Assembly: GCA_963789955.1 (NCBI GenBank)
Contig: CAWBMV010000038.1
Coordinates: forward strand, 1 to 27,696
Source: an uncultured Candidatus Rokubacteria bacterium
GTDB taxonomy: Bacteria; Methylomirabilota; Methylomirabilia; Rokubacteriales; CSP1-6
Direction: 5' to 3'
DNA: 27,696 nucleotides
Shown: positions 1 through 27,696 of the stretch, piece after piece
How positions within the stretch are numbered: the stretch's first letter is position 1
How the letters are laid out: each line of letters starts with the position of its first letter
Notes under the pieces: model-generated
What the model was told of the DNA's origin: nothing
What the model saw: the letters and a program-made list of their open reading frames with translations, nothing else
Databases searched by the model: none
Program-made: the position numbers and the translations under genes

Positions 1-177
1 CCGGCCCGACGTCACGGGCACGAAGCCGGCGATCATCCGCAAGGTCGTCGTCTTGCCGCACCCGCTCGGACCGAGCAGCACGACCAGCTCGCCCTGCTCG
101 ATCGCCAGCGAGAAGTCGCGAACGGCGTGGAAGTCGCCGTAGCGCTTGGAGACCGACTCGAGCTCGATGCGCGCCAT
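1..177 (-). CDS. ABC transporter ATP-binding protein, PotA/MalK-like (N-terminal part, runs off the window)
   Basis: Manual translation from ATG at 177 gives [52 protein letters not shown], with Walker [13 protein letters not shown] lies upstream. Not in the ORF track. Confidence 0.93.
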
Positions 178-283
178 GGGAATCAGCTCCAGTTGGGCGG
201 GAGCGGCGCCGCGTCCTGCCCTTCTCCAGCTCCCCCCACGACATTGATCAGGACCTGGAGCCCGTCCCCTCGCTGGCGGTTCA

Positions 284-1085
284 TCACAGCACCCGCGCGA
301 GCTTCACGTAGTGGTCCGTCGCGAGCATGGCCGCGCCGATCACGAGGATCTGCAGCAGCGACACCGCCGCGATGACCGGGTCGATCCGCCACTCCAGATA
401 CTGGAGGATCGCGATCGGCAGGGTCGTCCGGCCGCGGGCCGATCAGAAACAAGGTCATCTCGAGGTTGCCGAACGAGATGACGAAGCCAAAGAGCGCCGC
501 GGCGACGACGCCGGGCCGGATCAGCGGCAAGGTGACGCGCCGGAACGTCGTCCACGGGCCGGCCCCGAGATTCTGCGCCGCCTCCTCCACCGTGCGGTCG
601 AAGCCCATCAGGCTCGCGGTGACGAGCCGCACCGTCCACGGGATCGTGATGACGACGTGGGCGAGCACGAGACCCGGCAGCGAGGCGACGAGCGGCAGCC
701 GCGTGAGGATCTCCGTCTCGATCTGGAACACGTAGATCGCGGTGCCCGCCACGACACCCGGAACGACGAGCGGCGTCAGCAGCAAGAGGCCGAGGCCTTC
801 GCGTCCCGGGAACCGGTAGCGCGTCAGGCACAGGCTGGCCGGGACGCCGAGGGCGAGGCCGGCCAGCATCGCGAACACGCCGACCTCGAGGCTGGTCACG
901 AAGCCGTCGACGAAGTTGCGCTGGTCGAGGATCGCGCGGAACCAGCGCAAGGTGTAGCCGGACGGCGGGAACACCACCACCTCGTCGCGAAAGAAGCTGA
1001 GCCACGAGACGAGCACGAGCGGAAGCAGGATGAAGCCGAGCGCCAGACCGGCGGCGGTGAGGAGCGCGGCGCGGCCGACCGTCAT
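284..1085 (-). CDS. ABC transporter permease, PotC-like (one apparent +1 indel near 434)
   Basis: Hydrophobic protein starting MTVGRAALL, with EAA motif [21 protein letters not shown]. After removing one base near 434 it continues [25 protein letters not shown]...VL to TGA at 284-286. ATGA overlap with the upstream amidohydrolase. Confidence 0.9.
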
Positions 1086-2319
1086 GCGGCGGGCAGGCGA
1101 TTTCTGTACAGCGCGCCGCCCTTCATGATCAGCGAGAGATGCTCGCCCTGGCCCTGCAGCAGGGAGAGATCGCGGAGCGGATTGCCGTCCACCACCAGGA
1201 GGTCGGCGAACGCGCCCGGCGCGAGGGTCCCGAGCTCGCGCGGCAAGCCGAGCAGCTCCGCGCCGACCATCCGTCGCCGAGCGGATGATCTCGTGCGGCG
1301 AGAGCACCTGCGAGCGGATCAGGAACTCGCGCGACTGATCCGGCTGAAGCTGGCCGAGCAGGTCGCTGCCGAACGCCATGCGCACGCCGGCTTCACGCGC
1401 CAGCTCGAGCGAGCGCAGCCCCGCCGCCATCAGCGACCTTGTTCTTCTCGAGGCTGTCGGCGCCCATGCCCCAGCGGCCGCCGTGGCGCTCGATCGCGTC
1501 GTAGGCCACCAGGGTCGGCACCAGGAAGGCCCCGCGCGAGGCCATCAGCTTGGCCGTCGAGGCATCGATCAGGTTACCGTGCTCGATGACGCGCACGCCG
1601 TTCTCGACCGCGCGCGCGATCGCCTCGGCCGCGTACGCGTGGGCGCACACGTACTTCTTGAAGACCGCGGCCTCCTCGACTGCGGCGCGGATCTCGTCCG
1701 TCGTGTACTGCAGGCTCTCGAGCGGATCGTAGGGCGAGGCGACGCCGCCTGAGGCCATGATCTTGATGTGGTCCACGCCCTGACGGAGCTGCTCGCGCAC
1801 CGCGCGGCGCACCTCGTCCACGCCGTCGGCGACGCCGGCCGTGAACGCGAGTGCATTGCAGCAATGGCACGCCGATCCCGTATCGGTCCGCCGGCGCGAA
1901 TCGCTGTGTCCGCTGGTCTGGCCGATCGGCCGGCCGGCCACGAAGAGCCGCGGACCCGGCAGGTGGCCCTGCGCCACCCCCTCACGGATGCCCCAGTCGG
2001 CGCCGCCCGTGTCGCGCACGGTGGTGAACCCGCGGTCGAGCATCGCGCGCATGAGGCCGGCGCCCCGCGCGGTCATCAGGGTCAGCGGGATCGCCTCCAG
2101 CGCGCGGATGTTCACTTCGGAGAGGAAGACGTGCACGTGACTGTCGATCAGCCCGGGCATCACGGTGCGCCCGCCGGCATCGAGGGTGAGCGTGGCCGAG
2201 ACTTTGATCGGCCCGGCGGACACCTCTCGGATGCGCTCGCCTTCCACGACGACCGACGCGTTCTCGGTGAGGTTGCCCGAGGCGGGATCCAGCGCGGTCG
2301 CGTTCCGGATCAGGAGCAT
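1082..2319 (-). CDS. Metal-dependent amidohydrolase, prolidase-like subgroup (two apparent indels near 1434 and 1271)
   Basis: Starts MLLIRNA. Motifs are PGLIDSHVH (HxH), RGFTTVRDTGG, HIKIMASGG, AHAY, IEHG, FGSD and C-terminal GTLAPGAFADLLVVDGNP. These are spread over three ORF-track frames (1393-2502, 183-1430, 1082-1270). Confidence 0.92.
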
Positions 2320-2326
2320 GGCCGCA

Positions 2327-2347
2327 GGTAGGATACTCCAACCTACC
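2327..2347. promoter_or_regulatory. Candidate bidirectional -10 element overlapping an inverted repeat between divergent genes
   Basis: TAGGAT on + (2329-2334) overlaps TATCCT on - (2335-2330). Inverted repeat GGTAGG-N9-CCTACC at 2327-2332 and 2342-2347. Confidence 0.45.
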
Positions 2348-2419
2348 GGCCAGTCTTGATGGGCCCGGCGCCGCAAAGCCGACCGGCCGATCCCGGCACT
2401 TACTAGCGAGGAGGGGGCG

Positions 2420-4027
2420 ATGGACCTGGAGTCGGCGGTTCGGGCGGCAGCCGGAGGCGACCTCGACGCCTTCGCCGAGATCGTCAGGCGCTTCCAGCAC
2501 ATGGCCTTCGGCTACGCGCTGTCGTTCGTTCGCGACCTCGGGCAGGCGGAAGACATCGTCCAGGAAGCGTTCGTGGCGGCCTGGTACGCCCTGCCGACCC
2601 TCGCCGACCCTGCCGCGTTCGCCGGCTGGTTTCGCGGCATCGTGCGCCACCGCGCTCACCGGGTGCTGCGGCGCAAGCATCTCGAGGCCCTGCCGCTGAC
2701 CGAGGCCGACGCGGTGGCCGTGGACGAGCCGGCGCCCGATCGCCGGGTCGAGCGTCGCCAGGAAGTCGGCGCCGTGCTGGCGGCGATCGCCGGGCTCACG
2801 AGGCCCCTCCGCGAAGTCGTCACGCTCTACTACGTCCACGACTGCTCGCAACAGGACATCGCGACGTTCCTGGGGCTGCCGGTCACGACGGTGAACAACC
2901 GGCTGCACGCCGCGCGCGCGCAGCTCAAGCGGAGGACTCTGACCATGGTGAAAGACACGCTCGAGGCTCACCAGCTGCCCGACGACTTTGCGGCCCGGAT
3001 CGGCCGCATCGTGCGCGCGCGCGGCGGCGTCGTCGACGCACGTTTCGATCCATTGTCGCTGCCCGATCTGCTGACCGAGATCGTCGCGAGCGACGATGCC
3101 CGCCAGCGCGCGGTGACCCTGCAAGTCGTGCAGCGGCTCCCCGATGGCATCGTCCGCTGCGTTGTCACCTCGGCCGCCGAGTCGCTCGAGCCGGGCATGA
3201 CAGTGCTGAGTGCCGGCCGCCACGTTCAGACGCCGGTAAGCAAGGAATCGTTCGAGCGTAGCGTGCGGCTCCTCACCGGGCCGCCCGCGCCGCTCGGGGC
3301 ACCGGCGGAGATCCTCGAGACCGGGATCAAGGTGATCGACATCATGTGCCCCCTGGTGCGCGGAGGCACCGTCGCCATCGCGGGAGAGCTGCGCGCTGGG
3401 ACGACCGTCGTCACGGAAGAGCTGGTTCGCCGACTGAGCGGCGGGGCGGACGGCGTCTCGCTCTTCGCACTGGCTCCGTGGACACTGGTCTCGATCGCGG
3501 ACGCACTGAAGGAGGACGGCTACAGCGAAGGCACGGTGGGGCCGATCCAGACCTTCTATTTCCGCTCGGAGGAAGGTGCCTGGACGCCCGAGCGACTGGC
3601 GGGCCTGGCCGGGGTCGACGTGGTGGTCCGCCTGTCCGTCGCGCTCGCAGGTCGCGGCATCTATCCGACCGTGGATCCGCTCACCTCGCGGTCGCGATTG
3701 ATCGAATCGGGATGCCTCGATCGTGAGCATCTGGCGCTCGCGGCGCGGATTCGCACCGCGCTCCGCGCGCTCCTGGCGCCGGACGCCAGCACGCCGGCGG
3801 CCGAGCCGCTGGCGCTCGAACGCGCCGAGAAGCTCCTGCGGTTCTTCGCTCAGCCGTTCTACGTGGCCGAGCCGTACACCAAGCGTTCCGGCGTCACCGT
3901 CGGCCTCGCCGAGTCGCTCAGGGTGTGCCGCGAGATCCTCGACGGCGTGCACGACGCCGTCCCGACGAAGGCGTTCTACTTCACCGGTGGGCTCGACGCG
4001 GTCCTGACGAGCGCGGCCGCCCCATAG
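2420..4027 (+). CDS. ECF-type sigma-70 factor fused to a degenerate F1 ATP synthase beta-subunit-like C-terminal domain
   Basis: Residues ~1-172 contain sigma2 (AEDIVQEAFVAAW...FAGWFRGIVR) and sigma4 (LREVVTLYYVHDCSQQDIATFLGLPVTTVNNRLHAARAQL). Residues ~176-535 match AtpD motifs: GRIVRARGGVVDARF, LETGIKVIDIMCP, GIYPTVDPLTSRSR, RAEKLLRFFAQPFYVAE, ILDGVHDAVPTKAFYFTG. Strong RBS GAGGAGGGGG upstream. Confidence 0.88.
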   Translation: MDLESAVRAAAGGDLDAFAEIVRRFQHMAFGYALSFVRDLGQAEDIVQEAFVAAWYALPTLADPAAFAGWFRGIVRHRAHRVLRRKHLEALPLTEADAVAVDEPAPDRRVERRQEVGAVLAAIAGLTRPLREVVTLYYVHDCSQQDIATFLGLPVTTVNNRLHAARAQLKRRTLTMVKDTLEAHQLPDDFAARIGRIVRARGGVVDARFDPLSLPDLLTEIVASDDARQRAVTLQVVQRLPDGIVRCVVTSAAESLEPGMTVLSAGRHVQTPVSKESFERSVRLLTGPPAPLGAPAEILETGIKVIDIMCPLVRGGTVAIAGELRAGTTVVTEELVRRLSGGADGVSLFALAPWTLVSIADALKEDGYSEGTVGPIQTFYFRSEEGAWTPERLAGLAGVDVVVRLSVALAGRGIYPTVDPLTSRSRLIESGCLDREHLALAARIRTALRALLAPDASTPAAEPLALERAEKLLRFFAQPFYVAEPYTKRSGVTVGLAESLRVCREILDGVHDAVPTKAFYFTGGLDAVLTSAAAP

Positions 4028-4034
4028 TCATGGC

Positions 4035-4063
4035 TTGCCTCGGTGCCGTCGAGGCGGCACAAT
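4035..4063 (+). promoter_or_regulatory. Putative sigma70 promoter of the hydantoinase genes
   Basis: TTGCCT (4035-4040), 17-nt spacer, CACAAT (4058-4063), ending 10 nt before ATG 4074. An 8-bp inverted repeat cggtgccg/cggcaccg brackets the -10. Confidence 0.55.
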
Positions 4064-4073
4064 CGCGGCACCG

Positions 4074-6131
4074 ATGGCGCGCCACTGGCTCGGGATCGAT
4101 ATCGGCGGGACCTTCACCGACTTCGCCCTCTTCGACACGCAGACGGGCGAGCTGGTCGGCCTGAAGGTCCCCTCGACGCCCCACGAGTTCGCGGCCGCCG
4201 TTCGCACCGGCCTCGAGCGCCTCGCCGACGAGCACGGCGTCGACCTCCGCGAGATCGGCACCGTCGTCCACGGCACCACGATCGCCGTGAACACCTTGAT
4301 CCAGCGGACCGGCGCGCGGCTCGGCCTGCTCGTCACCGACGGGTTCCGCGACGTCCTCGAGCTCCAGCGCCTGCGGATGCCGAACCCGTTCGATCTGCAC
4401 GGCTCGCGGCCCTTGCCGCTGATTCCGCGCGCCCGTGTCGCCGAAGTCCGCGAGCGGCTGCGCGCCGACGGCACCATCGACACGCCGCTGGACGAGAGCA
4501 GCGTGCGCGCGGCGGTGCAGCATCTGACCCGCGGCGGTCAGAGTGTCGAGGGCCTGGTGATCTCGCTGCTGCACTCGTATCGGCGGCCCGAGCACGAGCA
4601 GAAGGCTCGGGCCATCGCCGAGCAGACGGCTTCCGGGGTTCCGGTGACCGCCTCCTCCGACGTCTGGCCGCAGGCGCGCGAGTACGAGCGCACCGCGCTG
4701 GCCGTCCTCGACGCGTACGTACAGCCCAAGGTGCAGCGCTACCTCGAAGGGTTCGAGCAGGCGCTCGCCGCGCGCGGGGCCCCGGCCATGCCGCACGTCA
4801 CGAAGTCGAACGGCGGCATCATGCCCGTCGCCGCCGCACGCACGCAGACGGCCGCGACGCTTCTGTCCGGGCCGGCCTCCGGCGTCATCGGCGCCGCCTA
4901 CGTCGCGAGCCGCGCCGGCCTGCCGAACATCATCACGCTCGACGTCGGCGGGACCAGCGCCGACATGGCGGTCGTCGAGAACGGACGCCCGCGCGTGAGC
5001 ACGAGCGAGCACATCGGCGGCGTGCCGGTGATGATGCCGGTCGTGGGCGTGACCGCCATCGGCGCGGGCGGCGGCTCCGTCGCGTGGGTCGACGACGTCG
5101 GGCTGCCGAAGGTCGGGCCGCAGAGCACGGGCGCCGAGCCGGGCCCCGCCTGCTACGGACGCGGGGGCAAGGACGCGACGCTCACGGACGCGTTCCTGGT
5201 CTCCGGCTTTCTCGACCCGGATCGCTTCCTCGGTGGGCGCATGCGCCTGGACCGGTCGCTGGCCGAAGCGGCCGTCGCGCGCTTCGCAGGCCGGCTGGGG
5301 ATGACACCCGACGAAGCGGCCGAGAGCATCGTGCGGGTTGCCGTGTCGAACATGTACGCGGAGTTCACCAAGATCCTGTCGCGCGCCGCCGTCGATCCCC
5401 GCGACTTCAGCCTGGTCGCCTTCGGCGGCGCCGGGCCGGTGGTCGGCGCGCTCGTCGCGCGCGAGGTCGGCATCCCCGCCGTGTTCGTCCCGCGCTCGCC
5501 GGGCACGCTCTGCGCCCTCGGCGCGCTCAGCGCCGACATCGTGAACGACGCGGTGCGGACGGTGCACACGCGCGTCGAAACGGAGCTGCGCGAAGCGTCG
5601 GTGCTCCGCCGGCAGTACGAGGATCTGCGCGCCGAGCTTTCCGAATGGCTCGCGCGTTTCGGCGCCGGCGCGGGCCCGGCCTCGTTCCGGCACGCCGCCG
5701 ACATGCGTTACGTCGGACAGTCGTACGAGATCGACGTGCCGGTCGAGCTCGGCTGGCTGGCACCGGGCGGCGGCGCGCCCCTGCTCGCCGCGTTTCATCG
5801 CGCGCACGAGCGCGCGTTCGGTCACGCCGACCGCGAGGCGCCCGCCGAGATCGTGAACCTCCGCATCCAGCTGCGCGCCGAACGCCAGCGGGTGCCGCTC
5901 GAGGAGCTGCCGGCCGGTTCGGCCGCCCCGGTCGCGCGCGCCGCGCGGAGGATCTGGCTCGACGGCCGGCCGACCGAGGCGCGGGTCTACGATCGCTCGG
6001 CGCTCGGCCGCGGCGCGCGGCTCGAGGGTCCGGCGATCGTCGAGCAGCCCGACACGACGGTGCTCGTGCCGGGCGGCCACGTCGGCGAGGTCGATCGCTT
6101 CGGGAACTTGCTGCTCCGGAGGGAAGGCTGA
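4074..6131 (+). CDS. Hydantoinase/oxoprolinase subunit A (N-methylhydantoinase A / acetone carboxylase beta-like)
   Basis: Motifs GIDIGGTFTD, VHGTT, EYERT, LLSGPASG, DVGGTS, IGAGGGS, GAEPGPACYGRGG, FGGAG, DMRYVGQSYE, GPAIVEQPDTT. Confidence 0.95.
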   Translation: MARHWLGIDIGGTFTDFALFDTQTGELVGLKVPSTPHEFAAAVRTGLERLADEHGVDLREIGTVVHGTTIAVNTLIQRTGARLGLLVTDGFRDVLELQRLRMPNPFDLHGSRPLPLIPRARVAEVRERLRADGTIDTPLDESSVRAAVQHLTRGGQSVEGLVISLLHSYRRPEHEQKARAIAEQTASGVPVTASSDVWPQAREYERTALAVLDAYVQPKVQRYLEGFEQALAARGAPAMPHVTKSNGGIMPVAAARTQTAATLLSGPASGVIGAAYVASRAGLPNIITLDVGGTSADMAVVENGRPRVSTSEHIGGVPVMMPVVGVTAIGAGGGSVAWVDDVGLPKVGPQSTGAEPGPACYGRGGKDATLTDAFLVSGFLDPDRFLGGRMRLDRSLAEAAVARFAGRLGMTPDEAAESIVRVAVSNMYAEFTKILSRAAVDPRDFSLVAFGGAGPVVGALVAREVGIPAVFVPRSPGTLCALGALSADIVNDAVRTVHTRVETELREASVLRRQYEDLRAELSEWLARFGAGAGPASFRHAADMRYVGQSYEIDVPVELGWLAPGGGAPLLAAFHRAHERAFGHADREAPAEIVNLRIQLRAERQRVPLEELPAGSAAPVARAARRIWLDGRPTEARVYDRSALGRGARLEGPAIVEQPDTTVLVPGGHVGEVDRFGNLLLRREG

Positions 6132-8122
6132 TGCGTCTGGACGCGCTCACCGTCGAGATTCTGCGGAACTACCTGCAGGGCGCCGTCGAGGAGATGGCGT
6201 ACGTCGTCGAGCGTACGGCGTACACCACGTTCGTGAAGGAGACCGCCGACTTCACCTGCGGTCTGCTGAATCCGTCCGGCGAGTTCTTCGCCTACCCGGT
6301 CGAGCTCGGCGTCGCGAGCTTCGGCGGCATCACCTACGCGGAGACCCTGGAGGCGGTGGGCCCCCTGGAACCGGGCGACGTCGTGATCACGAACGACCCG
6401 TACGGCTCGGCGGCGGCGGCGACACACCTGCCCGACATCCATCTGGTCAAGCCGATCTTCTGGGACAACCGGCTCGTTGCCTACGGCGCGGGCTTCCTGC
6501 ATAGCTCCGACGTCGGCGGCATGGTGCCGGCGTCGATCACGCCACGTGCCTCGGAGATCTTCCAGGAAGGCCTGCGGCTACCGCCCAAGAAGCTCTTCAA
6601 GCGCGGCGAGGTCAATCGCGACCTGCTCGACGTGATCCTCGCCAACTGTCGCATCCCCGAGCAGAACTGGGGCGATCTGCAGGCGCTGGTCGCCGGGCTC
6701 ACCACCGGCGAGCGGCGGATGCACGAGCTGATCCGCCGCTTCGGCCCCGACACGGTCGACAAGGCGATGGACGACCTGATCGACTACGCGACGCGCAAGG
6801 TCGAGGCGCTCATTCGCCGGATGCCGACCGGACGCTACGAGTTCTGGGACTACATCGAGGACGACGTGGTGTCGAAGATCCCGATCCGGCTGAAGGTGGC
6901 GCTGACGATCGCCGACGGCGAGATCCACCTGGACTTCACCGGCAGCGACATCCAGGTGAGCTCGGCGCTCAACGTGCCCACGGCCGGGAAGGTCCACCCG
7001 TTCATGTCCGTCGCGCTCGTCAACTACTTCGCGACGCGCGACCGGACGATCCCGCTCAACGCGGGCGTGCTGCGCCGCGTGCGCATGACCCTGCCCGAAG
7101 GCTCGGTCGTGAATCCGAAGTTCCCGGCGGCGTGCGGCGTGCGCTACGCGACCGTGCTCCGAATCTACGACGCGGTGCTCGGCGCGCTCGCTCGGGCGGT
7201 GCCCGAGGATATTCCGGCGGCCAGCGGCGGTCAGGGCTGCATGGTGGCGCTCTCGCTGCCGGACCCGGAGGCCGGACGCCGTCACGTCACCGTGATCGAG
7301 CCGATGATCGGCGGCGGCGGCGGGCGGCCGGCGCGCGACGGCGTCGACGGCTGCGACGCCTCGCTGGGATTTCTCAAGACGACGCCGGCCGAGACGCTCG
7401 AGGCGGAAGTCCCGATCGTCGTCCGACGGTTCCATCTGATCCCGGATTCCGCCGGCCCCGGCCGGTTCCGCGGCGGCTTCGGCGTGCGCCTGGACTTCCA
7501 GGTGTTCCAGCCCGAGGGCCTGGTGACTGCGCGCGGGATGGAGCGCCTGCGCTTCGCGCCCTGGGGCGTGGCCGGCGGTACCGCCGGCGCGACCGGCAGC
7601 GTGATGCTGAACCCGGACACCGCCGCCGAGAAGCCACTGCCGAAGATCGACGTGCTCGCGCTCGAGCCCGGCGACGTGCTCAGCGTCCGGACGCCGGGCG
7701 GCGGTGGTCACGGCGATCGCTTCACGCGGCCGCCGTCCCACGTACTCGCCGACGTCCTGTCCGGCCTCGTCTCGCGCGAGCGCGCGCGCGAGTCCTATGG
7801 CGTCGTCCTCGACGGCGATCGGGTCGATGAATCGGCCACGACGTCGCTACGTGCCGCCCAGCTCGAGGCCGCACCGCCACGCGCGGGCACGGGGGCCGTG
7901 TTCGATTTCGGGGCGGCGCGCCGTGAGCACGAGCGCCGCTGGCCGCCTGCGCTTCAGGACGCGTTCATCGCATTGCTGATGAGCCTGCCGGCGCCCTATC
8001 GCGCGTATGTCCGCCGCACGCTCTACGGTCGCGTCGAGGCGCTCGCCGCCGAGCGCCCGGTGACGATCGACGACCTGCATCGGCTCTTGAAAGATCTGCG
8101 CGCCTCGGTCGCGCTGAAGTGA
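6131..8122 (+). CDS. Hydantoinase B/oxoprolinase subunit B
   Basis: TGATG overlap with subunit A. Motifs EEM...RTAY, PGDVVITNDPY, THLPD, HSSDVGG, EIFQEGLRLPP, DSAGPGRFRGG, TPGGGGHG. The real start is MRLDAL at 6131, not the ORF-track start at 4043. Confidence 0.95.
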   Translation: MRLDALTVEILRNYLQGAVEEMAYVVERTAYTTFVKETADFTCGLLNPSGEFFAYPVELGVASFGGITYAETLEAVGPLEPGDVVITNDPYGSAAAATHLPDIHLVKPIFWDNRLVAYGAGFLHSSDVGGMVPASITPRASEIFQEGLRLPPKKLFKRGEVNRDLLDVILANCRIPEQNWGDLQALVAGLTTGERRMHELIRRFGPDTVDKAMDDLIDYATRKVEALIRRMPTGRYEFWDYIEDDVVSKIPIRLKVALTIADGEIHLDFTGSDIQVSSALNVPTAGKVHPFMSVALVNYFATRDRTIPLNAGVLRRVRMTLPEGSVVNPKFPAACGVRYATVLRIYDAVLGALARAVPEDIPAASGGQGCMVALSLPDPEAGRRHVTVIEPMIGGGGGRPARDGVDGCDASLGFLKTTPAETLEAEVPIVVRRFHLIPDSAGPGRFRGGFGVRLDFQVFQPEGLVTARGMERLRFAPWGVAGGTAGATGSVMLNPDTAAEKPLPKIDVLALEPGDVLSVRTPGGGGHGDRFTRPPSHVLADVLSGLVSRERARESYGVVLDGDRVDESATTSLRAAQLEAAPPRAGTGAVFDFGAARREHERRWPPALQDAFIALLMSLPAPYRAYVRRTLYGRVEALAAERPVTIDDLHRLLKDLRASVALK

Positions 8123-8150
8123 AGCCATCACTTCGGATCAGGAGAACGAC

Positions 8151-8498
8151 ATGAGCACCGTCGACTGGAGCTATCACCGTCAGGGCTGAACCACCTGCGC
8201 CAAAACGCAGGGGTTCCTTGCGAAGAACAAGGTCGCCGTCGCGGCGCAGACCGACGCCAAGAAAGCCACGATCAAGGGCGACGCCGCCCTCGGCGCATTG
8301 AAGGATGTGGACGAGCTGTACGTCGCCAAGGGCAAGAAGATCGTGCACCTCGACCTGAAGCGCGAGAAGCCGCCGCGCGCCGAGCTGCTCGGCCTCCTGC
8401 TCGGCCCGACCGGCAATCTGCGCGCACCGACGCTCCGGAAGGGACGCAAGCTAATCGTCGGCTTCGACGAAGCGACTTACAAGCGCCTGCTGGGCTGA
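8151..8498 (+). CDS. ArsC/Spx-like thioredoxin-fold protein, predicted selenoprotein (UxxC; in-frame TGA at 8187-8189)
   Basis: RBS AGGAG, then ATG 8151. Translation is MSTVDWSYHRQG-U-TTC-AKTQGFLAK...LLGPTGNLRAPTLRKGRKLIVGFDE, 115 aa with read-through. TGA occupies the first Cys position of a CxxC motif. The xRAPT...LIVGF tail is ArsC/Spx-like. A hairpin follows the UGA. Confidence 0.85.
8188..8216 (+). promoter_or_regulatory. Candidate SECIS-like hairpin at and just after the UGA
   Basis: Upper stem cctgcg (8194-8199) with cgcagg (8206-8211) and loop ccaaaa. Lower stem gaacc/ggttc with a bulged A. Confidence 0.45.
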
Positions 8499-8524
8499 GT
8501 CGCGCGCCCGGGAGACGTGCCGCC

Positions 8525-8677
8525 GCTGCCCGCGGGCCAGGGGGTGGGCCTGGGGTGCCTCCCGCGACCTGTGTAGGCACCGTTACTTGAACGACAGGCT
8601 CGCAGATCCACCTCACGTAGCGTTCGCGCGCAGGTCGCGGGAGGCACCCCAGGCCCACCCCCTGGCCCGTGGGCGGC
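8525..8677. repeat. Long inverted-repeat element (MITE/REPIN-like) between convergent genes
   Basis: Perfect 39-bp arms at 8533-8571 and 8631-8669, extendable to ~49 bp with G-T pairs, around a more AT-rich spacer of ~59 nt. Confidence 0.85.
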
Positions 8678-8690
8678 CGCCGCGCGTACC

Positions 8691-9863
8691 TTAGCCGCGC
8701 GCTTTCTTGAACGCGCGCTCGAAGCCCGGTAGCGCGCGCACGACCGTGTCGCGCTCGACCGTCAGCGAGATGCGGATGTGGCCGGGCATGCCGAAGCCCG
8801 AGCCCGGTACGGTCAGCACGCCTTCTTCGGCCAGCAGGCGGACGAACGCCACGTCGTCGTCGATCGGCGTCTTCGGGAACACGTAGAAGGCGCCCTGAGG
8901 CTTCACGCACTGGTAGCCGATGCGGGTGAGGCCCTCGTACATCAGGTCGCGCTTCTCACGGTACGGCCCCACGTCGATCACCAGGTCACCGACCTCGGCC
9001 ACCACCCACTGCCAGAGCGCCGGCGCGTTCACGAAGCCGAGCACCCGGCTCGTGAACGTGCACGCCTCGAAGAGCTCGGCGGCTTCCGGCAGACGCGGCG
9101 AGAATGCCAGGTAGCCGATGCGCTCGCCGGGAATGGCCAGCGACTTCGACCAGGACGTCGCGACGATCGAGCGCGTGACCAGCGGCGGCACCTCGGGCGG
9201 CACGACGTCGTCGAACACCAGCGCGCGATACGGCTCGTCGCTGACGAGCACGATCGGCCGCGCGGCGCGCGCCAGCATCGCCTCGATCTCGACGAACGTC
9301 GACCGTGGATAGATGACACCGCTGGGATTATTGGGCGAGTTCACGAGAATCGCGCGCGTTCGCGAGGTGATCGCGGCTTCGAGCTTTGCGATATCGGGCG
9401 TGAGATCGGCCTTCGGCGGCACCACCACCAACTTGCCGCCGTGGTTCTCGGCGTAGAACGTGTACTCGGCGAAGAACGGCGCGACCGTCAGCACCTCGTC
9501 GCCGGGATCGAGCAAGGCCTTCAGCACGGTGTTGAGCGCGGCGCCGGCGCCCACCGTCATCAAGACGTGGCCGGCCGTGTACGGCAGGCCGGTCGAGGAC
9601 CGCAGCCGTCCCGCCACCGCCTCGCGCACCTTCACGTGGCCGGCGTTGGGCATGTAGGCGTGCAAGTGTGGCGCGGTGCTCTCGAGCACGCGCCGCGCCG
9701 CGGCCAGCACGGCCGGCGGCGGCTCGATCTCCGGATTGCCCAGGGTGAAGTCGAAGACCTTGTCGGCGCCGCGCTCCTGCTTCAAGCGAGCGCCCTCCTC
9801 GAACATGCGGCGGATCCACGACGACTTCGTCAGATTCTCGGTGACGGCACGCGAGACGATCAT
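8691..9863 (-). CDS. PLP-dependent class I aminotransferase (aspartate aminotransferase-like)
   Basis: SSWIRRMFEEG, DFTLGNP, NSPNNPSG, SDEPY, SWSKSLAIPGERIGY (PLP lysine), PQGAFY, VPGSGFG. Confidence 0.95.
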   Translation of the reverse strand: MIVSRAVTENLTKSSWIRRMFEEGARLKQERGADKVFDFTLGNPEIEPPPAVLAAARRVLESTAPHLHAYMPNAGHVKVREAVAGRLRSSTGLPYTAGHVLMTVGAGAALNTVLKALLDPGDEVLTVAPFFAEYTFYAENHGGKLVVVPPKADLTPDIAKLEAAITSRTRAILVNSPNNPSGVIYPRSTFVEIEAMLARAARPIVLVSDEPYRALVFDDVVPPEVPPLVTRSIVATSWSKSLAIPGERIGYLAFSPRLPEAAELFEACTFTSRVLGFVNAPALWQWVVAEVGDLVIDVGPYREKRDLMYEGLTRIGYQCVKPQGAFYVFPKTPIDDDVAFVRLLAEEGVLTVPGSGFGMPGHIRISLTVERDTVVRALPGFERAFKKARG

Positions 9864-9867
9864 GGCC

Positions 9868-10884
9868 TCACTCTACCCCCGCCAGCCGGAGCTCGTGGGC
9901 CCGGTGGCAGCCGACGAGGTGACCCGGCGAGATTTCCTGGAACGCGGGCGTCTGCGTCCGGCACACCTCGATCGCGTGCGGGCAGCGCGGGTGGAAGTAG
10001 CAGCCGGACGGCGGCGAGGCCGGGTTCGCCACCTCGCCCTGCAGCACGATGCGCTTCGAGCGTATGCGCGGATCGGGCTCGGGCACCGCGGAGAGGAGCG
10101 CCGCCGTGTACGGGTGCTTGGGCGACGTGAAGAGCTCCTCGGTCTCCGCGAGCTCGACGATCCGACCAACGTACATCACGGCGACCCGATTGCTGATATA
10201 GCGGACCACGCTCAAGTCGTGCGCCACGAACAGATACGTCAACCGGAACTGATCTTGAAGGTCGAACAGGAGATTCAGGATCTGCGCCTGCACCGACACG
10301 TCCAGGGCCGAGACCGGCTCGTCGGCGACGACCAGGCGAGGCTGGAGCGCCAGCGCCCGCGCGATGCCGATGCGCTGCCGCTCGCCTCCGCTGAACGCGT
10401 GCGGGAAGCGACGCATGTACTCCGGTCTGAGTCCGACCCGGCGCAAGAGGTCCGCCACGCGCTCCTCGCGTTCACGGCGGCTCTTCATGCCGTGGACCAG
10501 GAGCGGCTCGCCCACGAGGTCGAGCAGGGTCATGCGCGGGTTGAGCGAGGTGAACGGATCCTGGAAGATCATCTGCATCTCGCGCCGCAGGGCCCGCAGC
10601 TCCGATTCGCGCAGCCCGCCGAGCTCGACCACGGCGCCTCCGGCCAGCCGCATGAAGATCTCGCCGCCCGTCGGCTCGATCGCGCGCAGGATGCAGCGCG
10701 CCGTGGTGGTCTTGCCGCAGCCGCTCTCACCGACGAGCCCCAGGGTCTCGCCTTCGTCGATGTGGAAGTCGACGCCATCGACCGCCCGAACGTGACCCAC
10801 CGTCCGCTTCAGGAAGCCCTTGCGAATCGGAAAGTGCTTCCGGAGCCCGGCCACGCGCAGCAGCGGCGTCTTGACGGCGCTCAT
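9868..10884 (-). CDS. Oligopeptide/dipeptide ABC transporter ATPase, OppF/DppF-like
   Basis: Starts MSAVKTPLL. Walker A GESGCGKT, signature [18 protein letters not shown]-terminal HPYT...GCYFHPRCP. Confidence 0.95.
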
Positions 10885-11900
10885 GGGTAGAGGAAGCAGC
10901 TCACGGTATGCCGGTCGCCGACCGCCCGGAGCTCCGGCGTCTGCCGATCGCAGGTGCCCGGGATGAAATCCGGGCAGCGCGGATGGAAGGGGCACCCCTC
11001 CGGACGATCGTACGGATGTGGCACCGACCCCGCGATCGGCGTGAGCCGCTCACGGCTCCGCGCGCGCATCCGCGGAATCGACCGTAAGAGCGCCCTTGTG
11101 TACGGGTGCTTCGGAGCGTGGAAGATCGCGTCGACCGGCGCCTGCTCGACGACGCGGCCCAGGTACATGACCGCCACGTCCGTCGCCATCTCGGCGATCA
11201 CGCCCAGATCGTGCGTGATCAGCATGATGGCCATCCCGTCTTCCTGCTGGAGCTGGCGCAACAGCTCGAGGATCTGTGTCTGCGTGGTCACGTCGAGCGC
11301 GGTCGTCGGCTCGTCGGCGATCAGCAGCGTCGGGCTGCACGACGAGCGCCATCGCGATCATGGCGCGCTGGCGCAGGCCGCCCGCTCAGCTGATGGGAAA
11401 GCTGGTCGACGCGCTGATCGGGCGACGAGACGCCGACCCGTCGTAGCATCTCGATCGCCTTCGCGCGCGCCCCGCGGCGGTCGATCTCCTGGTGGAGCAG
11501 GATCGCCTCGATGATCTGATTGCCCACGCTGTGAACCGGGCTGAAGGAGGACATCGGCTCCTGGAAGATCAGCGCGATCTCGGCGCCGCGGATCGATCGC
11601 ATCTCCTTGCTGTTGGGCTCGAGCTTCGCGAGGTCGACGGCGGGACTCCCCGCCCCGCCGTTCGCGGTGGGGCGTCGGAACCAGATCTCGCCCTCGACGA
11701 TCCGACCGGGGCGGTCGACGATACGCAAGATGGAGCGCGCCGTGACGCTCTTGCCGCATCCGCTCTCGCCGACGACCCCGAGCGTCGCCCCCGCGCTCAT
11801 CTCGAGACTCACGCCGTCTACGGCCTTCACCATGCCCTCGTCTTGCGCGAAGTACGTATGCAGATTCCGCACGGACAAGAGGCAGCGGCTCAGCGTCCAT
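10881..11900 (-). CDS. Oligopeptide/dipeptide ABC transporter ATPase, OppD/DppD-like (three apparent +1 indels near 11882, 11382, 11343)
   Basis: [18 protein letters not shown], reconstructed LSGGLRQR and [32 protein letters not shown], spread across frames. Confidence 0.9.
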
Positions 11901-13032
11901 AGGGGTCAGCCGCGTCGCGAAGGCCATCGCCGAGGAAGTTGAAGGCCATGACCACGATGATCACGGGCACCGCCGGGAGCATCAGCCACGGCGAGATCGC
12001 CACGGTCTGGACGTTCTGGGCCTGCTGCAACAGCACGCCCCAGCTGATCGCGGGCGGCCGCAAGCCCAAGCCCAGGAAGCTCAGCGCGGTCTCGCTGATG
12101 ATCATCGCCGGCAGCGCCAGTGTCGTCGCCGCGATGATGTGGCTCATGAACGACGGCACCATGTGCACGAAGATCGTTCGCATCTGGCTACAGCCGACGA
12201 GCCGCGCGGACACCACGAAGTCTTCTTCCCGGAGGGCGAGAAAGCGGCCTCGGATCACCCGCGCCAGCTCCGTCCATCCCAGCAGCGAGATGATCACGGT
12301 GATGGCGAAGTAGACTTGCAAGATGGTCCAGTCGCGCGGCAAGGCCGCCGCCAGGCCCATCCAGAGCGGAATCGTCGGGATCGAGCGGAGGATCTCGATG
12401 ATCCGCTGGATCACGGTATCGGCGACGCCGCCGTAGAATCCCGAGAACCCACCCAGGACCACACCGAGGACGAGGCTCATCGTGACGCCAAGCAGGCCGA
12501 TGGTGAGCGAGATGCGCGTGCCGAACATCAGCCGCGACCACAGGTCGCGCCCTTGCACGTCGGTGCCCAGGAGAAAGATCGTCGTCGAGGCGTCGCGTCC
12601 CGAGTCGACACCGATCAGGTGGCGCGACATCGGAATCAGACCGAGGAAGCGATATTCGAAACCCCGAGCAAAGAATCGGACCGGGATCTTCTGGCTGGGA
12701 TCGGCCTGATAGACGCGCTTGAACGTCTTCGGGTCACGGGCGCCCTTGAGGCCGTAGACGTGGGGGCGAAACCGCCCGTCGTCGAACCAGTGCACGGGCT
12801 GCGGCGGCATCAAGGAGCGCTGCGCCTCGGACGCGTTGGGATCGGCGTACGCGAGGAAGTCCGCGCCCAGCACGGCCAGATAGAAGCCGCCGACGACGAT
12901 GAGGCTGGCCACGGCCACGCGATGCTTGCGGAACCGCCACCACATGAGCTGCCACTGCGAGGCGACGAATATGCGCTGCTTGTCCGCGGTCGGTGCGCTC
13001 GGCAGCGGCCCCGCGTCGGCGGCGACGGCCAT
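11890..13032 (-). CDS. Peptide ABC transporter permease, OppC/DppC-like
   Basis: LLGTDVQGRDLWSR, ARVIRGRFLALREEDFVVSAR, ETALSFLGLG, FNFLGDGLRDAADP. Confidence 0.95.
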   Translation of the reverse strand: MAVAADAGPLPSAPTADKQRIFVASQWQLMWWRFRKHRVAVASLIVVGGFYLAVLGADFLAYADPNASEAQRSLMPPQPVHWFDDGRFRPHVYGLKGARDPKTFKRVYQADPSQKIPVRFFARGFEYRFLGLIPMSRHLIGVDSGRDASTTIFLLGTDVQGRDLWSRLMFGTRISLTIGLLGVTMSLVLGVVLGGFSGFYGGVADTVIQRIIEILRSIPTIPLWMGLAAALPRDWTILQVYFAITVIISLLGWTELARVIRGRFLALREEDFVVSARLVGCSQMRTIFVHMVPSFMSHIIAATTLALPAMIISETALSFLGLGLRPPAISWGVLLQQAQNVQTVAISPWLMLPAVPVIIVVMAFNFLGDGLRDAADPYGR

Positions 13033-14021
13033 CAGGTGTCCTCGAGCCGGATGCGCGGATCGATCCAGACGAGCACGATGTCCGAGATCAAGGTGCCGAT
13101 CACCGTCATGATCCCCAGCAGGAGCACGATGGTGCCGGCGAGGAACATGTCCTGGGAGATGAGTGCCTTGAGCAACAGCGGGCCGACGGTGGGCAGCCCG
13201 AGGACGAGCGAGACGATGATGCTGCCCGAGACGATATACGGCAGCGTGTAGCCGATCGTGCTCGCGAACGGGTTGAGCGCCAGCCTAACTGGATACTTCA
13301 AGATCACCCGCAGCTCGGTGAGGCCCTTGGACCGCGCGGTCACCACGTAGGGCTTGCGCAGCTCGTCCAGCAGATTGGCGCGCATGATCCGGATCTGCTG
13401 GGCCGTTCCCGCGAGACCGAGGATCAGCGCGGGGATCGGCAGGTGCTTGAGCAGGTCCCAGACTCGCGCGAGGTTCCACGGAGCGTCCTGGAGCTCCGGC
13501 GAGAAGAGCCCGCCGATGTGGGCGTTGAACAACGTGAAGCCGAGATAGAGGAGCACCAGGGCGAGCAGGAAATTGGGCACGGCGAGGCCGAGGAAGCCGA
13601 TGAAGGTGGCGGCATAATCACCGAACGAGTACTGGCGGACCGCGGAATAGATGCCGATCGGCAGCGCCAGCACCCACGTGAGGAGCAGCGCGGACACGGC
13701 GACCACCACCGTCAGCCACAGCCGCTCGCCGATCACCTCGGTGACGGGGCGCCGCCACTCCATCGAGAAGCCGAAGTTGCCCTCGGCGATCTGCTTCATC
13801 CACTTCCAGTACTGCACGTAGATCGGCTGACCGAGGCCGTACTGGATCCGGAGAGTCTGCGCCTCCTCGTCGCTGACGACGCTGCCCATCGCCGCCATTT
13901 GCGCGATGTACGACGAGACGTAGTCGCCGGGGGGCAGCTGGATGATCACGAAGGCGAGCATGGAGATTGCCCACACGGTGAAGACCGCGAGCAGCGCGCG
14001 ACGGCCGATGTACGCCAGCAT
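13032..14021 (-). CDS. Peptide ABC transporter permease, OppB/DppB-like
   Basis: QLPPGD, YGLGQPIYVQY, VPNFLLAL, YVVTARSKGL, DPRIR. Confidence 0.95.
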   Translation of the reverse strand: MLAYIGRRALLAVFTVWAISMLAFVIIQLPPGDYVSSYIAQMAAMGSVVSDEEAQTLRIQYGLGQPIYVQYWKWMKQIAEGNFGFSMEWRRPVTEVIGERLWLTVVVAVSALLLTWVLALPIGIYSAVRQYSFGDYAATFIGFLGLAVPNFLLALVLLYLGFTLFNAHIGGLFSPELQDAPWNLARVWDLLKHLPIPALILGLAGTAQQIRIMRANLLDELRKPYVVTARSKGLTELRVILKYPVRLALNPFASTIGYTLPYIVSGSIIVSLVLGLPTVGPLLLKALISQDMFLAGTIVLLLGIMTVIGTLISDIVLVWIDPRIRLEDT

Positions 14022-14028
14022 GGGAAAG

Positions 14029-14070
14029 GCGCGCCCGGCTCAGCGCCGGGTGGCGGTGAGCCGGGCGCGC
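14029..14070 (-). terminator. GC-rich hairpin after the substrate-binding protein gene (mRNA stabiliser or partial terminator)
   Basis: 14-bp perfect inverted repeat gcgcgcccggctca (14029-14042) and tgagccgggcgcgc (14057-14070), plus an inner 4-bp stem. Only CTTT follows on the - strand. Confidence 0.6.
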
Positions 14071-14077
14071 GCGGGGC

Positions 14078-16105
14078 TCAGTTCTTCCAGTAGAACGTGG
14101 CCGGACGCGAGACGCCCGGCGTCTTGCCGTCCGGACTGTTGTACATGCGAGTCGGAATGTTGCCCAGGTTATTCTTCACCACGCGCACGCCCATGGAGGC
14201 CGGGCCCTGGCCCACGACGCCGATGATGTAGACCTCCTCGGCGGCGATCCTCCAGATGTCCTTGCCGAGCTGGATCCGCTCCTTCTCGGGCGCTCCGAAG
14301 GCCTTCTTGAATTTTTCCATCAGCTCCTTCATCCGCGGCTCTGGCTCCTTGCCCTGGGCGCCGTTGGAGTGGAACCACTTCGCGTAGAGCGGTCCCGACG
14401 AGGCGACGGTGGCCACCTCGTACGGGAACACGTGGAGCGGGAAGGTGAAGAGATGCTCGCTGCCGTCGTTGTTCCACGCGGCGAGCTGCTGCTCGTTGGC
14501 GGCCGTGCGCTTGAGCGCGAGGCTTCGCTCGACCTCCTGGACTTGGAGATCGATGCCGATCTTCTTCCACTGCTCGCGGATCATCTCGGCGATCTGCGTG
14601 TACTGCACGAACTGCCCGCCGAGCGTCATGATCTCGATGCGCAGACGGCCCTTGCCGTCGCTGCGCAGCCGGTAGCCCTCCGCGTCCTTCTTCGCGAGCC
14701 CCAGCTTGTCGAGCATCTCGTTGGCCTTCTTCGGATCGAGCGTGGCCCAGAGCTTCCGGTACTGCGGCCCGGGGTTGTACTTGTTGTTGTCGACGGGCAC
14801 GACGGACCCGGGGTTGCCGGTGCCGAGCCAGAACGTCTCGTTGATCTGGTCGCGGTCGATGCCGAGCGACAGCGCGCGCCGGAAGTCGGCCGTGTTGAAC
14901 CACTTGGCGATCTCCGCGTCGGCGTCGTAGTTCAGGTTGAACTTGATGATCAGGTCGCAGTAGTCCCCGGGATCGAGATAGACCTTGTAGTTGCCCCTCT
15001 GCTGGTTCTCGAGGAACACGGGCAGCTTGCCGAGGTCCATGTGCCGCGAGGCGTAGTCGTACTCGCCCGCGATCGCTCTTAGATTAATGACCTCCAGGTT
15101 CTCCGCCAGCGTGAGGACAACCTTGTCGATGTAGGGCAGCTGGTTGCCCGCGGTGTCGACGAAGATGCTATAGGGATTGCGCTCGAGCATCCACGTCGGC
15201 GTGTTGATCGCCGTGACGGTCTTCCACGGCGACAGCACCGGCAGCTCCGGGTTGAGCGCCCAGTCGTTCTTGAACAGGAACATGCGCACCCAGGAATCGA
15301 ACTTGCCGTCCTTCGCCTTCTTGTCGAGCTCGGCCTGGCTCGCGTACTTCGGATGGAACTGCTTCATGTAGTGGGCCGGTGCGAACCCGCCCAGGGCCCG
15401 CCAGCCCTGCATCTGTCCAGCCAGGTCGGTGGAGCCCGCCAGCACATCGGGGAACATAGTGTACGGCTCGGGGAACTTGAACCGCACCGTGTTGGTGTCC
15501 ACCTTCTCGACCACGCCGGGCTTGCCGTTGATGGCCATGGCCGCCGAGGGTGTCGGCACGAGATCCTTGTTCTGATAGACATCCTCGAACCAGAACACGA
15601 AGTCGTCGGCCGTGAAGGGCTTCCCGTCGCTCCATTTCATGCCGCGGCGCAAGTGGAGCAGCCACGCGCGGCCGCCGTCCTGCATCTCGAGGCCCTTCGC
15701 GAGGTTCGGCACGACCTTGTCGCCCGTGTAGTCCCAGAACATCAGATGATCGGGGCCGGAACAGCAGCGGAACCCGTTCCAGAAATCGGCCGGGCCCGTG
15801 AAGCCGGCGCGCCACATGCCACCGTACTTGCCGACCTCGTGCAGCGGCTTGATCACCAGCGGGTCCTGGCCGATGCGCTCGGCGACCGGCGGCAGCTTGC
15901 CCGCTTTCACCAGCGCCGCCAGCTGCGGCGCCTCCTTGAACGTTTTCGGAAACTTCGCGGCGTCGGTCACGACCTCCGGCCCCTCGAGCTTGCCGATGAG
16001 GCTCTTGCCGGCGTTTTGTGCGATCGCGGCGGCGGCGACGGCACAGGTAAGCGCCCCCACCGCGAGGGCGATCGTCAGCTTGGAGCGTAAGGTGCAAGTC
16101 TGCAT
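14078..16105 (-). CDS. ABC transporter substrate-binding protein, family 5 (OppA/DppA-like)
   Basis: Starts MQTCTL after AAGGGG, with a signal-peptide-like N-terminus. Motifs GKLPPVAERI, GKYGG, LRRGMKWSDGKPFTADD, RNPY...DTAGNQLPYID, FRRALSLGIDR. Confidence 0.93.
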   Translation of the reverse strand: MQTCTLRSKLTIALAVGALTCAVAAAAIAQNAGKSLIGKLEGPEVVTDAAKFPKTFKEAPQLAALVKAGKLPPVAERIGQDPLVIKPLHEVGKYGGMWRAGFTGPADFWNGFRCCSGPDHLMFWDYTGDKVVPNLAKGLEMQDGGRAWLLHLRRGMKWSDGKPFTADDFVFWFEDVYQNKDLVPTPSAAMAINGKPGVVEKVDTNTVRFKFPEPYTMFPDVLAGSTDLAGQMQGWRALGGFAPAHYMKQFHPKYASQAELDKKAKDGKFDSWVRMFLFKNDWALNPELPVLSPWKTVTAINTPTWMLERNPYSIFVDTAGNQLPYIDKVVLTLAENLEVINLRAIAGEYDYASRHMDLGKLPVFLENQQRGNYKVYLDPGDYCDLIIKFNLNYDADAEIAKWFNTADFRRALSLGIDRDQINETFWLGTGNPGSVVPVDNNKYNPGPQYRKLWATLDPKKANEMLDKLGLAKKDAEGYRLRSDGKGRLRIEIMTLGGQFVQYTQIAEMIREQWKKIGIDLQVQEVERSLALKRTAANEQQLAAWNNDGSEHLFTFPLHVFPYEVATVASSGPLYAKWFHSNGAQGKEPEPRMKELMEKFKKAFGAPEKERIQLGKDIWRIAAEEVYIIGVVGQGPASMGVRVVKNNLGNIPTRMYNSPDGKTPGVSRPATFYWKN

Positions 16106-16238
16106 AGGGTCCCCTTTCCCGCGTGCGCAGCTCGAATCACGCCCCGACGTGCTCGACGAGCCTGCCGAGGCCGCCCGATTATCGTGATATTCCCCCGGCA
16201 AGTCCAGACCGCGCGATCTGTGCCATGATTCGAGGACC

Positions 16239-17033
16239 ATGAGCCCTCAGGCGACGGAAAACCCGCCGCGCATGGCGGTCCGACGGAGCGGCAGCGGCCC
16301 GGATCTCGTCCTCTTTCACGGCGGTATGGGGTCCTGGCGGCACTGGACCCGGAACATCGATGCCCTTGCGGCTCGCTTCACGGTGCACGCCCTCGACCAT
16401 CCCTCGTACGGCGATTCGGCGACCGTCCCCCGCGAGACCACGGGCGCCGCGTATCTCGACCTCGTGCATCGCCTCTTCGTCGAGATGTTCGCCGGCGATG
16501 GATCGCTCCGGCTGGCCGGGTTCTCGTTCGGCGGCGCGATCGCCACGAGCCTCGCCCGGCGGCTCGGACCGCGCGTCACGCATCTCTGTCTCGTCTCGCC
16601 CGGCGGCTTTCCGTCGCGGCGGTTCGGCGAGCGGCCGATCCGGAGCTACAAGGAGGCGGGAAGCGACGAGCGGCTCTTCCGCGAGATCTGCCGCCACAAC
16701 CTGCTCGTCAACATGCTCGGCGACCCGGCGAGCGTCACCGAGGAGGCCGTCGACATCCAGGCCGACGGCGTTCGGCGCACGCGCTTCGACAGCCGCAAGG
16801 TGAGCGGCGGCGGCACGCTCCTGTCAGATCTCGCCCAGCTCCGGTGTCGGATCCGCGTGCTCTGGGGCGAGCGAGACGACTCGGCGTTCCGTCCCGCGGA
16901 TCTCCTGATCGGCGAGATCCGCTCCGCGGTCGGCACGCTCGACGTCCACCGGATTCCCGCGGCCGGCCACTGGTCGGCGTACGAGAACTCGACCGAGGTG
17001 AATCGCCGAATGCTGGAGTTCTTCTCGAGCTAG
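16239..17033 (+). CDS. Alpha/beta fold hydrolase (MhpC/BphD-like)
   Basis: Oxyanion motif LFHGGMGS, nucleophile elbow GFSFGG, LWGERD, catalytic His in AGHW. RBS GAGGA. Confidence 0.92.
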   Translation: MSPQATENPPRMAVRRSGSGPDLVLFHGGMGSWRHWTRNIDALAARFTVHALDHPSYGDSATVPRETTGAAYLDLVHRLFVEMFAGDGSLRLAGFSFGGAIATSLARRLGPRVTHLCLVSPGGFPSRRFGERPIRSYKEAGSDERLFREICRHNLLVNMLGDPASVTEEAVDIQADGVRRTRFDSRKVSGGGTLLSDLAQLRCRIRVLWGERDDSAFRPADLLIGEIRSAVGTLDVHRIPAAGHWSAYENSTEVNRRMLEFFSS

Positions 17034-18283
17034 GCGCGCGCGCCGGACAGGGAGCGCAGGTCGAGGCTCTCGTCGGCGAGCTTGCTGGGGTCGATCGAGG
17101 CGCGGGTGCGCACCATGTCGACGGCCGCCTTCAGCTCGCTCTCACCCTTGGGATCTTCAGGATCGCCGCCGCGATCGAGCCCCATGGCGGCGCGCACGAT
17201 ACCGTCCTTCAGATAGAAGGCGAGGAACTTCCGGCTGTCCGGCCGGCCGCGGAACACGAGCCGATCCCAGCTCGCGGCGAAGCCGACGTATTCGATCACG
17301 TGCTCGTACTGATCCGACCAGAACGTGTGGATGTAGTCGTAGGGCTCGTTCCGACCGAGCAACGACCGGGCCGCGGCGCGCCCCTGCTGATAGCCGTTGT
17401 TCCAATGCTCCACGCGCAGGCGCCCGAAGATCGGATGCAGATGGTTGGTCACGTCGCCGGCCGCGAACACGTCCGGCAACGACGTCCGGCACCGCTCGTC
17501 GACGAGCACGCCGTTGTCGACCTGCGCGCCCGCTGCTGCCAACAGCTCGGCGTTAGGAACGATGCCGATGCCCGCGATCACCAGATCGCACTCGAGGACC
17601 TTCCCTTTCCGCGTACGCACGCGCGTCACCCGACCTGAGCCCTCGAGCGCGTCGACCGAGTCCTCCGCGATGAGCTCGACGCCCTTCTCGCGGTGGATCG
17701 CGGCGAGTACCTGCCCGACCTCGTCGCCGAGCACGCGCGCCAGCGGGACCTTGGCGCCCTCGATCGCCACCACCTCGACGCCGAGCTGGCGCAAGGACGC
17801 CGACACCTCGGAGCCGATGAAGCTGAAGCCGATGATCGCCGCACGGCGGCCCGGAGCGACGGCGGCGCGGATGCGATCGCAGTCCTGAACCGTCCGGAGC
17901 TGGAACACCCCGGGCAGATTCGCGCCGGGCACCGTCAACGTCCGGTTGCGCCCGCCCGTCGTGACCAGCAAGCGGTCGTAGACGACGCGTTCCCCACCCT
18001 CGAGCTCGACCAACTTCTGCTTGGGATCGATCGCGGTCGCGCGCACGCCGAGCTTGAGCTGGATCCGCTGTTCGGCGTAATAGCTCGCCGGCTTGACCAG
18101 CTGATCGTCGAAGCGATCCTGACCGCGGAGGTAGCCCTTCGAGAGCGGCGGCCGGTTGTAGGGCGGCTGGGATTCGGCACCGATCAGGACAATGTCGCCG
18201 TCGAATCCTTCTTCACGAAGGGCGACGGCCGCGGTCCCTCCGGCCAGCGAAGCGCCGACGATCACGATCGGCGGTCGTTTCAT
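17030..18283 (-). CDS. FAD-dependent NAD(P)H ferredoxin reductase (HcaD/CamA-like)
   Basis: GASLAG, PYNRPPLSKGYL, second dinucleotide site IIGFSFIGSE, TSLPDVFAAGD, RVEHW, FWSDQY. Confidence 0.93.
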   Translation of the reverse strand: MKRPPIVIVGASLAGGTAAVALREEGFDGDIVLIGAESQPPYNRPPLSKGYLRGQDRFDDQLVKPASYYAEQRIQLKLGVRATAIDPKQKLVELEGGERVVYDRLLVTTGGRNRTLTVPGANLPGVFQLRTVQDCDRIRAAVAPGRRAAIIGFSFIGSEVSASLRQLGVEVVAIEGAKVPLARVLGDEVGQVLAAIHREKGVELIAEDSVDALEGSGRVTRVRTRKGKVLECDLVIAGIGIVPNAELLAAAGAQVDNGVLVDERCRTSLPDVFAAGDVTNHLHPIFGRLRVEHWNNGYQQGRAAARSLLGRNEPYDYIHTFWSDQYEHVIEYVGFAASWDRLVFRGRPDSRKFLAFYLKDGIVRAAMGLDRGGDPEDPKGESELKAAVDMVRTRASIDPSKLADESLDLRSLSGARA

Positions 18284-18421
18284 CTCGCCACTCCCCCGTC
18301 GCTCCGAAACGGTGACGCCGCGACTGCTAGAATGCGGAGACGACCTTGGAAATCACCGTACCAGGGAAACCGAGGGCGCGCACGAGCTTGGGCGATCGAA
18401 GCGACGACGGCGACGCGGCGC

Positions 18422-21400
18422 TCAGTCGTCGACGCCGCCCGGGATCTCGCGGGCGGGCGTGCGGCGCCAGGCGCGGCGTAACCGGTGGCGCCAGGCGCGC
18501 CGCTCGCCCTGCCGCGCCTGCCGGCGCCACGGCGCCAGCGACGGCGTCGAGAGCTGGAGCGCGCGGGCGGCATCTTCGAAGAGCGAATAGGCGACCGGCG
18601 TCACCAGCAGGGTCAGCAGCAGGCAGAGCGTCTGGCCGCCGATGACCACGACCGCGATGGCGCGCCGCTCCTCGGAGCCCGGTCCGGTCCCCACCCACAA
18701 CGGCAGCATGCCGGCCACGAGGGCCAACGTCGTCATCAAGATCGGCCGCAGCCGATCGCGGTTGCCCTGCATGATGGCCGCGTCGCGGTCCATGCCCTGC
18801 GCGCGCAGTGCGTTCATGTGGTCGATCTGCAAGATCGCGTTCTTCTTGACGACGCCGAACAGGACCAGGATGCCGAGCGCCGAGTAGAGGTTGAGCGTGT
18901 TGCCCGTGTAATAGAGCGAGAACAGTGCGAACGGCACCGAGAGCGGCAAGGACAGCAAGATCGTCAGCGGATGGATCAGGCTCTCGAACTGCGAGGCCAG
19001 GATCATGTACATGAAGATCACGGAGAGCAGGAAGACCCACAGGAACTCGGTGAAGGTCTTCTCCATCTCCCTCGCCTTGCCGGTGAGGAACGTCTGATAC
19101 GCGGTCGGCAGATTCATGTCCGCGACCGCCTTCTTGAGCAGCTCGTTGCGGTCGGCCTGGCCGTAGCCCGGCGCGATGCCGGCTCTCAGCCGCGTCTCGC
19201 GCTGCCGGTCAGTGCGGTCGATACGCGAGGCGGTGGCGGCCGGCTCGATCTTGACGACGTTGTCGAGCCGCACGAGACCGCCGCCGGGCGCCAGATTGAC
19301 CTGCGCCGGCGCGCCCGTCGCAGAGTTGGTCGACGTCGTGTCGCGCGAGACGTAGAGCCGCTGGATCGTGCCCAGGTTGCCGCGGAACTGCGGCATCAGG
19401 CGAATCTGAACGTCGTAGTCGTCGTTGACGACCGGATCGTGGAAGCGTGACACCTGATCGTCGCCGCCCACCATCAGCCGCAGCGCGGTCGCGATCTGCT
19501 GGGTGTCCACGCGCAGGTCGGCGGCCCGCTGGCGGTCGATCGCCACGCGGAGCTCGGGCTTGTCGAGCCGCAAGGTGGTGTCGATGTCCACGATGCCGCC
19601 GATGTCGCGCGCCTTCACCTTCAAGGTCTCGCCGTACTCGGCGAGCTTCTCGAGCTCGGGTCCGCGCAGCGCGAGATCGATGTCGAAGGTACCGCCGCCG
19701 ATGTTGAAGCCCGCGATGTTCCGGACCTGCGTACGCATGTCCGTGAACTTCTTGAAGCGCTGCCGGAGGGCCATCATCACCTCGCGCTGAGCGTAGTTGC
19801 CCCGGAACGCGTCCAGCGGCCGGCCGTGGATCAGCCCGTTCCAGAGCCGTCCCGGCGTCAACGTGCGCTCCTCGTGGGAGACCGTGCGCACGTACATGTA
19901 GCCCTGGTTCACCTTGCCCAGGAAGCTCCCGCCGCCCGACGCCAGAGTGAGCGCCACGCCCTTCGTCTCGCGCGCTTCCTTCGAGAGCGCCTGCATCGCC
20001 TCGTCCATCGCGGCGAGGCTCATCTTCTCGGGGCCGAAGACCAGTACCTCGAACTCCGACTCGTCGACGTCGCTCGGGATGTACTCCTGCTTGACCTGGC
20101 GATAGATCGGCACCGCGGAGGCCAGGGTGAGCACGCTGATGACGACGATGACCCAGCGGTGCCGCATCGACCACGCCAGGCTCCACGCGTAGGCGCCGTC
20201 GATCCAGGCGTAGAAGCCGCCGCGCGAGCTCGCCTGGCCACCCTCGGCGGCGTGGCCGCTCGCGGCGTCCTCCGTTCGCAGGAGACGCGCGCACATCATC
20301 GGGGTCAGCGAGAACGACACGATCAGGCTGACCAGCACGGACACGGCGGCCGTGAGGCCGAACTGGTACAGGAACCGCCCGGAGATCGAGGACATGAACG
20401 AGACCGGCACGAAGATGACGACCAGGGAGAACGTCGTCGCCATGACCGCCAGCCCGATGTCGGCGGTCGCCTCGCGGGCGGCCTCGAACGGCCGCATCTT
20501 CTTTTCCTCGACGAAACGGAAGACGTTCTCGAGCACGACGATGGCGTCGTCGATGACGATGCCGACCATCAGCACCAGGGCGAGCATCGTCACGCTGTTC
20601 AGGGTGAAGTTGAGCGCCCACATCATCCCGAACGCCGAGATGACCGAGGTCGGGATGGCCACCGCGGCGATGAACGTCGAGCGCCACGAGCGCATGAAGG
20701 CGAGCACGACCAGCGAGGCCAGGATCGAGCCGAGCACCAGGTGCAGGTTGATCTCGTGGAGCGCCGCGTAGATGTAGCGCGACTGGTCGCGGATCACCTC
20801 GAGCTTCACGTCCGGCGGAACTTGACCGCTCAGGCGCACCAGCTTGGCCTTCACGCCCTCGATCACGGCGACCGTGTTCTCGCCCGACTGCCGGCGGACC
20901 TCCATGATGACCGTCGGCACGCCGTTGAGCCGCGCGGCCGAGCGCTGCTCCTTGGTGCCGTCCTCGGCGTAGCCGATGTCGCGCACGCGGACCGGGACGC
21001 CGCTCAACGTGGCCACGACCAGCTCGTTGAACGTACGCGGCTCTGCCATCCGGCCCATCGTCCGGAGCGACGCCTCGTTCAGCCCGGCCGTCACGTTGCC
21101 GCCCGGGCAGGTCGGCGTTCTGACGGATGAGGGCGTCGCGCACGGTCGTGATCGGGATCTGGTAGGCCGCCAGCCGGTCGGGATCGACCCAGATATTGAC
21201 CGCGCGGAGCAGCCCGCCGACGATCCGGACCTCGCCGACTCCCGACGAGCGCTCGAGCTGTGGACGCACGATCTTGTCGGCGATCTCGGTCAGCTCGCGG
21301 AGCGAGCGCTCGCCGGACAGCGCGATCGTGACGACCGGCGCCTGGTCGTTGTCGAACTTCGAGACGATGGGCGGCAGGATCTCGCGCGGCAGGTTGCGCA

Positions 21401-21749
21401 TCGCGATGGCGACCTTGTCGCGCACGTCCTGGGCCGCCACGTCGATCTGCCGATTCAGGTTGAAGGTGACGATGATGACCGCGGTGCCGGGGCCGGAGAT
21501 CGAGCGCAGCTCGTTGATCCCCTGGATCGTGTTGATCTGCTCCTCGAGCTTCTGCGCGACCTGGGTCTCGGTTTCCTCGGTCGAGGCGCCCGGCAGCTCG
21601 ACGCGCACGCTGACGGTGGGCAGATCGACGGTCGGGAAGCGATCGACGCCGAGCCGGAACCAGCTCGCGGCGCCGATGACCACGAACGCCATGACCAGCA
21701 TGGTCGCGAACACCGGACGCTTGATGCAGACCTCGGCGAGTTTTTGCAT
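18422..21749 (-). CDS. RND efflux permease, AcrB/MdtB family (one apparent +1 indel near 21103)
   Basis: MQKLAEVCIKRPVFATM..., GIVIDDAIVVLEN, LASQFES, GVVKKNAIL, RLRPILMTT. The N-terminal ~215 aa lie in ORF 19209-21749 and the rest in ORF 18422-21094. Confidence 0.93.
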
Positions 21750-21755
21750 GCGGTC

Positions 21756-22965
21756 CTACGGGACCACTTGAACCGGCTGACCGCCGACGAGGTTGCCCGG
21801 CATGGCGACCACGGGATCGCCGCGCTTGAGGCCGTCGAGGATCTCGACGTCATCGCCGAGCCGGCGGCCGGTCGTCACGCGGACCTCCGCGGTCTTGCCC
21901 TGACGGACCAGCAGCACCTTCTCGACGCCGGCGAATACGATGATGGCGCTCGACGGCACCGTCACCACCGGCTGGCTCACCTCGGTCATGATCTCGACCC
22001 GGGCGAAGGCGCCGGGCCGCAGGAATCCGCGCTCGTTCGGCACTTCCGCCTCGACGAGCAAGGTGCGGTTCTGCTCCTGGACGATCGGCGAGAGCCGGAC
22101 GACTCGGCCGCGATAGACGGTGGGATCGCCCTCGACAGTCAACGTCACGGCGTGTCCGGTGCGCACGCCGGCAGCCCTCGCGCTCGGGCACCGGCACGCG
22201 AAGGCGCAGCGGGTGCACGCGCACCATCGTCGCGATCGGCGTGCCCGCCGCCAGGTACTCGCCGACCGAGGCCTGCTTGACGCTCACGACTCCGTCGAGC
22301 GGCGACAGGATCACCGTGTCGGTCAGCTGCTGCCGCGCCAGATCCAGCTCGGAGCGCCGCTGCGCGATGATGGCCTGACGATTGCGCACTTCCTCGATCG
22401 CGTCCTGGTAGCGCCCCTCGGCCACCTGCAGCGCCGCCTCGGCGGAGTCGAGCTGCGCGCGCGCGATCAGCTCCTGCTGCGCGAGCTTGACGCTGCGATC
22501 GCGGGTGAGCCGCGCGTCGTCCATCATCGCGCGCGCCTGGCGGACGATCGCGGTCTGTTCGGGATCGACGCGCTCGTCCTGCCCGGTCGCGCTGAGCCCG
22601 AGGCGAACGCGCGCCTGCTGGAGCGCGGCCTCGGCCTGGTCCACGCGAATCTTGAAGTCGTTCTGGTCGAGCTTGCCCACGACCTGGCCGCGCTTCACCC
22701 GCGTGCCGAGGTCGACCGTGATCTCGGCGAGACGGCCGGCGACCTTGGTGCCGAGCACGACCTGCTCGTCAGCCGCGAGCGTTCCGGTCGCGGTCACCGT
22801 TCGCGCGATCGTCCGCTCGGCGGCCGGCGCCACCTTGACCTCGCGCGGCGGCGGCCCCGCCGGCTTGGCCTTGGCTTCCTCGGCGCCGACGGCGGGCTGG
22901 TTCTGGCAGCCACTCAGCAGGAGGGTCAGGGCAAGGGCGACTGCGGTCAGGGCGTAGGCCGACAT
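21756..22965 (-). CDS. RND efflux periplasmic adaptor (MFP), probable lipoprotein (one apparent +1 indel near 22176)
   Basis: Starts MSAYALTAVALALTLLLSGC (lipobox LSGC). Lipoyl halves VAGRLAEITVDLGTRVKRGQ and ILSPLDGVV. C-terminal LRPGAFARV, VPSSAI, GLKRGDPVV. Confidence 0.92.
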
Positions 22966-23020
22966 CCGTCTGATGATACCGCAGCCGACTCCCCCGCTCC
23001 GCCGCAGCAAGATTTGCGTA

Positions 23021-23767
23021 CTAGCGGGACGGAGCGGGCGGAGCGACGGTGACGCCCTGAACCGCGTTGCGCGAGATGGCCTGGGCCACCAGGCCGGCGG
23101 CCTTCACGTCCTCGACGAACGCGCGCAGGAACTTCGCGGAGGCCTCGCGGTTCTTCGCCGTGCCGATCGACTGCTGGACCCCGGTGAACTGTCCGTCGAG
23201 CACCCGGGCGCCCGGCAATTTCTGGACGTCCGTCAGCAGGCGCGGCTTGAGGCCGGCCAGCGCTTCCAGCTTCTGGGACACGAAGATGTCGAAGGAGCCG
23301 TCGAGACCCTGCGTCATCACGAGCTTGGCGTGCTTGATCGTCCGCGCGAGATAGAGACCGTAGGCGCTCTGGTCGGCCACGGCGATCCGGACGCCCTCGC
23401 GGTCGACCTCGTCGACCGACCGGATCGGCGAGCCGGCCGGTACCAGATAGGTCGACGGAATCTCGAGGTAGGCGGCCGTGAACGCGATCTCGGTGGCACG
23501 CTGCGGCTCGTTGCCGAGGAACGCGACGTCCCACGCGCCGGTCTTCACGCCGTCGCCCAGCTTGCCCGCCGTGTCGAACTTGATGAACTCGACCGGCACG
23601 CCGACCCGCCGGCCGAGCTCGCGAGCCAGATCGGAGGCCACGCCCTTGGGATCGGTCCCTGACGAACCGGGTGTGACCAGCAGGAAGTTTCCGTGATTGA
23701 GCCCGACTCTGAGCTTTCCGCTCGGAGCGAGCTCGGACCGGACGGCGGATGTGATTTCGGTGGCCAT
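23021..23767 (-). CDS. Type 2 periplasmic-binding-fold protein (family 3 amino-acid SBP-like), no obvious signal peptide
   Basis: ELAPSGKLRVGLNHGN, DLARELGRRVGVP, WDVAFL, FTAAYLEI, VDREGVRIAV, SAYGLYLAR. Start ATG 23767. Confidence 0.85.
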   Translation of the reverse strand: MATEITSAVRSELAPSGKLRVGLNHGNFLLVTPGSSGTDPKGVASDLARELGRRVGVPVEFIKFDTAGKLGDGVKTGAWDVAFLGNEPQRATEIAFTAAYLEIPSTYLVPAGSPIRSVDEVDREGVRIAVADQSAYGLYLARTIKHAKLVMTQGLDGSFDIFVSQKLEALAGLKPRLLTDVQKLPGARVLDGQFTGVQQSIGTAKNREASAKFLRAFVEDVKAAGLVAQAISRNAVQGVTVAPPAPSR

Positions 23768-23833
23768 GGCGCCAGACGTTAGCACACGCCCGAAGCCACG
23801 GCGACCGCGAATCGGACGGCCATCATCGAATCG

Positions 23834-24208
23834 TCACGATACCGTCCGGTTCTTGAAGAACGAGCTCTTCAGGGCGATCTTTCCGCCGCGGAACGTGAAC
23901 ACGTCGCAGCCGTTCACCTCGACCTTCCGGCCGTCGCCGCTGGTGCCCGTGAAGATCCACTCCGACAGCCCACGGTCGCCCGAGACGAAGTGACGCGCCG
24001 CGCCGAAGCGGGCGTCCGGAAACGCCGCGAACACGCTCGAGAACGCCTTGCGCACGCGCTCGGGCCCCGCGTGGCGCGTGCCGCAGGCGTCCGGGCCCGC
24101 GATGCTCTCGAAGACGCAGTCGTCGGACATGAAGGTCATCAAGAGGTCGACTTCGTGACCGTTCCAGCCGGCCTCGAAGAACGCGTCCAGGTATTTCGTC
24201 GTCTTCGT
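23834..24208 (-). CDS. SnoaL/NTF2-like protein (start uncertain; ACG at 24208 after GAGGAG)
   Basis: Frame reads (T/M)KTTKYLDAFFEAGWNGHEVDLLMTFMSDDCVFE...FPDARF...GLSEWIFTGT...EVNGCDVFTFRGGKIALKSSFFKNR, which is typical of SnoaL_2. Confidence 0.85.
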   Translation of the reverse strand, partial: TKTTKYLDAFFEAGWNGHEVDLLMTFMSDDCVFESIAGPDACGTRHAGPERVRKAFSSVFAAFPDARFGAARHFVSGDRGLSEWIFTGTSGDGRKVEVNGCDVFTFRGGKIALKSSFFKNRTVS

Positions 24209-24424
24209 GGTCTCCTCGCTGAGTCGTTGGGACGAGGGTCACTCCGCACCCGCGGCGTCAATTCCCGATACATCCGGGTGGTCGCGTCGAACGACACGTT
24301 GTATGGTGCCCTCGCCGGGCCGGCGCCCATACATCCGCGCGGCGCGCTCGCGCACTACCGGATCTGGCGATATCCTTTGCTTGGCCCGATCGAGGGGCCG
24401 ACGGTCCGCGTAAAGGGCTCAGCC

Positions 24425-24600
24425 CACTCCGTTCGACATAGACGCACACATAACCTGACTTCCTGCCCGAAGCTCGCGGACGCCGGGCGCAACGCCCGGA
24501 CCATCCACCAGATCGTCAAGACCTCGGGCCACACCGACCTCGAACTGTTCATGCGCCAGCACCAGGAGCGCGACGAGCGGCACGACGAGGTCAAGCGCGT
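24425..24600 (+). pseudogene. Possible decayed tyrosine recombinase C-terminal fragment
   Basis: In-frame HSVRH...HNL--TSCPKLADAG.NARTI...SGHTDLELFMRQ resembles the box II pattern HxLRHTFxTxLxxAG...IxxxLGHxxxxxxxxY. The Tyr position is occupied by Gln. Judged by eye only. Confidence 0.4.
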
Positions 24601-25673
24601 CGTCTGGGTCATCCAGGAGGCGGCGGCCGAGGGGCGGGCCGACGAGCTTCACCGTCTGCTCGACGCGCATCCGGATCTGGTCGATGCGCCCGGCGTGACC
24701 TGGGAGCAGCAGACCGCGCTGCACAAGGCGGCGTGGAAAAATCGGCTCGAGTGCGTCCGCGTCCTCTTGGAGCACGGCGCGGACGTCGGCATTCGCGACT
24801 TCGGCGACAACGCCTATCCCCTGCACTTCGCGGCCGCCGAGGCCGATCTGGCGATCGTCAGGATGCTGGTCGAGGCGGGCTCGGACGTCGTCGGAGAGGG
24901 CGATGACCATCATCTGGAGGTCCTCGGCTGGGCGACGTGCCTGCGCGGCGTTCGCGAGGACGTCGCCGAGTATCTTCTGCGCGCCGGTGCGCGCCTCAAC
25001 ATCTGGTCCGCCATCGCGCTCGGGCCGCGCCGACGACGTGCGCGCCTTCGTGCGGAGCGTCCCGTCGATCCTGTCGGCCCGGATGAGCCGCAACGAGCAC
25101 GGCCGCACACCGCTGCATCACGCGGCGGCGATGAATCGCCCGGCGATCGTCCGACTCCTGCTCGATCTCGGCGCGGACGTGCACGCGCCGAGACGACGCG
25201 AGCCGGACGGCGTTGACCGTCGCCGTCGTGGACAAAGCCGATCCGAGCGTGCTCGCGCTGCTCCAGGACGCGGGCGCCACGTTCGATCTGCTCGCGGCGG
25301 TGACGCTCGGCCGCTACGATCTTGCGGAGCGGATCCTCGTCGAGGATCCCGCGCGCATCGGGACCGACGGGCGAGACACCGTCGTCCTGCACCTCCTGGT
25401 CGCGCAGCGGAACGACGACGGCGTGCGATGGCTCATCGAGCGCGGCGTCGACGTGAACGCCAAGCGCGTGCTGTGGGACTGCAACCCACCGCGCTCCACG
25501 TCACCACCGAGCTGCCGGGAGGCGCGATCGAGCTCACGCGCATGCTGCTCGATGCCGGCGCCGATCCCAACATCCGGGACGACAAGTACGAGGGGACGGC
25601 CCTCGGCTGGGCCGAGTTCTGCGGCCAGCCCCAGATCGCCGAACTGCTGCGCCAGCGCGGCGCGACGACCTGA
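24551..25673 (+). CDS. Ankyrin repeat protein (three apparent indels near 25023, 25188, 25485; start uncertain)
   Basis: Repeats QTALHKAAWKNRLECVRVLLEHGADV, YPLHFAAAEADLAIVRMLVEAGSDV, RTPLHHAAAMNRPAIVRLLLDLGADV, TALHVT...MLLDAGADPNIRD, TALGWAEFCGQPQIAELLRQRGA. Confidence 0.88.
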
Positions 25674-25681
25674 GGAGTTGA

Positions 25682-25863
25682 TTGTCGTAGGCGCGCCTCG
25701 GCCGGCGGGGCCCCAGCCCCGCGACGGCCTGCAGCGCGCATCTTGTCTTAGGCGCGCCTCGGCCGGCGGGGCCCCAGCCCCGCGACGGCCTGCAGCGCGC
25801 ACCTTGTCTTAGGCGCGCCTCGGCCGGCGGGGCCCCAGCCCCGCGACGGCCTGCAGCGCGCAC
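25682..25863. repeat. Tandem array of three ~61-bp palindromic (REP/BIME-like) units between convergent genes
   Basis: Units start at 25682, 25743 and 25804. The core taggcgcgcctcggccggcggggccccagccccgcgacggcctgcagcgcgca is identical in all three. Each folds as gcgcgc..ggccg-gcggggc-ccca-gccccgc..cggcc..gcgcgc. Confidence 0.95.
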
Positions 25864-26959
25864 TACCGAATGGCCGCCAGCGGCTCGAGTCCCATCTCGC
25901 CCGTGCAGACGCCGAACCACTGGATGACTTCCTTGTGGAGCGGGATGCCGTGGGCGCGGCGGTGCTGGATCTCTTCGGCCTCGGAGAGCCCTGGATAGAG
26001 GACGCGCTCCTGACCCGGAGCCGGCGTGGCGGTTCTGAGGGTCTTGAGCATGCCGTCCATCGTGTCCTTGAACTGCTCCGGGTCGGTGAAGGCCTCGATG
26101 TCGTAGGCGGCGAAGTGATTCTTCGAGCCGCTGCCGGCGGCGAGCATCGTGGGCAGGGCGCCGGAGAGCACGGTCGACAGGACTTCGGCCATCATCGCGA
26201 AGCCGTAGCCCTTGTGGGAGCCCTGCTCGCGCGTGCCGCCGAGCGGCGCCTGATGGTATTCGTCACGGTCGAAGACCGGCTTCTCCTCCATGATCGGAAT
26301 GCCTTCCTTGTCCGTCACCCAGCCCGGCAGCAGCGGCGAGCCGACGCGAATGGCCAGCCGGATCTTGTTGCCGGCGATCGCGGAGGTCGCGGCGTCGAAG
26401 AGCATCGGCGCCTCGTGCCGCGCCGGGGCCGCGAGCGCGATCGGGTTCGTGCCGAGCAGCGGCTTGGCGGCGAACGTCGGCACCACGCTGAGTCCGGCGC
26501 CGGTGAAGCACACGCCGACCATGCCCTGCTCGGCGGCCTGCATCGCGTAGTGGCCGATCGCGCCGAAGTGGCCGCTGTTGAACACGGTCACCACGCCGAC
26601 GCCGACGCGCCGCGCCTTCTCGATCGCCAGCCGCATCGCCTTGGGGCCCGACCATGATGCCCGAGGCGCCGCTCGGCGTCGATCACCGCCGTGCCCGGTG
26701 ACTCGCGCGCGATGCGCCAGCCCGGATGCGGATCGAGCTTGCCGGCCTTGTAGTCGCGTACGTAGGCGCGCAGCATGTTCGACACGCCGTGCGTCTCGAC
26801 GCCCCGGAGATCCGTCATCGTGAGGACGTCGGCGCCCTCCGCGGCGTCCTCCGGCGTGAGACCGAGCTTTTCGAAGATCTGCGTGACGGTGCGACGCAGC
26901 GCCGCCTCGGTCACGAAGACCTGGTCCTTCACCGGAACCTTGAAGCGCTCGAGAATCAT
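25863..26959 (-). CDS. Ldh_2 family oxidoreductase (malate/L-lactate/ureidoglycolate/sulfolactate dehydrogenase-like; two apparent +1 indels near 26661 and 26643)
   Basis: MILERF...DLRGVETHGV, NSGHFGAIGHY, PTFAAKPLLGTNPIA, FDAATS, LGG...GSHKGYG, ERVLYPG. Confidence 0.92.
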
Positions 26960-26991
26960 GGCTGGCTCTCCCCTCGCGAATCGTCGGCGCG

Positions 26992-27621
26992 CTAGGCGCC
27001 GCGCACGTAGCGCCGGCACACCAGGCGCAGGTGATCGCGGAAATGTGGCTGCAGCCGGCTCGTCCAGTCGCTCTGGCGCGCCTGCTTCCACTCGGCCGAC
27101 TCCTGCACCTCGGGCGTCGCCAGGTGGTAGAGCGCCACGTACTTGCGGTTCCCGGTGCCGCGGAAGCGGCGGGCGCCGAGGACGCCAGGCACGGCGGCGA
27201 GCGCCGGGATGTGCTCCTTGTCGTACCACTCGTTGAACTCGGCTTCGTGCTCCGGCGCGATGTTCATGGCATTGAGGAGCAACCCACCCGCACCGGCCGG
27301 CGGCAGCTGGTCGCCCGGAAGGATCTGATCGCCCTCGAAGCGCATCAGGCGCTCGACCCGGCTGGTGACCCGTTTCGACCACGGTGACAGGTTCGCCCCG
27401 CCGATCGCCAGATAGGCCGGGCTCGCGAGCACCTTGACGTTCTCGAGGTCGTACGTGGCGACCGAGATCTTGCGGTCGCTCACGCCGATCCAGCGGTCGC
27501 ACACGAGGAAGCCCGGAACGCGCTGCCGCTCCGGCAGATGCTCTGTGTCGTACCAGTCCTGGAACTCGTCCTCGGCCGCCTGCCCGATGTTCATCGCCGC
27601 GATCAAGGTGCCCTTTGCCAT
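26992..27621 (-). CDS. Tandem EthD/DUF4286-like dimeric alpha+beta barrel protein
   Basis: Two internal repeats: EDEFQDWYDTEHLPERQRVPGF and EAEFNEWYDKEHIPALAAVPGV. RBS GGAGGAG before ATG 27621. Confidence 0.8.
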   Translation of the reverse strand: MAKGTLIAAMNIGQAAEDEFQDWYDTEHLPERQRVPGFLVCDRWIGVSDRKISVATYDLENVKVLASPAYLAIGGANLSPWSKRVTSRVERLMRFEGDQILPGDQLPPAGAGGLLLNAMNIAPEHEAEFNEWYDKEHIPALAAVPGVLGARRFRGTGNRKYVALYHLATPEVQESAEWKQARQSDWTSRLQPHFRDHLRLVCRRYVRGA

Positions 27622-27641
27622 GGTCGGCTCCTCCCGGCGGA

Positions 27642-27670
27642 AGATTGCCACGACGCTCGCGACTCGGCAA
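27642..27670 (-). promoter_or_regulatory. Putative sigma70 promoter for the DUF4286-like/Ldh_2 genes
   Basis: TTGCCG (27670-27665), 17-nt spacer, then TG-n-CAATCT extended -10 (27647-27642). Confidence 0.5.
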
Positions 27671-27696
27671 CGGGACGCCTCGAGCGCGCGCAGCAC

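Follow-up and report, generated by a model that had tools for sequence, protein, structure and literature searches.

Background

ECF sigma factors with fused extensions are one-component systems, and to our knowledge few types of extension have been studied so far (SnoaL, TPR and Cys-rich). For ECF41, which carries a 120-aa SnoaL domain, and ECF42, which carries a 200-aa TPR domain, the passages of PMC7826278 and PMC8999054 that deal with these groups portray the extension as a presumed in-cis modulator of the sigma factor. A third system, ECF264 of the Paenibacillaceae, is described in its section of the PMC7826278 supplement as having a long cytoplasmic extension (DUF1835, ~350 aa), no anti-sigma factor, a -10 element reported as GGCACATT and a -35 element given as GTAACCTT. 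Subunits of rotary ATPases are also known outside their catalytic role. F1 alpha has a regulatory, non-catalytic nucleotide site, and the adenine pocket of the catalytic beta subunit is formed by Tyr345, Pro346, Val165, Phe418 and Phe424 (both from the nucleotide-site passages of PMC5608556), while the isolated beta monomer closes upon binding nucleotide, as stated in the corresponding passage of PMC6269674.

Here we describe a gene that joins these two worlds, located in a 27,696-nt stretch of DNA (the window) from an uncultured Candidatus Rokubacteria bacterium. An initial annotation had proposed that it encodes an ECF sigma factor fused to an F1-beta-like domain and had named no characterised ECF controlled by such a fold; none appeared in the ECF papers searched, and the 64 'C-terminal extension' passages of the PMC7826278 supplement contain no ATP-synthase-like extension. 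Like ECF41 and ECF42, as far as these are portrayed in the cited passages, the protein has a minimal sigma2-sigma4 core, a fused soluble C-terminal domain and no anti-sigma gene nearby, but its extension is an F1-beta fold of ~345 aa. It shares with ECF264 the long cytoplasmic extension and the lack of an anti-sigma factor, and the -10 predicted for that group resembles its GGCAC[CT]T, a likeness by description and not by sequence comparison; the extension domain, the phylum and the -35 (TAAAG[CG]) differ.

Compared with AtpD, the module retains the three-domain order, the motifs ETGIKVID, GIYPxVDPL and QPFxVAE and the fold (Z 24), whereas a deletion has taken out ~110 core residues, neither the catalytic Glu nor Walker B, GK[ST] or DELSEED is left, and the module is sigma-fused and lies outside any atp operon. 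F1 alpha and V-type B likewise represent F1-type nucleotide-binding domains (NBD) that gave up catalysis; F1 alpha, however, has an intact Walker A and remains part of the ring, whereas in the fusion module the Mg-binding Thr and one third of the domain are gone and a transcription factor is attached. The mycoplasma F1-like ATPases (MMOB1670 gliding complex, MSC_0618 type) are another case of an F1 beta homologue in a non-ATP-synthase role, but they are annotated as ATPase complex subunits and have no sigma fusion.

Results and discussion

Domain composition and fold

The open reading frame at 2420-4027 encodes an ECF sigma factor with an F1-ATPase-beta-derived module in one polypeptide (Table 1). 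The description first given of it, a single 535-aa ORF with complete sigma2 and sigma4, was confirmed by the open frame and by Pfam, and the peptides then quoted (GRIVRARGGVVDARF, LETGIKVID, GIYPTVDPLTSRSR, QPFYVAE and AFYFTG) are all in the translation. The domain search suggested at that stage returned Sigma70_r2, Sigma70_r4_2, ATP-synt_ab_N and ATP-synt_ab. The sigma part is composed of sigma2 and sigma4 only, no further sigma region being matched in the fusion protein by the Pfam and NCBIfam scan, and it belongs to the ECF (group IV) sigma-70 factors, scoring 78.8 bits on TIGR02937 (sigma70-ECF) against a cut-off of 42.9. The region 4 signature TTVNNRLHAAR is kept in two family alignments (A1 and A2), and the linker columns P92, D94, F95, A97, R98 and G100 (A2 numbering) are invariant in 18/18 rows.

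Table 1. Position and supporting evidence of the features at the fusion locus (window coordinates)
Feature	Position	Strand	Basis
Divergent amidohydrolase gene, probable start MLLIRN at 2319	1393..2319	-	Pfam PF01979
Promoter-like motif AAAGC-N15-GGCACTT: -35-like 2375-2379, -10-like 2395-2401	2375..2401	+	conserved upstream of orthologues
Shine-Dalgarno GAGGAGG, 5 nt 5' of ATG	2408..2414	+	read from sequence
ECF sigma / F1-beta-like fusion gene, 535 aa (stop codon 4025-4027)	2420..4027	+	open frame, Pfam, NCBIfam, F1 beta matches
Sigma region 2, aa 21-86	2480..2677	+	Pfam PF04542 Sigma70_r2, E 2e-12
Sigma region 4, aa 118-169, clade signature TTVNNRLHAAR	2771..2926	+	Pfam PF08281 Sigma70_r4_2, E 5.5e-14
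Linker helix, aa 171-193, conserved LPDDFAARIG, from sigma4 to barrel	2930..2998	+	helix 171-183 in model
F1-beta N-terminal beta-barrel, aa 194-268	2999..3223	+	Pfam PF02874, model strands 194-268, beta alignment from residue 9
Remnant of F1-beta nucleotide-binding domain, aa 296-430	3305..3709	+	Pfam, F1 beta alignment, model
Degenerate P-loop GELRAGTT, aa 322-329 (AtpD counterpart GGAGVGKT)	3383..3406	+	F1 beta alignment, 82-row alignment
Deletion scar, aa 351-369	3470..3526	+	F1 beta and AtpD comparison
GIYPTVDPL, aa 413-421, counterpart of beta Tyr345/Pro346 adenine-stacking motif	3656..3682	+	82-row alignment; PMC5608556 (nucleotide-site passages)
F1-beta C-terminal helical domain, aa 431-535, decayed DELSEED loop	3710..4024	+	F1 beta alignment, model
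QPFYVAEPYT, aa 478-487, counterpart of beta Phe418/Phe424 adenine-pocket motif	3851..3880	+	82-row alignment; PMC5608556 (nucleotide-site passages)
hyuA-like gene, 698 aa, begins 7 nt past fusion stop codon	4035..6131	+	homology, L028/L029 loci
hyuB, Hydantoinase_B/oxoprolinase, start approximate	6140..8122	+	Pfam PF02538, E 9.7e-154, residues 700-1225 of frame from 4043

In the extension, ATP-synt_ab_N was matched at aa 197-264 (E 2.8e-4, 21.8 bits against a cut-off of 20.9) and ATP-synt_ab at aa 302-350 (E 6.6e-8), the latter spanning profile positions 1-47 of 213 only. Solved F1 beta chains matched the module with E on the order of 1e-41 (E 6.5e-41) in two blocks, with query residues 194-350 corresponding to beta 9-182 and 369-532 to beta 297-467. 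The AF2 model of the protein is confident (pLDDT 88.8, pTM 0.75), and its residues 193-535 superpose on F1 beta with Z 24.2 over 291 aligned residues (rmsd 10.8, 32% identity). The order of barrel, NBD and C-terminal helices is that of AtpD according to Pfam, the alignment and the model alike. Identity to the genome's own AtpD, which is encoded on a different contig (C36), is 33-34% by blastp and 36-40% in the genome search. The atpD family TIGR01039 matched with E 3.5e-46, yet its score of 158 bits falls short of the equivalog cut-off (462.85). The mycoplasma MMOB1670 and MSC_0618 types are secondary NCBIfam matches (E 7e-30 and 2e-18), with scores far under their cut-offs (104 vs 850 and 66 vs 570). 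The claimed collinearity with AtpD thus held in one respect, as the barrel to the C-terminal domain match F1 beta, and failed in another, being broken by the deletion of ~110 residues and accompanied by the loss of the Walker A lysine.

Across 82 aligned sequences the ~345-aa extension has 27-86% identity to the protein of the window. The GC3 of the fusion gene is 0.88. Two-chain docking of the sigma part (aa 1-190) with the extension (aa 191-535) scored 0.00, a value obtained without controls and uninformative either way.

Loss of catalysis and retention of the adenine pocket

In the nucleotide-binding domain, ~110 beta residues (~187-296 of the genome's own AtpD) are swapped for ~18 residues, and the lost stretch is where beta has its catalytic Glu (GERTREG) as well as its Walker B strand (LLFIDN). 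Among 70 family representatives, picked by length alone (490-620 aa), the catalytic-Glu segment is missing in 69, at least 67 lack Walker B, and GK[ST] is kept in 1/70 and in none of the 12 long forms. The P-loop Lys site is K, R or T in 35, 23 and 16 of the 82 rows, respectively (K or R in 58/82), and the P-loop Thr site is hydrophobic in most of them. The protein of the window is among the 16 rows with Thr at the lysine site, and therefore its subclade may bind phosphate weakly or not at all. Its DELSEED column reads ASTPAAEP, a stretch that is gapped or variable across the family. Judged from its sequence, the module cannot be an ATPase. Readings that need ATP turnover are not supported, given the deletion of both catalytic segments (Glu and Walker B) and the loss of GK[ST] throughout the family.

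The residues of the adenine pocket are retained. In the 82-sequence alignment, whose mean column identity is 31%, position 415 is aromatic in 81 rows, P416 is present in all 82 and Asp419 in 80; F480 and A483 occur in 72 rows each, an aromatic residue at 486 in 69 and T/S at 487 in 77. Moreover, V330 is found in 73 rows and the P-loop residue G327 is invariant (82/82). The motifs belong to the structural core of the beta fold as well, and their retention could be structural. Two cysteines recur as well, Cys310 in 61/82 rows and Cys503 in 45/82; a redox pair formed by them was considered and discarded, both being present in 36/82 rows only and the pair thus not universal.

Conservation, distribution and sister architectures

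Between the window and its relative L028, dN/dS is 0.20 for the sigma part, 0.12 for the barrel, 0.10 for the NBD and 0.33 for the C-terminal domain, and over six pairs it ranges from 0.10 to 0.47 in all four domains. These ratios indicate that purifying selection is acting on every domain of the fusion. The extension, longer than 50 aa, travels with the sigma core over the 82 aligned sequences.

The initial annotation had also supposed that the architecture might exist unstudied in databases, and this proved correct: 615 library representatives were retrieved at E <= 1e-30, the same open fusion is present in >100 protein clusters from independent assemblies, and one Atlas cluster with identical make-up has 139 members. 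The search across phyla that it had called for placed the fusion in Methylomirabilota and in Chloroflexota- and Alphaproteobacteria-titled groups. In Methylomirabilota, the phylum of the window, it occurs in 33/251 genomes, every one in one family (32/158 plus the window's own genome, as opposed to 0/92 in the 12 other families). It is further found in 17/301 genomes sampled from a Chloroflexota-titled class, that of G254 (15/299 without G517 and G408, which are flagged unpublished), and in 6/201 sampled from an Alphaproteobacteria-titled order, that of G252, most of these taxon labels being taken from MAG record titles, some of which are demonstrably wrong. Furthermore, 57-71% of the sampled words of the fusion gene were found in each of 14 soil DNA runs from 12 studies. 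A few relatives are broken: G754 is split in two, and G734 has five TGA stops.

Sister forms have ankyrin repeats instead of the barrel, or a beta-like module without a barrel, and the barrel itself shows little conservation, some lineages doing without it. The same sigma clade, supported by an SH-aLRT of 98 against five other ECFs of the window's genome, carries ankyrin plus beta-like, barrel-less beta-like, T2SSF, GNAT or unknown extensions, a variety which fits exchangeable input domains. The Walker B strand is kept in the ankyrin forms and lost in the barrel forms; in the sigma-domain tree, a quick tree with a long-branch outgroup, these less-reduced ankyrin forms are nested within the more-reduced barrel forms. 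The variable N-terminal part (barrel, ankyrin or nothing) and the decayed DELSEED loop argue against an F1-like ring assembly. Taken as a whole, the initial interpretation is partly supported.

Upstream element and search for further targets

The promoter-like motif, with its GGCAC 25 nt 5' of the ATG, stands upstream of the fusion gene in 21/21 Methylomirabilota loci, one of them with a single mismatch. Outside this set, an exact copy stands in 21 of another 30 loci, among them Chloroflexi-, Alphaproteobacteria- and Rubrobacter-titled ones as well as barrel-less and GNAT forms, and the near-variants GGTAC, GGGAC or GGGTC occur in five more of those 30. The motif is specific to the clade and has the form TAAAG[CG]-N15-GGCAC, and the orthologous leaders have GGAGG strings similar to the Shine-Dalgarno of the window. 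The conservation of this candidate promoter before the gene across phyla suggests autoregulation. A sigma-54 reading of the TGGCAC...TTGC leaders was rejected, the spacing being GG-N8-GC in three loci (L037, L041 and L043) and N10 in the sigma-54 consensus.

In the 6.77-Mb genome, the fusion's own site has the top score (26.3 bits) of a PWM derived from 39 sites, followed by matches inside ORFs, the first of them at 23.3 bits, and it is the only site above 14 bits with a 41-nt PWM. The strict pattern AAAG[GC]-N15-GGCAC[CT]T has two matches in the genome, the second inside an ORF, and other spacings have 0-2. The reversed control PWM scores as often as the motif PWM or more. Similarly, in 159 family genomes the pattern occurs no more often than the control made by reversing it, and 25 of its 70 matches there are directly upstream of fusion genes; additional matches in G180, G182 and G000 are all in open frames. 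A second target promoter was not found, either with the strict pattern and the two PWMs in the genome or with the pattern in the 159 family genomes.

Genomic context

The gene is flanked by 100 nt of intergenic DNA upstream and 7 nt downstream, which leave no room for an anti-sigma gene. As the initial annotation had it, no atp or anti-sigma gene is present among the 29 larger ORFs of the window (Pfam scan), and no anti-sigma gene was seen among 30 neighbours of 17 orthologous loci. Across these 17 loci no neighbour gene is conserved, and neighbours vary beyond the closest relatives. Upstream, the alignment of the amidohydrolase orthologue of L029 begins at residue 30 of the long ORF.

The fusion and hyuA are probably co-transcribed. 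RNA-library contigs from three runs of three studies bridge the junction between them, by which a single transcript is not proven; these contigs cover the gene partially and at low depth and show neither start, strand nor level, gaps in their coverage carry no information, and DNA carry-over is possible. A depth peak at 3307-3340 is attributed to cross-mapped transcripts of true atpD, because the loose ends read LLAPYAKGGK-type sequence. The hyuA and hyuB genes lie directly 3' of the fusion in the two closest loci only (L028 and L029), and a hyuA homologue of 38-41% identity is found ~5 kb off in five others (L032, L034, L035, L036 and L042). In L034 and L042, which belong to one genus, an ankyrin-repeat gene is located 47-59 nt upstream of the fusion, and an ankyrin ORF is also present in the window, at 23990-25216. 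Two other window genes, an RND pump near 21095 and an Ldh_2 near 26640, are probably frameshifted.

Proposed mechanism and alternatives

On balance, we lean towards reading the protein as a one-component cytoplasmic ECF in which the pseudo-ATPase extension acts as the gate on activity, possibly via binding of adenine nucleotide without hydrolysis. The sigma factor would work without an anti-sigma factor, and its C-terminal 345 residues would be an exapted, catalytically dead F1-ATPase beta that still has its barrel and its C-terminal helical domain, with a trimmed nucleotide-binding domain between them. It would transcribe its own gene from the upstream element, and the same promoter would drive hyuA/hyuB in the window's genome. 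By analogy with the logic of ECF41 (SnoaL) and ECF42 (TPR), the module probably serves as a built-in regulator. In the likeliest mechanism it would bind an adenine nucleotide, or another adenine-containing ligand, in the Tyr/Pro/Phe pocket and the glycine-rich P-loop remnant and leave it unhydrolysed; the open/closed hinge inherited from beta would then expose sigma2/sigma4 to RNA polymerase or shield them from it. The fully specified version of this proposal is a tentative one, with the chances rather against it: that a multi-phylum ECF clade made a sensor of adenine nucleotides, incapable of hydrolysis, out of the rotary ATP synthase's catalytic subunit, whose hinge gates the access of sigma2/sigma4 to RNA polymerase, so that transcription initiation reads the adenylate state in one polypeptide.

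A less likely account, still to be taken seriously, sees in the extension a ligand-free interaction or oligomerisation module which holds the sigma factor inactive, in a homo-oligomer or on a partner such as an ankyrin-repeat protein or F1 alpha, until the partner changes. The exchange of the N-terminal part of the extension for ankyrin repeats, a classical interaction module, or its absence would agree with this, as would the ankyrin-repeat genes just described near the fusion and in the window, the natural tendency of F1-type subunits to form rings, and the loss of the P-loop lysine in the window's protein. However, no neighbour gene is conserved over the 17 loci, the DELSEED loop and ~110 core residues are gone, the barrel is poorly conserved and in some lineages dispensable, and this account gives no reason for the residues of the adenine pocket being conserved best of all.

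The extension might instead be constitutively required for sigma activity and sense nothing, control being exerted at the level of transcription alone, by the autoregulated promoter together with other regulators. This we consider improbable. It would accommodate the strong purifying selection on the extension, the conserved self-promoter, which points to a positive feedback loop, and the ECF42 extension, reported as essential for activity in the ECF42 passage of the PMC7826278 supplement; it explains neither the retention of the ligand pocket nor the free exchange of the extension for T2SSF or GNAT within the same sigma clade. Coupling of ATP hydrolysis to sigma activation, for which the homology to F1 beta speaks, is very unlikely given the deleted Glu and Walker B, the P-loop GELRAGTT, the near-complete loss of GK[ST] (1/70) and the atpD score far below the equivalog cut-off. 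An assembly or frameshift error or a decaying pseudogene, which the two probable frameshifts elsewhere in the window and the broken relatives G754 and G734 might bring to mind, is refuted by conservation: the fusion recurs in >100 clusters from independent assemblies, in 33 genomes of the phylum and in other lineages too, its words are present in the 14 soil runs, and dN/dS is well under 1 in each domain.

Conclusions

An F1-beta extension would add to the one-component ECF sigma factors a structurally unrelated type, derived from one of the best-understood molecular machines. As the mechanics of the donor domain are known, nucleotide binding closing its hinge, the regulatory hypothesis favoured here is testable with a handful of point mutants. 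The family would also show clearly how the catalytic subunit of a rotary ATPase can be exapted as a signalling pseudoenzyme, of which graded intermediates survive in the ankyrin forms with the Walker B strand and the barrel forms without it. Its highly specific promoter-like element and self-contained design could appeal to those who construct orthogonal ECF switches. Members of the family are common among uncultured soil lineages in which regulation is hardly known (Rokubacteria, Chloroflexota). If the sensor reading is true, ATP-consuming enzymes of the hydantoinase/oxoprolinase type would be under adenylate-state control in the genome of the window.

Domain architecture and structural model

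The fusion of an ECF sigma factor to an F1-ATPase-beta-like domain, proposed in the initial annotation, is real, since Pfam and NCBIfam domains, a two-block match to solved beta subunits and the fold of a structural model, together with its Foldseek matches, all recover it. Among the profiles then expected, Sigma70_r2, Sigma70_r4_2 and ATP-synt_ab_N were found as such and ATP-synt_ab was recovered only in part. The ECF type was confirmed by TIGR02937 (78.8 bits, cut-off 42.9; NCBIfam), and the NCBIfam atpD model matched with an E-value of 3.5e-46, its 158 bits lying far below the equivalog cut-off of 462.85. Solved F1 beta subunits matched the protein (E 6.5e-41) in two blocks, query residues 194-350 corresponding to beta 9-182 and residues 369-532 to beta 297-467. 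Built from 82 family sequences, the AlphaFold2 model is confident (pLDDT 88.8, pTM 0.75), being low only in the sigma2-sigma4 linker (aa 88-103); its top Foldseek matches are F1 beta chains (E ~1e-22), and VIA-align of model residues 193-535 with F1 beta gave a Z of 24.2, with 291 residues aligned, an rmsd of 10.8 and 32% identity.

Features of the window and of the fusion protein (nucleotide positions unless marked aa)
Feature	Position	Strand	Remarks
Promoter-like motif	2375-2401		within 100-nt divergent intergenic region
Fusion ORF	2420-4027	+	open, 535 aa coded
Sigma70_r2	aa 21-86		Pfam
Sigma70_r4_2	aa 118-169		Pfam
ATP-synt_ab_N	aa 197-264		Pfam
ATP-synt_ab	aa 302-350		Pfam, profile positions 1-47 of 213 only
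RNA-library depth peak	3307-3340		ETGIKVID-coding
C310 codon	3348-3350		
C503 codon	3926-3928		
RNA-library contig, X15	3950-4109		
RNA-library contig, X17	3950-4386		
RNA-library contig, X19	4021-4212		
hyuA	4035 (TTG start)	+	7 nt past fusion stop codon
hyuA/hyuB	4035-8122	+	hydantoinase/oxoprolinase family; hyuB after hyuA
AcrB-type RND pump	18422-21749	-	two overlapping frames
RND pump ORF	19209-21749	-	ACR_tran profile positions 2-216
RND pump ORF	18422-21094	-	ACR_tran profile positions 224-1020
Ankyrin-repeat gene	23990-25216	+	free-standing, ~20 kb from fusion
Ldh_2 gene	25863-27670	-	malate/L-lactate dehydrogenase family, split
Ldh_2 ORF	26588-27670	-	Ldh_2 profile positions 2-86
Ldh_2 ORF	25863-26636	-	Ldh_2 profile positions 92-330

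Catalytic motifs and the putative adenine pocket

Aligned to the genome's own AtpD (contig C36), the module is 36-40% identical in the genome search and 33-34% by blastp. AtpD residues ~187-296 are swapped for ~18 residues, a deletion which takes out the Walker B strand LLFIDN together with the catalytic Glu in GERTREG, and the P-loop GGAGVGKT of AtpD reads GELRAGTT. The survey was extended to 70 representatives of 490-620 aa picked by length alone, a few of which may bear another extension (e.g. P0247; sigma part alone matched in the phmmer search). The catalytic-Glu segment was missing in 69 of them and Walker B in at least 67, the Mg-binding Thr site was L, M, V, A or I in 64, GK[ST] was kept in one, and the DELSEED loop was gapped or unrecognisable across the set. 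Since the same losses recur across these representatives, the loss of catalytic motifs is, on this survey, a trait of the family and no single-gene accident. Judged from sequence, the extension cannot hydrolyse ATP.

In the 82-row alignment (mean column identity 31%), P-loop and pocket positions are among the best conserved: G327 and P416 are kept in all rows, D419 in 80, V330 in 73, and F480 and A483 in 72 each; position 415 is aromatic in 81 and position 486 in 69, position 487 is T/S in 77, and the P-loop Lys site is K or R in 58. Conserved positions would be the counterparts of beta Val165, Tyr345, Pro346, Phe418 and Phe424, with the numbering transferred via shared motifs; in beta, these residues sandwich or line the adenine site, and the Tyr345-Phe424 distance differs between its open and closed states (PMC5608556). 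dN/dS revealed purifying selection in all four domains: against L028, one of the two closest loci, the ratio is 0.20 in the sigma part, 0.12 in the barrel, 0.10 in what remains of the NBD and 0.33 in the C-terminal domain, and six pairs span 0.10-0.47. C310 is present in 61 of the 82 rows, C503 in 45 and both in 36; a redox role of this pair is possible, and would be no general trait.

Distribution across genomes

The architecture, which the initial annotation suspected of lying unstudied in databases, was found in the window's phylum and in differently titled lineages. Of 8000 candidates scored in a word-indexed search, 905 proved to be relatives; identity to the protein is 62-99% among the 120 listed, and those named belong to Rokuibacteriota/Methylomirabilota MAGs and are annotated as sigma-70 family factors, nothing more. 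When 1.84 billion representatives were searched exhaustively with phmmer, 615 matched at E <= 1e-30, and the best 150 of these include many full-length forms at 27-58% identity. A 139-member ESM Atlas cluster of the same make-up, auto-named 'ATP synthase beta chain family protein', has Thermomicrobiota as its commonest phylum.

Counted in GTDB species genomes, matches occur in 33/251 genomes of the phylum and in nine of its 68 genera: 32/158 in the window's own family, plus the window's genome, and 0/92 in the other 12 families. Two paralogues are present in genome G098. Of 301 genomes sampled from the class of G254 (record titled Thermomicrobiales), 17 have a match at 35-48% identity, or 15/299 without G517 and G408, which are flagged unpublished. 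The order of G252 (record titled Alphaproteobacteria) has six matches in 201 sampled genomes, three of them full length, with G578 covering only aa 1-402, G754 split in two and G734 carrying 5 TGA stops. These Alphaproteobacteria-titled copies (G252, G657, G749, G578, G754, G734) share 50-59% identity with the window's protein. Such copies (L069 and L070 in the sigma tree) nest within the Rokubacteria-type subclade, a position which hints at transfer from one soil lineage to another.

Scanning 185,579 species genomes for the fusion junction yielded 54 loci, and the records with full-length fusions bear the titles Rokubacteria, Alphaproteobacteria, Rubrobacter, Chloroflexi/Thermomicrobiales and Planctomycetota. 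MAG record titles call for caution: that of L057 (Nitrosotalea) is unreliable, since this is the same contig as G150:C36, whose GTDB family is the window's own. The fusions of L057, L059, L060 and L062 (titled Nitrosotalea, Acidoferrum, Deferrimicrobiaceae and Verrucomicrobiia) are 60-62% identical to the window's.

Sister architectures of the sigma clade

The clade, whose hallmark is TTVNNRLHAAR in sigma4, carries several extensions. Ankyrin repeats stand at the barrel's place in nine of 30 representatives scanned (P0218, P0222, P0225, P0235, P0240, P0251, P0260, P0262 and P0265; 670-780 aa), which are ordered as ECF sigma, ankyrin repeats, less-reduced F1-beta NBD and C-terminal domain. These are collinear with AtpD, unbroken from residue ~63-86 to the end, and retain the Walker B strand (LLIVD, LLVID, LLVVE), with a deletion of only ~25-40 residues past it; the P-loop of these forms has already degenerated (GLGVM, GSGKI, GVGKL). 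A barrel-less form, composed of sigma, NBD and C-terminal domain, was found at L087, L088, L092 and L093 (Pfam-confirmed for the last three). In barrel-less forms, ~30 residues link sigma directly to the beta-like NBD, and the records are titled Chloroflexi, Dormiibacterota and Binatus. Further extensions within this sigma clade are T2SSF (L089:3509-4963 and L094:3689-4945, Brocadiaceae-titled MAGs), GNAT acetyltransferase (L091:3683-4867, Planctomycetota-titled) and ones lacking any Pfam match (L096, L098, L099, L101).

A quick IQ-TREE analysis of sigma domains, whose 69 rows took in alternate barrel representatives, 11 of 12 long forms and 17 locus proteins, separated the clade from five other ECFs of this genome (SH-aLRT 98). 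Ankyrin forms are one clade (SH-aLRT 96), as are barrel-less forms (SH-aLRT 100); barrel forms are paraphyletic, and the less-reduced ankyrin forms are placed within the more-reduced barrel forms, in a tree with long outgroup branches.

Gene neighbourhood and upstream motif

The order fusion-hyuA-hyuB is common only to the two closest loci, L028 and L029, and enzymes of this type are ATP-dependent. A hyuA homologue (38-41% identity) lies ~5 kb from the fusion at L032, L034, L035, L036 and L042. Contigs from soil RNA-library runs of three studies (X15, X17, X19) bridge the fusion stop and the hyuA start; they are compatible with co-transcription, no proof of it. All four RNA-library runs have a sharp depth peak inside the fusion gene, which is attributed to cross-mapping of other organisms' ATP synthase transcripts, because its loose ends resemble genuine atpD (LLAPYAKGGK). 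No anti-sigma factor was present among the varied neighbours of the other loci. In L034 and L042, two loci of one genus, the fusion is preceded at 47-59 nt by an ankyrin-repeat gene (6439-6954 and 6226-6942, respectively). Elsewhere in the window, the ACR_tran profile of the RND pump gene is divided between two frames, a sign of either a frameshift or a sequencing error near 21095, and the Ldh_2 gene has a probable frameshift near 26640.

The sole alignable element upstream of the orthologues is TAAAG[CG]-N15-GGCAC[CT]T, ending 24-26 nt before the start codon in most loci and followed by a GGAGG-type ribosome-binding site. All 21 Methylomirabilota loci have it, with a single mismatch in one, and an exact copy stands at 21 of 30 other loci, among them Chloroflexi-, Alphaproteobacteria- and Rubrobacter-titled, barrel-less and GNAT forms; near-variants (GGTAC, GGGAC, GGGTC) stand at L068, L089, L094, L096 and L098, and it was not seen at L080, L081, L086, L099 and L101, where gene starts are uncertain. 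ECF autoregulation predicts a motif which travels with its sigma clade, and the tracking observed over phyla and extension types would agree with this expectation. The -10 element of ECF264 is given as GGCACATT in the supplement of PMC7826278. The strict pattern has two matches in this genome; across 159 family genomes it is not enriched (70 matches, reversed control equally frequent), and coordinate comparison places 25 of the 70 directly upstream of fusion genes. The next-best PWM matches fall inside ORFs, and no regulon was found past the gene's own operon.

Discussion

Judged from its sequence, the sigma part seems functional and under its own control, and the reading of the whole protein as an ECF sigma factor regulated by a pseudo-ATPase extension is somewhat favoured. 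An extension predicted to lack hydrolysis, kept under selection and drawn from a clade which swaps extensions would, for these reasons, resemble the one-component pattern described for ECF41 and ECF42 in passages of PMC7826278 and PMC8999054. The initial annotation's nucleotide-sensing proposal is rated somewhat less likely than not; no basic residue occupies the P-loop lysine site of the window's own protein. Among the rivals, the view of the module as a ligand-free interaction scaffold is rather unlikely, and that of the extension as a constitutive structural requirement is improbable. An active ATPase, with the catalytic-Glu segment and Walker B gone, is scarcely credible, and an artefactual fusion can be practically dismissed.

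No description of an ECF/F1-beta architecture was found in the openly accessible literature searched on ECF extensions, ATP-synthase domains and Rokubacteria sigmas. The main text of PMC7826278 never mentions ATP synthase or ATPase; the passages of its supplementary text covered, with tables possibly outside the search, name ATP synthase only as a neighbour gene or target and lack ankyrin, and their 64 'C-terminal extension' passages, through ECF295, hold none that is ATP-synthase-like. Passages of PMC8999054 mention no such extension.

The isolated beta monomer is described as open without nucleotide and closing upon binding (PMC6269674). In the regulatory pseudo-ATPase, a hydrolysis-dead beta whose adenine pocket is kept could work beside sigma4 as a hinge moved by its ligand, a mechanism which would be the most economical in that it re-uses beta's existing open/closed motion. 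The feature is real and conserved, and its best place is among the ECF sigma factors that carry regulatory extensions, the extension here being a pseudo-ATPase derived from F1 beta.

Follow-up and report, generated by a model that had tools for sequence, protein, structure and literature searches.

An ECF sigma factor fused to a degenerate F1 beta domain in Candidatus Rokubacteria: a probable pseudo-ATPase with a retained adenine pocket

The gene described here, from an uncultured Candidatus Rokubacteria bacterium, encodes an ECF sigma factor whose C-terminal extension derives from the beta subunit of F1 ATP synthase, and this extension has lost the catalytic residues and retained those lining the adenine pocket. 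The fused domain is very probably a pseudo-ATPase maintained by selection, and the dead enzyme is likely to be a nucleotide-binding control module, not a decaying gene. Regulatory C-terminal extensions are an established ECF class, as set out in the accessible parts of PMC7826278, PMC8999054 and PMC8103513. An extension derived from F1 beta appears undescribed in the literature searched: no description was found there or in the supplements searched, and a 2019 review on ECF regulatory extensions may list the architecture. The accessible main text of PMC7826278 contains neither 'ATP synthase' nor 'ATPase', the part of its supplement examined names ATP synthase twice, in unrelated contexts, and no mention of such a fusion was found in the supplement of PMC7671368.

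The fusion gene, its domains and its relatives

The window, that is, the whole stretch of 27,696 nucleotides that was analysed, holds the gene and its coding features at the positions listed below, where residues of beta carry E. coli numbering and counts refer to a deep set of 53 family members.

2420..4027, + strand: fusion gene, ECF sigma factor and degenerate F1-beta domain; 535 aa in a single uninterrupted frame
2480..2677, + strand: Sigma-70 region 2 (aa 21-86); PF04542, E=2e-12
2771..2929, + strand: Sigma-70 region 4 (aa 118-170); PF08281 (aa 118-169), E=5.5e-14, and PF04545
2945..2995, + strand: conserved linker MVKDTLEAHQLPDDFAA (aa 176-192), common to related ECFs bearing other C-terminal domains
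2996..3229, + strand: F1-beta N-terminal beta-barrel (aa 193-270); PF02874 (ATP-synt_ab_N) at aa 197-264, strands in the model
3383..3406, + strand: degenerate Walker A GELRAGTT (aa 322-329); K155 replaced by T; G149, G154 and the next V157 kept
3452..3538, + strand: strand GVSLFALA (3452-3475) and a short helix, standing where about 110 beta residues were
3656..3667, + strand: GIYP, with Y415/P416 at E. coli Y331/P332 of the adenine pocket; aromatic in 52/53, P in 53/53
3782..3805, + strand: DASTPAAE at the DELSEED loop position, by alignment to E. coli beta
3851..3880, + strand: QPFYVAEPYT, the Q402, F404, A407, F410, T411 side of the adenine pocket; Q in 44, F404 in 43, an aromatic at 410 in 45 and T in 43 of 53

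The N-terminal half is an ECF sigma factor, with sigma2 and sigma4 and without sigma3, and it scores 78.8 bits against TIGR02937 (ECF superfamily), above the cut-off of 42.9, in the NCBIfam scan. In the same scan the fusion protein reaches 158 bits against TIGR01039 (atpD), below the cut-off of 462.85, and the Pfam scan adds a short ATP-synt_ab match at aa 302-350. Its best relatives in the structural database are solved F1 beta chains (phmmer E = 6e-42), matched in two to three pieces with a central gap; this value, together with a model Z score of 23.7, means that the homology to F1 beta is not due to chance. An intact atpD lies with atpA, atpG and atpC on another contig (C36) of the same genome, its product being about 33% identical to the fused domain, and a normal atpD is also present in 5/5 carriers tested. 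Among named homologues, the nearest carry the labels Candidatus Rokuibacteriota (84%) and Methylomirabilota, and fragments have been wrongly labelled ATP synthase beta by automated annotation. In a tree of 67 rows, the 27 sampled fusion domains cluster together with 6 similar proteins (SH-aLRT 98), and this group sits among beta and apart from alpha, in a quick tree where long branches could attract.

The full-length structure model has a pLDDT of 88.6 and a pTM of 0.76, and its beta-like part overlays on F1 beta with a Z of 24 and an rmsd of about 11 Å. Modelled without the barrel, aa 289-535 give a pLDDT of 95 and a pTM of 0.92, and the overlay on F1 beta that the sequence-only reading had proposed as a check gives a Z of 23.7 and an rmsd of 3.1 Å over 230/247 residues. 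From the good fit without the barrel, set against about 11 Å with it, the core is predicted to fold despite its deletion, with the barrel displaced. A wide structure search with aa 289-535 returned beta first (22.3), followed by V/A-type and type III ATPases, alpha and Rho. The elements of the F1 beta fold are present, namely barrel, RecA-like and helical domains, and adenine pocket. Predicting a complex between the sigma half and the beta-like half, ATP included, was uninformative (score 0.00).

Matches were found in 31/236 genomes of its own phylum, all within one family, in 4/122 genomes of the order of Rhodospirillales bacterium URHD0017 and in 3/251 genomes of a Planctomycetota sample. 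None of 201 Armatimonadota genomes has a match covering the beta part, and the same sigma core and linker are found in 20 of the 201. An Atlas cluster of 139 members, whose commonest phylum is Thermomicrobiota, is matched at 0.98. Sigma cores bearing other extensions group with the beta-type cores (SH-aLRT 92). Among 29 such proteins, Pfam identifies ankyrin repeats in 5, a PheS core in 3, HEAT repeats in 3, a nucleotidyltransferase in 2, and GNAT, T2SSF, Clp_N and a weak T2SSE in 1 each, with nothing in 12; the PheS cores are 24-30% identical to the PheS of their hosts. Several of these extensions are of ligand-binding type (PheS-like 3, nucleotidyltransferase 2, GNAT 1 of 29), and the ankyrin or HEAT repeats on the same core (8/29) make protein binding an equally used design.

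Catalytic losses and the retained adenine pocket

For comparison with the beta-like domain, the E. coli AtpD of a named record was used, numbered without Met1. The family was surveyed in a close set of 120 homologues, 119 of which were scored, and in the deep set, which adds to the query 52 sigma-fused representatives, all full length, taken from a library clustered at 50% identity. Control AtpD proteins came from a scan of the genome collection that gave 80 loci, one of them a fusion and 79 ordinary atpD, and GKT and GERxRE are present in all 74 usable controls. GELRAGTT (3383-3406) aligns to GGAGVGKT at 149-156, as the sequence-only reading had it, with T328 at K155. The loss of K155 claimed there is true of the query but proved to be clade-specific: T stands at 155 in 106/119 close homologues, and K (29) or R (14) is found in 43/53 deep members. 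The family-wide loss in the P-loop is that of T156, with T in 4/53 and mostly L, M, V, A or I instead. The P-loop glycines persist in the deep set (G149 in 48, G152 in 43 and G154 in 53 of 53), and the pattern GK[TS] was found in 0/119 close homologues and in 1/53 deep members.

GVSLFALA aligns to GYSVFAGV, and the catalytic E181 and R182 have no counterpart, both as first proposed; E185, D242 and R246 likewise lack a counterpart in the query, where the pore loop is gone. Within the deep set R246 occurs in 2/53 and R182 falls outside the five commonest residues at its column. The Walker B deletion before GPIQTFY is real and amounts to about 90 residues, where about 100 had been estimated: E. 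coli 156 to 291 covers 45 residues in the query against 135, and E. coli 176 to 294 spans 22-38 residues in the family against 118. No Walker B pattern was found in 120 close or 53 deep members. A second deletion of about 24 residues, in the barrel-core linker, had been missed (E. coli 91-127: 36 residues against a family median of 12). DELSEED, described as missing, is indeed replaced here by DASTPAAE, but the length of the loop varies across the family and it is not uniformly deleted. The region is 8 residues shorter in the query (20 against 28 between 364 and 392) and bimodal in the deep set, with a short class (33 members, 5-28 residues) and a long one (20 members, 45-49 residues), E. coli having 28; an acidic residue stands at 380 in 4/53, and the DELSEED acidics are mostly gone, with L382 and D386 often retained.

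T156 and D242 are residues that we take to be Mg ligands, and their loss may abolish the open/closed switch of beta. Given the strand order of RecA-like sheets, the sole remaining strand would have to occupy the Walker B slot, and the replacement of the invariant G178 by F, L or M in 49/53 deep members is consistent with a hybrid strand in that slot. With F1 beta (AtpD, TIGR01039) the domain shares the barrel, the P-loop strand and helix, the adenine pocket and the helical C-terminal domain. Unlike F1 beta, it is without K155/T156 function, E181, R182, D242, R246 and DELSEED, about 90 and about 24 residues are gone, and it is fused to a sigma factor outside any atp operon.

That the loss of hydrolysis was selected and does not reflect random decay is upheld by low dN/dS and by catalytic losses common to the family, the same ones recurring throughout the close and deep sets. 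Pairwise NG86 dN/dS, from 22 coding sequences and the 18 close pairs above 78% identity, is 0.14-0.31 over aa 322-530, a range similar to that of the sigma part in the same pairs (0.13-0.27). The former values, with Walker B in 0/53 deep members, are the grounds for calling the domain selected. It could be argued that atpD was captured here by accident and is now decaying, or that the product is still a weak ATPase, as ECF extensions can come from fortuitous insertion (accessible part of PMC7671368), branches in the tree are long, and the frame is broken in 4/31 loci (L107, L108, L109, L113), where assembly error and pseudogene are both possible; contig edges cut 4/31 loci. Against decay stand the 905 homologues that a word search gave, the same core deletion in 52/52 full-length deep representatives and the dN/dS below 0.31, so that this reading is largely refuted. 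A weak ATPase is opposed by the absence of E181, R182, D242 and R246, since in E. coli a single mutation of K155, R182 or R246 removes about 99% of the activity, according to the accessible part of PMC3268026. Decay and residual hydrolysis are, taken together, highly improbable.

The pocket itself is where the sequence-only reading placed it, with GIYP carrying Y415 at Y331 and with QPFYVAEPYT in an unbroken frame, and its retention was confirmed in the deep family. The query keeps V157, Y331, P332, Q402, F404, A407, F410 (as Y) and T411. When the 15 residues within 5 Å of the nucleotide in bovine betaTP, as listed in the accessible part of PMC9615146, are followed through the deep set, the base-side residues are retained (V157 in 45 of 53, and Y331, P332, Q402, F404, F410 and T411 at the counts listed above) and the phosphate- and Mg-side residues T156, R182, T183 and R246 are lost. 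Y331 and F410 swap among F, Y and W, which is what a ring-stacking role predicts; Y354, Y367 and F312 are lost in the deep set. W occupies the Y331 position in 16/53 deep members, and Y331W is tolerated in E. coli (PMC3268026, accessible part). According to the same portion of that source, MgATP binding depends on K155 and R182 whereas MgADP binding does not, and therefore a ligand of the ADP type is predicted. Because K155 is replaced by T in 106/119 close homologues and the P-loop is most degenerate in the clade of the query, phosphate binding may be weak.

Conservation makes it likely that the retained pocket is a surface for an adenine ligand. The five pocket positions named in the accessible part of PMC5608556 (V157, Y331, P332, F404 and F410) have a retention of 0.91 by residue class. 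The corresponding value is 0.62 across the 165 other invariant retained positions, and hydrophobic invariant positions reach 0.69, burial not being controlled; random draws reach 0.91 in 0.8% of cases from all invariant positions and in 1.4% from hydrophobic ones. This conservation may also be structural, as these residues line the interface between the nucleotide and C-terminal domains. A rival reading has to be weighed, in which the beta-like domain needs no ligand and is a scaffold or a module for protein contacts: an anti-sigma-like partner, fused and also translated separately, whose conserved residues only hold the fold and whose signal would be proteolysis or a partner protein. The most invariant positions are core positions (I130, K131, D134, P138, E161, D335, S341 and G433), F17, Y297 and F399, which are buried aromatics, show roughly the same retention as the pocket aromatics, ankyrin or HEAT repeats take the place of the domain in 8/29 sister ECFs, and the linker after Met176 is common to all extension types, all of which such a module would explain. 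The excess of pocket over hydrophobic retention (0.91 against 0.69), the persistence of the P-loop glycines and of a basic residue at 155 in the deep family, and a conservation table, read without structural mapping, in which no surface patch outside the pocket is prominent, argue for a ligand instead, and the scaffold is rather unlikely.

Promoter motif, internal start and neighbourhood

Three sequence signals lie upstream of the coding sequence or inside it; the sequence-only reading had linked the domain neither to the promoter of the sigma factor nor to the internal start.

2375..2400, + strand: bipartite motif AAAG-N16-GGCACT, predicted ECF -35/-10 promoter from sequence conservation, likely autoregulatory
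2408..2414, + strand: ribosome-binding site GAGGAGG of the fusion gene, from sequence; duplex energy -12.1 with the anti-SD
2931..2947, + strand: internal SD-like GGAGG (2931-2935; Arg171-Arg172 codons CGG AGG) and in-frame ATG of Met176; predicted start of a 360-aa beta-like protein

The pattern A[AG]AG-N16-GG[CT]AC lies 19-46 nt upstream of the start in 23/23 full-length loci, with a spacer of always 16, and the window contains it once, against a chance mean of 0.02. It also lies upstream of 4/6 further beta-type loci and of 2/34 other-extension loci, 3 of the 34 being misparsed. In its own genome (87% complete) there is no second strong site, the next best scoring 18.5, below the training minimum of 19.2, and each of 5 relatives (97-100% complete) has a single occurrence of the strict pattern, always upstream of the fusion gene. 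A regulon search with a loose pattern gave counts below the reversed control in 10/10 genomes, and no motif was found within 800 nt upstream of the three atp-region positions tested. A clpC-like gene was rejected as a target, as the site seen upstream of it in a single genome is absent from the genome of the query. Searches of the sequence found no sigma70-type promoter, nor any Rfam match within 1-9000. As these searches gave no other strong copy, the cassette would seem to act on itself alone, unless further targets have diverged beyond recognition; that no target promoter was found besides its own counts against the sensor reading preferred below. Soil RNA-library contigs contain parts of the gene at low depth, and because the promoter region is covered as well, a DNA origin is possible and these contigs are no proof of expression.

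At the junction of the two halves, GGAGG stands 9 nt from the ATG of Met176. The rare codon AGG is used at Arg172 in 19/20 beta-type genes with Arg there (background 65/1503) and in 13/14 other-extension genes (background 112/1170), while at eight other Arg columns of the beta-type genes AGG accounts for 0-4 of 19-28. Met is found at 176 in 22/28 beta-type and 20/28 other-extension genes. An SD match of at least 5 nt is present in 12/27 beta-type genes against 3.0 expected, relatives not being independent, and in 8/28 other-extension genes against 7.2 expected. The conserved ribosome-binding site and Met176 suggest, as the simplest reading of these codons, that the beta-like half (aa 176-535) is also made alone; alternatively, the junction codons would be a pause or frameshift signal.

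The neighbourhood offers no constant partner: the 1.5-kb flanks of 31 loci hold no neighbour that recurs beyond genus level, no recurring defence or resistance gene and, by similarity clustering and reading with no anti-sigma profile, no anti-sigma candidate. Neighbours differ between genera, several loci have a convergent downstream gene, and the hydantoinase gene found downstream here is common to 4 same-genus loci only.

A free beta-like protein might modulate the F1 of its host, either through contact with alpha or as an inactive member of the ring. It would keep the N-terminal barrel, the internal start would free it from the sigma half, and a normal atpD exists in its own genome and in the 5/5 carriers checked. 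This proposal is very improbable, given that linker, pore loop and core elements are deleted, that the model shows a displaced barrel (rmsd about 11 Å for the whole beta-like part against 3 Å without it), and that atp genes adjoin the fusion gene in 0/31 loci and show no motif at the three positions tested.

It has also to be considered whether the domain is a decoy for an ATP-synthase-directed inhibitor, a toxic nucleotide or a foreign protein, capture of which would turn the sigma factor on and self-amplify a free domain acting as a sponge, by analogy with ClpC2 and cyclomarin A. Besides that precedent (accessible part of PMC10030653), the motif found only upstream of its own gene, the conserved internal start, the sister ECFs bearing divergent domains of essential machines (PheS core, Clp_N, T2SSF) and the patchy distribution (31/236 phylum genomes) fit this idea. 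It is nonetheless unlikely, for the aurovertin site is lost (11/16 mapped positions below 0.3 identity), the regions that touch alpha and gamma in F1 have either been deleted or diverged, which leaves the nucleotide pocket as the only bait, and defence or resistance genes do not recur in the flanks.

Proposed mechanism and meaning

The reading preferred here, to which we would give a chance just short of even, is that of a non-hydrolysing, probably ADP-type nucleotide sensor that would gate a self-activating sigma factor, with a free copy supplied by the internal start. Having lost the two edge strands of its RecA-like sheet along with the pore loop and the barrel-core linker, the domain would form no alpha3beta3 ring. 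Its pocket would bind an adenine ligand, probably ADP-like and without Mg, and would not hydrolyse it, and the ligand state would turn the sigma half on or off. The active sigma factor would transcribe its own gene from AAAG-N16-GGCAC, and the free beta-like protein started at Met176 would set the threshold of this feedback loop, either as an inhibitor in trans or as a ligand buffer.

Like other ECFs with C-terminal extensions, this one has sigma2 and sigma4, a long conserved soluble extension, no anti-sigma neighbour seen and an upstream bipartite motif. Unlike the known ones, its extension is an ATP-synthase-derived pseudo-ATPase, which the conserved internal start would also release in free form. 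In ECF264 the predicted -10 also contains GGCAC, according to the part of the supplement of PMC7826278 examined; that group differs in its DUF1835 extension, its occurrence in Firmicutes and its -35 GTAACCTT, which is AAAG here, and the Pfam scan of the fusion protein gave no match to DUF1835. ClpC2 of mycobacteria, in the accessible part of PMC10030653, is likewise a partial homologue of an essential machine that controls its own transcription; it is a repressor with a known ligand, whereas the regulator here is a sigma factor, and the likeness is one of analogy only.

With F1 alpha, the N-ATPase beta (TIGR03305) and MMOB1670 of Mycoplasma the domain shares a beta-family fold in an altered role, and binding nucleotide without hydrolysis is a trait of F1 alpha. 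These three are full length and stay ring subunits, whereas the fused domain groups with beta and not with alpha, and its scores against their models are far below the cut-offs (127 against 752 and 104 against 850). To our knowledge, few proteins are as strongly conserved as F1 beta, whose described paralogs stay ring ATPases.

It is possible, though we hold this with some reserve, that F1 beta has been rebuilt here as a monomeric, Mg-free adenine-nucleotide receptor within a self-contained switch, in which its own promoter is the sole target and one gene yields both the fusion and the free sensor, and that the same sigma cassette captured other dead housekeeping domains (PheS, the Clp N-domain, pilus-motor parts) as integrated sensors or decoys for the energy state or for attack on essential machines. 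A beta of 340 residues that lacks precisely its gamma-phosphate and Mg ligands and is attached to a sigma factor would couple adenylate state directly to transcription, or else act as an integrated decoy in bacteria. The system is tractable, being a single soluble protein with a predicted promoter for a reporter and a natural position for a Trp probe (Y331), and a carrier exists under a named record, Rhodospirillales bacterium URHD0017. The domain is also a natural minimal beta, in which the parts that bind nucleotide may be separated from those that drive rotation.

Reading frames and genes around the fusion in the window

The frame of the sigma–beta fusion gene is intact, unlike that of several seemingly split genes elsewhere in the window:

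183-2319, amidohydrolase and ABC permease, apparently split by frame changes
18422-21749, AcrB-type transporter, apparently split by frame changes
25863-27670, Ldh_2 dehydrogenase in two ORFs, apparently split by frame changes

Because these other genes look frame-split, assembly indels or decay near the fusion gene are suggested. On the same (+) strand, 46 nt downstream of the fusion gene, 4074-8122 holds the gene for hydantoinase/oxoprolinase A and probably that for B. The pair could be co-transcribed with the fusion gene in the window; only three other loci, all of the same genus, have this downstream gene.

Variants of the degenerate beta domain

Among relatives, one genome (G092) carries the fusion in two copies, on contigs C157 and C39, and at locus L112 a shorter fusion of 491 aa has a gap inside it. 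One subfamily, 20 of the 53 deep members (including P0142, P0144, P0145, P0168 and P0173), is longer at the DELSEED loop by an additional helix of ~21 residues, in which a DPxFLE-like motif is conserved. Beta-like domains with the deletion also occur without a sigma part (P0196, P0202, P0203, P0240, P0270), and may be stand-alone genes, internal-start calls or fragments; in P0196 a membrane-type N-terminal part precedes the domain.

A small group of degenerate beta proteins of ~360 aa lacks the barrel (P0265, P0266, P0293-P0296). Their P-loop reads GVGKM or GVGKQ, the Walker B strand is retained and the pore loop is deleted. In the tree, the fusion domains have P0265 and P0266 as their sister sequences, which may represent an intermediate stage.

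Other extensions on the same ECF core

Behind one ECF core and linker, C-terminal domains differ widely (ankyrin, HEAT, GNAT, nucleotidyltransferase, T2SSF, Clp_N) across loci L115, L119, L123-L142, L146 and L148-L152, and in 12 of these proteins the C-terminal part has no Pfam match. The AGG-N9-ATG junction, a predicted internal start, is kept across these loci, and the AAAG-N16-GGCAC promoter motif lies upstream in L125 and L146.

At three loci the extension fused to the ECF core is the catalytic core of PheS (tRNA-synt_2d) in divergent form:

L117, 847-2100
L118, 850-2097
L147, 841-2085

These extensions share 24-30% identity with the PheS of the window genome, and two of the three retain GRVFR-like and FAFGL-like motifs. 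The PheS-like extension is a second housekeeping enzyme captured by the ECF core.
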